DNA of 64,000 bases from Bacteroidia bacterium (GTDB lineage Bacteria > Bacteroidota > Bacteroidia > M30B66): the NCBI GenBank assembly GCA_965279035.1, contig OZ257142.1:1504001-1568000 (forward strand), read 5' to 3'. The notes under the pieces are model-generated. The model saw nothing but the letters and a program-made list of their open reading frames with translations, had not been told where the DNA came from and searched no databases. This document shows positions 1-64,000 of this stretch, piece by piece. A program made the translations under genes and the position numbers. Position 1 is the stretch's first letter; every line of letters begins with the position of its first letter.

Positions 1-2760
1 ACACTCCAGTAGTAATATCCATTGTTCGAAGAACCATTCGTGATATTCACCCACGTTGAACCATTATCAAGCGAATAATCTAAACGAACGTAATTGTAAA
101 TCGTGCTTTGCGTCCATGTAATTTGATAATCGCAACCAACAAGTAAAGTCTCGCCACCATTAGGTGTTAAGAGAATCGGCGTAGCTGGAACAATGGTAAA
201 ATTGGCATTGGAGATATCGAACTTACAGGTGTTTTGATAATCAATCACCTTCACTAAACACTGTGTTGATGGATTATTAGGAACGCTCCATGTGTATGAA
301 TTTCCGGTGATGTTCGATACGATGTTGTTCCAAGACGAACCTGCATTGGTTGAATACTGCAAAGTATAATATCCCGAAGCCGAAGGCAGATTCGTCCAGG
401 TGATAGTATGAGAAGAAAGTCCAACCCACGATTCACCACCGTTGGGAGAAGTTACGGTTATGTCGTTGGAAGGAATGATGTTGAATACCGCATTCGATTG
501 ATCGGTGATGTAGTTGTAGGAATATCCGCGCACGCGAATAAGCGCTTGGGAAGAAGTAATTCCGTTAGGAACCGTCCAATTATACGTTTGATTTGGACTA
601 CCATTATCGCTCGGATTGGCAATGTCGGTCCAAGTAGAACCATTGTTGGTAGAATAGGCAATGTTCCAAGTTCCAACACAATAGGATTTAGTCCAAGCAA
701 TGGTGGCAGTAGCACAACCCACCAATGTTTCACCGCCGTTAGGATACGTAACAGTAACAGGTGGAGCAATGGTAAAAGTCGCGTTGGACACATCCGAAAC
801 TGAAAGATCTTGGTAGTTCGAAAGACGAATCAAACACTGAGTAGAAGCAGCAATGGTCAACGGAACACTCCAGTAGTAATATCCATTGTTCGAGGAACCA
901 TTGGTGATGTTTACCCAGGTTGAACCATTATCGAGCGAATAATCTAAACGGACGTAATTGTAAATAGTGCTTTGATTCCAAGTAATTTGATAATCGCAAC
1001 CTACAAGCAAAGTCTCACCACCATTAGGCGTTAGCAAAATCGGCGTAGCCGGAACAATGGTAAAATTGGCATTGGAAATATCGAACTTACAGGTGTTTTG
1101 ATAATCAATCACTTTCACCAAACACTGGGTTGATGGATTATTAGGAACGCTCCATGTGTATGAATTTCCAGTGATGTTCGATACGATGTTGTTCCAAGAC
1201 GAACCAGCATTGGTTGAATACTGCAAAGTATAATATCCCGAAGCCGAAGGCAGATTGGTCCATGTGATGGTGTGAGAAGAAAGTCCAACCCAAGATTCAC
1301 CACCATTGGGAGATGTTACGGTTATGTCGTTGGATGGAATGATGTTAAAAACTGCATTCGATTGATCGGTGATGTAGTTGTAGGAATATCCTCGCACGCG
1401 AATGAGTGCTTGGGAAGATGTAATCCCGTTAGGAACAGTCCAGTTGTACGTTTGATTTGGACTACCATTATCGCCCGGATTGGCAATATCGGTCCAAGTA
1501 GAACCATTGTTGGTCGAGTAGGCAATGTTCCAAGTTCCTACACAATAGGATTTTGTCCAAGCAATGGTGGCAGTAGCACAACCCACCAATGTTTCACCGC
1601 CGTTAGGATACGTAACAGTAACAGGTGGAGCAATGGTAAAAGTCGCATCGGACACATCCGAAACTGAAAGATCTTGATAGTTCGAAAGACGAATCAAGCA
1701 CTGTGTAGAAGCAGAAATAGTAAGCGGAACACTCCAGTAGTAATAACCATTGTTGGAAGAACCATTGGTGATATTCACCCAAGTAGAACCATTATCAAGC
1801 GAATAATCTAAACGGACATAGTTGTAAATGGTACTTTGATTCCAAGTAATTTGATAATCGCAACCAACAAGCAACGTCTCACCACCATTAGGAGTTAGGA
1901 GAATCGGCGTAGCCGGAACAATGGTAAAATTGGCATTGGAAATATCGAACTTACAGGTGTTTTGATAATCAATCACTTTCACCAAACACTGTGTTGATGG
2001 GTTATTGGGAACGCTCCATGTGTATGAATTTCCAGTGATGTTCGATACGATGTTGTTCCAAGACGAACCAGCGTTGGTTGAATACTGCAAAGTATAATAT
2101 CCCGAAGCCGAAGGCAGATTCGTCCAGGTGATGGTGTGAGAAGAAAGTCCAACCCAAGATTCACCACCGTTGGGTGATGTTACTGTAATGTCGTTGGAAG
2201 GAATGATGTTGAATACCGCATTTGATTGATCGGTGATGTAGTTGTAGGAATATCCGCGCACGCGAATGAGTGCTTGGGAAGAAGTAATTCCGTTTGGAAC
2301 CGTCCAATTATACGTTTGATTTGGACTACCATTATCGCTCGGATTAGCAATATCGGTCCAAGTAGAACCATTGTTGGTCGAGTAGGCAATATTCCAAGTT
2401 CCAATGCAGTATGATTTTGTCCAAGCAATGGTAGCTGTTGCACAACCCACAAGTGTTTCACCGCCGTTGGGATACGTAACGGTAACAGGAGGAGCAATAG
2501 TAAAAGTCGCATTGGAGACATCCGAAACAGAAAGATCTTGGTAGTTCGAAAGTCGAATCAAACACTGAGTAGAAGCAGAAATGGTCAATGGAACACTCCA
2601 ATAGTAATATCCATTGTTTGAAGAACCGTTGGTGATGTTTACCCAGGTTGATCCATTATCGAGGGAATAATCTAAACGTACATAGTTGTATAGAGTATTC
2701 TGTTGCCAGGTAATTTGATAGTCGCAACCAACGAGCAAGGTCTCACCTCCATTAGGAGTT
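1..2760. repeat. Tandem 864-bp (288-codon) repeat, 3 full units plus a partial unit
   Basis: The anchor ACACTCCA(G/A)TAGTAAT recurs at 1, 865, 1729 and 2593, an exact period of 864. Differences are mostly at third codon positions. Confidence 0.95.
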
Positions 2761-3413
2761 AATAAAACAGGAATTGATGGTGTGATGGTAAAAGGTAAAT
2801 TTGAAACGTCCTGCATGCAATTGGTAACCGCATCCATCACACGAACCAAGCAATTGTTAGAAAGTGCAACCGAAGGAACAGTCCAAGCGAAGGTAGCTGA
2901 TGCGGTGCTGTAATTGGTGATAATGTTAGTCCAGTTGGTACCTCCATTTACGGAATAAGCAATGTTGTATGTATTGGAAGTTCCTTGAGCATTCCAGGTA
3001 ATGTTATGAACTGTGTTTCCTTGCCAGATTTCTCCTCCGTTAGGAGAAGTGAGCAATACCGGAATATTGATGGTGAAATTATTATTGCTTTGATCAACTG
3101 TAGTTGGATGTTGAGCATCGTAAATACGCAGTTTAACTGTGTTCGATTGCACATTAGGGACAGTCCAAAGAAAAGTTCCGTTTGAACTTAAATAATTACT
3201 TGTAACCGAAGCCCAAATAGTGCCACCATCAAGAGAATAATCGATATTCCAATAATTAGAAGGAGTGCCAGTTTGCGTCCAAGTTACAGGATACTGTTGA
3301 CAAGCGTAAAGGATTTCACCACCATTGGGAGCAGTAACTGTTACTGTTTGCGCTTGAGCAACATGGACTAGAATAAGCAGAGAAAAAGCGAGGAAATGTT
3401 TGATCAGTTTCAT
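1..3413 (-). CDS. Giant secreted repeat protein, 5' part (over 1137 aa, runs off the left edge); tandem ~96-aa Ig-like 'PNGGE' modules (Kre9/KNH-like Ser/Thr-rich family)
   Basis: Absent from the ORF track because it has no stop in the window. Hand translation from the ATG at 3413 gives the signal peptide MKLIKHFLAFSLLILVHVAQA, then 12 modules of the type VTxPNGGE-W-YSxxxGxxW-YxWxVP-DxSNxxFTI. The short ORFs listed in 254-3185 are shadows of this gene. Confidence 0.92.
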   Translation of the reverse strand, partial: MKLIKHFLAFSLLILVHVAQAQTVTVTAPNGGEILYACQQYPVTWTQTGTPSNYWNIDYSLDGGTIWASVTSNYLSSNGTFLWTVPNVQSNTVKLRIYDAQHPTTVDQSNNNFTINIPVLLTSPNGGEIWQGNTVHNITWNAQGTSNTYNIAYSVNGGTNWTNIITNYSTASATFAWTVPSVALSNNCLVRVMDAVTNCMQDVSNLPFTITPSIPVLLTPNGGETLLVGCDYQITWQQNTLYNYVRLDYSLDNGSTWVNITNGSSNNGYYYWSVPLTISASTQCLIRLSNYQDLSVSDVSNATFTIAPPVTVTYPNGGETLVGCATATIAWTKSYCIGTWNIAYSTNNGSTWTDIANPSDNGSPNQTYNWTVPNGITSSQALIRVRGYSYNYITDQSNAVFNIIPSNDITVTSPNGGESWVGLSSHTITWTNLPSASGYYTLQYSTNAGSSWNNIVSNITGNSYTWSVPNNPSTQCLVKVIDYQNTCKFDISNANFTIVPATPILLTPNGGETLLVGCDYQITWNQSTIYNYVRLDYSLDNGSTWVNITNGSSNNGYYYWSVPLTISASTQCLIRLSNYQDLSVSDVSDATFTIAPPVTVTYPNGGETLVGCATATIAWTKSYCVGTWNIAYSTNNGSTWTDIANPGDNGSPNQTYNWTVPNGITSSQALIRVRGYSYNYITDQSNAVFNIIPSNDITVTSPNGGESWVGLSSHTITWTNLPSASGYYTLQYSTNAGSSWNNIVSNITGNSYTWSVPNNPSTQCLVKVIDYQNTCKFDISNANFTIVPATPILLTPNGGETLLVGCDYQITWNQSTIYNYVRLDYSLDNGSTWVNITNGSSNNGYYYWSVPLTIAASTQCLIRLSNYQDLSVSDVSNATFTIAPPVTVTYPNGGETLVGCATATIAWTKSYCVGTWNIAYSTNNGSTWTDIANPSDNGSPNQTYNWTVPNGITSSQALIRVRGYSYNYITDQSNAVFNIIPSNDITVTSPNGGESWVGLSSHTITWTNLPSASGYYTLQYSTNAGSSWNNIVSNITGNSYTWSVPNNPSTQCLVKVIDYQNTCKFDISNANFTIVPATPILLTPNGGETLLVGCDYQITWTQSTIYNYVRLDYSLDNGSTWVNITNGSSNNGYYYWS

Positions 3414-3693
3414 GATTTTATAATTAGCAGTATAGGTTGTTAGGCTTTTTTGAAAAGGGACGTAAAAATAACAAAATGAAGCCATTGAAGCATGTGAATA
3501 TTGGTTTAAAATATCCCTATCGCCTCCCAATCATAAATTATAGAGACATTTTATGTCTAATTGAGCTGATAGAAATGATTAATTATCATCATGAAGAAAT
3601 ATCCCAATCTATTCAGGGTAATCCAATTTCTTGTGATGTAATTCTAAAAAATAAAATGATTCAAATGAGTTGATTATAGAGAATGAAGAATGT

Positions 3694-3825
3694 ATCGCGT
3701 GAGCGGTAGAGGCTACACCTCGCATCACCTGCCGAAGCGATAGCGAAGGCGGGCAGTAAGATTCCGATAACTATCGGAAACAGCAGATGACGCGATCTGA
3801 ACTTTTCGTGAAGGGCATGCCCAAA
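3694..3825. repeat. GC-rich structured intergenic element (copy A) with two nested REP-like palindromes
   Basis: ATCGCGT (3694-3700) and ACGCGAT (3790-3796) can form a closing stem. Nested palindromes are CCTGCCGAAGCGATAGCGAAGGCGGG (3728-3753) and TTCCGATAACTATCGGAA (3762-3779). The element ends GGGCATGCCCAAA. Confidence 0.6.
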
Positions 3826-3826
3826 T

Positions 3827-3861
3827 AAAAAAAGGACAAGCCATTTCTGACTTGCCCTTTA
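3827..3861 (-). terminator. Probable intrinsic terminator of the DUF4139 gene
   Basis: AAGGACAAG...CTTGCCCTT imperfect hairpin flanked by A and T runs, just past the stop at 3879. Confidence 0.6.
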
Positions 3862-3878
3862 CACACAAAACAATGCGA

Positions 3879-5498
3879 TTATGGTTGTTCCTGAACTGTT
3901 TTTCCTTTTGGATATTCGACCGTATAACTGAAGCGAATTTTCTTGCTATCGTTCGGTTTGATGGTGTAATTCCAGAAAAGTTTTCCGTATTCCTCGGTGT
4001 ATTCGGCACCTTGTTTATCGAGTAATTCTACTTTGATTTCGTTACGACGAGAAAGTGGAATTTGATCTAAGATTTCGATATCGATTGCCGCTCCTTTGTT
4101 ATTACGGATGGTAGTTTCCCACACATAACTATCTTTTTGTGTGTTCTCGAAAAATTTCTTGGATGATTTATCTACCACACGAATTCGTTTTACCACGATA
4201 CGTTCGTCGCGACCTAGAGAAATAAGCAGCGTATCGCTCGAAACGGAAGGATTTAGCTGCGTTTGTCCAACATACATATCATCGAAAAAGATGTTTGCAG
4301 GTCCTGCTAGCATGTTGTATTTTCCATAATCGGTGATTTTAGCTAACAAGAATGCCGCTTGCTCGAGTTTCGGAACCACATGGTATTTGTAGGTTGCAGG
4401 AACATTGTAGGTTTGAATCGCACAAATATGTTCTTTGCCATCGGAAGGAATATTTTGGCGCGCTTCAATTTCGAATTCAACATTGATATCACTCTCGCTC
4501 ACATTGACTTCGTAATTGTATGGATTTTCATCATCCTCAGCCACGGCATCTTTCCTCATTACTTTAGATTCAACCTGCATCATATTCATTGCTGCTCCTG
4601 CGTTTGACAACGTTGTAGCTTGTGTACGATACACGTAATAATCGATATATTTAGGAGTCATAATTGGGCGATTATTATTCATGCTTGGATTGGCTGTTGA
4701 AATTGTAATTTTCACATCTTTCCAATCGTTGCCAGTGCTTTGATATAGTTTGGCTTTATAGAAAATATTGACTGGTTGTGTGGTGTTTTGTACTTTGATA
4801 TCGTACATCGGTGCCCAGCCAGCTTGATTTACGAGATAGGTTGGATGAATGGTCAATGCTCCGCCGGTTTCGGAAGAAAAACTAAGGACAATTTCTTTTA
4901 CCGGTTCTTTTAATTTCACACCCATATCGTTGAGCTGTTGTTGAAATTTTTCTGTTTTCTCGGTGAAGCGCGCTACTTTAAGATTCAGATCGAATAACTT
5001 CTTTCTTAAATCCATTAAACGTGAACGGTAAAAATCGGCTAGGACAATGAGTTCTGCAGGTTTCAAACCTTCTTTGGTGCTCCCAAGTTTGGTGTTGTTG
5101 TCGATCAGCGCAATTTCGCCAGTCCAAACTGCGCGTTGTTCTTCGAACCACGTTAATTCTTGTTGAAATGCTTTGATGGAATCTCGAAGTCGATCGGCTT
5201 TCGGATCTTTTGGAGCTGCATTTTCTTCGGTAAAATAATTGATGCGCGTTGTTGCCGAGAGTAAAGTTGCCGCACCTTTCACACCCACTTGCAAACTTGC
5301 ATCGATCATGAATGTTGAAATTCCGGAAATAACCACATCCGAATTTCCTTTCGGAATGGTCACATTTAAAGCGCGGGATTCTTTCGCTTGATTACGGTAA
5401 ATAGTGACATCGATAATTTTTGAGCTCGCCGGAATTTCGTCGGCACGGACCGATAAGGCCGCAGTTAGCAGGAGCACGAATGCAAAACGTGATTTCAT
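3879..5498 (-). CDS. DUF4139/DUF4140 (TIGR02231, MuiA-like) exported protein
   Basis: Signal peptide, N-terminal 'IIDVTIYRNQA', a coiled coil, 'AGWAPMYDI' and 'YQSTGNDWKDVKITISTANP' motifs, and C-terminal 'IEILDQIPLS'. Confidence 0.88.
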   Translation of the reverse strand: MKSRFAFVLLLTAALSVRADEIPASSKIIDVTIYRNQAKESRALNVTIPKGNSDVVISGISTFMIDASLQVGVKGAATLLSATTRINYFTEENAAPKDPKADRLRDSIKAFQQELTWFEEQRAVWTGEIALIDNNTKLGSTKEGLKPAELIVLADFYRSRLMDLRKKLFDLNLKVARFTEKTEKFQQQLNDMGVKLKEPVKEIVLSFSSETGGALTIHPTYLVNQAGWAPMYDIKVQNTTQPVNIFYKAKLYQSTGNDWKDVKITISTANPSMNNNRPIMTPKYIDYYVYRTQATTLSNAGAAMNMMQVESKVMRKDAVAEDDENPYNYEVNVSESDINVEFEIEARQNIPSDGKEHICAIQTYNVPATYKYHVVPKLEQAAFLLAKITDYGKYNMLAGPANIFFDDMYVGQTQLNPSVSSDTLLISLGRDERIVVKRIRVVDKSSKKFFENTQKDSYVWETTIRNNKGAAIDIEILDQIPLSRRNEIKVELLDKQGAEYTEEYGKLFWNYTIKPNDSKKIRFSYTVEYPKGKTVQEQP

Positions 5499-5618
5499 TT
5501 TATCTAAATTTTAATTGGAAGCTCGAGAGAATTGAGCCATTGCCTTTGCGGCGCGCGCCCTTTTCAAAATCCAAGCCAGCATGTTTGTTCTGCCTCTTTG
5601 CCCGATTTTAAAAAAGGT

Positions 5619-6305
5619 TCAGTGCTTTTGAATGGAATTAAAGACAAGAGACTCTATAAACTCGGTCATTTTAGCCTCTTTGTTGTTGATTGTGAAGTCG
5701 GTAAGAGAAGGTAAATTTTCTTGAAAAAATTTTTGAGAATGTGCTATTTCTAACATCGATGTGGCCAATGAATGAGCAAACCCATACTGAGGATTTATTT
5801 CGAGTAATACTTTTGCTATGCGTTGACAAAGATCTTTGTATGGCTTAAAAAGTCGAGCTTGATTGTCTTCACTAACATGATGCGTTAAATACGATTTTGA
5901 ACCTTCCCAGATAGCCAATTGAAGAGCTTCTTTTTCAGGAATAAATGCAGAAAGATTCGAATTATCTACTGGTTCACGTACTAGAATTTGAATGATGTTT
6001 TTCAGTTTTTGAATAGGATCAGAAATGTTATTCATGCTGAATATGACTTTGTATTCGAGAAAGCTCCAATACCACGTAATCAGGTAGGTGAGTAGACGAT
6101 GTTTGTTTTCGAAATACCGATAAATACCGGCTTCGGTCGTTTCAATTTCGGAAGCGAGTTTTTTAAATGTGAAATTTTCGAAACCCAGTTTATTGATCAA
6201 CAGCAGGCCATGATGAACGATTTTTCTTCCTAAGACTGTCTCTTCGGGGTTTCGGAGAAAAAGTTTCTCATTCATTTTAATCTTTATTTCAAGCTCCATA
6301 AACAA
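5619..6305 (-). CDS. TetR/AcrR family transcriptional regulator
   Basis: HTH 'GFENFTFKKLASEIETTEAGIYRYFENKHRLL'; divergent from the T1SS-like operon. Confidence 0.9.
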   Translation of the reverse strand: MFMELEIKIKMNEKLFLRNPEETVLGRKIVHHGLLLINKLGFENFTFKKLASEIETTEAGIYRYFENKHRLLTYLITWYWSFLEYKVIFSMNNISDPIQKLKNIIQILVREPVDNSNLSAFIPEKEALQLAIWEGSKSYLTHHVSEDNQARLFKPYKDLCQRIAKVLLEINPQYGFAHSLATSMLEIAHSQKFFQENLPSLTDFTINNKEAKMTEFIESLVFNSIQKH

Positions 6306-6330
6306 ATTCGGTTTTATTCCGTTTTCAGCT

Positions 6331-6370
6331 AAGATAGTAAAACTATCATTTAAAGTAATGTTACTATCTT
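6331..6370. promoter_or_regulatory. Probable TetR operator(s) in the divergent intergenic region
   Basis: Perfect 10-bp inverted repeat AAGATAGTAA (6331-6340) / TTACTATCTT (6361-6370), plus the palindrome GATAGT-AAA-ACTATC (6333-6347). Confidence 0.7.
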
Positions 6371-6388
6371 TGTTTTTTGATTTGAATT

Positions 6389-8638
6389 ATGAATCAATCG
6401 AAGTTATTATTCAAGTGGTTGCTCAAAGAGCGAAACATCATCAGTAAGATATACTTGTTGGCTTTGCTTCAAGGTGCAATGTATTTGATTATTCCATTAG
6501 GAATTCAAGGTGTTGTCACATTTGTGATGGCAGGAAGTATTTCAGCATCCTTGTTTCTACTATGTGGAATTGTTGTTTTGGCAGTTTTATTTATTGGCTT
6601 ACTACAGATTTGGCAAATGCGTTTGAATGAAAGCATGCATGAAACAATCTTCGGAGATGTGGCAGCTCGCATTGGATTTTATTTGAATAATAAAAAGTTA
6701 ACTGCCGAAATACTTTCTCGTATCAATCATTTTTTTGAAGTAGTAACGCTTCAAAAAGGGATCAGTAAGATTGTATTAGATTTTTCTTTTTCCATAATCA
6801 GTATTGTATTTGGATTAATCATTTTGCCCTTTTATAACAGTTTGTTTTTCTCTTTAACATTGATTTTAGGAGCATTTTTCTATTTTATTGTTCGACATTA
6901 TGGAAAAGCTGGAATTGATTCAAATATTGAAACATCGAATCAGAAATACCGATTGGTTGAATTATTTCAAACTGAAAAGGGGATTGAGGAAAATGAAAAC
7001 TCAGCTTTTATTTCACAAGTCGATGAAGTATTGGAATCCTATTTTATTCAACGGAAAAGCCATTATGGAGTTCTCGAAAAACAATACAAAGGCATTGTAT
7101 TTTTTAAAGTCCTTTTTATTGCCATATTGTTGTTTCTCGGGGCTTTTTTAGTTCAAACAGGCGAATTAAATATTGGTCAATTTGTAGCAACGGAAATCAT
7201 CATTTTCTTGGTAATTAATTCCATCGAAAAACTGATTATTAGTTTAAATAGTTTTTATGATCTCATTACAGCAATTTATAAGATTGAAAAAATCACCGAA
7301 ACATCTCCCGAATATTCTATTTTCAGTAAGCAGTCGAAAACCCTGAAAAGTTTCGATTCTATTTATAAACGGCCTTATTCTAAAGTGATTAAGGTGTTTG
7401 TTTATTCTATGTGTTTGTGTGGTTTAGTAATTTTATTTCTACCATGGACTCAAAACGTAGAATCGACTGGTTTTGTAACAACATTAAATCCCGCCAATCG
7501 GCCCCAAACAATTACTTCACGAATATCGGGGCGTGTCGAAAAATGGTTTATACAGGATGGCGATCTGGTTAAGAAAAATGATACGATAGCTTATATATCG
7601 GAGATTAAAGAAGAATATATCGATCCTAACTTGCTTTCACGTTCGGAGTCGCAAATCCAATCGAAAGAATCGGCAATGGAATCGTTTGAGCAAAAGATAA
7701 ATTCGGTGAATGCTCAAATTGATGCCTTGAATAAATCTTTGCGAATGAAATTAGCACAAGCTCGAAATAAGATTGTTCAAGGTAAAATGAAAGTGACCAG
7801 TGATAGTACTGAGTCAATTACAGCAACAAGCAATTTGAAAGTTGCAGAAACTCAGTTAATGCGCTATGAGGATTTATTTAATAAAGGTGTTGTTTCACGA
7901 ACTGATTTGGAAAATAGGAGAGTAAAAGTTCAGGAAGCAATAGCGAAGAAAACGGCTGCTGAAAATAAATTCTTCGGTACTAAAAATGAGCTACTTAACA
8001 CCGAAATAGAACTAAATTCAATTCAACAAGAATATGCCGAAAAGCTGATGAAAGCTGATTCTGAAAAGTATTCGGTCATGTCGGCTTTATTTGAAGCAGA
8101 AGGTTCACTCACGAAACTTCAAAACCAATTGGTGAATTACAGCATGCGACAAGGTTTCTATTATGTATTGGCACCACAAGAAGGATACATTCATAATACA
8201 AAAATTCAAGGCATTGGTGAGATAGTAAAAGAAGGCGCAGCATTATGCAGTATAGTTCCATCTCAATCGGAACAAGTTGTTGAATTATATATCGATCCGG
8301 TGAATTTGCCTTTAATTCAACAAGGTCAAACGGTGCAGCTCACATTTGATGGTTGGCCTGCTTTTGTTTTTTCGGGTTGGCCAGGAATGAGTTCAGGTAC
8401 GTATCCAGCCGAAGTGATTGCTTATGACCGGGTGATTTCTCCCAATGGTAAGTTTAGGATTTTAGCAAAAGGTAAAGGAAAACGTTGGCCAGAAGCCATT
8501 CAAGTAGGTGGTGGTGTGAAAGGGTTTGCACTCTTAAGAAATGTCCCACTTGTTTACGAAATGTGGAGAAAAATCAATGGTTTTCCTCCCGAGTTTTATC
8601 AGAAATCGAAAAGCACTATTTCGGATGAAAAGAATTAA
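6389..8638 (+). CDS. Fusion of an ABC-transporter transmembrane domain to a HlyD-family membrane fusion protein; no nucleotide-binding domain
   Basis: Residues ~1-305 are an ABC membrane domain ('PLGIQ', 'GELNIGQFVATEIII', 'IEKLI'). Residues ~330-749 are HlyD ('LPWTQNV', 'RPQTITSRISGRVEKW', coiled coil, 'FDGWPA', 'NGFPPEFY'). No Walker A/B or LSGGQ motif is visible. Confidence 0.85.
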   Translation: MNQSKLLFKWLLKERNIISKIYLLALLQGAMYLIIPLGIQGVVTFVMAGSISASLFLLCGIVVLAVLFIGLLQIWQMRLNESMHETIFGDVAARIGFYLNNKKLTAEILSRINHFFEVVTLQKGISKIVLDFSFSIISIVFGLIILPFYNSLFFSLTLILGAFFYFIVRHYGKAGIDSNIETSNQKYRLVELFQTEKGIEENENSAFISQVDEVLESYFIQRKSHYGVLEKQYKGIVFFKVLFIAILLFLGAFLVQTGELNIGQFVATEIIIFLVINSIEKLIISLNSFYDLITAIYKIEKITETSPEYSIFSKQSKTLKSFDSIYKRPYSKVIKVFVYSMCLCGLVILFLPWTQNVESTGFVTTLNPANRPQTITSRISGRVEKWFIQDGDLVKKNDTIAYISEIKEEYIDPNLLSRSESQIQSKESAMESFEQKINSVNAQIDALNKSLRMKLAQARNKIVQGKMKVTSDSTESITATSNLKVAETQLMRYEDLFNKGVVSRTDLENRRVKVQEAIAKKTAAENKFFGTKNELLNTEIELNSIQQEYAEKLMKADSEKYSVMSALFEAEGSLTKLQNQLVNYSMRQGFYYVLAPQEGYIHNTKIQGIGEIVKEGAALCSIVPSQSEQVVELYIDPVNLPLIQQGQTVQLTFDGWPAFVFSGWPGMSSGTYPAEVIAYDRVISPNGKFRILAKGKGKRWPEAIQVGGGVKGFALLRNVPLVYEMWRKINGFPPEFYQKSKSTISDEKN

Positions 8639-10031
8639 TAGCTTAGTTGTACTGTTATATTTTCCTTTTTGGGGGATTTATCAAAGTTCCGAAGCTCAAG
8701 TTGTGTTGAGTTATCAGTCATTTCTAAATCATGTATTAGAAAATAATCCAATTGCCAAGCGCGCATTGAGTTTTCAACGACTGGGTGAATATCAAGTTCA
8801 ATCGGCTCGAGGAGCTTATGATCCATTTTTTGAGGGGAAACATGAAAATAAATTCTTCAATGGAATGAATTATTATTCAGTAACAAATACTGAAATAAAG
8901 CAAGCACTTTTTACCTCCAATTATTTAAAAGCAGGTTATGATTATGGAATAGGAAATTATGTCAATCCGGAACTCCAAACAAGCTCATTTGGAATTCCAT
9001 ATATTGGTATGGAAGTATCCTTATTACAAGGAATGATGATTGACAAACGAAGAGCAGATGTATTAAAATCCCGGAACTATTTAAACTATTATTCTGCTGA
9101 GAAAGACCATCAATTGAATCAATTATTACTTGAAACATCTTTGTCTTTTTTCGATTGGATGTTTAGTTTAAAACAAGTATCTCTTACAAACTATTTCTTA
9201 CAATTAGCTCAACAACGTTATCGTGGAATTGAGTCAATGGCGGCCCTTGGTGAGCGACCATCTGTTGATACGATTGAAGCCTCCTTGTTTTTACAATCTC
9301 GCCAATTAGAGCTTCAAAGTGCTGAGATAGAATATCTCAAAAATCAAAATCAAATCGCATCTTTCAATTGGCAAGCAAACGGAAGTGCATCGCAATCAAT
9401 TCGATTTATTCCAATGGATAGTTTGGAAACTTATTTCGAAAAAGCTAAATCCATCCTTGGAACTCGTTTATATCAAGACTCAATTCGAAATCCATTGATT
9501 TCTAAATACACTGCATTCCAGCATGTACTTGATATTGATAAGCGCTTGAAAAAAGAAATGATCAAGCCCAAATTAAATATGAATTACAATTTGTTGTCTA
9601 ATAATTCAGCTGCATATTCTCCATTTTTTTCAAGCAATAGTTATAAATGGGGCATACAAGTTTCCTTTCCACTTTTTTTAAGAACGCCTATTAATGAATA
9701 TCGAATTGCAGGAATTGCTAGTTCGAATAATCAATTTGAATTGCAAAATAAAAACAATGAGCTGCAATTTAAGCTAACAATGCTTTCTCAAACAATAGAT
9801 GTATTAGCTGCTCAGCTTATAAATGCAGAAAAAACAGTTTTGTATAGTCGGAAATTGGTTGAAGCCGAAAAGCAAAAATTTGAATTGGGCGAAAGTTCGC
9901 TCTTCCTGATCAATACGCGCGAAGCAAAATGGTTAGAATCTGAATTGAAATTAGCTGAATACAAATTAAAATTTATCAAATCCATTGTACAAATTATCTA
10001 TTACAAAGGGAATTTGAATTATGAGTTTTAA
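8625..10031 (+). CDS. TolC family outer membrane efflux protein
   Basis: The likely start is the ATG at 8625 (MKRINSL, signal peptide), overlapping the upstream stop. Motifs 'ARGAYDP' and 'EKQKFELGESSLFLINTRE'. Confidence 0.9.
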   Translation: MKRINSLVVLLYFPFWGIYQSSEAQVVLSYQSFLNHVLENNPIAKRALSFQRLGEYQVQSARGAYDPFFEGKHENKFFNGMNYYSVTNTEIKQALFTSNYLKAGYDYGIGNYVNPELQTSSFGIPYIGMEVSLLQGMMIDKRRADVLKSRNYLNYYSAEKDHQLNQLLLETSLSFFDWMFSLKQVSLTNYFLQLAQQRYRGIESMAALGERPSVDTIEASLFLQSRQLELQSAEIEYLKNQNQIASFNWQANGSASQSIRFIPMDSLETYFEKAKSILGTRLYQDSIRNPLISKYTAFQHVLDIDKRLKKEMIKPKLNMNYNLLSNNSAAYSPFFSSNSYKWGIQVSFPLFLRTPINEYRIAGIASSNNQFELQNKNNELQFKLTMLSQTIDVLAAQLINAEKTVLYSRKLVEAEKQKFELGESSLFLINTREAKWLESELKLAEYKLKFIKSIVQIIYYKGNLNYEF

Positions 10032-10037
10032 TTTAAA

Positions 10038-10961
10038 TTAATACGTCTGAGTCCATTGAAAATGCTCATTCACAATTCGTGTTTTATTTTCTTTAAGATG
10101 TTCTAGAAATGCTTGTGCAACATAATTATGTTTTTTACCCTTTAACCAGATTAAATTCCAACTTGTTTTTATTGGAAGTCCTTTTACCGGCAAAATCGAT
10201 AAATCACCATTCAAAATTTCATTTTTTATTCCTATAAGTGGCATAATGGAACAGCCTAACCCAGCTATTATAGCCTGTTTGACAGCTTCATTTGAGGTCA
10301 ATTCAAGTTTTTTACGGATGAATAATTGATTCTTTTGAAGGAATTGTTCCATAGATTGCCGCGTACCAGAACCAAGTTCCCGATATATTAATGCTAATTC
10401 TTCTATGAAATTGGGAGATTTCGGTTTAGAAGAAGGTGTATAATCTTTATTCCCAACTAAAAACAGTTTATTCTCCATTAATTCGAGCTTCTCTATTTGA
10501 ATTGATTCAGGTAAAATAGAGACCAAAGCTAAATCAGTTTCATTCTTTTCTAACTTTTCAAGCACTTTTGCTTTATTGGAAACATCTAAGTTTAATTCAA
10601 TTCCAGGGTGCTTTTTAAAAAATTCGCTTAATATATATGGCATAATATATTTTCCAGTTGATACTATTGAAATAGTGAGTTTACCACTTAAGAAACCTTT
10701 GTAAGCAAGCGTTTTATAATTTATAGCATATACTTCTTGAAGGATTTTTTCTGCAGCTTGTGCTATCTCATTTCCAAATTCAGTAACATATAATCTTCTT
10801 CCAATAATCTCTGTAAGTGGAATCTCAAATTGATCTTGAAAATTTTTTAATTGAATTGATACTGCTGGTTGGGTTAAGTTCAATTCCTCGGCTGCTTTAG
10901 TTATACTAAGCATCTGAGTTACTTTTAAAAAAACCTGTAATTGATGAAGTGTATATTGCAT
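10038..10961 (-). CDS. LysR family regulator, CbbR/CmpR-like
   Basis: HTH 'SITKAAEELNLTQPAVSIQLK', plus 'RELGSGTR' and 'LTSNEAVKQAIIAGLG' typical of the CbbR/CysL subgroup. Confidence 0.88.
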   Translation of the reverse strand: MQYTLHQLQVFLKVTQMLSITKAAEELNLTQPAVSIQLKNFQDQFEIPLTEIIGRRLYVTEFGNEIAQAAEKILQEVYAINYKTLAYKGFLSGKLTISIVSTGKYIMPYILSEFFKKHPGIELNLDVSNKAKVLEKLEKNETDLALVSILPESIQIEKLELMENKLFLVGNKDYTPSSKPKSPNFIEELALIYRELGSGTRQSMEQFLQKNQLFIRKKLELTSNEAVKQAIIAGLGCSIMPLIGIKNEILNGDLSILPVKGLPIKTSWNLIWLKGKKHNYVAQAFLEHLKENKTRIVNEHFQWTQTY

Positions 10962-11020
10962 TTTTCTAAATTTTAGAACTTAAACATTAATTTTCTGCAT
11001 TAGTTCACTCTTAAAAAAAA

Positions 11021-11851
11021 TTAAGGATTACAGATATAACAATACATTGGATCCGCTTTTTCTCCCTTCAAATTTACTGCTTCTTCTTTTTCAAATTCAC
11101 ATGTTATACATGTATGTATTTTTGATTTTGTTTGATTACTTGGTGTTCCACATTGAGAGCATGGCATACCGGTTTTTACTCGAGTAACAGCAAAGCCTGG
11201 TGCATCACACATTGGACATAAGCTGTTTATTTTCACAATTAATTCCTTACAAACCGCTTCAATGGATTTCATTCGTGTAGGATTATGAAAGGCTCTCATA
11301 TCAGTTTCTATAAGTACTTTTCCTTCAGTCTTTTTTATTTGCTTAACCAATTTAATAATTTCAATTTCATCGTGGAGTCCTTTAACTATTTTGGAAGATG
11401 ATTTTAATATAATTCCATGACTTGGAAATTGTACTTGTTTTAAGAAATTAAATAACTCACTTTCAGATTGAATTTCTTCTGATGCATAATTGGTATTGGT
11501 GCTAATAATTCGAGCACTTATCTCCCACTTGTTTTTTTTATCAATTAGTAAAAGTATTTCTTCATTTGATGGAATAAAAAAGTAGTTAGGATGTGGTCCA
11601 AATGAACCTTCACTAGCTATTCCTAGATCACAGTTTGTCAAATTCATTGCTTATAAGCATTTTTCTCTGGCTATATTTAACGGTGAGTTTTTTCGTTCTA
11701 TTTCACCGCTGAATGTCCCAAACACATCTGAATCAAATCCCTCAGGGAGAAAGCATTTCACTTGTAAATTTTGTTCTAAAATTGGGGCAATTACTTTCTC
11801 CTTATGATGCATAGTCGCAATCACTAAGTGACGGTTTTTAAATGCAAACAT
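11021..11851 (-). pseudogene. DUF6671-like protein split by one in-frame TAA
   Basis: ORFs 11651-11851 and 11021-11647 share a frame: ...AAA TGC TTA TAA GCA ATG... Together they make ~276 aa with 'ATMHHKE', 'FGTFSGEIER', 'ASEGSFGPHP', 'ETDMRAFHNPTRM' and a CxxC-rich C-terminus. Confidence 0.8.
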
Positions 11852-12213
11852 TATTTCTTGACTATATTTACTTCAGCCTGAAGTTCAATATTACCATTCG
11901 ATTTTTCAATCTCCTTTCGAATCTCAAACAAATCTTTTTGTAAAGTCTGAATGCGTTTTTCTCTCATTTTTATGTCTTCTTCATTCAACTGATGATTGAT
12001 TTTGCTTTCATGAAATCTAATTTTTACATGAATCATCTCAGTTAATATTTGCAAGGCATCTTTTGAGCTAAAATGACCTTTAATCAACTGTTTTGTAAAG
12101 GTTTTCTTATTGTCCTTGTCCTGCAGAATAAGCTGCTTTTCCTTCAAATTCATATAGATTCTCGGTTTTAATGGTGTCAATATTTTTCTTAAATGCATGT
12201 TGAAGAATATCAA
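11851..12213 (-). CDS. Small coiled-coil hypothetical protein; true start probably downstream of 12213
   Basis: Lies between icd and DUF6671, touching the DUF6671 start codon. The listed N-terminus overlaps the end of icd by ~100 bp. Confidence 0.65.
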   Translation of the reverse strand: MIFFNMHLRKILTPLKPRIYMNLKEKQLILQDKDNKKTFTKQLIKGHFSSKDALQILTEMIHVKIRFHESKINHQLNEEDIKMREKRIQTLQKDLFEIRKEIEKSNGNIELQAEVNIVKK

Positions 12214-13546
12214 TGATTGATTCTTTACTAATGTTTAATGTATTATTGGAAACAAAGCGGCATCTCCAGTGATCGGTACAGAATGTTTCTTTAAATCCTT
12301 CTGGCCACACTTTTATTCCACGATTCGTAATCATCGATAGATGTAATTCCTGATTGTTTAATTCTGAAATCTTACCAGCTAATTCATCCGGATTAGTTCC
12401 GCCCCAATGCACAAATACATCAACACCTTTCAATTCTTTTTTAGCTGATTTCTGCCTTGTATATATTGGTAATTCAAGTTTTCCTTTTGACGAATAGTGC
12501 ACTGGTTGGAAAGTCTGTGGTTTTTTTCCTAAGTTTTTAATAACAGCTTTAGCAAACTCGAGTGTTCCAACTTGTTCGCGGCTAATTCCTTCTTTGAAAA
12601 TATCATATGTATGAATGCCATCCTCCAAAGTTTTAAGCCAAGCATTTTGAATATTCTCAGCGATTTCATTTTGTCCAATATGATTTAACATCAAAATGGC
12701 ACCTTGTAATAAGCCTGAAGGATTCGCTTTATTTTGTCCGGCTCTTCTCGGTGCTGAACCATGAATAGCTTCGAACATTGCGCATTCTTCTCCTATATTT
12801 GACGAACCTGCTAAACCTACCGACCCCGCTATTTGTGCTGCTACATCAGACAAAACATCTCCATATAAATTAGGCATTACAATCACATCAAATAATTCTG
12901 GAGTATCTGCCATTTTAGCTGCACCGATATCAATAATCCAATGCTCATTTTCTATTTCTGGATATTCCAATGCTATTTCATCAAATACTTTGTGAAACAA
13001 ACCATCTGTTTGCTTCATGATATTGTCTTTGGTAAAACACGTCACCTTTTTACGCTTGTAATGTTTCGCATATTCAAAGGCATATCGGACAATTTTTTCA
13101 CAACCAGGTCGACTAATTAACTTTAGACATTGAACAACTTCATCTGTTTGTTGATGTTCAATTCCTGCATATAAATCTTCTTCATTTTCACGTATGATTA
13201 CCAAATCCATTTTTGGATGTTTGGTTTCTACGAATGGATGTAAACTCATGCACGGACGCACATTGGCGTATAGTCCCAAGAATTTGCGAGTTGTAACGTT
13301 TAAGCTTTTATATCCTCCACCTTGAGGTGTGGTAATGGGTGCTTTTAAAAAGATTTTATTTTTACGAATGATATCCCATGATTCTTTTGATATTCCTGAA
13401 GTATTTCCTGCGAGATATACTTTTTCACCCACTTCTATTTCATCCCATTCGATTTTTGCACCTGCTGCAATTAATATATTCAATGTGGCATCCATTATTT
13501 CAGGACCAATGCCATCACCTTTTGCAATTGTAATTCGAGTTATCAT
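12107..13546 (-). CDS. icd: NADP-dependent isocitrate dehydrogenase (form with C-terminal extension)
   Basis: 'GDGIGPEI', 'KAPITTPQGGGYKSLNVT', 'KDNIMK', 'PNLYGDVLSD', 'FEAIHGSAP', and the extension 'MITNRGIKVWP...CTDHWRCRF'. Confidence 0.95.
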   Translation of the reverse strand: MITRITIAKGDGIGPEIMDATLNILIAAGAKIEWDEIEVGEKVYLAGNTSGISKESWDIIRKNKIFLKAPITTPQGGGYKSLNVTTRKFLGLYANVRPCMSLHPFVETKHPKMDLVIIRENEEDLYAGIEHQQTDEVVQCLKLISRPGCEKIVRYAFEYAKHYKRKKVTCFTKDNIMKQTDGLFHKVFDEIALEYPEIENEHWIIDIGAAKMADTPELFDVIVMPNLYGDVLSDVAAQIAGSVGLAGSSNIGEECAMFEAIHGSAPRRAGQNKANPSGLLQGAILMLNHIGQNEIAENIQNAWLKTLEDGIHTYDIFKEGISREQVGTLEFAKAVIKNLGKKPQTFQPVHYSSKGKLELPIYTRQKSAKKELKGVDVFVHWGGTNPDELAGKISELNNQELHLSMITNRGIKVWPEGFKETFCTDHWRCRFVSNNTLNISKESIIDILQHAFKKNIDTIKTENLYEFEGKAAYSAGQGQ

Positions 13547-13665
13547 GCAGATTTATTTTTCCGCAAAACTCAAAAGATTCAATCATTAATTTTAATTTTT
13601 TGATTTTATAAATAGGATAAAAAGAATTTATATTTCGCATTCTTAAGCCTATCAATTCAAGCCAT

Positions 13666-15398
13666 TCATTCAAAATAAACTTGAAATATTCTGCTAATTA
13701 TCCCTTGATTTTCGGTCTGTAATTCTATTATATATAATCCGTTTTTCAATTGAGGGATTTCAATTGAAAAGGATGAATCTTTGTTTAATAAATTGGAAGA
13801 AATTAATTTCCCATCAATCGAATAAATCATCCATTTCAGAATTTTGATTGATTGATCTAATTCTATTTTCAGTTGATTTTGTGCTGGTTGAGGAAATAGT
13901 TTGAAATCATTTTTAGGATGATTAACTGTGTTTGTCATAAGTGGAAATTTCTCTCTAGTTGCTAAAGGAACATAGGAAATATTCTCTTTTAAAATTAAAT
14001 ACAATGGAATGTTAAAACCTCGATCACCAAGTGTATTAAAAACGCCACTATTCCAGATGGCCCAAGCAGCATCAAACCAATTACTATGTGTTTCATTTTC
14101 ATAACGAGCAATTTTCCAACACGCTAGTAAAATAGAATGAGGTGTATCAACCCAGCCGGTTTGGTTTGTTGACATTACTCCACGTTGAAGTATTTCATTT
14201 GCCAGATTATCGGTGACTAACACTGCATAGGGCTTATATTGAGCAGCTAAAGCTATATCACCACGGTCGCGAAAAGCCACGTATGCTTCGGTCAATGCCC
14301 AAGCAATCATACTTTGATACCAAGGTTGAGCATTGTGTGCATCCCAATTTCGACCTGCCACTTGTGCTGATGGATATAAACTAGAAAATGCAATAGAGCT
14401 AGTCATGTTATCTACCAAACCATTGGTATCCCAATCGGTTAAAATGCCTGGACAGAGATTTCGATCGAGCCGGTCAATCAATGCGGCTTTAAAATCGGCT
14501 CTTCCAGTCCATGCATAGAGTTGTGATAATGCCCAAACGAGTTTAGCTGAGTAATTATGATTGGTTACTAATGGATGTTGAATGCACCATTCAGCGCCAA
14601 GAACAGCTGCATCACGGTAACGTTGTTTAATGATTGGATCTGTTTGTTGAATGGCGTTTTCAACTAAAAAAGCGATAGCCCAACCTTGATCGTAACCTGC
14701 TCCACCAATATCACCCAGGATAGTTCCATTTTGGATGATATGATCATTAACGGCGAACTGTTTTCACTGTAGATTCCAGCAGTATATGTGATACAATAGG
14801 ATGGAACTGAATCACAGAAAATAGAAACGCCATTACCAACAATACCACTGAGTTGACAAGGATCGCCGCTTAATCCGTTATAATATCCAAACATTCCGGC
14901 GTAGGTAGCTAATGGTTCGGGGGCATGTTGAGCAGAATATTGCTGTGCTTCGAGCATATTGCCCATTTGTTCTAATGAAGATATATTGCTGTAATATCCT
15001 GCCAACCGCGCGTATAAAGCTGCTAATCCATAACGGGGCATGCCTCGTGCTGGTTCGGGACAGGCAATGGTATATGCTTCTAATGTTGGGCGGTATCCAG
15101 TATTCCACACATTGGCAATACTGCTTAGAGAAGGTTCAGTTGTATTTGGAGTAGTAAATGGACCGTATTCAATTTGAGGACAGCCTAAGGAGATTCCACG
15201 CGTTTCTTTTGCTTGTCGAATGGCAGATTCTACATCACTAACAGTACCATTCAACATTTGTTGTTGGATGTTTGCTCGATCTGAATTGCTACCATAATCG
15301 TTGCCACAAGGTGCTATTACTTGAGCAATGGTGGGAGTTGTTAAGTATATAAGTAGGAATAGGATACTGTTTTTCACGTTATTATTTTGATAGCACAA
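13666..15398 (-). pseudogene. Secreted T9SS type A cargo (~577 aa) split by a 1-nt frameshift near 14761-14766
   Basis: The 5' ORF has a signal peptide. The other frame opens at 14763 (KQFAVNDH...NHNYSAKLVWAL...) and runs without a stop into ORF 13666-14481, which ends in a CTD ('LFPQPAQNQL', 'LKNGLYII'). Confidence 0.8.
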
Positions 15399-15597
15399 TT
15401 TAATGAAATTTTGAAAAGCGTTTTTTTAGAATGTAAAAATGAAAGAAGATTACACTTCTATTGATTTGTGATTTAGAAAGAATTTTATAAAAATATATGA
15501 TTTAAGTGTAAGAAATAAAATACTGATAAAGTATACTTTGTGTGCTATTAAATTTTAATACAGATTAATTCATAAAAGCCTCTAATTAAAGGAGATT

Positions 15598-17979
15598 GTG
15601 AATTATAATTATTTATTTATGGTTAAATACACGAAAAGGATTTGGAAAATCTTTCGGATAATTATTATTACAATTGGGTTAACACTATTTTTTACTATTC
15701 TATTTATTTCTCCTATTGCAAAGTTTCTAATTGAGAAATATGATGTAGAAATTATTGGAAGACAAATCACTTTGGATTGGGTAATTGTGAATCCTTTTTC
15801 TGGTTCAATTCAGTTGAATGGTTTAAGTGTATTTGAAAATAAAAGCGATGAATTGTTTTTATCGGCTGATGAGCTTTTGGTTGATTTTAGTTTAGTGAAG
15901 CTAATTCATGGAGAATACGAAATAACTGAATTAAACATAAATCAATTAATTGGGAATGTTATAAAGAATGATTCACTCTTTAATTTTGATGATATTATTG
16001 ATAGATTTAAGACAGATACGATAGAATCTAAAGCCAAAGAGCCAATTCATTTTAGTATATTAAATATTCAGATTAAAAAAAGTCAACTCATTTATCGTGA
16101 TTTATTAACCCCAGTTCATTATTCTATTAAAGAACTTTCGATGGAATCTCCTGGATTTCATTGGAATGAACAAACGATACAATCGACATTTTCATTTATT
16201 TCAGGTGAAAGCAAAGGAAATATGAATGGTGCGTTTACAATTAATTATGATAAACTAGATTATTTATTAGATATTAAAATTGAAGATTTTGATTTATTAA
16301 TTTTAGAACAGTATTTAAGTGCTTTAACGAATTATGGAAATTATTCTGCCATGCTTGAAGCCAATCTCAGGGTAACTGGTAATTTTAAAATGGCTGAGAA
16401 TGTTAGTTTTATTGGTGATATTGCATTAAATGATTTTCATTTTGGAAAGGATATTCAAAATGATTATGCTTCATTTAAGAAACTTTCATTATCGATTGAT
16501 GAATTGAGCCCCTTAAAGAAAGTGTATCTTTTTGATTCAGTCATACTCGATACTCCCTACTTCAAGTTCGAACGTTATGATTATCTCGACAATTTGCAGT
16601 ATATGTTTGCAGATGAAAAATTAGTTGAAAAGAAAGTGAACAGTGAAGAGTTCAACTTAGTCATTACTATTGGGAACTATATTCGGGATTTATCGATGAA
16701 TTTCTTAAAAAGTAATTATAGAGTTAATAAGTTGTTAATTGAAAATGGGAACCTTAAATTCAATGATTATTCGATTAATGAGAAATTTTCCATTGGAATA
16801 GAACCTCTAACAGTAGAAGCCGATTCAGTAAATAAGAAGAATAAGGTAGTAAAAATAGATTTTAAATCTGGAATAAAACCATTTGGAAGTTCAGTTGTTT
16901 CTTTGGAAATAAATCCAAGAGACAGTTCTGATTTTAGGCTACATTACGCTATTGACCATTTACCAATCTCTTTGTTCAATCCTTATTTTGTAAGCTATAC
17001 TTCGTATCCCTTTGATCGTGGTACACTTTCGCTCAATGGGAATTGGAATGTAAATAATGGGAAAATTGTTAGTAATAATCATTTATTACTAATCGATCCA
17101 CGCATTTCAAAACGTATTAAACGAAATTCAGTTAGCAAAATCCCGCTTCCCATTATAATGGCTTTTATTAAAGAAAGAGGAAATGTAATTGATTATGAGA
17201 TTCCGATAACGGGAAATTTAAATACACCTTCTTATGATTTTTGGGATGTTATTTTCGATTTAATTGGAAATGTATTTATTAAACCAGCAACAACTCCTTA
17301 TCGGATTAAAGTTCGTAATGCAGAATCGGAAATTGAGAATTCTATGTCGATTAAATGGGCCTTAACAGTTACAGAAATTAATAAATCGGAAAAGAAGTTC
17401 ATTCGACATTTATCTCATTTTTTAAAGGATAATCCAAGTATTAAGATTCGTATTCGACCTATGATTTATACCGACAAGGAAAATGAATATTTGTTATTAT
17501 ACAAAGCAAAGAAGATGTTTTATTTATCGAATAAACAAATGACAAAGGATCTGTTTTCTGAATCCGATTCATTTACTGTTGATAAAATCAACTCAAAAGA
17601 CAGCTTGTTTGTTCAATACCTTAAAAGTCATATTCATAAAAAGAAGATTCATACTGTCCAGGAAATGTGTTCATTATTAATATCCCCCCAAGTCCTGCAA
17701 AGTGATTTTTCCAAAATGAATAGGCGAAGAAAAAAGGTGTTTTTGGAACAATTCCAACAGGACGAAGTGATGAATCAAATTGAATTTTTGAATGATAAAT
17801 CGGTTATTCCTTATAATGGATATTCGTATTATGAGATTGATTTTAAAGGTGAACTTCCCTTAACTTTAGTTGAAGCATATAAACACATTCGCAATGTAGA
17901 TGATGAAAAGCCAAGAATCAACTATCTGAAAGATCGTATTTCTATTAAGAAAATTCTTAAAGTAAATAAGAGCAAATAA
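15598..17979 (+). CDS. DUF748 (AsmA-like) protein
   Basis: N-terminal membrane anchor, 'IGRQITL...VNPFSGSI', 'FNFDDII', and C-terminal 'KERGNVIDYEIPITGNLNTPSY'. The ATG at 15619 is an alternative start. Confidence 0.85.
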   Translation: MNYNYLFMVKYTKRIWKIFRIIIITIGLTLFFTILFISPIAKFLIEKYDVEIIGRQITLDWVIVNPFSGSIQLNGLSVFENKSDELFLSADELLVDFSLVKLIHGEYEITELNINQLIGNVIKNDSLFNFDDIIDRFKTDTIESKAKEPIHFSILNIQIKKSQLIYRDLLTPVHYSIKELSMESPGFHWNEQTIQSTFSFISGESKGNMNGAFTINYDKLDYLLDIKIEDFDLLILEQYLSALTNYGNYSAMLEANLRVTGNFKMAENVSFIGDIALNDFHFGKDIQNDYASFKKLSLSIDELSPLKKVYLFDSVILDTPYFKFERYDYLDNLQYMFADEKLVEKKVNSEEFNLVITIGNYIRDLSMNFLKSNYRVNKLLIENGNLKFNDYSINEKFSIGIEPLTVEADSVNKKNKVVKIDFKSGIKPFGSSVVSLEINPRDSSDFRLHYAIDHLPISLFNPYFVSYTSYPFDRGTLSLNGNWNVNNGKIVSNNHLLLIDPRISKRIKRNSVSKIPLPIIMAFIKERGNVIDYEIPITGNLNTPSYDFWDVIFDLIGNVFIKPATTPYRIKVRNAESEIENSMSIKWALTVTEINKSEKKFIRHLSHFLKDNPSIKIRIRPMIYTDKENEYLLLYKAKKMFYLSNKQMTKDLFSESDSFTVDKINSKDSLFVQYLKSHIHKKKIHTVQEMCSLLISPQVLQSDFSKMNRRRKKVFLEQFQQDEVMNQIEFLNDKSVIPYNGYSYYEIDFKGELPLTLVEAYKHIRNVDDEKPRINYLKDRISIKKILKVNKSK

Positions 17980-18412
17980 GTGCTGGTTGTTTAAATCTTT
18001 GAAAGATGTTTATGAAAAGTTTGTCATTGGGCTTTATGAGTGAAATAATAATAATAAGATATTACCTGTTGTGCGGTTGAATTATAAATTTATTTTTTTC
18101 ATATCAATCAATGAAATAAGGCTGTAAATGCTTCTTGTCAAATATCATTCATGTTTGTCTACGACGTATTAATTCTTGTCTTGACACAAGAAAGTAATCA
18201 ACGGCGAAGCCCTCATGAGTTCCTTAAAAAATAAACACTAACGAATAAAGAAGGTCAAGTTTGGACGAAGCTGCTTACGCTCAAGGCCTTTTTTCGACCA
18301 TTGTGCTTAGATAAGCTTTTATCTCATCTATGTCGAAACACACCCTCGCCGCCCAGACATAGCCATCGCACTGATCCGTTTCAAAACCTAATTTTAATTT
18401 TAAATAATTTTA

Positions 18413-19379
18413 TTGAATTAGTAGTTTAGTCAATATTGATTTCTTTAATAATTTAGGGCAATCAAAAGATACAATATGAATGCACAATTTAAAAGCCTTT
18501 CATTATTTGATTTTCAGGCTCAGTTTCCAAATGAAGAAAGTTGCTACGCATATTTGGCAAATTTGAAATGGTCAAATGGTTATTCCTGTCGACGATGTAA
18601 GAACAAAAACTTTTGTAAAGGCGTTAGTCTTTACGAGCGGCAATGCACTGTTTGCAGGCATTTAGAATCGCCAACATCTGGAACACTGTTTCACAAATGT
18701 AAATTTTCAATTCTGAAGGCTTTTTATATTGTTTTCTATGTATCAACTAGCAAGAAAGGAATAAGCAGTACTGAGCTAAGTAGAAAGCTTGATTTGGGGC
18801 AGAAGACTTGTTGGTTGTTTAAACAAAAGGTTATGAATGCAATGAAAAGCAGTAAGAAAAATCCAATGAAAGGGAAAGTTGATGTTGATGAAACATATGT
18901 TGGAGGACAAGATGATAAATCCATTGGAAGAAATGAAGGAAAGAAAAAAGTTGTAGTTCTAGCCATTGAAAAGAAATCAAGAGGTGTATCAAGATTCTAT
19001 GGAAAAGTTGTGGCGACAGCTAACAGAAAGAATTTGAGTGAATTTATGAGGGATCATATTGCTCCCAATGCGAATGTTAGAACTGATAAATGGGCTGGAT
19101 ATAAAGGCTTGGAGTCTGAATTTCCGAACCTAATTCAAGAAAAGTCTGAGAAGAAAGGAAGGAATTTTAAAGAACTCCATCGAACAATAATGATGTTTAA
19201 AGCTTGGCTTAGAGGTGTCCATCATTCTGTTAGACATTTACAGCCTTATATTGATGAGTATACATATCGATTTAACAGGCATAAAATGAATGAAGGAATC
19301 TTCGAAAATCTAATGATGAGAATGGTAAAAGCAGAACCATATACTTATAAAATGATTATTGCTTAAATGACTAATTCAA
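18413..19379 (+). mobile_element. IS1595-family insertion sequence, 967 bp
   Basis: Imperfect TIRs TTGAATTAGTAGTTTAGTCAAT / ATTGCTTAAATGACTAATTCAA. 8-bp duplication TAATTTTA at 18405-18412 and 19380-19387. Confidence 0.9.
18476..19366 (+). CDS. IS1595 family (ISXO2-like) transposase
   Basis: N-terminal Zn ribbon (CRRC...CTVC), an HTH, and the motifs 'VDETYVGG', 'VRTD' and 'YIDEYTYRFNR'. Confidence 0.95.
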   Translation: MNAQFKSLSLFDFQAQFPNEESCYAYLANLKWSNGYSCRRCKNKNFCKGVSLYERQCTVCRHLESPTSGTLFHKCKFSILKAFYIVFYVSTSKKGISSTELSRKLDLGQKTCWLFKQKVMNAMKSSKKNPMKGKVDVDETYVGGQDDKSIGRNEGKKKVVVLAIEKKSRGVSRFYGKVVATANRKNLSEFMRDHIAPNANVRTDKWAGYKGLESEFPNLIQEKSEKKGRNFKELHRTIMMFKAWLRGVHHSVRHLQPYIDEYTYRFNRHKMNEGIFENLMMRMVKAEPYTYKMIIA

Positions 19380-19502
19380 TAATTTTATTTAAAGGCATTA
19401 CATAAGTATTGATTATTGAAGTAAGCGATAAATATTGTTGAAGGATAATTCTAATTTTTAACCGCACATAGGGTAGGTAGTTAATAATTCAATTTTATTC
19501 AT

Positions 19503-20186
19503 TTAGAAAAGAACACTACCTGTTAATCCAAATGAATTCCTCATTGTTTTAATATTGACAGAGGCTTTATCATATTCATTCCAAGCAGTCCAATAAAGTG
19601 AATAGTAGGGTGAGATTATAATATGATTCTTCAATTGAACTATATATCCTACTTTCATTCGTATTCCAAAATTAGTAATTGTGCTATAGCGATTATATTT
19701 TTCATTTAATAAATTATATGTAGAACCTTGTCCCATTAAATAAGTCGATACATAGCCAGAAATATGTTCATTTAATAAATGGGAATACTCAAATCCAAAT
19801 TGACAACGAAAATTATTTTTAATGATGCGAAAAGGGTAGAGTGTAAGGCCAAGAATTGATTTATTAATATTTACTTGTGAGTCTGAACCTCCGGGTAATC
19901 CACTATAACTTGCTCTGAAGTTTGCGTTATATTGATCAAAATTTAGGGCTAGATCAATTCTTAACCAATCGATTCGAATGCTATCCATTCCAAGTTCGAT
20001 TGAATATCCAGGCGAGGTTCTTAATCTTTTGAAACCTACTTCCTCGTCTTGATTTCCAACATAGATATGGTTAAAGTTGGCTCCAACACTTAAATTAATA
20101 TTTCTTCCTCTTGAAATTTGTGAGTAACATGGAACTACTAAAAAAGAGCTGAATATTATTAATATGAAGAATATCTGGTATTTCAT
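19503..20186 (-). CDS. Outer-membrane beta-barrel protein (PorT-like)
   Basis: Signal peptide, amphipathic strands and a terminal Phe. Confidence 0.6.
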   Translation of the reverse strand: MKYQIFFILIIFSSFLVVPCYSQISRGRNINLSVGANFNHIYVGNQDEEVGFKRLRTSPGYSIELGMDSIRIDWLRIDLALNFDQYNANFRASYSGLPGGSDSQVNINKSILGLTLYPFRIIKNNFRCQFGFEYSHLLNEHISGYVSTYLMGQGSTYNLLNEKYNRYSTITNFGIRMKVGYIVQLKNHIIISPYYSLYWTAWNEYDKASVNIKTMRNSFGLTGSVLF

Positions 20187-20253
20187 ATTCGAATGAATTA
20201 ATGTAGACGATTATCAAATGTAGTAAAAGAATGAACTAGTTTAGCATTCTGTT

Positions 20254-20313
20254 GCGGCAGGGATAGAGCGGAAAGCCCTACTGGACTTGAAGCGAAAGCC
20301 CGCTCGGCCGCCG
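20254..20313. repeat. GC-rich structured intergenic element (copy B), candidate ncRNA motif
   Basis: GCGGC (20254) can pair with GCCGC (20307-20311). Two GAAA-containing motifs, GCGGAAAGC and GCGAAAGC. Aligns with the reverse complement of 33693-33787. Confidence 0.6.
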
Positions 20314-20324
20314 TAAAAATAAAT

Positions 20325-21194
20325 TTAATTGGAAGGTTCAACATGAATAATAACATGACCTAATTGTGGAATTGTATTTCGTAAATGATCTTTTAGTTGA
20401 TGAGCTAAAGTATGTCCTTCATTGACACTGATTTTACCATTTACCAATGCATGAAGTTCTATATGGTATTGCATGCCTGCTTTGCGAATGAAGCATTTTT
20501 CAGTTCCTACTATTCCATTCACTTTAAGCGATTGTAAACGAATTTCCTTCTTTAAATCTTCATTCAAATGTTCATCCATTATTTCACCTAAAGCTGGACG
20601 GAATATTTTATAACTATTCCAAAGGATAAAACCTGATGCAAAAAGAGCAGCCCAATCGTCGGCCGATTCATTGCCTTTTCCCATAATTAAAGCAATGGAA
20701 ATGCCTATGAATGCTGCAACAGAAGTAATAGCATCGCTACGATGATGCCAAGCGTCTGCTTTCAGTGAACTGCTATTTGTTTCGCGGCTTTTACGAATAA
20801 CCAATTGATAGGAAATTTCTTTCCAAAGAATAATTCCTCCTATAATCCAAAGTGTAAATGGTTCCGGTAATTCATGCGGAGTGCCAATATTCACAATGCT
20901 TTCGTGTGCAATATAAAATGCCGAACTAATTAGAAACCCAACAACTAAAAAGGTAATTAAAGGCTCGATTCGACCATGTCCGTAAGGATGATTTTCATCG
21001 GCTGGACGAGCTGCATATTTGAGTCCGAATAAAACGAGTACGGATGAAAAAATATCCGTAGTTGATTCAATAGCATCAGCAACTAATGCATACGAATTCC
21101 CGAAATAACCACCTGCGCCTTTAATGACGGCCATTGCTGTATTTCCTATAATACTGAACCAGGTTGTTCGAATAGCGGTTTCTTGATGCGACAT
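20325..21194 (-). CDS. Cation diffusion facilitator (FieF-like) transporter
   Basis: 'ALVADAIESTTD', 'DENHPYGHGRIE', 'ADAWHHRSDAITS' and C-terminal 'HVEP'. Confidence 0.93.
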   Translation of the reverse strand: MSHQETAIRTTWFSIIGNTAMAVIKGAGGYFGNSYALVADAIESTTDIFSSVLVLFGLKYAARPADENHPYGHGRIEPLITFLVVGFLISSAFYIAHESIVNIGTPHELPEPFTLWIIGGIILWKEISYQLVIRKSRETNSSSLKADAWHHRSDAITSVAAFIGISIALIMGKGNESADDWAALFASGFILWNSYKIFRPALGEIMDEHLNEDLKKEIRLQSLKVNGIVGTEKCFIRKAGMQYHIELHALVNGKISVNEGHTLAHQLKDHLRNTIPQLGHVIIHVEPSN

Positions 21195-21229
21195 TGGGAG
21201 AATTGAACCGCTTGCAAGTTAAGGAAGAA

Positions 21230-21625
21230 TTAGTCTTGCTTTTTTGTAAATAAAAGTATGCCTATTAGGAAAGCAGTCAGTGCTGTTAATGGTGTCATGA
21301 TCCATTTTTCAGTGCTATTGAGTGAAAGCAAATTCCCCAATGTATTTAATAGAAATAATATAAATATAACCCACAGTCCAATTTTAACTGCTTTATGTGA
21401 AACATTCCACTTTAAAACACTTGCTTTAAGTAATATGATAATTAGAAACAAGATGTTTGAAATAATCGAAAATGCTTCGAAACCAATAAGTTGTTCACGA
21501 TTATGAATTCGTCCGCCCCAAACCATTTCAAATGGAATTACATTTCCTAAAACAAGGAAATGAAATACGAGGGCAGCACTAAAAAGTACTATTAGAATGG
21601 TTGATGCAATTCGTGTTGGTGTCAT
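21230..21625 (-). CDS. Hypothetical membrane protein (~4 TM, 'VWGG' motif)
   Basis: Four hydrophobic segments in a 131-aa ORF. Confidence 0.7.
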   Translation of the reverse strand: MTPTRIASTILIVLFSAALVFHFLVLGNVIPFEMVWGGRIHNREQLIGFEAFSIISNILFLIIILLKASVLKWNVSHKAVKIGLWVIFILFLLNTLGNLLSLNSTEKWIMTPLTALTAFLIGILLFTKKQD

Positions 21626-21647
21626 TTCTTAAATTAATTTAATACTT

Positions 21648-22038
21648 ACCCATTGTGCGGTTGAATTATCAATTTATTTTTTTCATTTCAATCAATGAAT
21701 TATCGCTGTTAATGCTTCTTGTCACTTTATCATTCATGTTTGTCTACGTCGTATTCCTTTCTTGTCTTGACACAAGAAAGGAATCAAAGAAGGTCAAGTC
21801 TGGACGATGCTGCTTACGCTCAAGGCCTTTTTTCGACCATTTTGCAAGGATAAGCTTTTTTCGCATCTATGTCGAAACACACCCTCGCCGCCCAGACATA
21901 GCCACCACACTGATCCGTTTTTAAACCTAATTTTAATTTAAAATAATTTAATTTATATGCATATCATAAGTATTGATTATTAGGGTAAGCGATAAATAGT
22001 GTTGAAGGATAATTCTAATTTTAAACCACACAACTTAT
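21648..22038. mobile_element. MITE copy 2 (391 bp)
   Basis: Left end ACCCATTGTGCGGTT, degenerate right end AACCACACAACTTAT. Perfect 8-bp flanking duplication TAATACTT at 21640-21647 and 22039-22046. Confidence 0.88.
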
Positions 22039-22044
22039 TAATAC

Positions 22045-22701
22045 TTATCTCATCAACAGTATATTCCCGTTTTTAGAAGTTTCTTCCATATTAATAAATT
22101 TATATTTTAATAAATACATATAATTCCCATCTGGGCTATCTTCTTGTTGATTTTTACCATTCCAGAATTCGTTAGGATTAGTAGATTTGAAAACGACGTT
22201 ACCCCATCGATTAAAAACAGATAATTCATATTTTTCAAAAAGGCAAAGTGACTTTATTTCTAAAAAATCATTTTTCCCATCATTATTAGGAGTAATAACT
22301 TTACTTATTTCAACTGCGCATTTTTCTTGTTTCATTAGATTTTGCTTGGATTGACACGAATCAATGTGTATAGTGCGAATTAATGTATCAATACCTAATG
22401 AAGTGTTAATGTGGGCAGTTACTTTATAAGATCCTTTATTAAAGAATGTGTGGGTGGATGTATTTCCAACAGCCTTATTATTAATTCCACTTCTGGGGTC
22501 ATCAAAGTACCAAGCAACAAATTGTCCCGCAATAGGGTTACTAAGAGAGAATTGGATTAAATTCCCTAGACAACTATCAGAATATTGAATTCTGGAAGAT
22601 TGTTGTAATATTGGATTATTCTCAATATGATTATTTCCACTTAGAGAATTTGGGATGAAAGGTAAAAAGCTAAATAGGAGATATAGGAGATGTTTTTGCA
22701 T
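22045..22701 (-). CDS. PKD-like domain plus T9SS type B (gliding motility-associated) C-terminal domain protein
   Basis: 'WYFDDP...HTFFNKGSYKV', then 'ITPNNDGKND', 'FNRWG', 'WNGK', 'PDGNYMY' and 'GNILLMR'. Confidence 0.85.
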   Translation of the reverse strand: MQKHLLYLLFSFLPFIPNSLSGNNHIENNPILQQSSRIQYSDSCLGNLIQFSLSNPIAGQFVAWYFDDPRSGINNKAVGNTSTHTFFNKGSYKVTAHINTSLGIDTLIRTIHIDSCQSKQNLMKQEKCAVEISKVITPNNDGKNDFLEIKSLCLFEKYELSVFNRWGNVVFKSTNPNEFWNGKNQQEDSPDGNYMYLLKYKFINMEETSKNGNILLMR

Positions 22702-22844
22702 TTGAATAAAATCAATTATTTAGAGAATTGAATTTTAGTGCAATTTAATCATTCATATTGGTATTACTTAATTAAAAACCTTACTAAGTGAAATATTAGT
22801 GATTGTTATTTTAAGTAAGGAATGTTACATATTTCATTAATATT

Positions 22845-23348
22845 TTATTTCTGTTGAATTTTAATATCACCAAATACATTCCAAGTTCCATCTGGATTTT
22901 TCAATTTGGATTGTATTTCCCAATGTGTAGGATCCATGAATATGAATAGAGTACTCATAAGTCCTTCGGGATAATCAAATTGAAAATCAATGACTGAATT
23001 TGCCTTTTTCCCAATGCCTAATGTTTTAGAAAATGGTCCTCCAAACTGATCTATCCAATGAGCAATGTATTGTTCTTTTTTACAATCATAACCAATAAAT
23101 ATTTCAGCTGCATAAGCTGGAACATTTGCCGTATCGCTTAAACTGATTTGGAAAAACTGGTGATTTAAAATCCATTTTCCTACGATATAATAATCAACAT
23201 TATCGCCAGCAACAACGCCTTTTCCAATCCATTTTCCTTGTAATTTCTCCAATTGATTATCCACGAAAATAGAATCAAAACAAGGTGTATCTTGAGAATA
23301 GACAGTTGAAAATACACAAAGCGTAAAAATTAAAATGATGAGTTTCAT
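22845..23348 (-). CDS. Exported beta-barrel protein, DUF1579-like
   Basis: Signal peptide, 'LQGKWIGKG' and 'IGYD...YIAHWIDQFG'. Confidence 0.6.
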   Translation of the reverse strand: MKLIILIFTLCVFSTVYSQDTPCFDSIFVDNQLEKLQGKWIGKGVVAGDNVDYYIVGKWILNHQFFQISLSDTANVPAYAAEIFIGYDCKKEQYIAHWIDQFGGPFSKTLGIGKKANSVIDFQFDYPEGLMSTLFIFMDPTHWEIQSKLKNPDGTWNVFGDIKIQQK

Positions 23349-23364
23349 TGTTCAAGCTTATCTA

Positions 23365-24126
23365 TTATTTTTTCATGATTTGAATATCATCCACCCAAAC
23401 TTCCATGTCTGAATCATGCGTATTAGCAGTAATTCCAAACTCAATGCTGCTATACATGCCTTTGGTTCCTTGTTGAAAATAGAGCACATCTTTGGGCAGG
23501 GTTTTCCAGTTGTTTTGATCAATAATTAACACATCATCTTGCCAAACTTTCACATATCCTTTTTTCTTTTGTGATAATTTAGTTTCAAATCGAATGTGAA
23601 CCCATTGATTTCGCGGCATTGGAACGGGTGTTGAATTCAATTGTAAAATATCTGGATTATTGTATTTATGTTCTACGCGAAGTGAACCATCTACCATGGC
23701 TAAACGCATTCCAGGTCCAGCACCAATAGCAGTTTGTTCCTCTAAATCGAGTAAGAATAGCCAATCGGCTGAATCATTTCCTGCAATAAAATACCAGCCT
23801 TCAACTACCAGAATCTCATTTGCCCAAAAAGCCATATTTTGTTTTGCTATACTGGCTTTTGATGCTCCTTGTTCATTTGTTGATTTTGATGCTTTAAAAT
23901 GAATGCTTTTCGATCCTGTGTGTGCAAAACTAGAATCTACTTCAATGGTATTATCCGAATAAGTTAATTGAGTAAAGGACCATTTTACATCATTATCTGG
24001 AAGCATTTGTTCCAAGGTTGAATAGCTTTCAAAATCATCGGAATAGGCGTTTGGACCATCGAATATTTTTTTCTTATTACACGAAATCAGCAACAATCCG
24101 AAAATGAAGAGGAGTATTTTTTTCAT
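23365..24126 (-). CDS. Lipoprotein with a polysaccharide-lyase/ConA-like beta-sandwich
   Basis: Lipobox 'LISC', 'DDFES', 'PRNQWVHI', 'GYVKVWQD' and 'VWVDDI'. Confidence 0.6.
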   Translation of the reverse strand: MKKILLFIFGLLLISCNKKKIFDGPNAYSDDFESYSTLEQMLPDNDVKWSFTQLTYSDNTIEVDSSFAHTGSKSIHFKASKSTNEQGASKASIAKQNMAFWANEILVVEGWYFIAGNDSADWLFLLDLEEQTAIGAGPGMRLAMVDGSLRVEHKYNNPDILQLNSTPVPMPRNQWVHIRFETKLSQKKKGYVKVWQDDVLIIDQNNWKTLPKDVLYFQQGTKGMYSSIEFGITANTHDSDMEVWVDDIQIMKK

Positions 24127-24617
24127 TTTTTAGAGGATAATTGAAGTCCAAACGTAATTCCAACCCAGTGTTGCCATTGAAAATTAATCAAATAGGAAAC
24201 TATGGGTGTATAAGCAAAACGCCAATAATGTCGCTTGTTTTCTGGTTGAAACCGATAACCAAAACTTAATGGCATCATGAAAAACAGGTTTCCTTTGGTT
24301 GTAATAGAAACGGTTTGGCCAATACCTAAATCTAATTTATGAGCAGATTTTCCTAAGCAATGATGAAGCATGAGAGGAAAAACGAGAGCAGTTCCATTGT
24401 TTCGATCGATTGGTGCTAAACTAAATCCAATGCGATAATATAGTTGTGATGCTGGTTTATTGCGAATGGAATTTTCAAAATTGAAAGAAACAATTCCGCC
24501 ACTTCCTGCTAATTCGAAAGAAAGAAAACGATTGTTTTGTCCTGAAATAAAGTTATTCGATAGGAATAAGAACAAAAACAAGGTGAATTGCTTCATGTTA
24601 GATTTCTGAAAATGCAT
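24123..24617 (-). CDS. Hypothetical outer-membrane protein
   Basis: Signal peptide and beta-strand pattern; 4-bp overlap with the downstream lipoprotein gene. Confidence 0.65.
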   Translation of the reverse strand: MHFQKSNMKQFTLFLFLFLSNNFISGQNNRFLSFELAGSGGIVSFNFENSIRNKPASQLYYRIGFSLAPIDRNNGTALVFPLMLHHCLGKSAHKLDLGIGQTVSITTKGNLFFMMPLSFGYRFQPENKRHYWRFAYTPIVSYLINFQWQHWVGITFGLQLSSKK

Positions 24618-24867
24618 TGGTAAAGTACAAATTAATCGATAACAAAATGGCTATTAAAAATATACGTATTGGCTGATTCTTTTAACTGAATGAATTAATC
24701 ACTCATGTTTGAATCAAGGATTTAATGAGAAATTTTAATTGATTTTCTAATCGTTGGATTAATTTGAAAGTATCAAAACACTTCAATGATCGTTTTAACT
24801 TATTTTATCTTATTAATAAAATTGATTTGAAAAGAATATTTTACAATCTTATGATATACAAAGCACC

Positions 24868-25623
24868 TTATGAAACAATATTGGCTTTTATCAATAGGGC
24901 GCTTCCTTGCCAATCGCTAAGTTCTACTATAGATTCTGGAATACCTTTTACAAATTCATCTAGGGCTTTCTTTACCCCAGGCCAAGTATGGTTATAATCA
25001 TGAATCATGATGATGCCTCCCTGTGATAGTTTTGGATAAAAATAATTCAATGCATTTAAGGTTGGTAAATATAAATCGGCATCAAGATGGACAAAAGCGA
25101 ATGTTGTTTTGGGGATTTCACGTGTAGTTTCTGGGAAATAACCTTGATGAAATCGGATATTAGTAGAGGAAGTAAATTTTGATTTCACCTCGCTTAAGTT
25201 AGTATCCGAGAAGTTACCAGAATTGTATTTCGTATCCTGATTATTTTCCTTGATTAAATCATCTGCATGAAATCCCTCAAACGTATCAAATAGATGCAGT
25301 ATACGTGAAGCGTCCATTTCATGTATCATCCTTGCTGTTTCTCCTTTGTATACTCCTAATTCAGCAAAATCACCCGGAATATTTAATTGTTTAAGCCGTT
25401 CAATTTGAAACCAAAAAGTGTAGAATCGGACTTTATCGCGGTAGTTATTCTCTATGTGAATTAATGCAGTACTCACTTGTTTTTTATTCACCGCATCTTC
25501 CCATTTCCATGGTTTACTTAGCTTATATGACCATTTACTTTCTAGGATTTTAAATCCTAGAAAAAAGAAAATTAGGAGTAATAAAATGCTTAAACTTTCG
25601 TAAATACTAATTGATTGAAACAT
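24868..25623 (-). CDS. TylF/MycF/NovP family O-methyltransferase with N-terminal membrane anchor
   Basis: 'GDFAELGVYKG', 'FDTFEGF', 'GYFPET', 'HLDADLY' and 'GGIIMIHDY'. Confidence 0.9.
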   Translation of the reverse strand: MFQSISIYESLSILLLLIFFFLGFKILESKWSYKLSKPWKWEDAVNKKQVSTALIHIENNYRDKVRFYTFWFQIERLKQLNIPGDFAELGVYKGETARMIHEMDASRILHLFDTFEGFHADDLIKENNQDTKYNSGNFSDTNLSEVKSKFTSSTNIRFHQGYFPETTREIPKTTFAFVHLDADLYLPTLNALNYFYPKLSQGGIIMIHDYNHTWPGVKKALDEFVKGIPESIVELSDWQGSALLIKANIVS

Positions 25624-25662
25624 TCCGGCTATCCATTTATTGATTTCTTATTTTCCAATGTT

Positions 25663-26418
25663 TTATTTCAATTCTTCTTTCGATTTATTTATCCACGTTA
25701 TACTGTGTGATTTTTCTTTTCTATTCATTTGTTCCGCCTCATCAACAATTTGTTGAAATTGCTTTTGAGCTTGTTCCATGCGATTGTTACGTTTCAAAAA
25801 CTCTCCAAATAAATACCGTGCTTCATAATTCGAAAAACGGTGATTCATTGCCGAAAATTGCTTTTCAGCAGCTTCGATATTTCCAATTTTTTCAAGCGCT
25901 TGTGCATAAACCAAGCTTCCTGTTGTACTCGAAAAATGGGCATTGTTCTTTATCTTTTCTGCTAATTTTACAACATCTTCGTAACGCCCAACCGAAAAAT
26001 AAGCTTTCATCAATTGAATTACTACATGCTCATTATCTTCAAATACTCCAGTTAATCCCGATTCATAAAGTTCGATTGCTTCCTCAAATAGTTGTTTATT
26101 TAAATATGCATCAGCTAAAACAATACGATTGGTAAACGTATCTGAAAAACGAAATTTCTTTTCTAAATCTCGAATTCGTCCTCCTGGATTTATGAGTTGA
26201 CCTACATTATTTTGAACCTTATTTACATGCCTTTTTTGGATGATTTCGGTAAAAAAATAGGCAATACTTCCAATGAGTGGGAGGAAGACAATTAACCAAA
26301 TCCATTTTTGTAACAAGCCATTTCTTAGCGCATGAATGACACATACTGCTTGAAACACAATGATCAAGTAATAATACCCGTAAAAAACTTCGAACACGCT
26401 TTTTAAATTAATGTGCAA
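25663..26418 (-). CDS. Membrane-anchored TPR protein (COG4700-like)
   Basis: Two N-terminal TM helices ('WIWLIVFLPLIGSIAYF') followed by TPR helices. Confidence 0.75.
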   Translation of the reverse strand: MHINLKSVFEVFYGYYYLIIVFQAVCVIHALRNGLLQKWIWLIVFLPLIGSIAYFFTEIIQKRHVNKVQNNVGQLINPGGRIRDLEKKFRFSDTFTNRIVLADAYLNKQLFEEAIELYESGLTGVFEDNEHVVIQLMKAYFSVGRYEDVVKLAEKIKNNAHFSSTTGSLVYAQALEKIGNIEAAEKQFSAMNHRFSNYEARYLFGEFLKRNNRMEQAQKQFQQIVDEAEQMNRKEKSHSITWINKSKEELK

Positions 26419-26473
26419 ACTTAATCATTAGAATCTTCTATGCTTCAAATGAATAATTAAAACTATTTCTTAT

Positions 26474-26875
26474 TCATCGGTTTTCGAAAAACTCAGTCAT
26501 TGGTTCCCAATAAAAATCATCCCAACCTTTTTCTAAAGATGAAACTTTGTGCTCAGGTATATCAGTTTGTTTGAACTGCATGCGGGTGCCTTCTCCCTCT
26601 TTTTCAAAATTAAATTCACAACGCGAAAAATGATCATCTGGCCATCCATCTTCTTCAAAATGCCATTCTTGAACTATCTTTTTTCCCGGTACTAACTCAA
26701 GATTTCTTCCATGAACATAGCCATCAAACGCACTAAACTTCCCATGTATTTCTTTGCTCATTTTTACTTCTGAACCAGTAAATTCAGCATGTTTTGCTTC
26801 ATCCATCAGGGCTTCATAAACATCTTGCGGTTGTGCTGGAAAGTAAATAGATTGTTCAATTGATCCGGTTTTCAT
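26474..26875 (-). CDS. SRPBCC/AHSA1 domain protein
   Basis: 'VYEALMD', 'GKFSAFDG', 'LVPGKKIVQEW' and 'GWDDFYWEP'. Confidence 0.88.
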   Translation of the reverse strand: MKTGSIEQSIYFPAQPQDVYEALMDEAKHAEFTGSEVKMSKEIHGKFSAFDGYVHGRNLELVPGKKIVQEWHFEEDGWPDDHFSRCEFNFEKEGEGTRMQFKQTDIPEHKVSSLEKGWDDFYWEPMTEFFENR

Positions 26876-27221
26876 AGCAGGTGAATTTTGATTTAATACT
26901 ACAAAATAATTCTATTATCCAAGATGATTTTTGAATTTCGTCCTATTCATTTACTAATAAAAATCGCTCAAATTTTAATTTCTTCGTTTGATTCAAATGA
27001 AGAAATTGACTGTTTTTTATGCAATTATTTCTTAATCAAATACCTAATCCTTTCTCATTTCAATGATTCCTATTTTTTCTACTTAATTCGTTTCGTTTAG
27101 ATGTTGGTTATTAAAAAACTCTTATTATTACGAACTAGTTACTGATCCTTTTCAACTTCGATTCTCAAACATCTTGGTTAAAAATCAACAACTAAATTGA
27201 AGCTAATATCCTAACAAATAC

Positions 27222-29003
27222 ATGGAGCCAACCAACATCAAGGACCCTGAATACTTTCATAAAGTAGTTGATTGTCAATACGCTTGTCCTGCTCATACTC
27301 CCGTTCCCGAATACATCCGTCTCATCGCCCAAGAAAAATACGATGAAGCCTACATTGTAAACTGGGATTCCAATGTGTTTCCTGGTGTGCTCGGTCGTAC
27401 CTGCGATCGCCCTTGTGAGCCAGCCTGTCGTCGCGGTCGAGTAGAGGAGGAGCCTGTTGCTATTTGTCGCCTCAAACGTGTAGCCGCCGATAATAAAGGC
27501 AACGTAAAAAATTTAATGCCTCAAGGTCCTTTCAAACCGAATGGTAAAAAAATCGCCCTAATCGGCGCTGGACCAGCTTCTCTTACTGTTAGTCGTGACC
27601 TAGCTCCACTTGGATACGAAATTCACCTCTACGATGAGCAAAAACTCGGTGGTGGTTTCATGCGTAGCCAAATTCCATCTTTCCGACTTCCCGAAACAGT
27701 TCTCAATGAAGAGGTAAATTATATTCTCGATTTGGGAATTCACACGCATTTCAATCATTATGTTTCAAGCTTGAAAGAGCTTCTATCAAAGGATTATGAT
27801 GCCGTTTTCATCGGTTCTGGAGCACCTAAAGGACGCGATCTACCTGAATTACCCGGTAGGACAGAAGGCGATTCCAATATTCACATTGGGATAAATTGGC
27901 TTGCAAGTGTAGCTTTTGAACACACATCTAAAATTGGAAAGAAAGTTATCGTTCTCGGTGGTGGAAATACTGCCATGGATTGCTGTCGTACTGCTCGTCG
28001 TTTAGGTGGAGAAGAAGTGAAAGTGGTTGTTCGTAGCCCATTTGCTGATATGAAAGCTTCTCCTTGGGAGAAAGAAGATGCGCAACACGAAGACATTCCT
28101 ATCATCGATAATCACGTACCTAAAAGTTTCGTGGTTGAGCAAGGTGTATTAAAGGGAATGATGTTCAGCAAAGTGCATCCAGTGTTCGAAAATGGAAAAC
28201 GTAAACTCGTTCCAACGGGCGAAGCAGATGTATTTATTGAAGCCGATGATGTACTCGTTGCAATTGGACAAGAAAATAGTTTTCCTTGGTTAGAACGTGA
28301 TTTAGGTGTTGAGTTTGACGAATGGAATATGCCTATCGTGAACGAAACAACTTTCGTTTCTACAAACCCAAAAGTGTTCTTCGGTGGTGATGCTGCTTGG
28401 GGACCTAAAAATGTCATTACAGCCGTAGCACACGGACATCAAGCGGCCATTTCAATTGATCTTTTCTGTCGCAATGAAGCATTAACCAATCGACCTTCAC
28501 CATACGTAAATCTCGTTAGTCAGAAAATGGGATTGCACGAATGGGCGTATGAAAGTGAAGTAGTAAATGATGTCCGATACATTGTTCCTCAAGCGGATAA
28601 GAAGTTAACACTTCCCGATCGTAAAAAGGAAGTAGAACTTGGATTTAGCAAACTAGATGGTTACAAAGAAGCACAACGTTGTTTGAATTGTGATGTTCAA
28701 ACTGTTTTCATCGAATCAAAATGCATCGAATGTGATGCCTGCATGGATATTTGTCCAACATCCTGCATCACTTTCGTTGAAAATGATGATGAAACCGATT
28801 TGCGTGCTAGTTTGAAAATGCCAGCCAATAATTTGAGTCAAGATATTTATGTGTCCGAACCGCTTAAAACAACCCGCGTTATGGTGAAGGACGAGAATGT
28901 GTGTCTGCATTGTGGACTATGTGCCGAACGTTGTCCAACTTCAGCTTGGGACATGCAGAAATTCTTTTTTAACGTTACAAAAGCTCATACAGGATGTCTG
29001 TAA
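27222..29003 (+). CDS. GltD-like FAD/NAD(P) oxidoreductase with C-terminal 4Fe-4S ferredoxin domains (KorC-like)
   Basis: 'CQYACPAH', 'GRTCDRPCEPAC', 'IGAGPA', 'GGGNTAMDC' and 'GGDA', plus two CxxCxxCxxxCP motifs. Overlaps korA. Confidence 0.88.
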   Translation: MEPTNIKDPEYFHKVVDCQYACPAHTPVPEYIRLIAQEKYDEAYIVNWDSNVFPGVLGRTCDRPCEPACRRGRVEEEPVAICRLKRVAADNKGNVKNLMPQGPFKPNGKKIALIGAGPASLTVSRDLAPLGYEIHLYDEQKLGGGFMRSQIPSFRLPETVLNEEVNYILDLGIHTHFNHYVSSLKELLSKDYDAVFIGSGAPKGRDLPELPGRTEGDSNIHIGINWLASVAFEHTSKIGKKVIVLGGGNTAMDCCRTARRLGGEEVKVVVRSPFADMKASPWEKEDAQHEDIPIIDNHVPKSFVVEQGVLKGMMFSKVHPVFENGKRKLVPTGEADVFIEADDVLVAIGQENSFPWLERDLGVEFDEWNMPIVNETTFVSTNPKVFFGGDAAWGPKNVITAVAHGHQAAISIDLFCRNEALTNRPSPYVNLVSQKMGLHEWAYESEVVNDVRYIVPQADKKLTLPDRKKEVELGFSKLDGYKEAQRCLNCDVQTVFIESKCIECDACMDICPTSCITFVENDDETDLRASLKMPANNLSQDIYVSEPLKTTRVMVKDENVCLHCGLCAERCPTSAWDMQKFFFNVTKAHTGCL

Positions 29004-30793
29004 ATCATATCGTCAACGACTTTGTCATTCGTTTCGCCAATGTCAATGGAACGGGTTCAGCCAGTGCCAACTATTTATTTTGCAAAGCCATTTTCCGGAT
29101 GGGAATTCCGGTTACACCTAAAAATATTTTCCCTTCCAATATTCAGGGATTGCCCACTTGGTACGAAGTACGTGTAAGTGAAAAAGGATATCTAGGTCGT
29201 CGTGAAGGTGTCGATTTTATGGTATCTGTCAATCCGCAAAGCATGGCCGATGATGTGGCAAATGTGCGTTCGGGTGGATATTTTTTCTATGATAGCACCA
29301 AGCAATTACATCCTCGTTTTATCCGTGAAGATGTGAATTACATTGGTATTCCTCTCATGGAAATGTGCAATAATGCATTCACCGATGCTCGTCAGCGACA
29401 GCTATTCAAAAACATCATTTACGTAGGCGCATTATCAGCACTGCTTAATATCGATTTCAGTGTTTTTGAAAGCTTGTTAGAAGAACAATTCAAGGGCAAA
29501 GAAAAACTCATCGCTCCCAACATTAAAGCATTAAAAATGGGTGTCGATTATGTTGAGGCAAACCATGCATTTCCTCTTGATATACGTGTTGAACGCCGCG
29601 ATTTAGTCGGAGATTCCATTTTAATTGATGGAAATTCTGCCTGTGGATTAGGGGCGGTTTATGGTGGAGCAACGGTAGCAGCTTGGTATCCAATAACTCC
29701 TTCTACTTCGGTGGTAGAAGCATTCATGAATTATTCGGATGAATTCCGTGTAGATGCAGAAACTGGAAAACGCAATTTAGCTATCATTCAAGCCGAAGAT
29801 GAGCTTTCTGCAATCGGGATGGTAATTGGTGCTAACTGGAATGGAGCTCGATCATTCACAGCCACCAGCGGTCCAGGACTTTCACTTATGAATGAATTTC
29901 TCGGGTTAGCCTACTTCGCTGAAATTCCAACTGTATTAATTGATGTGCAACGAACAGGTCCTTCCACTGGAATGCCTACACGTACGCAGCAATCCGATAT
30001 ACTTGAAGGTGCTTATGCTTCACATGGTGATACAAAACACATTTTACTTTTTCCATCCACTCCGAAAGAGTGTTTTGATATGACGGTAGATGCGTTCGAC
30101 TTAACTGAACAGCTGCAAACTCCTGTCATACTTATGACCGATCTTGACTTGGGGATGAATGATCACATGTCGAAACCATTTCAGTGGGACGATCATCGAG
30201 AATACAAACGAGGAAAAGTATTGGATGCAGAAGCATTAGAAGATATTGAGCGTTTTGGTCGTTACCTCGATGTGGATGGTGATGGAATCGCTTATCGCAC
30301 ATATCCCGGAACACATCCAACAAAAGGTTCGTATTTCACTCGCGGAACTTCTCGCGACGAATATGCTGTTTACACCGAAAATGGTGATGTGTACGAGAAA
30401 AATATGGATCGCCTGATTAAGAAATGGAACACTGCTAAAGACTATGTGCCAGCTCCAGATGTTTATCAGAATTCAAACACTTCGAAATATGGAGTTTTAT
30501 TCTTTGGAACATCTCAGTATTCAACCGAAGAGGCGATTGATATTTTAAAGGCAGATGGAGTGAATTTAGATGCCATTCGCATTAAATCATTTCCATTTAA
30601 TAAATCAGTCGAAGACTTTATCAACTCGCATGATAAAGTATTTGTAGTTGAACAAAATCGTGATGCACAAATGAAAAGTTTGCTCATGATTGAACTCGCT
30701 GCTAATCCTCAAAAATTAGTATCGGTACTCAATTACAACGGACTACCAATCACAGCCGATTATATTGTAAAATCAATTCAGGCTGCTATTTAA
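28994..30793 (+). CDS. korA: 2-oxoacid:acceptor oxidoreductase alpha subunit
   Basis: 'YPITPS', 'QAEDE', 'TATSGPG' and 'QRTGPSTGMPT'. Substrate specificity is inferred. Confidence 0.9.
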   Translation: MSVNHIVNDFVIRFANVNGTGSASANYLFCKAIFRMGIPVTPKNIFPSNIQGLPTWYEVRVSEKGYLGRREGVDFMVSVNPQSMADDVANVRSGGYFFYDSTKQLHPRFIREDVNYIGIPLMEMCNNAFTDARQRQLFKNIIYVGALSALLNIDFSVFESLLEEQFKGKEKLIAPNIKALKMGVDYVEANHAFPLDIRVERRDLVGDSILIDGNSACGLGAVYGGATVAAWYPITPSTSVVEAFMNYSDEFRVDAETGKRNLAIIQAEDELSAIGMVIGANWNGARSFTATSGPGLSLMNEFLGLAYFAEIPTVLIDVQRTGPSTGMPTRTQQSDILEGAYASHGDTKHILLFPSTPKECFDMTVDAFDLTEQLQTPVILMTDLDLGMNDHMSKPFQWDDHREYKRGKVLDAEALEDIERFGRYLDVDGDGIAYRTYPGTHPTKGSYFTRGTSRDEYAVYTENGDVYEKNMDRLIKKWNTAKDYVPAPDVYQNSNTSKYGVLFFGTSQYSTEEAIDILKADGVNLDAIRIKSFPFNKSVEDFINSHDKVFVVEQNRDAQMKSLLMIELAANPQKLVSVLNYNGLPITADYIVKSIQAAI

Positions 30794-30817
30794 TTTTCCC
30801 AATCAGGCAACATCACC

Positions 30818-31870
30818 ATGACATACATTCGCCCGAAATTCCGTCACCCCGAACTTCCTAAAAACGATTTAGGATATTCGGTCGATTATTACGAAGGTGC
30901 GCTTTCAACCTTATGTGCAGGCTGCGGACACGATTCTATCAGTGCAGGTATTATTCAAGCTGCTTACGAAATGAATATCGAGCCGCATCGTTTAGCTAAA
31001 CTTTCAGGTATCGGTTGTTCATCTAAAACTCCTGCTTATTTCTTAAGTAATTCGCATGGCTTTAACAGTGTTCACGGACGAATGCCTTCAGTTGCTACAG
31101 GTGCAAACATGGCCAATCGTGACCTTATTTATCTGGGTGTTTCGGGTGATGGCGATTCAGCTTCAATCGGAATGGGGCAGTTTGTTCATGTCATCCGCCG
31201 AAATCTCAACATGGTGTATATCGTGATGAATAACGGTTGTTATGGACTAACGAAAGGACAAGATTCTGCTACAGCCGATGCCGGATCAAAAAATAAATCG
31301 GGAAATACGAATCTATTTCAATCGATAGATTTAGCCAGTTTGGCTATTGAACTCGGAGCTACCTTTGTTGCACAGAGTTTTTCAGGTGATAAATCACAGC
31401 TCGTCCCGCTCATTAAAGCAGCGATGAAACATCCGGGATTTGCCTTTATCAATGTGATTTCACCTTGTGTGACATTCAATAATAATGTGGGTTCAACAAA
31501 ATCCTACGACTTCGTTCGCGAACACGTGGAAGCTACTGCTACCATCGATTTTGTGCCCGAAATGGCGGAGATTACGACTTCCTATAATGAAGGTAGTATG
31601 AAAGCAATTCAGCTACACGATGGAACGTATTTACAATTGCATAAACTCAATCAGGAATGGGATCCATCTGATCGTTTTTCGGCCATCACAGCAGTTCAAA
31701 AAGCAAAGGTGAATAACGAAATTCTTACTGGACTTTTATATTTAAATCCAGAAGCGGTTGATTTACATGATATGATTAACACATCTTCCAAACCCTTGAA
31801 TACATTGACGAAAGAAGAATTGTGTCCGGGTGCTGAAGCATTAAAAGCGATTAATAAAGAATTGAGATAA
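30818..31870 (+). CDS. korB: 2-oxoacid:ferredoxin oxidoreductase beta subunit
   Basis: 'CAGCGH', 'SGIGCSS', 'HGRM', the TPP motif 'GDGD...NNGCYGLTKGQ', and 'SPCVTFN'. Confidence 0.9.
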   Translation: MTYIRPKFRHPELPKNDLGYSVDYYEGALSTLCAGCGHDSISAGIIQAAYEMNIEPHRLAKLSGIGCSSKTPAYFLSNSHGFNSVHGRMPSVATGANMANRDLIYLGVSGDGDSASIGMGQFVHVIRRNLNMVYIVMNNGCYGLTKGQDSATADAGSKNKSGNTNLFQSIDLASLAIELGATFVAQSFSGDKSQLVPLIKAAMKHPGFAFINVISPCVTFNNNVGSTKSYDFVREHVEATATIDFVPEMAEITTSYNEGSMKAIQLHDGTYLQLHKLNQEWDPSDRFSAITAVQKAKVNNEILTGLLYLNPEAVDLHDMINTSSKPLNTLTKEELCPGAEALKAINKELR

Positions 31871-31888
31871 TTCACTATTTATTAAATG

Positions 31889-31919
31889 AAAAAGAAGGCT
31901 TATGGCCTTCTTTTTTTTT
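31889..31919. terminator. Bidirectional intrinsic terminator
   Basis: AAAAAGAAGGC-TTATG-GCCTTCTTTTTTTTT between convergent genes. Confidence 0.85.
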
Positions 31920-31942
31920 GATCGAATTTTAAATGAAATCAA

Positions 31943-32395
31943 TTAATTCCGCTTCAATTTAGTGGAGTAGAAATACATCAATAATCCGGTTAATATTGCT
32001 GGAATACCTTGTAACATAGCGGCTAAACGTGGTGTAGCTCCTCCATTTTCACTTACTTTAATAGATGGATGAACTATAATCGAAATCAAGGCTAAAATAA
32101 TGAGTGATAATCCAATCCACATTAGTTTGGAGTCTTTGCGAAAACACATAATCATTCCAATTAAACTTAGAACCGAAATAAAAGAAACGATAGCTAAACC
32201 AATATAGAGCGTTGTTGTAGAAGGCATGCCCGATTCTTTCATCGCCATTTCAGCCAATGCTGGCGAAAAAGAACTGATTAAGCCCATTTGTTGGTCAATC
32301 TTTTCGATTAAGGATGTGTCGCGCATGATCGGTCCAAATCCGATGAGAATCGTTAGTATGGCGAAAATGATTGATAGAATTTTTAGTGCTTTCAT
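31943..32395 (-). CDS. Hypothetical membrane protein (~4 TM)
   Basis: Hydrophobic segments in a 150-aa ORF. Confidence 0.7.
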   Translation of the reverse strand: MKALKILSIIFAILTILIGFGPIMRDTSLIEKIDQQMGLISSFSPALAEMAMKESGMPSTTTLYIGLAIVSFISVLSLIGMIMCFRKDSKLMWIGLSLIILALISIIVHPSIKVSENGGATPRLAAMLQGIPAILTGLLMYFYSTKLKRN

Positions 32396-32535
32396 GGGGT
32401 TGGGTTTTTAAATGATTTTCTAAAATATACATTTATTTCTTATGAAAAAAAACGTATTCTGAAATCAAAAATAATACTGAATTCGATTTATCTATCATGT
32501 ATATCGATTCTCTTTGTTTTCATTAGTTTTGCTAC

Positions 32536-33330
32536 ATGTCTGTATCCAACGAAATTAGGCAAGTACAAGTAATACGCTATATCACTCCTTTGCGCGAAGG
32601 TGGCTCATTACCTGCTTTAGCCGAAGCCGATGATGGATTTAAATATGTTCTTAAATTCAAAGGAGCTGGACATGGTGTAAAAGCACTCATTGCCGAATTT
32701 ATTGGAGGTGAAATAGCACGTATCCTCGGCTTGAAAATTCCTGAATTGGTTTTTGCTCAACTCGATGAAGCGTTTGGACGCACCGAAGCTGATGAGGAAA
32801 TTCAAGATTTATTACAAGGAAGCCGTGGACTTAATTTAGGCATGCATTTTTTATCCGGTGCTGTTACGTTTGATCCTGTAGTAACTGAATTAGATGGTTT
32901 GTTAGCTTCTAAAATTGTTTGGTTGGATGCATTTCTTACTAATGTTGATCGCACAGCTAAGAACACCAATATGCTTATCTGGCATAAAGAATTATGGTTA
33001 ATTGATCATGGTGCAACCTTATTTTTTCATCATTCATGGGACACTTGGGAAAAGCATGCGCAAAGTCCATTTACGTATATCAAAGAACATGTTTTACTTT
33101 CTCGTGCAGAACAATTAGAATCAGTTGATAAATTATTTAAAGGAATTTTATCGAACGAAATACTACATGATTTAGTTGAGAAAATACCTGAAGAATGGTT
33201 GCAATGGGAGGGAAGCGGACTCAATCCCGAACAGACAAAAGCCGTTTATTTTCAGTTTTTGACGATACGATTAGCACATTCATCCACTTTTGTAAAAGAA
33301 GCCCTCCATGCAAGAGCCACTGGTGTATGA
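32536..33330 (+). CDS. HipA-like Ser/Thr kinase
   Basis: Gly loop 'REGGSLP', 'YVLKF', 'AEFIG', catalytic loop 'NVDRTAKNTNML' and 'LIDHG'. Confidence 0.85.
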   Translation: MSVSNEIRQVQVIRYITPLREGGSLPALAEADDGFKYVLKFKGAGHGVKALIAEFIGGEIARILGLKIPELVFAQLDEAFGRTEADEEIQDLLQGSRGLNLGMHFLSGAVTFDPVVTELDGLLASKIVWLDAFLTNVDRTAKNTNMLIWHKELWLIDHGATLFFHHSWDTWEKHAQSPFTYIKEHVLLSRAEQLESVDKLFKGILSNEILHDLVEKIPEEWLQWEGSGLNPEQTKAVYFQFLTIRLAHSSTFVKEALHARATGV

Positions 33331-33691
33331 ATATTCGGTAATCCGCGTCCTGCCTCAGGTTGAACGTGAGGAATTTTTCAATGTAGGCTTAGTCCTTTTT
33401 TGCAAGCGTCGAAAATATATCCGAATGGCATTTCAGTTCGATGAAGCCAAATTTTCTGCCTTCCAATCAGAACTCACTGCAGAACAGATTTTATCGAATT
33501 TACAGGCATTTGAGCGAATTAGCAGAGGCGATTCTGATGCTGGTCCGATCGCTCAAGAAGAACCAGCAGAGCGTTTTCGTTGGTTAACAGCCGTTAGAAG
33601 TTCCTGTATTCAAACATCCCGTCCTCATCCCGGTTTAAGCATTCATTTGGATGAAACATTCGATAAACTATTCGAAGAATTAGTGAGTTAA
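33308..33691 (+). CDS. DUF3037 domain protein
   Basis: 'YEYSVIRVLPQVEREEFFNVG' and 'RFRWLTAVRSSCIQTSRPHPG'; overlaps the kinase gene by 23 bp. Confidence 0.88.
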   Translation: MQEPLVYEYSVIRVLPQVEREEFFNVGLVLFCKRRKYIRMAFQFDEAKFSAFQSELTAEQILSNLQAFERISRGDSDAGPIAQEEPAERFRWLTAVRSSCIQTSRPHPGLSIHLDETFDKLFEELVS

Positions 33692-33692
33692 A

Positions 33693-33787
33693 TTTGGGCG
33701 GTGTCCATGCTTTCACTATTAGTCCTCACGGCATTCCTTCGCTAAGCTTCGGCATGCGTTGCGGGCTAACCGTTCAATCATTACCGC
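33693..33787. repeat. GC-rich structured intergenic element (copy C) with a nested REP-like palindrome
   Basis: The reverse complement aligns with 20254-20313. It contains GCATTCCTTCGCTAAGCTTCGGCATGC (33731-33757), related to 3728-3753. Confidence 0.6.
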
Positions 33788-33875
33788 TTTTGTGTTAAAC
33801 CAAAACTCTCTTATAATAAATCTTTATTTATTTCTATCTAGATAAACTTCATTCCGTATAAGGGAATTTTTTCCC

Positions 33876-34781
33876 ATGAGAATCATCAATAATATCAATA
33901 CCCGCGCTTGTAAAAAGTATCCCTTATTAATTCATCGTCATAACGATATGTATCGATATGGAATTCTTAAAGGTTTAGCTGAAAGTACCTTAATGAGCTA
34001 TCGGAATCAACTATCACGTATCGTTTATGAGTGCAATTGCTTTCCCGAAGAACTCAGCAATACTCAATTAGAAGAGTACATATATGAAATTGCAAAAGCC
34101 GATCGTTACAATGGAACTGCAACATTAAAAATGTTTGTCTTTGGAATCCGCTTTTATTTTCGTGCAATAAATCTAGAACAACGTGCGCTGAAATTGCCTT
34201 CATTAAAGCAATCTAACCGAATTCCAGTGGTATTGTCCGAAAATGAAATCACTCGAATCATATTAGCTCATCCCAATCCAAGAAATCGCATTGTACTTGC
34301 TACGTTGTATAGCTTAGGAATGCGTTCTAAGGAATTAGTCAATTTAAAATGGAACGATATAAATTTTGAACGAAAACAAGTAATCATCCAAAAATCAAAA
34401 GGAGGAAATTCCCGAATTTTACCTATGGGAAAGGCACTTTATAAAACGCTCAAGAAATGGAGGAAATACAGTGCAAACGAATTTGTTTTTTTCAATACTC
34501 AAACATTCGAAAAATTAACGACTTCAGCAGTAAAACATATCATAAAAACTTCTGTCCAATTTTCTGGAATTACTCGTAAAGGAATTAGTTCACATGTTTT
34601 TCGACATTCCTATGCTACTCATTTACTCGAAATGGGACTCGATATCGTCAGTGTAAAGAACTTACTCGGCCATTCCCGTATCGATAATACGATGGTGTAT
34701 TTGCACGTTGCTCAAGTCAATCCTCAAGCCGTGTTTTCACCTTTGGATGTTCTAATGGGGGAAAGAAAAAGAAAACGATAA
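33876..34781 (+). CDS. Tyrosine recombinase/integrase with N-terminal SAM-like domain
   Basis: Catalytic set appears intact: 'GMRSKE' (R), 'KSKGG' (K), 'HVFRH', 'LGHS' and 'TMVYLH' (Y); C-terminal 'SPLD'. Confidence 0.92.
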   Translation: MRIINNINTRACKKYPLLIHRHNDMYRYGILKGLAESTLMSYRNQLSRIVYECNCFPEELSNTQLEEYIYEIAKADRYNGTATLKMFVFGIRFYFRAINLEQRALKLPSLKQSNRIPVVLSENEITRIILAHPNPRNRIVLATLYSLGMRSKELVNLKWNDINFERKQVIIQKSKGGNSRILPMGKALYKTLKKWRKYSANEFVFFNTQTFEKLTTSAVKHIIKTSVQFSGITRKGISSHVFRHSYATHLLEMGLDIVSVKNLLGHSRIDNTMVYLHVAQVNPQAVFSPLDVLMGERKRKR

Positions 34782-34787
34782 TCTATT

Positions 34788-35498
34788 TCAATCCCGAACA
34801 CATCTTACTGAAAATCCATTCTTCTTCCCATACGAATAGCGATTGACATTTACATTGGGATAATTGATGTATCGGACATAAGCTGCTGGAACACTCACTG
34901 TTGAAGCAGTCCACCAATATCCACTATTGATCGCATTACTAAAAAATCCTCCATGATCGGCATCGCGCATTCCTCCTGGCAAGGCTGTAAATTCTACAGA
35001 ATTACTAGCTCCAGTATTAGGCATTGCCCACAATTCGGTCGACTTTAAAAGTCCACCTGCAATGCCTTCTCCTCCCAATGAATCTATCAAATTTCCCCAT
35101 TCTGCATCGGTCGATACATGCCAACCAGCAGGACAAACATTTCGCGGATCTGAAACGGTAAAGCCATTATACAACTTCCCATAAATCGAATCATTCACCG
35201 AATTATTCTGATATTTACTAAATGCTCCAGAAGTGATTGAAGCCCATTCGTTATCATTTTGAATTTCAGGAATGCTATCTCCATTTTGGTAATGACTAGT
35301 TTTTATGTTTTCATTCAGCCAGCAAGTACCATAAAGATCCAATACTCGATAGCGATTTCCATCAATATCCATTATTGAATCTGGACAGGGAATCAAGGTG
35401 TTTGTATGATCTTGTGAACTTATAGCAACTGTTTCTTTTTTACACGCTGAATAAATAATGAGTAATAAACTTGTTAGGATAAAAGCAAATCTTGTCAT
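34788..35498 (-). CDS. Fibrobacter succinogenes major paralogous domain (Fib_succ_major) lipoprotein
   Basis: Lipobox 'YSAC', 'DIDGNRY', 'YGKLYN', 'CPAGWHV', 'FTALPGG' and 'GFSVRCVRD'. Confidence 0.92.
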   Translation of the reverse strand: MTRFAFILTSLLLIIYSACKKETVAISSQDHTNTLIPCPDSIMDIDGNRYRVLDLYGTCWLNENIKTSHYQNGDSIPEIQNDNEWASITSGAFSKYQNNSVNDSIYGKLYNGFTVSDPRNVCPAGWHVSTDAEWGNLIDSLGGEGIAGGLLKSTELWAMPNTGASNSVEFTALPGGMRDADHGGFFSNAINSGYWWTASTVSVPAAYVRYINYPNVNVNRYSYGKKNGFSVRCVRD

Positions 35499-35564
35499 TC
35501 GTGTCTTTGATTTATTAAATCTAAATAAACCAAAAATAGAAATAAAATTGATTTTGCTTTAAAT

Positions 35565-36209
35565 CTACCAATACGAAGTATGCTTAGGTGTCCAAATTCT
35601 GAGATTCCAGCCTAGTCCTGCCATAATTCGTATCTCATCTATATTTTTAGGTTTGGGTAGAATGCTGAAAAATTGTCCTTTAATCCCTTGAACTTTGGCA
35701 AAAAAATTAAAGATCGATCCAACATAAAAATTAAAACCCAATTGAGCCGACATTACCGGAACTACCGATAATGGTGTTGATTCCACTCTTTCTTCTCCAT
35801 TAAAACGCACTCTCACTAAGGATATACCGGGTATTAATCCAATGTAAGGATCAAATCGGGCTGGTTTCATAAAGTGATAATTTGCACCAGCAAACAATCC
35901 ATGATTATCAGTAATTCCTAGTTGATTTTTACGTATCGTTTTAAATGAATAACAAATGCTTCCTGTATAGGCAAAACGATTGTCGACAAATAATTCCATT
36001 TCACCATTTAAATAGGCAGCAACTGGTTTTTGAGCACTTAAAAATCCGGCACCTAAATTTCCCTGAGAACGGATATTTCCCGTTCTGAGTTCCCAAATTT
36101 TCTGACTGAATGATTGTCCTTGAATTCCCCAAACGATGAGAATAATTCCTGCTAATTGGCAGAATTTAGGACTTGCTGAAATTAACTTTTTCGGTTCCAT
36201 AGCTTGCAT
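35565..36209 (-). CDS. Outer-membrane beta-barrel protein
   Basis: 'GANYHF...FDPYIG' and a terminal amphipathic strand. Confidence 0.65.
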   Translation of the reverse strand: MQAMEPKKLISASPKFCQLAGIILIVWGIQGQSFSQKIWELRTGNIRSQGNLGAGFLSAQKPVAAYLNGEMELFVDNRFAYTGSICYSFKTIRKNQLGITDNHGLFAGANYHFMKPARFDPYIGLIPGISLVRVRFNGEERVESTPLSVVPVMSAQLGFNFYVGSIFNFFAKVQGIKGQFFSILPKPKNIDEIRIMAGLGWNLRIWTPKHTSYW

Positions 36210-36865
36210 AATTTATAGTTAGCACTCAAACTAAACATGAGATGTCCTTCCCAACTGGTATTGTCATGTTTAACAACCGATAGATCACCAGTAGCTCTAT
36301 TTTCTTCTAATTCCACTTCTTTACCTAAATGAAATCCATATTGAGTGGAAAGAGCAAGGTTAAATCGTGGTGTTATATTATACTGACAACCAATTCCGGT
36401 TTGAACCTCAGAAGTAAAGCGATTATTTCGCGATTTACCTGCACCATTTACTGCAATATCGGTTTCATCAAAACAATGTCCTGCAATAATATAAGGTGTG
36501 AATTTTCGTTCAAATCCTTTGGGATCGATAACATAATAAAGCACGCTCCATCCAATATGATAATCGGTACGATGTGCTTTATCTTTTAGATTACTCATGA
36601 ACACATCAGCGTACCATTCGGTATTTATCCGGTTACTGAGTTGTATTCTAAAATGTCCTCCAATACCAGTTCCTACAGAACCTTTTACACCATCATTGAA
36701 TAAACTAACAGTATTTCGCATTCCTGTTGAGAAATTACCGCCTTGTTTTTCATGGAAATCGGTATTTGATCCACTAAATAATCGGGTTCTAGATTGTGCC
36801 TGAACTGTTTCGTTAATTCCTAATAATGCTAGGAAAATGCATCCAATAACCACATACTTCAACAT
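36182..36865 (-). CDS. Outer-membrane beta-barrel protein
   Basis: Signal peptide, 'FTPYIIAG' and 'GIGCQYNIT'; overlaps the next gene. Confidence 0.65.
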   Translation of the reverse strand: MLKYVVIGCIFLALLGINETVQAQSRTRLFSGSNTDFHEKQGGNFSTGMRNTVSLFNDGVKGSVGTGIGGHFRIQLSNRINTEWYADVFMSNLKDKAHRTDYHIGWSVLYYVIDPKGFERKFTPYIIAGHCFDETDIAVNGAGKSRNNRFTSEVQTGIGCQYNITPRFNLALSTQYGFHLGKEVELEENRATGDLSVVKHDNTSWEGHLMFSLSANYKLCKLWNRKS

Positions 36866-37050
36866 AGTATTTAAGATTGGTGAAGTAGGGCTGTTTCATA
36901 ATGACTTTTTGGTAAAACGACCTCACCTATTTCTTAGTATGATGATGAATAAATATTCTTTATTTTTTTTTGAATTTGTTTTTGAAAGAATTTGGATTTC
37001 ATTTAAATGAATTACTAGTAATTATCAATTCAAAAAAAATAATTCGAATT

Positions 37051-37099
37051 AAAAAAAGCATAAACAAAATTGAGAAAATATCAATTCTGTTTATGCCTT
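37051..37099 (-). terminator. Probable terminator of the BON/SDR/dps/SHOCT cluster
   Basis: GCATAAACAAAATTGA...TCAATTCTGTTTATGC hairpin with an A-run on the plus strand (U-run on minus). Confidence 0.6.
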
Positions 37100-37134
37100 A
37101 TTATTCCTAGGAAAATTTCGAATAATTATAAAAA

Positions 37135-37365
37135 TTATTTTGGAAATGTAGCTAAATCGTGCTCTAAAACACTCTTTTTTTCTTGATATTCTGATAATGT
37201 TATTTTCCCAGATGCAAATCGTTTCCTTAGTATTTCCAAGGGATTTTCTTTGGGTTTTCGTTGACCTGGAATGTCATAAGGAATAGCAAAAATCCAGCAT
37301 ATCAAAACAATCCAAGCAATCCACCAGATCAAATTCATTCCCCAATAATAACTGTCGTAAAACAT
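37135..37365 (-). CDS. SHOCT domain membrane protein
   Basis: 'PLEILRKRFASGKITLSEYQEKK'. The likely start is the ATG at 37365, just after the dps stop. Confidence 0.85.
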   Translation of the reverse strand: MFYDSYYWGMNLIWWIAWIVLICWIFAIPYDIPGQRKPKENPLEILRKRFASGKITLSEYQEKKSVLEHDLATFPK

Positions 37366-37367
37366 GA

Positions 37368-37844
37368 TTAAATCTGTATATGTGAACGAATAAACCAAGC
37401 CATTTTTTCGTGTTCTTCCATCAAGCCTGTGATAAAATCACTGCTGCCTAAATCATGATATTCTTTGGAAAATGCATGAATATTTTCACGTAAAAATATA
37501 ATGATACATTCATGATCAGTAAGCAATTCTTTCAAAAAGGTTTGACTATCATTTTTATCTTGCTTCGATTCTGTTAAATGGGTTAGCTCAAGAAATGATT
37601 TTAAGGTGGCATACGAGTAACAACCTAAAGCACGTGAACGCTCTGCAACGCGATCAATGATGGAATCAAGTAAAGCCGATTGACTATCAAAAAAAGTATG
37701 TTTCTCAAAAAAATCGGGACCTTCAATATTCCAATGAGCATTGCGAGTCTTAGTATATAATACGTATTCATCTGCCAATAAAATAGTTAATTGCTTGGCT
37801 ACCTCAATTCGATTTGTTTCAATAATTCCAATTTCCGTTTTCAT
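37368..37844 (-). CDS. dps: Dps DNA starvation/stationary phase protection protein
   Basis: 'LADEYVLYTKTRNAHWNIEGPDF', 'DRVAER' and 'HEKMAW'. Confidence 0.92.
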   Translation of the reverse strand: MKTEIGIIETNRIEVAKQLTILLADEYVLYTKTRNAHWNIEGPDFFEKHTFFDSQSALLDSIIDRVAERSRALGCYSYATLKSFLELTHLTESKQDKNDSQTFLKELLTDHECIIIFLRENIHAFSKEYHDLGSSDFITGLMEEHEKMAWFIRSHIQI

Positions 37845-37865
37845 TTTTTTTGAAATTTTATTTTA

Positions 37866-37914
37866 AATCCGTAATCCGTAATTGATAATCTGTAATTGAT
37901 AATCTGTAATTGAT
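37866..37914. repeat. Heptamer tandem repeat, 7 units (AATCCGT/AATTGAT/AATCTGT)
   Basis: Read directly between the SDR and dps genes. A related array in the opposite orientation lies at 55600-55623. Confidence 0.8.
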
Positions 37915-37920
37915 AATTCC

Positions 37921-38667
37921 TCAAGCCATTACTCCACCATCTAAAATCAATTGAGTTCCATTGCAATAACTTGAATCATCAGATGCTAGATAAATAAAAG
38001 CTTTGGCTACTTCTTCAGGAGTGCATAAACGTTGCATGGGAGTTCCAATAATCCAACTTTCATGTACTACGCTTGGAGCTGCTTTTATCAAAGGTGTTTC
38101 AACATAATAAGGACAAATGGCATTGGCTCGAATATGTTGATTTCCATATTGAACGGCAATGTTTTTTGTAATTCCTAATACTCCATGTTTTGCTACAGTG
38201 TAAGGCATTAAACCATGCTCAGCTTTCAAACCACCTAAAGATGACATATTGACGATCACGCCACCACCTTGTTTTAGGAATTGCTGTAATTCGTATTTAA
38301 CACAGTAGAATTGTCCCGTTAGATTCACGGCAATTAATCGATCCCAAACAGCTTCATCTAAATCATGAATTCCAGAATATACTCCTCCAATTCCAGCATT
38401 GTTAAATGCTATATCCAATTGTCCAAATGTTTCAACAGTTTGATTGATTGCCCTTATAACACTATTTAAATTCGTAACATCCAAAGAAATAAATAAACAC
38501 TTTGCTCCTAAATCTGCGAGATCAGCCATGGTATGAATGTGTTCATTTTGCGGTAAATCGGCAATTACCACAATAGCTCCTTCTTTCGCTGCTTCAATAG
38601 CTGATGCCTTGCCAATTCCAGAATTTCCACCGGTGATAAATACTACTTTGTTTTCTAATTTTTTCAT
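37921..38667 (-). CDS. Short-chain dehydrogenase/reductase
   Basis: 'TGGNSGIG', 'NNAG', 'YTVAK' (YxxxK) and 'DGG'. Confidence 0.93.
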   Translation of the reverse strand: MKKLENKVVFITGGNSGIGKASAIEAAKEGAIVVIADLPQNEHIHTMADLADLGAKCLFISLDVTNLNSVIRAINQTVETFGQLDIAFNNAGIGGVYSGIHDLDEAVWDRLIAVNLTGQFYCVKYELQQFLKQGGGVIVNMSSLGGLKAEHGLMPYTVAKHGVLGITKNIAVQYGNQHIRANAICPYYVETPLIKAAPSVVHESWIIGTPMQRLCTPEEVAKAFIYLASDDSSYCNGTQLILDGGVMA

Positions 38668-38745
38668 AATCTTGTATGATTAAATGAAATATAACCTTGC
38701 TCAGAAGATGATAAATCTTCCAAACAAGGCTTTATTTAATTCTAA

Positions 38746-39423
38746 CTAATCAATGAAAGCATAATCGTATTCTACTTCCAATTTATTATCTACATTCCAA
38801 ACTCCAGGAGCGTTCCAAGCAATTCGTTCGGCTTCATTTTTTTGGTAAATTGAAGAAACAGTTCCACTCAATGTTACTTTAGTTCCAGATACATCCACTT
38901 GAATGTCTTTATCATTGATCGACCAATTGCGCGCCAAAGCACTTTCAATATCTTTCTTCTCGATATCTGCTTTAGAATTTGCTTTAATACTAATATTATT
39001 TGTTACTCCAAGAACTCCAGCAACATTGGAAGCCGCTTTTTTCGCTGCATCACGTTGATAATTCCAATTTAATTCTCCACTTAAAGTAATCCATTCTTTC
39101 TCTACTTTCACTTGTACTTGATCATTTGGAATCTCCCAGCGCCATTTAAGTGCGTTCACTACTTCTTTAGCTAATTCCTGTTCTGTTTTTTTCCAAGATT
39201 CGTTGAACTTAATTAGAATATCTTCAACAACCGCTTTAACACCAGCAACATTTTTTGCGGCATTTTCGGCTTCTTGCTTTTTGGTGAAACTATCTACTGT
39301 TCCAGTCAAGGTGATGATTCCATCTTTTGCTATAACACCGATTTCTGCTGCATTTAATAATGGTTCCCATTTAATTGCATCTTGAACTTCTTTTTGCAAT
39401 ACTTCATTCGATTTCATAATCAA
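38746..39423 (-). CDS. BON domain protein (3 BON repeats, OsmY-like)
   Basis: Three repeats of 'ITLxG.V......AE..A....GV..V.N.I'. Confidence 0.92.
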   Translation of the reverse strand: MIMKSNEVLQKEVQDAIKWEPLLNAAEIGVIAKDGIITLTGTVDSFTKKQEAENAAKNVAGVKAVVEDILIKFNESWKKTEQELAKEVVNALKWRWEIPNDQVQVKVEKEWITLSGELNWNYQRDAAKKAASNVAGVLGVTNNISIKANSKADIEKKDIESALARNWSINDKDIQVDVSGTKVTLSGTVSSIYQKNEAERIAWNAPGVWNVDNKLEVEYDYAFID

Positions 39424-39767
39424 TTTATTTAATCTTATTAAAACAGTTTAACAAGGGGATAAAATTGATATGAATTGAATTTCTGGTTATTGCAAATTGC
39501 TTCTTATTAATTACATAAATCTCATATTATAACAAAGTATTTTTATTTAGAATGAATTAAAATAACATAAGACTTTCTTAGTTTTTTTTTATGTTGAATT
39601 GAAGTTTATACGTAACGATCTTTTATTTAGTAATTAAATGTAGATTGATCGAAGATTTCTTATGCAAAATGCAACTCAAATTTTTCAATAAAGTGTATCT
39701 CATTTATTTATAAAAATTGTTAAACTCACATTTGATTATAAATTATTTTTTACATTAGAATTTCAAT

Positions 39768-40127
39768 TTGCATCTATTTCAGCTAAATCATCTTCCTATG
39801 TCTTACGCAACTATAGTAAACCATACAAAAGTTCAGCAATGGGTGATCAATAATTTTGATCTTCAACGCGTACAACAAGAGCTTCATGTTCTCGGTTTAG
39901 ATTCCGAATCGATGGAAGCGCATATTGTGGCATTTAAAAAGGCCTTACATAAAAAAAGATTAATTACTGGATTTATATTATTAGGTGCTGGAGCGTTTAT
40001 GGGATTTTTAAGTTGTGTTTTATCGATTGTTAATCCTATTCCAAGTTTATATTACTGGATTTTATACGGCTTTACTTCAATTGCTATAACTGTTGCTTGT
40101 TGGGGAATGTATTATGTCTTAGAATGA
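39768..40127 (+). CDS. Hypothetical protein with two C-terminal TM helices
   Basis: 119-aa ORF; the ATG at 39798 is a plausible start. Confidence 0.65.
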   Translation: MHLFQLNHLPMSYATIVNHTKVQQWVINNFDLQRVQQELHVLGLDSESMEAHIVAFKKALHKKRLITGFILLGAGAFMGFLSCVLSIVNPIPSLYYWILYGFTSIAITVACWGMYYVLE

Positions 40128-40181
40128 AGCAATTGATTCAATCTATTTTCTTCATTTAGGATTTTATGATTTGAATATAGA

Positions 40182-40661
40182 TTACTGATTTCTTTTTAAT
40201 AGTGGGATTTGACATTTTTTCGATATAAAATCTGCTGCTCGATTTCCTTCTTCTGTAAATGCCCAAACAAATAAGTGTTGAATTGGGTAATTTTTCCTTA
40301 TTTCTGAAATAGCTTCTAGACTGAGTTTGGAAGCTATTCCTTTTCTTCTATATTCTTCCAGTACCAAGGCAGAACAGAGATAAATACAATCATATTCTGC
40401 GTGTAAAGGTGTTAACTCATATAGTTGTTTTTCACTAATTTCTTTATTCAAGAATTCGTACATGAGTTTTTGTGTTGTAGGAAACATCAATACCCAACAA
40501 ACCGGACCATCTTCCTCATTCCATTCTGAAACACAAGAGGAATGAATTTTTTCTAAGTGAGCTAGAATATCTTGATTCACATCCAATTGATCCGGATCTG
40601 TCCTTGTCGAGAATACCGAGTCGGCAAGTTGAATTAATCGTTCAAAATTGGAAGTTGACAT
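40182..40661 (-). CDS. GNAT-fold N-acetyltransferase
   Basis: Acetyl-CoA motif 'ALVLEEYRRKGIAS'. Confidence 0.75.
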   Translation of the reverse strand: MSTSNFERLIQLADSVFSTRTDPDQLDVNQDILAHLEKIHSSCVSEWNEEDGPVCWVLMFPTTQKLMYEFLNKEISEKQLYELTPLHAEYDCIYLCSALVLEEYRRKGIASKLSLEAISEIRKNYPIQHLFVWAFTEEGNRAADFISKKCQIPLLKRNQ

Positions 40662-40705
40662 AGTGATTTTGAGCTGATTTAATTAAAATAAAAACATCAT
40701 TAAAT

Positions 40706-41362
40706 TCATTCATTAAAAGTACTTCCAATTGCCCATTCTTGCGGGTTAATGTAAATATATTGAAAAGCTAAGTCTGTTAGAATTATAGCACCATCGATAA
40801 GAATTATTGTTAATGCTGCAATAAAACCAAAAGTTTCTGAATTAGGAATAGTGCTTGCAGCACCAGCAAATGACATTAGTACAGGTGAAATTACAATAAA
40901 AATATCTCCAGCTCTAAATAGTTGCCTAAAGCTTTTTATATCTCTACTGCTAATCTGTAATTCTTTAATACTTGCCCAGCTTACAGTTCGAACCACAGGA
41001 TAGTTTAAGGCTCTTCTTCTTATGTTCTTTTGGCGACGATTTAGTGTTGTGTCACGATTTATTTTCCTTCTAGCATCTCGATATACCGGTGGAATAATAT
41101 GTTCATTTGAAGTTGTATTTATTCGTATTGAATCCCCCGATATACCTGTAATATAGCCATCATTTTTACCTCCATCTTTCCAAAAAATCCGTACTTCAAC
41201 TTCATTCACAGGAAGTATAATTATTCGTTCGGGATTCGATTTCTTTGTGAAAAAAAGAGTGTCTTTTATCGGCGAATCTGATATTTGTGCATGAACTTGT
41301 ATATTTATTAATAGGCTAACAACAAGGAAAAATAATTTGAATCTTCTATTTATTTCTTTCAT
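40706..41362 (-). CDS. Hypothetical exported/membrane protein
   Basis: Signal peptide and two C-terminal hydrophobic segments. Confidence 0.6.
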   Translation of the reverse strand: MKEINRRFKLFFLVVSLLINIQVHAQISDSPIKDTLFFTKKSNPERIIILPVNEVEVRIFWKDGGKNDGYITGISGDSIRINTTSNEHIIPPVYRDARRKINRDTTLNRRQKNIRRRALNYPVVRTVSWASIKELQISSRDIKSFRQLFRAGDIFIVISPVLMSFAGAASTIPNSETFGFIAALTIILIDGAIILTDLAFQYIYINPQEWAIGSTFNE

Positions 41363-41428
41363 TTTCTTAAATTTTATAGCGATTAATTGGCTTGATGTGA
41401 ATCGTTTATTCTTTATTTCAATTAAAAT

Positions 41429-42109
41429 TTAACGTTGAGCAAATAGTGATTGAATGAAAATATCGCAGTTATTTTTAATTAGATAAAGGCAAGTATCATA
41501 ATAAATTCGGTTTGTAAATTTCATTCTGATATTTCCTTTTCCTCCATATATTTCATTCAGTTCCGAAGTGTATAAATCGATATGAATATCTAAATACGTA
41601 TTTCTATTCCAACTACTTTTTGAAATAAGGTCGAAGGAATTTATACTGAGTATATATTCATAGTTGTTATCATGACATATCGTTTTTAATTTTTTAATGG
41701 ATTGTTTACTCAATTTTCTACTTAAGTAATAATTCTCCATAACTTCTAGAAAAATTGGAGGTTTTGATTTTGCATTAGTCATTCGATTAAAAATAGGTCG
41801 CTGATACAAACTATCTTCCTTTGAGAATAATATTGGTGTTTCGGCTTGTAGTATAAATTGAATTCCTTTGCATGTTACTTTCCTTAATATTCCTTTTAAA
41901 TTTGTTTTTGCAGAATCTTTACTAACCTTATTATGCTTAAGAATTCGATCTAGTTGATTATTCCAGCTGATATTAGTTGTTTCAGGTAGAATTAGAAGAA
42001 CTTTAGCATTGGTTTGATTGAACAGTTTAAATGGAATAAGTAATAATAATCCAATAATTATTTTTTTATGAAATGGAATTAGTATGGTCGAAAGGTCATT
42101 TTTATTCAT
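41429..42109 (-). CDS. Hypothetical protein
   Basis: 226-aa ORF in very AT-rich sequence with an N-terminal hydrophobic stretch. Confidence 0.55.
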   Translation of the reverse strand: MNKNDLSTILIPFHKKIIIGLLLLIPFKLFNQTNAKVLLILPETTNISWNNQLDRILKHNKVSKDSAKTNLKGILRKVTCKGIQFILQAETPILFSKEDSLYQRPIFNRMTNAKSKPPIFLEVMENYYLSRKLSKQSIKKLKTICHDNNYEYILSINSFDLISKSSWNRNTYLDIHIDLYTSELNEIYGGKGNIRMKFTNRIYYDTCLYLIKNNCDIFIQSLFAQR

Positions 42110-42314
42110 AGGTTAAATAATTGTTTCATATTTAATTTCCGGATTGATAGAAAAGTTTAGCCTTATTGTGAAATAGTAATTGCAATTTAGTTAAACATTC
42201 AGCTTAATTCATAATATCAAGTTCTATCTAATGGAATAATGAGTTGGGATCTTTATTCCTTCTTCATAACATTTCAATAACATGCCTCTCAATTGCATTT
42301 AGTAGTTTCGCCAA

Positions 42315-44354
42315 ATGAATTGGTCGAACTATTTTCGTTTTTTGTTATGGGTGATTATTTTCACTTGCTTTGGTAATGCTCAGGCACAGATACAATTAGC
42401 TTTTCAAGGAGGCGAACCAGGTGATAATTGGTCATTCACGGCTACTGCAGTTTCTGCCGATGGTATTACCGAATCAACGCAAGCTCCTAACTTTGTTTCA
42501 GGTACTCAATCAATCGTAGTTGGAGGAGTTTCAGGTGGTGGAAGTTGTATTTCGGGTGGTTCAGGAAATGGAGCCAGCATCTTTCATAATTTTACCTTTT
42601 CTGATTTCAACATCAGTACCTCAAGTCAGTTCACACGAAATCTTCAATTTCATTATGGGAATCGACTTCCAGCTTGTACCGGAACTGGTTGGGATACAGG
42701 TGAAAACTTATTGCTTATCCCCATTTTGGATGGTGTTCTTCAAGATACCATCACCGTTTTTACTGGTGCTAGTAATATTGCTGTCGATATCAATCAAAAC
42801 CAATTTTCCTATCAAGTACCACCTTGTGTTGGGACTTTTGGATTTATTCTAGGAATCAAAACTAATCGTAACGATGAATTTCTATTTGTCGACAATGTGG
42901 AATTAAGTACCCCAGAATTGAACGGTCCAATTCCTTCTTTCACCACCATCAATGGCCCATTGCAAGCGTGTACTGGAACAACGAGTATATTGAGTACCGA
43001 TGAATTTGGAGGGGTGAATTACCACTGGTTTAATGAACCATCTACTTCTTCATTCATTACTCCCAACGACACCACCATTGCCGATTCCATTGTTTTAGAT
43101 TGGGGAACTACATCTCCTGGTTCCTATACGATTTCTGTTTCACCAACTGATGCATGTGGTCTTCTCAATGGAGATACGATATCCATCACCATTGAATTAG
43201 TAAATAATCCTCAACCACTTACGATAACTGGTCCCGACACAATTTGTGAAGGAAGTTCTGCCACCTTTAGTTCCAATTATGTAAGTGGAAATGCATGGTC
43301 AACTCAAGATTCAACTCAAAGCATTCAAGTGACTCAATCGGGAATTTATTCAGTCAGTGTATTAGGTGCTTGTGGAATTTTGCAAAGTAGTATAACACTG
43401 AGCGTTCTTCCTTTACCGGATGTTTCCATTCAAGTACTTGGAAATCTCGCATTATGTCCCGGACAAACGGTTCAATTAATTTCGAATACAGCGAGCGATT
43501 TTACTTGGTCAAATCAATCCACCACCGATACTCTTAGCACTGGAGAAGCTGGTATCTATATTCTAACAGTTTCAAATGCATGTGGTTCATCTTCCGATTC
43601 GGTCGAAGTGATTGCTATTCCAGGAAGTATTCAACCATCCATATTGTCTAGCTCTTCGGTTATTTGTGATGGTTCAAATTTGATACTAGTTTCAAGTGAA
43701 GCCAGCGGGAATTCTTGGTCAACAGGAAGTAATTCCGATAGCATAATTGTAACACTTCCGGGCACGTATATCTTACATGTAGATAATGGGTGTGCAACGG
43801 GGAATGATACTCTGATTGTAAGTAATTCTACATTCAATTTTCAAGCTACTGCCGCTCCAGATTCTGGTAATGCACCTTTGGATGTTAATTTCACCATTGA
43901 ATCAACTTCTAATTTGAACCTATATCAATGGGATTTTGATGGTTTTGGTACTAGCTCAACAAGTAATCCAGCATTCACTTTTAATGAACATGGTTTGTAT
44001 CCTGTATCTATTGAAGTGACTGATGAAAATGGATGTATTGGACTGGATACTATCTCTATTTTAGTATTACCTGAACTACCGTCAAAAATAAAAGTACCCA
44101 ATTGTTTTAGTCCAAACGGAGATGGTTTGAATGATTATTTAACGGTTGATGCTACGAGTATTAAATCATATGATATCCAAATACTCAATCGTTGGGGAAT
44201 TCAACTTTATCAGTCATCTGTGATATTGCCTGGTTGGGACGGCAAATACCATTCAGAAAATGCACCAGAAGGGACATATTTTTATGTGTTGAAAGCCGAA
44301 GGAAGTGACACCAAATCGTATGAATTAAAAGGGACGATAACCTTAATTCGTTAA
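42315..44354 (+). CDS. Secreted Ig-like repeat/PKD protein with T9SS type B C-terminal domain
   Basis: Signal peptide, 'C.G....L....WS' repeats, PKD 'GNAPLDVNF..YQWDFDG..SNPAFTF', and CTD 'PNCFSPNGDGLND..NRWG..WDG..PEGTYFY..KGTITLIR'. Confidence 0.9.
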   Translation: MNWSNYFRFLLWVIIFTCFGNAQAQIQLAFQGGEPGDNWSFTATAVSADGITESTQAPNFVSGTQSIVVGGVSGGGSCISGGSGNGASIFHNFTFSDFNISTSSQFTRNLQFHYGNRLPACTGTGWDTGENLLLIPILDGVLQDTITVFTGASNIAVDINQNQFSYQVPPCVGTFGFILGIKTNRNDEFLFVDNVELSTPELNGPIPSFTTINGPLQACTGTTSILSTDEFGGVNYHWFNEPSTSSFITPNDTTIADSIVLDWGTTSPGSYTISVSPTDACGLLNGDTISITIELVNNPQPLTITGPDTICEGSSATFSSNYVSGNAWSTQDSTQSIQVTQSGIYSVSVLGACGILQSSITLSVLPLPDVSIQVLGNLALCPGQTVQLISNTASDFTWSNQSTTDTLSTGEAGIYILTVSNACGSSSDSVEVIAIPGSIQPSILSSSSVICDGSNLILVSSEASGNSWSTGSNSDSIIVTLPGTYILHVDNGCATGNDTLIVSNSTFNFQATAAPDSGNAPLDVNFTIESTSNLNLYQWDFDGFGTSSTSNPAFTFNEHGLYPVSIEVTDENGCIGLDTISILVLPELPSKIKVPNCFSPNGDGLNDYLTVDATSIKSYDIQILNRWGIQLYQSSVILPGWDGKYHSENAPEGTYFYVLKAEGSDTKSYELKGTITLIR

Positions 44355-44363
44355 TAGAATTAT

Positions 44364-44663
44364 TCAATCATTTATTTTAAGGTGAAGTCCTTTTTCGGCA
44401 AGAATGCTTTCTATTTTGGGAATAGATGATTTTCCAAAACCATGAAATTGAAGTAGTTTATTTTCGGAAAAATTAACTAATAAATCGATAGATGTAATCC
44501 CATTACTTTCCAATGCACGTCGAGCCGGAGCGCTTAGTTTGTTGAGAAAATCAGCTGAGGGTTTTCGATTTATTTCACATTGAGGGCATACTGGACAATC
44601 ACTAGATTTGTAATAAATGTGACCATTTTTACAGGTCTTTAAAGTCTTATTTATTGGTGCCAT
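44364..44663 (-). CDS. Stand-alone RNA polymerase alpha-CTD-like (HhH) protein with N-terminal Cys/His cluster
   Basis: 'CKNGH...CPVCPQC', then 'LSAPARRALESNGI...LLQFHGFGKSSIPKI'. Confidence 0.8.
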   Translation of the reverse strand: MAPINKTLKTCKNGHIYYKSSDCPVCPQCEINRKPSADFLNKLSAPARRALESNGITSIDLLVNFSENKLLQFHGFGKSSIPKIESILAEKGLHLKIND

Positions 44664-44682
44664 TTATTTTTATATAATTAAT

Positions 44683-46053
44683 CACACCCGTCCAAGACGT
44701 TTGTATAACGAAAATACAATCCTGATTTGATGCGAGATTACTCATCAAAGAACGCTCTTTTGAAAATTAAACCCTCTATAATTTAAAAAAGGGACATTTG
44801 TAATTCCAGTTTATCAATTTCGTCATCATCTAAAAAGGGTTTATCAAGCCATTTTTTGAGGTCAATTTTCACAAAGAGATTTAATCGAATAAAGGACACC
44901 AAATTTGAGAGGTGCCAAGAGTGTTTTGCTTCCTTTTGAAGTGTCTTTAAAAGCAGTATGGTGATTAGTGCTGTCCAAATCTGTATCAGAACAGCATTCA
45001 TGCTGGTTCCTATGAAAGACTTGATTTTCAGGTGTGTTTTGATCTCCTTGAAGAACGATTCGATGCTCCATCTACGTTTATATAGTTCTGAAATGGTCGA
45101 TGCTGTCCAAGAAAAATTGTTTGTAAGAAGTTCAAGATATATCTGTTGTTCTTCATCCCAGATCTGAACCATTCGGAGCTTTTGCGGGTATTTTTCTTTT
45201 GATTGAGGTAAACTCAAAAAGCCTTTCCAGTCGTATTGCAAGTCTGGATTTGCTTCATCGGTTGGGCTCTTAGTTCGCTCATAAAGTTCAAACTGAATGT
45301 TTTCTTTTCCTCGAATAACAAAGAATACTCCTTGTTCATCTAATTTTCTCATCCAGTTAAAATCGACATATCCTCTATCAGCTACAACAATGCTTCCTGT
45401 GGGAAATTCAATATCATGTGCTGCATTTACATCGTGCTTTTTGCCATCACTCAAATCAGCAAAAACGGGCATACAGCCGTCAAAGTCAAGGACTGTGTGA
45501 AGTTTTATAGCTCCCTTCTTCTTTCGAAATAGTGCCCAGTCGAACACTTTAAGACAAAGGTCAATCGTGGTTGAATCGAGCAGATAGATTTTACGTTTGG
45601 GAAGCAGCTTTCGGCTTGTTTTTAAGGTTGATTCAAACTGCTCATACAAGTTAAAATACATCGCTTGAAACAGCTCCCAGTTGCGATGTTGGTTATTATA
45701 TGCCAACGATGATCGCCTCATGGCTTTTGACACTCCCAGATGATTTAAATCGCCTGTTGCTGATCGCATTCCATTGCAAACGTCATTTAAGCTATTAGAC
45801 TTGGAAAACTGGCAAAAAACCATTGTCACAAAGTGAGACCAAGCATCATTGCCTTTACAATGTTTATTGGACTCAAACTTTTCTACTAGTTTATTGAAAG
45901 AATCTCGCTTAATTTTTTGGAATATCTGAGCAAATAATGTGATCTTCATGCCGGAGTTGGTTTATGTTTTTGTGTCGTAACTCAAACATACCGGATTTAA
46001 TCCGGACCAACTCTATTTTTTTACCCTATTTTAAAACGTCTTGGACGGGTGTG
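44683..46053 (-). mobile_element. IS4-family insertion sequence, 1371 bp
   Basis: Perfect 20-bp TIRs CACACCCGTCCAAGACGTTT; 9-bp duplication ATAATTAAT at 44674-44682 and 46054-46062. Confidence 0.95.
44783..45949 (-). CDS. IS4 family transposase (DUF4372 + DDE_Tnp_1)
   Basis: 'LLDSTTI', 'KLH', 'ADRGY' and the YREK motif 'YKRRWSIESFFKEIK'. Confidence 0.95.
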   Translation of the reverse strand: MKITLFAQIFQKIKRDSFNKLVEKFESNKHCKGNDAWSHFVTMVFCQFSKSNSLNDVCNGMRSATGDLNHLGVSKAMRRSSLAYNNQHRNWELFQAMYFNLYEQFESTLKTSRKLLPKRKIYLLDSTTIDLCLKVFDWALFRKKKGAIKLHTVLDFDGCMPVFADLSDGKKHDVNAAHDIEFPTGSIVVADRGYVDFNWMRKLDEQGVFFVIRGKENIQFELYERTKSPTDEANPDLQYDWKGFLSLPQSKEKYPQKLRMVQIWDEEQQIYLELLTNNFSWTASTISELYKRRWSIESFFKEIKTHLKIKSFIGTSMNAVLIQIWTALITILLLKTLQKEAKHSWHLSNLVSFIRLNLFVKIDLKKWLDKPFLDDDEIDKLELQMSLF

Positions 46054-46605
46054 ATAATTAATATATTCTTCTAGTTTTTCTAAATATTGCTTGCCTAAAG
46101 TATTATTATTTAGTTGGTTTTCATTTGGGTATTTTTGTTCAAGCCAATTTTCATAGTGCATGTTTTTATCCTTTAAAACCAAAGAATAGTTTGTATAAGT
46201 ATCGGTAGTGTCAATTTGAATTTTCGATATTTGATTTGCTTTGGTTGTAAAAGAGAACTTCCAAATTGGATTTGGGATTTCTAATAAGGTGTAATATAAA
46301 CTGGAATCAACAGCCATGTATATTGATTTTTCACTTGATTGAGATATATCAATTACTGTGAATTTTCCTTTTAATAGTTGTGAATAATCTATATAATTAT
46401 TTAAGAAACTGGTTTTATCATTTTTATAGGAAGTGTAGGTTCGGGTTAATTCAAAATCATCAGTCAATAGTATTTCCAAGCTATCTTTTTGGTACGCATT
46501 AGTGTATCGAAAAAATTTATTGATTAGCTCATCAGTAGATTGAGCATTAACAAACAGTTGCAACAGAATAAATATGCCCAAACTAATAAGCTTGAATCGA
46601 TTCAT
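46021..46605 (-). CDS. Exported hypothetical protein (possibly NTF2-like); last 10 codons supplied by IS4
   Basis: Signal peptide; the C-terminal HTRPRRFKIG is read from the IS end. Confidence 0.7.
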   Translation of the reverse strand: MNRFKLISLGIFILLQLFVNAQSTDELINKFFRYTNAYQKDSLEILLTDDFELTRTYTSYKNDKTSFLNNYIDYSQLLKGKFTVIDISQSSEKSIYMAVDSSLYYTLLEIPNPIWKFSFTTKANQISKIQIDTTDTYTNYSLVLKDKNMHYENWLEQKYPNENQLNNNTLGKQYLEKLEEYINYHTRPRRFKIG

Positions 46606-47012
46606 TTTTTCAAGGCTATTTTACAAGCTATGAAGCTCATTGGCAGATAGGCTCCCAATAAATCTACAAGTGTAAACCAGAGTGGTGAAGGAAGCATGAT
46701 CACATTAGCAATTCCACCAGCTAAAAAGACAAATCCAATACTGTATGCTATTCGTTTTTTGTGTGAACCAGCAATCAGAATGACTAGTATTGCTCCTACC
46801 AATGTACCTAATGCATGAGCCAACCAGGGCATAAGGAAATGTTTAGGTTCCATGAGATGCATGGCAGCTTTAAGACCTTCCATTGTTTTCAAATTAGCAC
46901 CTTCAGGAGGAGGAATTAAACTTGAGCCTAGGCTGATAATGGCTCCATTCACTATTGATCCGATCACAAGACCTGTAATGATTGCAAGGACATTTTTTGC
47001 TGTTGAATTCAT
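46602..47012 (-). CDS. Conserved hypothetical membrane protein
   Basis: Four TM helices; 'IPPPEG' and 'FLMPWLAHALGTLVGA'. Confidence 0.75.
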   Translation of the reverse strand: MNSTAKNVLAIITGLVIGSIVNGAIISLGSSLIPPPEGANLKTMEGLKAAMHLMEPKHFLMPWLAHALGTLVGAILVILIAGSHKKRIAYSIGFVFLAGGIANVIMLPSPLWFTLVDLLGAYLPMSFIACKIALKK

Positions 47013-47068
47013 AGGATATGTAGCTTAGGTTGGGTTTTAAGCGGGATGATTTTTACGAATATATCAAT

Positions 47069-47707
47069 TTATTCCATCTGAATTCTTTTCCAAACACGAT
47101 TCTTCTCATCAGAATATTGAAGAATTCCGATCTCTTTGTCAAATAAAAATTGATTGATAGGTTCATTTATATTAACGCCCACATACTGAGCATTGGAAGA
47201 TTGAAACAAAATTTCTTTGGATTTATTTCCCTCTTGTTTTAATACAAATTCTTCATCGAAAACTAAACCGAGAAAGCTTATTTGACGAGAACTATGAGAA
47301 TTTTTAACCAATTCAAATTGAATGAAATTTTCAGGTTCTTCATGCATTGATTTTACTGTAAATTGATGGTAACTAAATGGACTCATACGATAGGAAATAA
47401 AAACCTTACTAGCCTGATAAAATCCCTGCTCTATTGAATTTACATGCAATGTGTCTCTCTTAACTGCATCAAAGTAAATCGTATCATGTAGACCCTGTTC
47501 AGTTGAATAGATGACGCTTTGTGACTGTTGAAATGGAATGGTAAATTCCAAATCTTCCTTTTTAAGTGTTTGTTGTGAGGAGCAACTATATAAAATAAAA
47601 CACAGAAACAGTTGGAATAATATTGAGCTTGTTTTCAATGATGTTTTTAGTATTATTTCGTGAATTAAATCTTGAATAAATGCAACTATACTTTTGATTT
47701 TTCCCAA
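47069..47707 (-). CDS. Hypothetical lipoprotein (start uncertain)
   Basis: Lipobox-like 'LYSC' after a hydrophobic stretch. Confidence 0.6.
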   Translation of the reverse strand: MGKIKSIVAFIQDLIHEIILKTSLKTSSILFQLFLCFILYSCSSQQTLKKEDLEFTIPFQQSQSVIYSTEQGLHDTIYFDAVKRDTLHVNSIEQGFYQASKVFISYRMSPFSYHQFTVKSMHEEPENFIQFELVKNSHSSRQISFLGLVFDEEFVLKQEGNKSKEILFQSSNAQYVGVNINEPINQFLFDKEIGILQYSDEKNRVWKRIQME

Positions 47708-48240
47708 TACATAATGAGTTTTTCACTCAGTGTATTTTCTAATTTGAAAAATCCCGGAATACTACCAACTGTCTTGAATCCTAGTTTCTCATAAAGTTGA
47801 ATAGCCGGAGTATTTTCCAAATATACTTCAAGCCAAATCAAATTGATATGCTCGTTCGATTGAACCCAATCCATGGCATGCTTCATCAAAAAATAACCAA
47901 TTCCATTTCTGCGATATTCAGATAAAATTCCAATTCCTATCATAGCAGTATGTTGTAACTGAATTCTAGTTGCGCCTGTTAAATCAATATTTCCAACAAT
48001 TTTTCCTTCACATTCAGCAATCAATAAAACTGAATTAACTTGATTTATATAATTCTGAATGAGCTGAATTTCTTCTTCTAGAGTTTGTGTATACTCTTCA
48101 GGTAATAGAGGAATATACGGACTTTCAGCAATGTACTTTCGTTTGGTTTCTAACAGTTGTGGGGCATCTTCAACTCGAGCATGACGAATGGTGATCGATT
48201 GACCATTTTTTAGTTTGTTTGTGCCCGGATATGCTTTCAT
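47686..48240 (-). CDS. GNAT family N-acetyltransferase
   Basis: 'GIGILSEYRRNGIG' and 'NTPAIQLYEKLGF'. Confidence 0.92.
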   Translation of the reverse strand: MKAYPGTNKLKNGQSITIRHARVEDAPQLLETKRKYIAESPYIPLLPEEYTQTLEEEIQLIQNYINQVNSVLLIAECEGKIVGNIDLTGATRIQLQHTAMIGIGILSEYRRNGIGYFLMKHAMDWVQSNEHINLIWLEVYLENTPAIQLYEKLGFKTVGSIPGFFKLENTLSEKLIMYWEKSKV

Positions 48241-48270
48241 CTGCTTGATTCAAGCTGCAAAATACATAAA

Positions 48271-48738
48271 TTAATCACGAATCGGATTTTCAGAAATTAC
48301 TAGAAACATATCGTATAAATCATACCCTTTTGACCAATAATTCGGAATTATTTCGGTTAAAGAAAATCCACTCTTCTCATAGAATCGATAGGTCATTTGA
48401 GAAGTTCGAACTCGAATTCGTGTATATCCTTTTTGCTTTATTAGATTCATTCTGAAATTCAATAATTGATTTCCCAGTTTTATTTTCTGAAAATCGGGAT
48501 GAATTAAATCCCAACTGATTACAGCAAAATTCTCATTCAGCGGATAATTTATTCCTCCTGCTCCAACTACTTTATCATCTTTTTCAATTACAAAATAGTC
48601 TTCCAATTCATGATTTAAATACTGTTTCAACTCCTCTGCTTCATTCTCTGCAAAATAATGAGGTGTATTGAGTTTAATAATAGCTAGAATAGCATCTTGA
48701 TCTGTTGATTGATAGGGACGAATAATAACTTGATTCAT
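48271..48738 (-). CDS. GNAT family N-acetyltransferase
   Basis: 'IHPDFQKIKLG' and 'FYEKSGF'. Confidence 0.88.
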   Translation of the reverse strand: MNQVIIRPYQSTDQDAILAIIKLNTPHYFAENEAEELKQYLNHELEDYFVIEKDDKVVGAGGINYPLNENFAVISWDLIHPDFQKIKLGNQLLNFRMNLIKQKGYTRIRVRTSQMTYRFYEKSGFSLTEIIPNYWSKGYDLYDMFLVISENPIRD

Positions 48739-48803
48739 TTGAATTATTTATTTATTCAAAAATAGTGTTGAAAATCTCATCTTAATTCATTTTTAAATTA
48801 AAC

Positions 48804-49883
48804 CTAAATAACCCTTTTTACTTCCATTTGAGTAAATCGATTTAATTCCTGAATTGAATGTTCAAAGGCTTTTTCTTGCGCTGAATTAAGTGATTTGAAA
48901 AACTGATATTCCATATGCAAGGCTTTCGAATTTACCGTTCTTTTCCAATATCCAATAACTTGTCCTTCCCATACAATGGTGCAGTTATGTATTGATTTAG
49001 GATGTGGCTTTGTATTATTTCGATCATTAAAAATGGCCGAACGATCTTTGTAGCCCATGATGTATTCATCATACATGGGTAATAGCATCATAGATGAATT
49101 GGTTAAAGAATTCACCTTTTGACTTGGTATGAAATAATATTCATTTCCTTCTGATCGAAGTGTCTGAATTTCATTGGATAATAAGGCAATGCCTTTGCGA
49201 CAATCTCCCAAAGTTAAACCCGACCAGGTTGAATAGTCCTGAACTGTTGCTGGTCCGCGGCTTTGAAAGTAACGTTTAGTCAATTCTGCCAAGGATTCTT
49301 CTTTGCTCCATTTTCGAGTTTGGGGAATTCGTTCTTCAATCAATGCATAGGTGTGTTGATTTCCTCTTTTAGCTCCACTACAGATCATTCCATTTAGTTC
49401 GGCATTCATCATCAAATAACTTAGTCTATGGCCTTCGGCTCGAATGGAATGGCGCTTAAACTCTTCATTTATTTCTTCGCGCGTAAGTTGTTTTCCTCCA
49501 TGTAAGGATTTATAAATGATCTCTGAGCTTCGATTAAATAGAGCATCATTCAATTCTGTTTGTTTGTACATAAATGCATTCACAGCATGTACGCGTGGTG
49601 CTGTGAGCGCAAGCATCCAGTGTATATCATTGGCAGAAACAAAGTGCCATGTTGGTCTTAACACATGCGTGCGAAGAAGTTGACCTTCATTGAATTCTTT
49701 TTCAATATCATCTGCAATGAGATTCGGTATGCGTAAACCAATTCCCCAAAGTGTTTGAGCATATTCCTGCGCTTGAATAGCACCAAGCCAAGCTACAAGA
49801 TCTTGAGCTTTGGTGTATCGTGACTGAATTAATTGCTGTGATACTAAACGCATCAAAGCAATATCATTTAAAGAAACATTCAT
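48804..49883 (-). CDS. AlkZ/HTH_42 family DNA glycosylase
   Basis: QxQ motif 'AIQAQ', 'RTHVLRPTWH', 'RYFQSRGPAT..D...WSG' and 'LLPMYDEY..GY'. Confidence 0.88.
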   Translation of the reverse strand: MNVSLNDIALMRLVSQQLIQSRYTKAQDLVAWLGAIQAQEYAQTLWGIGLRIPNLIADDIEKEFNEGQLLRTHVLRPTWHFVSANDIHWMLALTAPRVHAVNAFMYKQTELNDALFNRSSEIIYKSLHGGKQLTREEINEEFKRHSIRAEGHRLSYLMMNAELNGMICSGAKRGNQHTYALIEERIPQTRKWSKEESLAELTKRYFQSRGPATVQDYSTWSGLTLGDCRKGIALLSNEIQTLRSEGNEYYFIPSQKVNSLTNSSMMLLPMYDEYIMGYKDRSAIFNDRNNTKPHPKSIHNCTIVWEGQVIGYWKRTVNSKALHMEYQFFKSLNSAQEKAFEHSIQELNRFTQMEVKRVI

Positions 49884-50097
49884 GAATAAATACGTGTTCT
49901 ATTTATTGATTTATTTATTCTTGGTAAATCTAAATGAATCCATTAAATCTTAAGAGATAAATTTTTCAAAATTCTTGTACAATCAGCATTTGATTCTTGA
50001 TAGATTGATGAAAAAATGAACCATTCAATTGATCATTCAGATCAATCAACAATAATTACGAATTCTTCGGGTTTATAAATATCCCTAATTCAATCCA

Positions 50098-50979
50098 ATG
50101 AATCCGCTCTTATTTCATCAGCTGCTTTCATTATCACTACTGTGCTTTCAACCGAATTCGTTTGATTCTCATGTAGCTCATTCGAAAAGCGAATCTCTTG
50201 ATATTGCGGCTTTGTGTAAGCGTGGAATAGTGAAAATTGAATTAACATCACTCGGTTCTTATCAAGGCGAATGTGTTGAAATGAAACTCAAAAACACAAC
50301 GAACGACTCCTTGATTTTTGATTTGGAAGCTGGGCGTAAATTCATCGCATCGGATTCCTCAGCTCAAGATATTTTAATTGTAAAATCCATGCACTTTAAA
50401 TTAGCTCCACGAGCTGAGAAAAATGTTTTTGCTATAGGATATTGTTGTCGAGCTACACGCCATGCACCTCATAAAGGAATGACTTTTTCTTTGGGAGAAT
50501 TGATGCCAACTGAGTGGATTCGAGTGGCAAATTATATTAGCAATAATTCAATCCCATCTCATGCAATTCAATCGGCTGTTTGGGCTTTATCGGATGATCA
50601 TGCTGTAGCTGCTATTCAAGACGACAAAAATCAATCAGCAGATCAACTTCGGCGTTTAGTGGCAAATGTAAAAGGTGTTGAACTGCCCTGGTATTCGGTT
50701 TCATACGAATCCGATACCTCGAATTTGTTTTCCGGAAAGCCACAACGAGTTTGGGGGACTGTCGATTATTATATTCCCAATCATGCAATGATATCGATGG
50801 TGATTCATGATAAGCAAGGAAAAACGCAGAAGATTCTGGCTCAAAATTCTGCGGGTTCTCCTGGAACATATACGTATTATTTTGATCTAAATGTAGTTCA
50901 TTGGAAGCGGGGCGACTATGATTTTTGCATCTTTGAAGACGGATTGAATCTTCGTTTGAAAAAGAAATTCAGTATTTAA
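50098..50979 (+). CDS. Exported hypothetical protein with thioester-domain-like motifs and an Ig-like C-terminus
   Basis: 'GYCCRATRHAP' (aa 114-124), 'IQSAVW' (aa 157-162), and C-terminal 'PGTYTY...RGDY'. Confidence 0.6.
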   Translation: MNPLLFHQLLSLSLLCFQPNSFDSHVAHSKSESLDIAALCKRGIVKIELTSLGSYQGECVEMKLKNTTNDSLIFDLEAGRKFIASDSSAQDILIVKSMHFKLAPRAEKNVFAIGYCCRATRHAPHKGMTFSLGELMPTEWIRVANYISNNSIPSHAIQSAVWALSDDHAVAAIQDDKNQSADQLRRLVANVKGVELPWYSVSYESDTSNLFSGKPQRVWGTVDYYIPNHAMISMVIHDKQGKTQKILAQNSAGSPGTYTYYFDLNVVHWKRGDYDFCIFEDGLNLRLKKKFSI

Positions 50980-50990
50980 TACATTGAAAT

Positions 50991-51539
50991 TTGAAATCAA
51001 TTTATCGACTTTTATTTATAATACTTTTTGGTGGAACGAATGTATGCGCTCAGAATGATCCAATTTCATTTGTCCCACAAGCCTTTACTATTCTTGATTC
51101 AGCTAGTGGTTATTTGAATGAAGATTTAATAAAAGATTGGGTTTTGGTATTAAAATGTGAAAATGAAAAATTGAATCCAGAATCACTTCGTCCAGTTTTA
51201 ATATTAATAGGAACTTCTCAAGGAAATTTGGAATTATTTGCTCGTAATGACAGTGTTGTGATGTGTTCTGAATGTGGCGGTGCTATGGGCGATCCGTATT
51301 TGGGACTAGAACTGAAAGCCAATACATTTTCTTTTGAATTTTATTGTGGAACAAATGAACGTTGGACACGATCAATTTTATTTGCATTCGATTCAAAGAC
51401 GAATCAATGTATTTTAATGAAAGATGCCGGATTGCAATTTTGGGCAACTGATCCTGATAAACAAGAGTCGTATTTAAGCAATGAAGAAGATTTCGGGAAA
51501 CTGCTCTTTCAACAGTTTTCAAATGCTAAATCGTGGTAA
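50991..51539 (+). CDS. Exported hypothetical protein
   Basis: Signal peptide, 'GYLNEDLIKD' and 'CSECGGAMGDP'. Confidence 0.65.
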   Translation: MKSIYRLLFIILFGGTNVCAQNDPISFVPQAFTILDSASGYLNEDLIKDWVLVLKCENEKLNPESLRPVLILIGTSQGNLELFARNDSVVMCSECGGAMGDPYLGLELKANTFSFEFYCGTNERWTRSILFAFDSKTNQCILMKDAGLQFWATDPDKQESYLSNEEDFGKLLFQQFSNAKSW

Positions 51540-51613
51540 TTATAACAGATTTTGAATTCTATTTATTTTCATTATTTTTAAATTCATCTTTAATGAAAAA
51601 TTGATTTTAGAAA

Positions 51614-52819
51614 ATGAGAATTAAACTCGCTCTGCTTTTTTATTTAGTTCCAATTCTTTCTGTTTTTTCTCAGTGGAATCTTCGCTTTCAAACCACACAT
51701 CAACAAATGGTGAAAGTATTTAGTTCACCCAATAATGATGTTGCTTGGTTTATTACCAATATGGATTCACTTTATAAAACTTCCGATGGTGGAATGAATT
51801 GGACTAAACTTCCGCCTTCCTCTCCAAGTTTTAATCCGGATGGTTTGTTTGTGTTGAACTCAGATACTGCTTTTAAAAGTAGTAGTTCGGCATTGTTTCG
51901 AACGGTTGATGGTGGATTGAATTGGGTTCAGGTTTTTTCGGGTGCTGCATTTTCTCCACCAGTAATTTGGATGAAAGATTCTAATCAAGGATTGATGGCA
52001 TATAATGGACAAATTTACATCTCCACGGATGCTGGTTTGAATTGGAGCAATACCCTAATAACACAGCCACCTCATGCGCTGACTAGCTCATTGGGGAAAG
52101 GCTCAATCTGGATTTCGGATGATCGAATTTGGGTTACACAAAATAACGGTGGTGTTGCCTATTCGGATGATTTTGGACAATCATGGAATCAACCAGCGAA
52201 TACCGGAATATCCTTTAGTGGTTGGGGGAAGATTTCGTTCGCGAACAATGAGCTTGGTCTCGCAGTACGGCAAAATTTACCCTTTGTTTATGTTACAAAT
52301 GATGGAGGTGAAACATGGACAGCTTCGTTTAATTCTCTGGGAGCAAACGAGGATGTTTTAGCTTTCGGAACAGAAATGTGGTTTATTCCAAATTCAGCTG
52401 ATCATTTTTATGTTCAACATTCTTCGGATCAAGGCTCATCTTGGCAAGTGCAATTAAACGATCCTGATGGATTTGATATTTTGGAGAAATCGCGCAATGG
52501 AAATCGCGTGTGGGCTGGTTCGGATAAAGGAAAAGTCTATTTACTCGAAACCGACATTGTCTTAAATAATCAGAATATTGAATCAAGGAATTTATCCGCA
52601 TTTGTTTATCCAAATCCTTCTTCGAAATCATTTACCTTGAATTTACCAACGAATACGAATTGGCTTGAAATTCATTCCTCTGTTGGCGAAATAATTCTTC
52701 CTAAAACGCTTGTTCATACTGGTTTTCAATTTGGTGAAGAATTCAAACCTGGCTTATATACTGTTCATATTCAAGCTGACAATGGAATCAATAGCTATTT
52801 GAAAATTGTAAAATATTAA
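51614..52819 (+). CDS. BNR/Asp-box (YCF48-like) propeller with T9SS type A CTD
   Basis: Repeated (S/T)xDxGxxW boxes; 'VYPNPS' and 'KPGLYTV' CTD. Confidence 0.88.
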   Translation: MRIKLALLFYLVPILSVFSQWNLRFQTTHQQMVKVFSSPNNDVAWFITNMDSLYKTSDGGMNWTKLPPSSPSFNPDGLFVLNSDTAFKSSSSALFRTVDGGLNWVQVFSGAAFSPPVIWMKDSNQGLMAYNGQIYISTDAGLNWSNTLITQPPHALTSSLGKGSIWISDDRIWVTQNNGGVAYSDDFGQSWNQPANTGISFSGWGKISFANNELGLAVRQNLPFVYVTNDGGETWTASFNSLGANEDVLAFGTEMWFIPNSADHFYVQHSSDQGSSWQVQLNDPDGFDILEKSRNGNRVWAGSDKGKVYLLETDIVLNNQNIESRNLSAFVYPNPSSKSFTLNLPTNTNWLEIHSSVGEIILPKTLVHTGFQFGEEFKPGLYTVHIQADNGINSYLKIVKY

Positions 52820-52857
52820 ACCATTTTTGATAAATAAAAGATTCAATATTTGATTCT

Positions 52858-53709
52858 ATGTTGAAATTAATCAAATGTCATACGTGTCTTTTATTTACAT
52901 TCTTCTTATTCGTTTTTTCATTCGAATCACATGCTCAGTCTTATGGAGATGAGAATGGATATACCTGCATGGGTTATGGAATGCGAGCTAAAGTCCTGAA
53001 CAATCAGCTACATCCACAATCGGATATTCTATTGGAAGGATATGGAGAAACGCAGGATATTTTAGAAAATCTTAATCAAGTTTATCCAGTGTATTTGATT
53101 TCAGGAAAGGACAGTATTCCATTGGAGGTTTCTGATATTTTTAAAGGTCAGATTTATATTACACAAGTAGTTTTAAAGCACAAAGGCTCATTGGAGATAA
53201 ATCGAACCTATGAATTGTGTATTCTTAATGTTGACACTTCCTATTTATGGGATTGGAATCGCGATAATTCCCGATCAGTTCCGAATTGGAAAGTAGAACC
53301 TGAAAGAGATTCGATCTTTCACAAATGGATCAAACAGCCTAGTATTAAAAGCAAAGGGAGATTTCAACCTCAATGTGGATCAGGAAACGTTTTTTATACG
53401 TGTCAAAATGTTGAATGCATTGTTTTTCACTATGAAATTCAGGATAGCACAGAAATTCGAGTGAAAGTGTATCTTCATAATTTAACGAGTGATTCGCATT
53501 TTACCTATGTCGTTTTTTCTAAAAATGGGGAAATAGCCATTGGACATAACGAATGTTATGGAGCCTTCGAATTTGGAGTAGAAGATGAGTTCGAGATTGA
53601 GTTTGAAATACTAAATTATCAAGGAAAAGCTGTTTCAACAAAATCGGAGAAAATCAATTTCAATGCACGTGAGGTGAATGAGGCTTTTGATCGCTATGAT
53701 GTGTATTGA
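52858..53709 (+). CDS. Exported hypothetical protein
   Basis: Signal peptide ending 'SHA'; several Cys residues. Confidence 0.6.
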   Translation: MLKLIKCHTCLLFTFFLFVFSFESHAQSYGDENGYTCMGYGMRAKVLNNQLHPQSDILLEGYGETQDILENLNQVYPVYLISGKDSIPLEVSDIFKGQIYITQVVLKHKGSLEINRTYELCILNVDTSYLWDWNRDNSRSVPNWKVEPERDSIFHKWIKQPSIKSKGRFQPQCGSGNVFYTCQNVECIVFHYEIQDSTEIRVKVYLHNLTSDSHFTYVVFSKNGEIAIGHNECYGAFEFGVEDEFEIEFEILNYQGKAVSTKSEKINFNAREVNEAFDRYDVY

Positions 53710-53724
53710 AGGTATTATGATTTC

Positions 53725-54606
53725 CTATTTTAGATCTTCATTCGGATTTTTTTCATCTTTTTTAGATACTGGTAGCTTATTCATAAAGCGTTCGAATTGC
53801 CTTGGATCATAGCCCATTATAAAAGCAAGTAATGATGCAATGATGGCAAATTTGAAATAGGATTGTAAAGAAATCCCTCCGAAATCGGTGTCGGTAGGAG
53901 GAAGTATTTTGCGGCGAATGCTTTTGATTTGAAGTTTAATTTTATTTTTTTCATATACTGAGTTTGTATATTCTAAAGAGTCTTTTAATCTCAATACTTC
54001 ATGTACATAAAATTCATTTGAACGATCTTCTACTGTATCGGTTATTGGGTTTTTCCAAACAGAAAGTATGCTTGATTTAGGGATGATGATACTCGTTGAA
54101 TCTTTTGGTGCTTTTATGAGAACAGAATCTATTACTAAAGGTTTTTCCGATTTACTTATTTGTTCTTTTTTAGGTTCAGATTCTTTAGGAGCAGCCGTTA
54201 ATTCTGTAAATGAAGTTGCATATTGAATTGAAAGTAGTCCAATAAATATAATAATGCCTCGAATTGCCGATATAAATGGATTTTCAATTAATGAATGATG
54301 TACACCTTTATTTTCTAATTCATCTTGCGAAATTTTAAAGCCTTTGGTAGAAACTAATCGACTTGTAATCCCACCTAGTAATCCTGAAAAAAATGCTAAC
54401 AAAGCCACATTACTCAATGTGAAAGAAAGAAATGTTACTATTATATCTTTTAAATCATAAAAGTCATAATTAATAGCTACACGGTAATAATCCGAATCGA
54501 CTAATAAGCCAATTAAAAATAAGGCAATCCAAATAAATGAGATAATTACTCCAGCTACAATATAAAATTGTTTCTTTCTTCTACTTGATTTTACGATGGC
54601 TTCCAT
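53725..54606 (-). CDS. Hypothetical polytopic membrane protein
   Basis: About 4 TM segments and a ~110-aa hydrophilic loop; C-terminal 'LAFIMGYDP'. Starts 21 bp after the muramidase stop. Confidence 0.7.
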   Translation of the reverse strand: MEAIVKSSRRKKQFYIVAGVIISFIWIALFLIGLLVDSDYYRVAINYDFYDLKDIIVTFLSFTLSNVALLAFFSGLLGGITSRLVSTKGFKISQDELENKGVHHSLIENPFISAIRGIIIFIGLLSIQYATSFTELTAAPKESEPKKEQISKSEKPLVIDSVLIKAPKDSTSIIIPKSSILSVWKNPITDTVEDRSNEFYVHEVLRLKDSLEYTNSVYEKNKIKLQIKSIRRKILPPTDTDFGGISLQSYFKFAIIASLLAFIMGYDPRQFERFMNKLPVSKKDEKNPNEDLK

Positions 54607-54627
54607 GAATGTTTTCTATCTATTATT

Positions 54628-55449
54628 TTAAAGTGTATTATAGCGATTAAAGGCCTTTTCGAGCTTTTTGTCGTATTGATTTGTTTGGTATGCGCTACCA
54701 TTGTATCGTTTAGCAAATCCAGCCCAGTAGTGCTTTTGGATAAAACTTAGAAGATTATTTTTCTCTGCAAATTTCCCAAACACATCCAATTGGTTCGACT
54801 CCGATTGGGATAGATATGCATACATGCTTTTAGCTGAATCAAATCCCAAATCAGTAGCATGAAATCCCATGATTTGAAACAAGCCATACGATGCTGAACG
54901 GAATGCTGCTTCTTCATTTATGATAATGGCTTTATTTAAACGATCTAATTGATCTTCTTTATAATAAGGATTTGGAGTAAAATAATTGGGATAAAGAATG
55001 TTTTCATTGCCTGCTTGAATCGTGCTAGGCTGAACACCTTGCTTTTTTAATTCTTTCCAGAATATATGCCCTTCAAATAAGAGTTTAATATGTCCTTGAG
55101 AAAATCCTCTGCCGGCCGCTTCCACTTCTTGTACTGCTTTTACAGCCGCTTTTTCAATTTGGTATTTGGCTGCAAAAACATCGAAGTCAGATTCACTTAA
55201 AAATTGACTTGTATTGATTGCAGATGATTGTTTTAGTGCATGTACTTTTTCTTCCACAATCGTCCATGTTTTGGGGCCAACTAAACCATCTATTTTAAGA
55301 CCTAAATCTTTCTGTAGTTGCAACACAATTTTCTCTGTCCCTGATCCAAATATACCATCTGAAACTAGGTTATAACCGAGAGCATGGAGCTTATCTTGAA
55401 ATAAGCGGACAAACTCACCTTTACTCCCTTTTTTTAAAATATCATTCAT
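54628..55449 (-). CDS. PG-binding domain plus DUF3380 N-acetylmuramidase (endolysin-like)
   Basis: PG_binding_1 'DGIFG..TE...DGLVGPKTW'; catalytic region 'AVQEVEAAG', 'LFEGHIF', 'SASYGLFQIMGFH' and 'FAKRYNG'. No signal peptide. The likely start is the ATG at 55449. Confidence 0.9.
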   Translation of the reverse strand: MNDILKKGSKGEFVRLFQDKLHALGYNLVSDGIFGSGTEKIVLQLQKDLGLKIDGLVGPKTWTIVEEKVHALKQSSAINTSQFLSESDFDVFAAKYQIEKAAVKAVQEVEAAGRGFSQGHIKLLFEGHIFWKELKKQGVQPSTIQAGNENILYPNYFTPNPYYKEDQLDRLNKAIIINEEAAFRSASYGLFQIMGFHATDLGFDSAKSMYAYLSQSESNQLDVFGKFAEKNNLLSFIQKHYWAGFAKRYNGSAYQTNQYDKKLEKAFNRYNTL

Positions 55450-55633
55450 GATATGTTGTATTGATGCTTGAATTAGAAGTGGTCTTATGAGTACCATTTT
55501 TTAATTCTCAATTTAATCATTCAATACTAGATAAATTAAAAGATTTGAGTAAGGTGAAAATGATGGAGTTGTTGGGGAGTATTTTACACGGGGTGAAAGA
55601 ATTACGAATTATCAATTACGAATATTGTTTATA

Positions 55634-56065
55634 ACGCATTGTGCGGTTGAATTATCAATTTATTTATTCATATCAATCAATGAAATAAGGCTATAAATGC
55701 ATCTTGTTAATATATCATTCATGTTTGTCTACGACTTATTACTTCTTGTCTTGAAACAAGAATTAACCAACGGCGAAGCCCTCATGAGTACAAATAAAAA
55801 TAAACACTTACGAATAAAGAAGTTCAAGTCTGAACGATGCTGCATGCGCACAGGGCTATTTTTAGACAATTCTGCTCGGACATTCTTTTTCTAATCAATG
55901 TCGAAACATACCCTCGCCGCCCAGACAATGCCATCGCAAGCTCCGTTTTAAACCTAATTTTACTTTAAAATAATTTTATTTAAAAGCCTTTCTCTAGTGT
56001 TTAAAATTGACATATGCGATTAACATTATTGAAGATTATATTTAATTTTTAACCGCACAACGGGT
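55634..56065. mobile_element. MITE copy 3 (432 bp)
   Basis: Ends ACGCATTGTGCGGTT / AACCGCACAACGGGT. Perfect 8-bp duplication TGTTTATA at 55626-55633 and 56066-56073. Confidence 0.9.
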
Positions 56066-56337
56066 TGTTTATATTGTATTTTATTCGAGAATTGCTTAAA
56101 TATTTTCGAAAGTGAAATTTGTATAAATGAAATTTAAATAATTTACATAATCCCAAATTTTGGAAGCATGATTTTAAAAAAAAACAATAAGTAAATCCAA
56201 TTGCAATTATTTTGTTCTTAAATAGATTTTTCCTTTTTGATCAACATGATTATTTGTCAAACAATTGAAATAATCTATTTTTGAGTTTCATCAGGATGAA
56301 AAATACTCAAAACACTCATATTTCAATTAATTAATTC

Positions 56338-59300
56338 GTGAATAAAATAAATGCTATATTCTTGCTTCTGCTCTTTTTTTCGTGCAGTTCAGAATCAAAA
56401 AAGCAGCATGCTGATAATGGACCCAAGGTAACAGATGCCATGGGTACAATTGTGCCACCTGAAACAATCGAACCACCTGAAATTGTTCTGTTGGATGAAA
56501 GCAAATTGATTCATAAACCATTAGGGAATCCTGTTCCTTATCCCATATTAACAAATGCTCATTTAGCAGGAACTCCAACTATTAAGTCAGTTATCAATCC
56601 AACTATTATTATTCCAGGTAGAGATACCTTGATGGCTCCGGAGGTAATTCAAACGACTGATAGTCCTTTTGTTGTTAAGAAGTCAATTCCGATTCCTGCT
56701 TTACCTATGCGAACAAAGGATGTATCTCCGTTCAACTTCAATTATCTCAGTGAAGATCAAGGACTGATTTCATCGAATGTTTTAAAAATCCTGGAAGATA
56801 AAAAGGGGAATCTCTGGTTGGGTACTGATGGTGGAGGAGTATGCAAGTACGATGGGAAATCATTTACAAATTTCACCGAAAAAGAAGGCTTGTCGAGTAA
56901 TGCCGTATTCTCCATTTTAGAAGATAAAAAAGGAAATTTTTGGTTTGGGATGAGATCTGGAGGAATAATTAAATTCGATGGTCAAAATTTCACTCATTAT
57001 TCTATTAATGAAGGGTTGGGAGATGATGAAGTTTATTCGATGTATGAAGATAAACGTGGAAAATTTTGGATTGGTCAAAAAAAAGGAATCACCCGATTTG
57101 ATGGAAAATCATTTACACATTATTTTACCAAACAAGGTATTTCAAAAGGGAATATATTTTCCATTATAGAAGATAAAAAAGGATTTATTTGGTTTGCTAG
57201 TTTAGGAGGTGGGATTTATAGATTTGATGGTAAAACATTTATAAATTTTACTACGAAAGATGGTCTTTCTGATGACAGAACATCGAATATTATAGAAGAC
57301 CGAAAAGGTAACTTGTGGATTACCACACATGGAGGAGGTATCAATAAATTCGATGGGAAACAATTCTATAACTATTCTGAAGATGCAGGTTTAGTAAGCA
57401 AGTATGTAAATTCTATTTTTGAAGTTAAAAACGGCAATTTATGGATATGTACGAATTATGGAATTAGTGTATTTGATGGTAAATATTTCACAAACTATAC
57501 AGAAAAAGATGGATTAAGTAACAATTTTACTAAGTGTGTTTTGGAAGATGAAGTTGGAAATATATGGATTGGTACTATGGATGGAGGTCTTTGTAAATAT
57601 TATGGGAAGGCTTTCACCAACTATTTTGATGTTGCAATCCAAAGCATAAAAGGAGTAAGGCATGTAAGAGAAGACAATAAAGGCCAAATTTGGTTCGGGA
57701 CAAACTTTGAGGGTTTATTTAAATATGACGGAAAATATGTTTGGAAATACACTAAAGAAGAAGGATTAAGCAGTAATTCAATATCATCATTATTATTAGA
57801 TAAATTCGGGAATATATGGATTGGGGCATTTGGCTATGGTGTTGGTAAAATTGATGGAAAAACAATTACCTATTTTACTACACAAGATGGATTGAAGAGT
57901 AATAATGTCGTTTCAATAAACGAAGATAGTAGCGGTAATATCTGGTTTGGAACGTATGAAGGTGGAGCAACTAAATACGATGGTAATCGTGTGGAGGCAC
58001 TATTAATGGGTGCAAATATTCCTATAGATCAACAAAACGATATTCATAAAGTAACTGGAAAACCAGTAAAGACGTTTACTCATTTTACCGATAAACAAGG
58101 ATTAGGAGGTAATATTGTTTGGACAGTTTATAGAGATAAACAGAATTCTATTTGGTTTGGAACGACCGAAGGGGGAGTAACTCAGTATGATGGAAAATCA
58201 TTCCAACGCTATACAATAAATTCCGATTCGTCAAAAAACACAGTTTGGTCAATTTTTGAAGATACTAGTGGAAACATTTGGTTTGGAACTTTTGGCTCAG
58301 GAGCAATTCGATTTGATGGTAATCGGGTTGATGCTTATGAGAAGGGTGAAATTCCTTTGGATGAAATGTATGATGTTCGAAAAATTAATGGGAAGTTTGT
58401 AAAGTCATTTCTTTATATTACCGATAAAGAGGGTTTAAGCAACAATGTTGTTCGATCTATTTTTCAGGATAAGAAGGAAGATCTATGGATAGCAACAAGT
58501 AAGTCGATACATCTTTTTAAATTAAAAAATCAAAATGAGAATCAATCGACACATTCGACAATTCATTCACCTTTGCGGATTTTTGATACGCATCAACTGG
58601 TAGAATTGAATAAAGAAGATGGTGCAAAAGTCGATGGTTTCTATCCAAACAGTGTGTTTTTGGATCGACACAACCGCATTTGGTGGGCAAGCACTTTATC
58701 CCTAAGCAGACTCGATTTAAATGAGTTTAATACCGATAAGATTGTACCCGAATTACAATTAGAAACAATATTAATTGATGAAAAATTTATTGATTATCTT
58801 CAATTCAAAACCGATAGTTCTCAATTTCAGGAATTACCAGAACAATTCGAGGAAATAGAATATAAAGATGTTTCGAAATTTCATAATTATCCAATTGACT
58901 TAGAATTACCCTATAATCTCAACCACTTAACATTCAATTTTATTGGCATTGATTGGTCAGCTCCGCACAAACTCAAATACCAGTTTAAACTGGAAGGATT
59001 AGATCAGGATTGGAGTCAATTATCTTCTAGCAATAAAGCAGATTACAGAAATATCCCCTTTGGGAAATACACTTTTAAATTACGAGCAATCGGCATTTCG
59101 GATAAATGGAGCAAAACGCTAGAATACACATTTGTTATCCATCCTCCTTGGTGGAGAACCTCTTGGGCTTATATAATCTACACGATTGCTACAATCTTAA
59201 CAATCGTGCTTATTGTGAATTGGAATAGCAGAAAATTGCGAGCAAGAGCCAAAGAACTTGGAATGAAGATCGATGAGGCTGTTCATGAAATAAAAGAACA

Positions 59301-60081
59301 AAAGCATCTAATTGAAGAAAAACATAAGGAAATTAAAGACAGTATCAATTATGCTGAACGAATTCAGCGTTCCTTACTCGCTAGTAAAGATTTACTTAAT
59401 AAAAATTTAAATGACTATTTCATTTTTTATCAACCCAAAGATGTGGTAAGTGGAGATTTTTATTGGGCAGCTGAATTGAATAATGGTGATTTTGCTATTA
59501 TTTGCGGTGATAGCACTGGCCATGGAGTGCCCGGTGCTATTATGAGCATTTTAAATATCGCGTGCTTAAGAGAAGCCTATTTGCAGGGCATCACGCGTCC
59601 CGATTTGATCTTGAATGAAACTCGAAGATTGGTTATTGAAAATTTGAAGAATGATGGAAGTGAAGAAGGAGGGAAGGATGGTATGGATGCCAGTTTAATT
59701 TGCTTCAATCCAAGGAAAGACCGACTTACTTTTTGCGGTGCTTATAATCCAGCTTGGATTTTACGTAATCAAGAATGGATTGAATTAAAGCCCGATAAAA
59801 TGCCTATTGGAAGACACGATAAAGATTCCATCGGTTTTACATTAAAAGAAATGGAATTAATTAAAGGGGATATTATTTACCTATTTACAGATGGAATGCC
59901 CGATCAATTTGGTGGTCCATTAGGTAAAAAATATAAATACAATCAATTAAAACAGTTTTTACTTTCAATTCAGCATTTGAGTATGGAAGAGCAACATCAG
60001 GAAATTAAAACGGAGCTGAACAACTGGAAAGGAGATTTAGAGCAAGTAGATGATATTTTAGTCATTGGATTAAGGATTTAA
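56338..60081 (+). CDS. Sensor phosphatase: Reg_prop beta-propellers, Y_Y_Y, TM helix and SpoIIE/PP2C domain
   Basis: Many 'GL..N.V..I.ED..GN.W.GT..GG' repeats, 'YQFKLEG...YTFKLRA', 'PPWW', and PP2C motifs 'VSGDFY', 'DSTGHGVPGA', 'TDG' and 'DDI'. Confidence 0.92.
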   Translation: MNKINAIFLLLLFFSCSSESKKQHADNGPKVTDAMGTIVPPETIEPPEIVLLDESKLIHKPLGNPVPYPILTNAHLAGTPTIKSVINPTIIIPGRDTLMAPEVIQTTDSPFVVKKSIPIPALPMRTKDVSPFNFNYLSEDQGLISSNVLKILEDKKGNLWLGTDGGGVCKYDGKSFTNFTEKEGLSSNAVFSILEDKKGNFWFGMRSGGIIKFDGQNFTHYSINEGLGDDEVYSMYEDKRGKFWIGQKKGITRFDGKSFTHYFTKQGISKGNIFSIIEDKKGFIWFASLGGGIYRFDGKTFINFTTKDGLSDDRTSNIIEDRKGNLWITTHGGGINKFDGKQFYNYSEDAGLVSKYVNSIFEVKNGNLWICTNYGISVFDGKYFTNYTEKDGLSNNFTKCVLEDEVGNIWIGTMDGGLCKYYGKAFTNYFDVAIQSIKGVRHVREDNKGQIWFGTNFEGLFKYDGKYVWKYTKEEGLSSNSISSLLLDKFGNIWIGAFGYGVGKIDGKTITYFTTQDGLKSNNVVSINEDSSGNIWFGTYEGGATKYDGNRVEALLMGANIPIDQQNDIHKVTGKPVKTFTHFTDKQGLGGNIVWTVYRDKQNSIWFGTTEGGVTQYDGKSFQRYTINSDSSKNTVWSIFEDTSGNIWFGTFGSGAIRFDGNRVDAYEKGEIPLDEMYDVRKINGKFVKSFLYITDKEGLSNNVVRSIFQDKKEDLWIATSKSIHLFKLKNQNENQSTHSTIHSPLRIFDTHQLVELNKEDGAKVDGFYPNSVFLDRHNRIWWASTLSLSRLDLNEFNTDKIVPELQLETILIDEKFIDYLQFKTDSSQFQELPEQFEEIEYKDVSKFHNYPIDLELPYNLNHLTFNFIGIDWSAPHKLKYQFKLEGLDQDWSQLSSSNKADYRNIPFGKYTFKLRAIGISDKWSKTLEYTFVIHPPWWRTSWAYIIYTIATILTIVLIVNWNSRKLRARAKELGMKIDEAVHEIKEQKHLIEEKHKEIKDSINYAERIQRSLLASKDLLNKNLNDYFIFYQPKDVVSGDFYWAAELNNGDFAIICGDSTGHGVPGAIMSILNIACLREAYLQGITRPDLILNETRRLVIENLKNDGSEEGGKDGMDASLICFNPRKDRLTFCGAYNPAWILRNQEWIELKPDKMPIGRHDKDSIGFTLKEMELIKGDIIYLFTDGMPDQFGGPLGKKYKYNQLKQFLLSIQHLSMEEQHQEIKTELNNWKGDLEQVDDILVIGLRI

Positions 60082-60185
60082 ATTTTGTCTAGTTGAAGAT
60101 ATACCTATACTATTTAGTAGTAGGAGTTCAAATTTAGATTTTCTTGCTTTAAAAAATTATTGAAGAAAATTTAAGAAAAATTTGC

Positions 60186-60228
60186 GTAGTTAAATAACTA
60201 CATATATATTTGTAGTCAAATAGCTACA
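60186..60228. promoter_or_regulatory. Tandem palindromic operators for ArsR autoregulation
   Basis: GTAGTTA-AA-TAACTAC (60186-60201) and TGTAGTCAAATAGCTACA (60211-60228), directly before the ATG. Confidence 0.75.
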
Positions 60229-60230
60229 TA

Positions 60231-60551
60231 ATGAATTTGAGACGAGACGTATTTCAAGCGATATCCGATCCGACACGGAGGGCAATTCTTCTATTACTTA
60301 CTGCACAGTCAATGACTGCAGGTGCAATCGCTTCCAATTTTGATACAGCAAGACCGACAGTTTCTAAGCACTTGCAAATATTGACAGAGTGTGAACTCCT
60401 TAAGCAGGAACAACAAGGCCGGGAGATTTATTATCACTTCAATCCTATAAAAATGAAGGAAATCGCTGACTTTATTGAGCCATTTCGCAAAATGTGGGAT
60501 GAGAAGTTTAATAAACTTGAAACGGTAATGAAAAAATATAAAAACAAATAA
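60231..60551 (+). CDS. ArsR/SmtB family regulator
   Basis: '[14 protein letters not shown]', 'VSKHLQIL' and 'GREIYY'. Confidence 0.93.
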
Positions 60552-60552
60552 A

Positions 60553-61017
60553 ATGGATATGAAAACACAAATACACGCAGAAGAAGGGAAGCAAGAATTA
60601 GTTATTACGAGAGAATTTGATTTGCCTTTGGATTTGCTCTTCAAAGCATATTCTGAACCCGAATTCATTGAACAATGGATGGGTGCAAAAGTGATAAAAC
60701 AGGAGAATAAAAATCATGGCAGTTTTCAATTTGAAACTTCACACAATGGACATGTTGTTTTTAAAGCAAATGGAACAATCCACCAATTTGAATTAAACGA
60801 AAGTATAATTCGAACGTTTGAAATGGATAATATGCCCATTGGTGTTCAACTCGAATTTTTGGAGTTTGAAAAAATCTCTGATGATTCAAGTAGACTGACA
60901 ATTCAAATTATTTATAAATCAGAAAAACACCGAGCAGAACAGCTCAAATTACCATTTGCTTTTGGAATTAATAAAGCTCATGACAGACTTCAAGAAATAA
61001 CTAACAATCTAAAATAA
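60553..61017 (+). CDS. SRPBCC/AHSA1 domain protein
   Basis: 'ELVITREFDLP..LLFKAYSEPE...QW'; the usual ArsR partner. Confidence 0.88.
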   Translation: MDMKTQIHAEEGKQELVITREFDLPLDLLFKAYSEPEFIEQWMGAKVIKQENKNHGSFQFETSHNGHVVFKANGTIHQFELNESIIRTFEMDNMPIGVQLEFLEFEKISDDSSRLTIQIIYKSEKHRAEQLKLPFAFGINKAHDRLQEITNNLK

Positions 61018-61018
61018 A

Positions 61019-61408
61019 ATGAAAATGAGAAATAAAATAATTTATTGGGTTGCTACAGCCTTAGTATCTTTTGGAATGTTGGGCAGTGGAATTTCTCAAC
61101 TATTACACCTCAAAGAAATGAATGAGCTCATTACTCATGTTGGCTATCCACTCTATTTTATGTACATCATTGGTGTGTGGAAAATTTTGGGTGTAATTGC
61201 TATTCTAATCCCAAACTTTAAATTATTAAAAGAATGGGCGTATGCAGGTTTCTTTTTTTTAATGACTGGAGCATTCATTTCTCACTTATTTATGGGAGAT
61301 GGCGGGAATGCTATTCTAGGACCTTTGTTCCAAACACTATTTATAGTAACCTCCTGGTATTTCAGGCCAGCTGATAGAAAATTAAGTTCTCTTTCATTTA
61401 ACCAATAA
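61019..61408 (+). CDS. DoxX-like membrane protein
   Basis: 'GYPLYF...GVWKILG' and 'LKEWAYAG'. Confidence 0.9.
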   Translation: MKMRNKIIYWVATALVSFGMLGSGISQLLHLKEMNELITHVGYPLYFMYIIGVWKILGVIAILIPNFKLLKEWAYAGFFFLMTGAFISHLFMGDGGNAILGPLFQTLFIVTSWYFRPADRKLSSLSFNQ

Positions 61409-61430
61409 GTTGAATTCAGATTGTGAACTA

Positions 61431-61572
61431 TCATTTGCCAACTATTCGTTTGAATATCAATAGCAACGTAAACTAATAATCATCCTCTTCGTATTTTTTT
61501 GCACCCAGAAAAGCACAGCATAATTACTGATGCAAATAGTATGAAACCTGCGAATATGTAAGGAAATTTCAT
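61431..61572 (-). pseudogene. Remnant of a lipoprotein gene
   Basis: MKFPYIFAGFILFASVIMLCFSGCKK, then an A7 run shifts the frame before YEEDDY*...KRIVGK*; several stops. Confidence 0.5.
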
Positions 61573-61599
61573 TTTGATAATAATCTCTCTTTTGACTAA

Positions 61600-62214
61600 T
61601 TATTTTTTTAGAATATAAAGATACAAAATTTTGAATTTTACAAATGCGGAGATCTTAGTGCATTTATCATAAATCCTAACTTGAATACCAAGCATTGTAT
61701 TGGGGAACAGAGGATTGTTTAAAATAAATCCATCCATTGAATATAGGCCCAAACCAGCAAATAACTGTATTTGTTTCATAATAAAATATTCAATTCCAAT
61801 TGAAAGAGAATTCTCGAATCTCATTTTTTTTCGATTAATGAAAAAAGGTGGTGCTAATTGATATTCTCTATAGTTTAACTGATACATTGAATATTCAAAC
61901 TGGCAAAAGAATTTAGCTTTTTTATATTCATAGATAGAATAGCGATAGCCGAGAAGAGCACCTAATGCATGTTTATTATACACGATAGTTGAAATAGGTT
62001 TTTCTTATTGAAATACTGAATATTCAGGACCTATGAAAACCGAATGCCTCTTCCATTTTAAAACTAAAAGCGCAGCATGATGAAGGATTTGCTTATGAAT
62101 ATTCAAGGAATAGCGAATTGAAATTTCAGGAGGTTTGGGAATTGAATCCTGTCCATGAGCGGATTGAAACAATGAAAATGATAGTAAGATCGCTATAACA
62201 ATGGAATGGTGCAA
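61600..62214 (-). pseudogene. Outer-membrane beta-barrel gene split by an in-frame TAA
   Basis: ...TTT CAA TAA GAA AAA CCT ATT TCA ACT ATC GTG TAT... joins ORFs 62005-62214 and 61600-61983 in one frame. Confidence 0.7.
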
Positions 62215-62387
62215 TTCGTTGATTTCATTGTTGAAGGAGATTTACAATTTAGTTCCTATCATTTCAATTGTTCGTTATCAAAAAGAAAAATCCATATTTA
62301 TATACGATTATATCAGAAAAAAAACTAGCGAGTATAGTGGGAAATTTCATTTGTTATAATATCTCGGATTTTTTAATTTTTGATTAA

Positions 62388-62975
62388 TTACAATTTTATC
62401 TGAATTCCAAGTGCTAGAAGTTTTGTAAAGGAAATACCAGGAATTTCATAATCGTATTGTGATTGAGAAATAAAATGTGCCCTATTTCTTATATGAGAAA
62501 TGCAAATAGGCTCAAAAATAAATTGAAAACGATTATTTATGACATAGTAGAATCGAGGGAAAATTCCAATATTGAAAATGGATACCCTTTTTTTCATAGG
62601 TTCATTTTGCAAATAGTTTCCAATGTCAAAGCCAAGGCCTAGTAAAAGTTTATTTTTAGATAAATGAAAAATATATTCAGCATTAAAAGCAATTGAATTA
62701 TTATCAAAGAATTTACTTCCACTAAAGACTTTTATGGGTATACCTACTATTAGCTTGCCTGAAAGTCTGTCGTTATACTGATAATTTATAAAGAAGTTAT
62801 TATTATAAAATGCATTCACAGAGCCTATTTTACCATTTATAAGTTGGTATAGATTATCATGAAGATAACCTACATAGAGTTTACCTTTCTTTTCTGGTTG
62901 TATTGCTTGTGAAAATACATTTAATGTAGAAAAATATAAAATTATCAAAGCGATCCAGTACCCAAAAAATCTCAT
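62388..62975 (-). CDS. Hypothetical outer-membrane beta-barrel protein
   Basis: Signal peptide and terminal 'LGIQIKL'. Confidence 0.6.
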   Translation of the reverse strand: MRFFGYWIALIILYFSTLNVFSQAIQPEKKGKLYVGYLHDNLYQLINGKIGSVNAFYNNNFFINYQYNDRLSGKLIVGIPIKVFSGSKFFDNNSIAFNAEYIFHLSKNKLLLGLGFDIGNYLQNEPMKKRVSIFNIGIFPRFYYVINNRFQFIFEPICISHIRNRAHFISQSQYDYEIPGISFTKLLALGIQIKL

Positions 62976-62992
62976 GAAATCTAATGTAAGAA

Positions 62993-64000
62993 TTAGTTTT
63001 TAAGAAAGGTTCCTTTTGAATTTAATTTATCTTCATTTATTAAAATGAAATAAGAACCGTGTGATAAACTCTTAACGTCTATAGCAACTGTACCTTTAAT
63101 TCCAGTAAGGTTTCCTTTCATGACTTCTGTTCCTAAAACAGAATATATTGAATATGTTACTTTTGGTAGATCAGGTACAACAAAAGAGATTGATTCATTA
63201 GTTGGATTTGGAAATAATAAAAGAGAAACTGGAACTTTATTTTTTTCATTTTTCCTAATTGGTAAAGATAAGTAATTTAAGTTTGGATTCTCGATTCTTT
63301 GAGGTGGACAGTATACAGGATTTGCGATAATATCATATTCAGATATATCTCCTGGAGCAAATTCATCTGCGCCTGTAACTTCACCTTGAGCTACAAATGT
63401 AATATGAGTACCTGGCTCAATTGTAACGTTTGGTCCGAAGGCTATATCTCCTATCGCAGCGATAGTCAAATTCCCAGTTAGATGAATATTGCTCAATGAA
63501 ATATTAGGCTGCAATTCACAACACTCTCTTGGTATGCTCTCACTTGAATAAGCTTCCGCACTATAATTAAAAGAATAATTACAATTATTTGAGTTTATCA
63601 TTTTGGGAATCGGATTATAGTTAAAATTGGAGTTAATAGATGGCGAAGGAGAAATCTTTGTATATGTACCGTTTAAAAATTCACCTTCGATTGCTGAACA
63701 AGGATTTTTCAAATTTAAAGACCAACTATAGGTCCCATTTGGTGCTTGATTTCCATTTTCATCTAATCCATTCCATGAAATTACATCTTGAGGATTAACA
63801 ATAGAAATTTCTCTGATAATTCCAGAACTATTTGAGATTCTTAAGAAGAGTTGGGTTACATTTGATAAATTTGAAAAGGTTAAAAGTCCTGATTGAACAG
63901 TTTGTAAAGCATGAAAAACTTGAGCACTATTTTCACCTTTGGAAAAAATATGAGATATTTGGTCCCCACAACTTAAGCAACCTGCATCAAAATTTAAATT
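62993..64000 (-). CDS. 3' part of a T9SS type A cargo protein (5' end beyond the window)
   Basis: The frame stays open from 63712 to 64000 and includes FlgD-Ig-like 'WNGLDENGNQAPNGTY'. C-terminal CTD 'LFPNPTN..IYSVLG..LSHGSYFI'. Confidence 0.85.
   Translation of the reverse strand, partial: NLNFDAGCLSCGDQISHIFSKGENSAQVFHALQTVQSGLLTFSNLSNVTQLFLRISNSSGIIREISIVNPQDVISWNGLDENGNQAPNGTYSWSLNLKNPCSAIEGEFLNGTYTKISPSPSINSNFNYNPIPKMINSNNCNYSFNYSAEAYSSESIPRECCELQPNISLSNIHLTGNLTIAAIGDIAFGPNVTIEPGTHITFVAQGEVTGADEFAPGDISEYDIIANPVYCPPQRIENPNLNYLSLPIRKNEKNKVPVSLLLFPNPTNESISFVVPDLPKVTYSIYSVLGTEVMKGNLTGIKGTVAIDVKSLSHGSYFILINEDKLNSKGTFLKN

Follow-up and report, generated by a model that had tools for sequence, protein, structure and literature searches.

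A single gene in the Bacteroidota DNA analysed here (the whole 64-kb stretch, called the window below) encodes a 749-aa protein in which the membrane domain (TMD) of an ABC exporter runs directly into a HlyD adaptor, with no nucleotide-binding domain (NBD) between them. The gene (6389-8638, forward strand) is free of internal stops and, judged from its sequences, belongs to a conserved, selected Bacteroidota family. Its origin and architecture very probably reflect one old in-frame loss of the NBD. On balance, we favour a TetR-controlled tripartite exporter that runs without an ATPase of its own, the proton-motive force (PMF) being its likeliest power source. In this reading, the fused protein would form the inner-membrane and periplasmic component, partnered by the downstream TolC.

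The layout described in the first-pass annotation, namely a 749-codon fusion of ABC TMD and HlyD followed by TolC and preceded by a divergent TetR, is borne out by the ORFs and their Pfam matches. The longest ORF of the TetR-family repressor spans 5619..6305 on the reverse strand (228 aa from a TTG; Pfam TetR_N, E 2.8e-7), with a probable start at the ATG at 6275 (MNEKLF...), and a tetR gene occupies the same position in loci L002, L003, L017 and L019. The TolC-type outer membrane factor gene (8625..10031, forward strand; longest ORF from 8541) matches OEP in two stretches (E 1.2e-27); its likelier start is the ATG at 8625 (MKRINS...), which gives a 14-nt overlap with the stop of the fusion. 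In all loci whose downstream ORF was domain-scanned (L002, L004, L017 and L018), HlyD, whether fused or split, is followed by an OEP gene, and in L001, L003, L008, L019 and L020 the next ORF is of similar size. A convergent LysR-family regulator gene (10038..10961, reverse strand; Pfam HTH_1 and LysR_substrate) lies beyond tolC, with synteny kept in L001, L003 and L008.

The first 310 residues (6389..7318, forward strand) form a TMD of the ABC type I exporter kind with six long helices, up to the point at which the NBD starts in relatives. Pfam ABC_membrane covers residues 22-276 (profile positions 5-271 of 274) at 24.7 bits, under the 28-bit gathering cut-off. The homology is nevertheless secured, because BLASTP against a TMD+NBD protein (E 5e-36), phmmer against a representative library (E down to 1e-55) and the fold predicted by AlphaFold2 (AF2) are all independent of Pfam. 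The AF2 model of the TMD alone (pLDDT 79.8) has the fold of ABC exporter TMDs, and its Foldseek matches include PCAT1 (E 2.2e-7), TmrAB (TMq 0.74), HlyB (8dck_A, E 2.3e-6, TMq 0.69) and ComA; no PDB sequence matched the TMD at E ≤ 0.01.

The point at which the two halves meet can be read from a split relative, locus L004 of Nonlabens ulvanivorans. Residues 7-308 of the fused protein align by BLASTP to the TMD (aa 14-324) of its 557-aa TMD+NBD protein, and residues 320-748 align to aa 19-449 of the product of the HlyD gene adjoining that ABC gene. The ancestor was a Bacteroidota tetR-abc-hlyD-tolC operon, from which a single ancient in-frame deletion took the whole NBD and the first ~18 HlyD residues; TM6 was thereby joined to the HlyD anchor by ~25 residues of cytoplasmic linker, for a total of seven TM helices. 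The junction segment (residues 311-349; 7319..7435, forward strand) comprises the cytoplasmic linker (311-331) and an AF2 helix (332-349) that corresponds to the HlyD membrane anchor and is the seventh TM helix. The periplasmic HlyD/MFP part (residues 350-749 and the stop codon; 7436..8638, forward strand), delimited by Pfam, NCBIfam, AF2 and Foldseek, carries lipoyl and beta-barrel domains (Biotin_lipoyl_2 at 373-403, HlyD_D23 at 541-663, HlyD_3 at 593-654) and an alpha-hairpin with arms of ~85 residues (413-498 and 504-582 in the AF2 model). Its Foldseek matches are EmrA (4tko, E 5.5e-17, the best; also 8zar), MacA and HlyD (5c21, 5c22). The junction, which the first-pass annotation had marked for confirmation with reads, is spanned unbroken and with no differences (~7310-7346) by Logan contigs of four runs; this cover is not independent, because the four runs represent one sample, which may be the DNA's own source. 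Stronger proof than the contigs is the recurrence of this junction in the 120 relatives listed, which come from many assemblies.

The family is large: 1716 relatives were found at E ≤ 1e-3 among 8000 scored, and the best 120 of these lie at 63-100% identity. The first-pass annotation had considered that close relatives might all have separate genes; among the relatives listed, the close ones are fused, and the split ones all lie at or below 48% identity. In a phylum sample of 201 genomes, 43 have the system, with the fused form only in the centre genome, and in one order of 24 genomes, 4 have the fused form, 16 the split form and none both. Mean pairwise identity across 58 fused sequences is 0.68 for the TMD, 0.785 for HlyD and 0.45 for the linker, and the adaptor is thus better conserved than the TMD. 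Synonymous divergence has reached saturation (pS 0.68-0.89, with TMD dN of 0.24-0.39), and the sole finite dN/dS estimate is 0.134. By these sequence measures, the TMD is under purifying selection, and the relaxed selection that had been raised earlier is not seen.

In a 41-row tree, built by a quick search under a single-matrix model, the 11 fused rows all group in a single clade (SH-aLRT 100, stem 0.43) nested within a 28-row clade of short split forms (SH-aLRT 100). Seven loci stood outside the tree: L003 and L008 are partial, L013 and L016 have truncated ORFs, and L006, L009 and L036 are duplicates. As all fused rows form a single clade inside split tetR-abc-hlyD-tolC operons, one old in-frame loss of the NBD accounts for them. 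The NBD-less trait nevertheless requires two changes on the tree. The other case is L018, where a 334-aa TMD-only gene overlaps the HlyD start by 8 nt and TolC follows; by its sequence, this lineage represents a second, separate NBD loss without fusion. An RND pump with its own adaptor lies directly upstream of the L018 module.

A new exporter architecture and an in-frame NBD deletion had been proposed as alternatives, and each holds in part. The deletion is visible in the alignment; since it is old, single for the fused clade and followed by purifying selection, the result is a real architecture and no lesion. That the gene might be a recent lesion, a pseudogene or a functionless assembly artefact, a reading with which its origin by deletion would agree, is refuted by the shared length of 745-756 aa (117 of 120 relatives listed, drawn from many assemblies), by the one old clade and by the selection, alongside the stop-free ORF and the unbroken contigs; its probability is negligible.

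The closest known systems are the split Bacteroidota operons, such as those of Nonlabens ulvanivorans (L004), Neolewinella marina (L017) and G127 (L019), which contain direct homologues of every part: the TMDs are 31-40% and the HlyD parts 41-50% identical to the fused form, TolC stands next, and the operons also have TetR and a related operator. They differ in that an NBD of 230-250 aa follows TM6, HlyD is encoded by a gene of its own, and the cytoplasmic loops are of full length, their ICL2 motif conserved. Our literature search found no characterisation of such operons. Their NBDs are non-canonical. Among 43 split NBDs, LSGGQ was present in none, the Walker B Asp with the catalytic Glu in 3 and Walker A in 26; none had the H-loop His at the canonical column, and two had a His one column earlier (motif columns were set by alignment to P-gp; the NBDs are divergent, and the counts are contingent on how MAFFT aligned them). 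LSGGQ was likewise absent from all 36 rows of alignment A4, long forms included, while ordinary ABC exporters from fused-form genomes, used as a control, were canonical in 6/6. As judged from these motifs, the decay follows the tree: five outgroup operons retain Walker A, DE and His, and the 28 ingroup rows have DE in one, His in one and Walker A in 18. That the parent split family was already short of canonical ATPase motifs is, at the level of sequence, a novel observation. Together with the second NBD-loss lineage, it makes the NBD loss the end point of a family-wide decay. An already ATP-independent parent is less certain: 26/43 and 18/28 NBDs retain the P-loop, and may still bind nucleotide and perhaps hydrolyse it slowly. 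Descent from pumps with decayed ATP motors nonetheless implies that the fused system probably exports without ATP hydrolysis of its own, and we consider it likely to work without an own or dedicated ATPase.

The earlier claim that neither the ORF nor the window contains an ABC ATPase agrees with the domain scan, in which ABC_tran was found neither in the fused ORF nor in the 52 scanned window ORFs of at least 150 aa (a 53rd is nested inside one of these). ABC systems whose NBD has a gene of its own are common, and many other ABC proteins occur in every genome searched, which would suit one of the options initially put forward, an NBD supplied in trans that binds the fused TMD and drives it with ATP. 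This option is disfavoured, because the loops that would face the NBD are eroded and a search of four fused-form MAGs (incomplete, 2.1-3.4 Mb) gave no close copy of the lost domain. Both cytoplasmic loops are ~5 residues shorter in the fused clade than in split relatives, the ICL2 motif of the split family (WLEEiARniktFK) is gone, and the loop indels are lineage-specific, differing between fused lineages. The ICL2 remnant in the coupling-helix region (residues 196-210; 6974..7018, forward strand), located by conservation and alignment with split relatives, is the least conserved block of the TMD (conservation 0.35). In the four MAGs, the lone strong match of a split ABC query was the fused TMD itself, and the other ABC proteins were 20-30% identical. 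Nor did ABC_tran occur next to the fused gene in five further loci of this form, and the domain that was lost is non-canonical in the parent family. An ATPase acting in trans is therefore quite improbable.

The same eroded loops, together with a TMD that evolves faster than the adaptor, would fit a TMD reduced to a membrane scaffold, with the adaptor serving another transporter (ABC, MFS or RND) or a passive TolC conduit. The best structural match of the adaptor, EmrA, works with an MFS pump, and the RND pump and adaptor of L018 point the same way. We nevertheless consider the scaffold unlikely. The TMD retains 68% mean pairwise identity, and PLGIQ, LQKGxSK, NIGQF, E81, E269 and K281 are invariant in 57/57 fused sequences and common to transporting relatives; this constraint exceeds what an anchor needs, because HlyD has an anchor helix of its own. 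Neither the window nor L001, L002, L003, L008 or L027 has a conserved second transporter gene next to the fusion. An ABC-type TMD homodimer is still predicted, with a score of 0.67 against 0.00 for the best of three controls (of proteins solved as pairs, 20 of 30 attain the mark for this score, and of those solved as single chains, 1 of 23), contact agreement of at least 88% between runs and partner pLDDT of at least 75, although the model may be reproducing ABC exporter structures that were already solved. At the predicted interface, TM2 faces TM5 of the partner, and E81 and E269 both belong to it.

For the exporter reading, six fusion protomers would, by homology, form three ABC-type TMD dimers below an HlyD hexamer docking a TolC trimer. 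The first-pass annotation saw a clash between a 1:1 fusion and the stoichiometry of type I secretion. This was mistaken: the portion of bioRxiv 10.1101/2025.05.27.656419 available to us, citing Zhao, Lee and Chen 2022, gives the HlyB/HlyD inner-membrane complex as three HlyB dimers and six HlyD, that is 6:6, or 1:1 per protomer. As the proposed assembly resembles this complex, with the fusion enforcing the ratio found there, a 1:1 fusion costs nothing in stoichiometry.

PMF acting on the TMD dimer would be the likeliest energy source, by analogy with LmrA-MD and SbmA, with Glu269 in TM6 and Glu81 in TM2, both membrane-embedded, as candidate coupling residues. Both glutamates are conserved in NBD-bearing relatives as well; being common to these, they are no signature of the NBD-less state. 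In the part of PMC2704374 at hand, LmrA-MD, the engineered NBD-less half of Lactococcus LmrA, is a proton-coupled symporter that needs Glu314 of TM6. It would resemble the fused protein as an ABC exporter TMD homodimer that transports without an NBD, and differs in being a laboratory truncation without adaptor or outer-membrane partner. SbmA is described, in the available portion of PMC13316013, as a natural NBD-less, PMF-driven transporter with an ABC-like TMD. The SbmA/BacA (SLiPT) peptide transporters differ in being importers outside any tripartite pump, and the likeness is one of analogy and not membership, because no SbmA_BacA Pfam match was found in the fused protein at E ≤ 0.01. Proton coupling specifically, drawn from these analogies, is held tentatively and falls just short of what we would call probable. 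A further comparison is offered by the EmrA match. EmrAB-TolC is a proton-driven small-molecule pump that, as here, combines a long-hairpin adaptor with TolC; it differs in using an MFS protein in place of an ABC-fold TMD as inner-membrane transporter, and in having the adaptor as a separate polypeptide.

What the pump exports is probably a small molecule, hydrophobic or amphipathic, that the TetR repressor senses, rather than a secreted protein. Type I secretion of an adhesin or RTX-like protein has some appeal, as the TMD has its best fold matches among exporters of peptides and proteins (PCAT1, ComA and HlyB), the best NCBIfam match of the adaptor is type_I_hlyD, and JGI labels relatives 'adhesin transport system membrane fusion protein'. 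That NCBIfam match, however, reaches 79.4 bits against a cut-off of 208.65, and an ATPase for polypeptide translocation is absent. HlyB/HlyD/TolC of E. coli (PDB 7SGR, 8DCK) shares the ABC type I TMD, the HlyD-type adaptor and TolC, but HlyB carries a C39-like domain and an active NBD, both missing from the fused protein, and it secretes a protein; the fused gene, by contrast, sits in a TetR-controlled operon. The fused operon adjoins no RTX or adhesin gene; the big neighbouring proteins bear T9SS sorting domains instead. A ligand-type TetR repressor with an operator is typical of small-molecule efflux, and here the operator is conserved. Protein secretion is accordingly very improbable.

The palindromic operator noted earlier between tetR and the fused gene is confirmed. 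The putative operator/promoter region (6331..6372) contains two 15-nt arms (6331-6345 and 6356-6370) that are 87% complementary, with a core palindrome, GATAGT-AAA-ACTATC, at 6333-6347. A second related half-site, TTACTATCTT, at 6361-6370 overlaps a TAnnTTTG box (6365-6372), which we take to be the Bacteroidota -7 consensus. The palindrome is degenerate in split locus L019, where it lies 5' of a tetR heading the operon. In fused loci L001, L003 and L027, the core is kept 5' of the fused gene, and in L002 it occurs as the variant AATAGTATTACTATT.

The region begins with a TetR gene on the minus strand (5619-6305; TetR_N, E 2.8e-7), divergent from a 749-codon fused ORF on the plus strand (6389-8638), which is followed by an OEP/TolC gene on the same strand (8541-10031). 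The most likely start of the latter, ATG 8625, gives a 14-nt overlap with the stop of the fused ORF, and an adaptor and a TolC-type outer membrane factor share one operon, as in type I secretion systems. In the fused protein's N-terminal part, Pfam places ABC_membrane (PF00664) on residues 22-276 (profile positions 5-271 of 274) with 24.7 bits against a gathering threshold of 28 bits; phmmer comparison with proteins carrying both a transmembrane domain (TMD) and a nucleotide-binding domain (NBD) gave E values down to 1e-55. Together with the helices and fold matches of the predicted models described below, these results identify a six-helix exporter-type TMD. The C-terminal part has lipoyl and beta-barrel domains on residues 373-663 (Biotin_lipoyl_2, HlyD_D23 and HlyD_3, each above gathering). 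With anchor, lipoyl, beta-barrel and alpha-hairpin elements all present, it belongs to the HlyD/membrane fusion protein family; its best NCBIfam match, TIGR01843 (type_I_hlyD), reached 79.4 bits against a curated cut-off of 208.65, which leaves it outside that subfamily.

Neither ABC_tran (PF00005) in a Pfam search nor Walker A, Walker B, signature or H-loop motifs were found in the fused protein, and the scan of 52 window ORFs, each at least 150 aa long, turned up no ABC ATPase domain, including that of a type I secretion ATPase. The first-pass annotation, which had described an ABC membrane domain fused to HlyD with no ATPase in the window, is borne out by this domain map. No RTX or adhesin families were detected among the scanned ORFs; type I substrates may be encoded elsewhere.

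The fusion is a family, not a lesion, and represents a real, conserved variant of the tripartite pump. When 5.8 billion proteins were searched, 1716 of the 8000 that were scored proved to be relatives at E ≤ 1e-3, and 117 of the best 120 of these are 745-756 aa long, with identities of 63-100%; the earlier proposal had named a conserved fusion as support for a real system. The only NCBI name among the relatives listed is 'HlyD family efflux transporter periplasmic adaptor subunit'; since such labels name HlyD adaptors only, the membrane domain and the absent motor have been overlooked. A TMD-only search also recovered P0122 (765 aa), a fused protein of greater divergence, and the nearest protein-atlas cluster is from Bacteroidota (score 0.91). 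Between 6300 and 8700, Logan contigs from four runs are unbroken and show 0 differences, so the junction is spanned by assembled contigs, albeit by runs from one sample that is possibly the source of this DNA, which shows little beyond consistent assembly. RNA data sets were not among the sequencing runs listed for the locus, which has no bearing on whether it is expressed. In an even sample of the phylum (201 genomes), the system occurs in 43 genomes and the fused form in the centre genome only. Within the order of genome G003, four of 24 genomes carry the fused form, 16 the split form (separate abc, hlyD and tolC genes), four gave no match and none has both, as would be expected if the fused form had taken the place of the split operon within one sub-clade. 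A search over 1312-3745 aa gave no relatives, and so no TMD-NBD-HlyD triple fusions, an absence that counts as weak evidence.

Across 58 fused sequences, mean pairwise identity is 0.68 in the TMD (residues 1-310), 0.45 in the linker (311-345) and 0.785 in the HlyD part (346-735); dN, estimated between pairs of sequences, is 0.24-0.39, 0.46-0.64 and 0.14-0.27, respectively. As judged from these values, the TMD is constrained, but less than the adaptor. A low TMD dN/dS had been named as support for a real system, and the single finite estimate is 0.134; every pair except two shows saturation at synonymous sites (pS 0.68-0.89), so the ratio allows only an upper-bound style of reading. Some observations concern the taxonomic edges of the family. 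The fused protein P0100 is labelled as coming from a Burkholderiales MAG and a split operon (L011) lies on a contig labelled as a Gammaproteobacteria MAG, and both group with Bacteroidota sequences; mis-binning or transfer is possible. A Bacillota cluster of the protein atlas (58 members; ABC_membrane in 97%, YknX-type adaptor beta-barrels in 100%; score 0.77, a weak lead) may reflect a TMD-adaptor fusion that arose separately in Gram-positives.

The evolutionary origin of the fusion is well supported. Among 17 related genomic loci, four are fused, and 13 have 42-48% identity and a match about 750 nt longer than the query. In L004 (Nonlabens ulvanivorans) and L017 (Neolewinella marina), a 557-566-aa ABC_membrane+ABC_tran protein is followed by a 451-456-aa HlyD and then OEP, with a TetR gene additionally upstream in L017. 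Residues 7-308 of the fused protein align with residues 14-324 of the L004 ABC protein (31% identity) and residues 320-748 with residues 19-449 of the L004 HlyD (45%), while the L004 NBD (aa ~325-557) has no counterpart in the alignment. By this two-part alignment, the fusion corresponds to a split operon from which the NBD and the initial ~18 residues of HlyD are missing. Searching 1.84 billion representatives with the TMD alone gave 1671 matches; the best non-self ones are TMD+NBD proteins of ~540-580 aa or, where a further N-terminal domain is present, of ~705-765 aa, and several matches are ~317-338 aa long, ending just past TM6.

In a tree of 41 rows (concatenated TMD+HlyD, 704 columns, IQ-TREE quick, LG+G4), from which seven partial, truncated or duplicate loci were left out, all 11 fused sequences form one clade (SH-aLRT 100, stem 0.43), which lies inside a 28-row clade (SH-aLRT 100) of split forms of the short type. 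Two changes on this tree are required to explain the absence of the NBD. L018, a locus of genome G183, has a 334-aa TMD-only gene (ABC_membrane, 43 bits) with an 8-nt overlap with a 454-aa HlyD gene, followed by TolC. The topology thus points to one fusion event and at least two NBD losses, the second being L018. Adjoining this NBD-less TMD-HlyD-TolC module, an ORF at L018:7893-9935(-) combines an RND C-terminal part (ACR_tran profile 751-1020) with an in-frame OEP/TolC-type domain (residues 499-679); it reaches the edge of the stretch examined, has a 375-aa adaptor gene downstream and may be an RND-outer-membrane-factor fusion. In two Crocinitomicaceae MAGs (L016:6956-8158 and L013:9121-10044), whose rows were excluded from the tree, the ABC ORF ends at 400 aa within the NBD and the HlyD ORF has only 307 aa; these could be long-read assembly frameshifts or further NBD decay. 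Frames of 1010 aa and 1261 aa in genomes G127 and G122 proved on inspection to be ordinary split operons.

The motor was probably already decayed in the parent split family before the NBD was lost. With motif positions fixed by aligning the L004 ABC protein to P-glycoprotein NBDs, Walker A reads GKAT for canonical GKST, the Q-loop Gln is Thr, the signature LSGGQ is LSYTV, Walker B and catalytic Glu (DE) are KD, and the H-loop His is Gln. Among 43 split sequences, LSGGQ occurs in 0, DE in three, Walker A in 26 and His at the canonical H-loop column in 0 (two have His one column before it); nor does LSGGQ occur in the 36 rows of A4, an alignment that includes long forms. As a control, six ordinary ABC exporters of the fused-form genomes have a canonical LSGGQ/LSAGQ, with DE in five, His in six and Walker A in six. 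The five outgroup operons of the tree have DE, His and Walker A in all five and LSGGQ in 0 (nearest LSTGQ, LSTGE), and the 28 ingroup rows have LSGGQ in 0, DE in one, His in one and Walker A in 18. Degeneracy would affect both ATP sites, as these half-transporters are expected to act as homodimers. Among the split forms, the long ABC proteins (P0145, P0159, P0198, P0256 and L020:5008-7413(-)) span ~705-801 aa; their N-terminal ~170-215 residues have no Pfam match and are not recognisably a C39 peptidase domain.

The cytoplasmic loops of the fused TMD, ICL1 and ICL2, which we take to be those carrying the NBD coupling helices, are located in the predicted model between helices 52-101/106-148 and 151-194/206-257. 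When 14 fused sequences are aligned with 43 split ones, each loop is ~5 residues shorter in the fused group, and the split-form ICL2 motif WLEEiARniktFK is gone from it, a departure from the conserved coupling loops of ABC exporters; within the fused TMD, conservation is lowest at residues 196-210 (0.35). The indels vary among fused lineages, P0122 having a full ICL1 and the fused locus L002 an ICL2 gap placed elsewhere, which indicates erosion after NBD loss. Several TMD-only proteins display the same loop erosion. By contrast, 57 of 57 sequences share the membrane motifs PLGIQ, LQKGxSK and NIGQF and the residues E81, E269 and K281 without variation.

In a full AF2 model (pLDDT 70.7), six long helices are followed by another at 332-349 (the seventh, the HlyD anchor) and by a hairpin at 413-582. 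A Foldseek search with the full-length fold matched only adaptors (EmrA, E 5.5e-17; MacA; HlyD), and the TMD was therefore modelled and searched alone. The TMD sequence had no match in the PDB at E ≤ 0.01; its model (pLDDT 79.8, pTM 0.73) matched PCAT1 (2.2e-7), ComA, TmrAB (TMq 0.74) and HlyB of the HlyB/D complex (2.3e-6). Pairing is predicted between two copies of residues 1-330, with a score of 0.67 against 0.00 for the best of three controls; 20 of 30 solved pairs attained the pairing mark, as did one of 23 single chains, and the score is a model confidence, possibly memory of solved exporters. The pairing runs had at least 88% contact agreement and pLDDT of at least 75, and in the predicted dimer TM2 contacts TM5 of the other copy, with E81 and E269 among the contacts. 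It had been objected that a 1:1 fusion clashes with exporter stoichiometry; the objection falls away, as the HlyB/HlyD complex is described (bioRxiv 10.1101/2025.05.27.656419, citing Zhao, Lee and Chen 2022) as three HlyB dimers with six HlyD. The fusion is compatible with an HlyBD-like 6:6 assembly under one TolC trimer.

The energy source is the next issue. An ATPase supplied by a partner gene elsewhere had been suggested, and no close copy of the lost NBD was found in four incomplete fused-form MAGs; there, the sole strong match of a split ABC protein is the fused TMD, and other ABC proteins are 20-30% identical. PMC2704374 describes NBD-less LmrA-MD as a proton-coupled transporter dependent on a TM6 glutamate, and PMC13316013 describes SbmA as proton-driven with an ABC-like TMD. 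Given these precedents and the lack of an ATPase, a small-molecule exporter that would be run by proton-motive force is the favoured reading. The fused protein has no Pfam match to SbmA_BacA or ABC_membrane_2 at E ≤ 0.01, and its resemblance to SbmA/BacA (SLiPT) is functional analogy without sequence membership.

Tentatively, and with somewhat less than even confidence, we propose a natural primary-to-secondary transition in stages leading to a class of proton-driven pumps with an ABC fold. Homodimeric ABC exporters in tripartite HlyD-TolC pumps would first lose ATP hydrolysis; the NBD would then be lost at least twice, and one lineage would fuse the ABC membrane domain, by then without an NBD, to the adaptor. 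The outcome of such a transition would be a self-assembling 6:3 machine made from only two proteins.

Tripartite pumps are classed by their inner-membrane engine, which uses ATP in the ABC type and protons in the RND and MFS types. An engine with an ABC fold but without ATPase, conserved and selected in many Bacteroidota, falls outside this scheme and, if the staged transition is true, would represent a new energetic class of envelope-spanning pump. Work on LmrA and MsbA reportedly led to the old, disputed claim that secondary, ion-coupled transport can be carried out by ABC membrane domains. The natural graded series described here, from near-canonical NBD through degenerate NBD and no NBD to an NBD-less TMD fused to its adaptor, could test such transport directly. 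The obligate 1:1 fusion offers independent genetic support for the 6:6 HlyB/HlyD architecture, and together with TolC it would suit structure determination as a two-protein target. Full-text searches of the literature available without subscription turned up no account of an ABC-TMD-HlyD fusion, nor any of the degenerate-NBD family, and term look-up in the accessible part of a tripartite-pump review (PMC8277102) found neither.

The operon also appears to be TetR-regulated, as in efflux operons with a divergent regulator. The intergenic region shared with the TetR gene contains a palindrome whose predicted core operator, GATAGTA-N-TACTATC, lies at 6333-6347. A second half-site overlaps a TAnnTTTG box (6365-6372), presumably the Bacteroidota -7 element. 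Upstream of the fused gene, L001, L003 and L027 conserve this core and L002 has a variant of it, which agrees with the putative operator proposed for the divergent TetR gene. In L019 the core occurs in degenerate form upstream of the leading tetR gene of a split operon, and this sharing between fused and split loci suggests that TetR control is ancestral.

A LysR gene lies downstream, convergent to the pump operon, followed in the window by a DUF6671 gene (11021-11647(-)) and isocitrate dehydrogenase (ICDH; 12107-13546(-)). LysR and ICDH also follow the pump operon in the fused loci L001, L003 and L008, with a DUF6671 homologue noted only in L003; this neighbourhood is probably plain synteny. 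A DUF4140/DUF4139 gene (3879-5498(-)) lies upstream of the TetR gene, and its syntenic homologue at L003:4126-5909(-) is broken into ORFs of 351 aa and 229 aa; L003 also has a masked stretch within the fused gene. None of the mobile elements of the window flanks the pump operon; they include an IS1595-type transposase (18476-19366), a DDE_Tnp_1/DUF4372 transposase (44783-45949) and a phage-type integrase (33876-34781) that adjoins a HipA_2-like kinase gene (32536-33330). T9SS sorting domains in genes neighbouring the pump mark the organism as a member of Bacteroidota.
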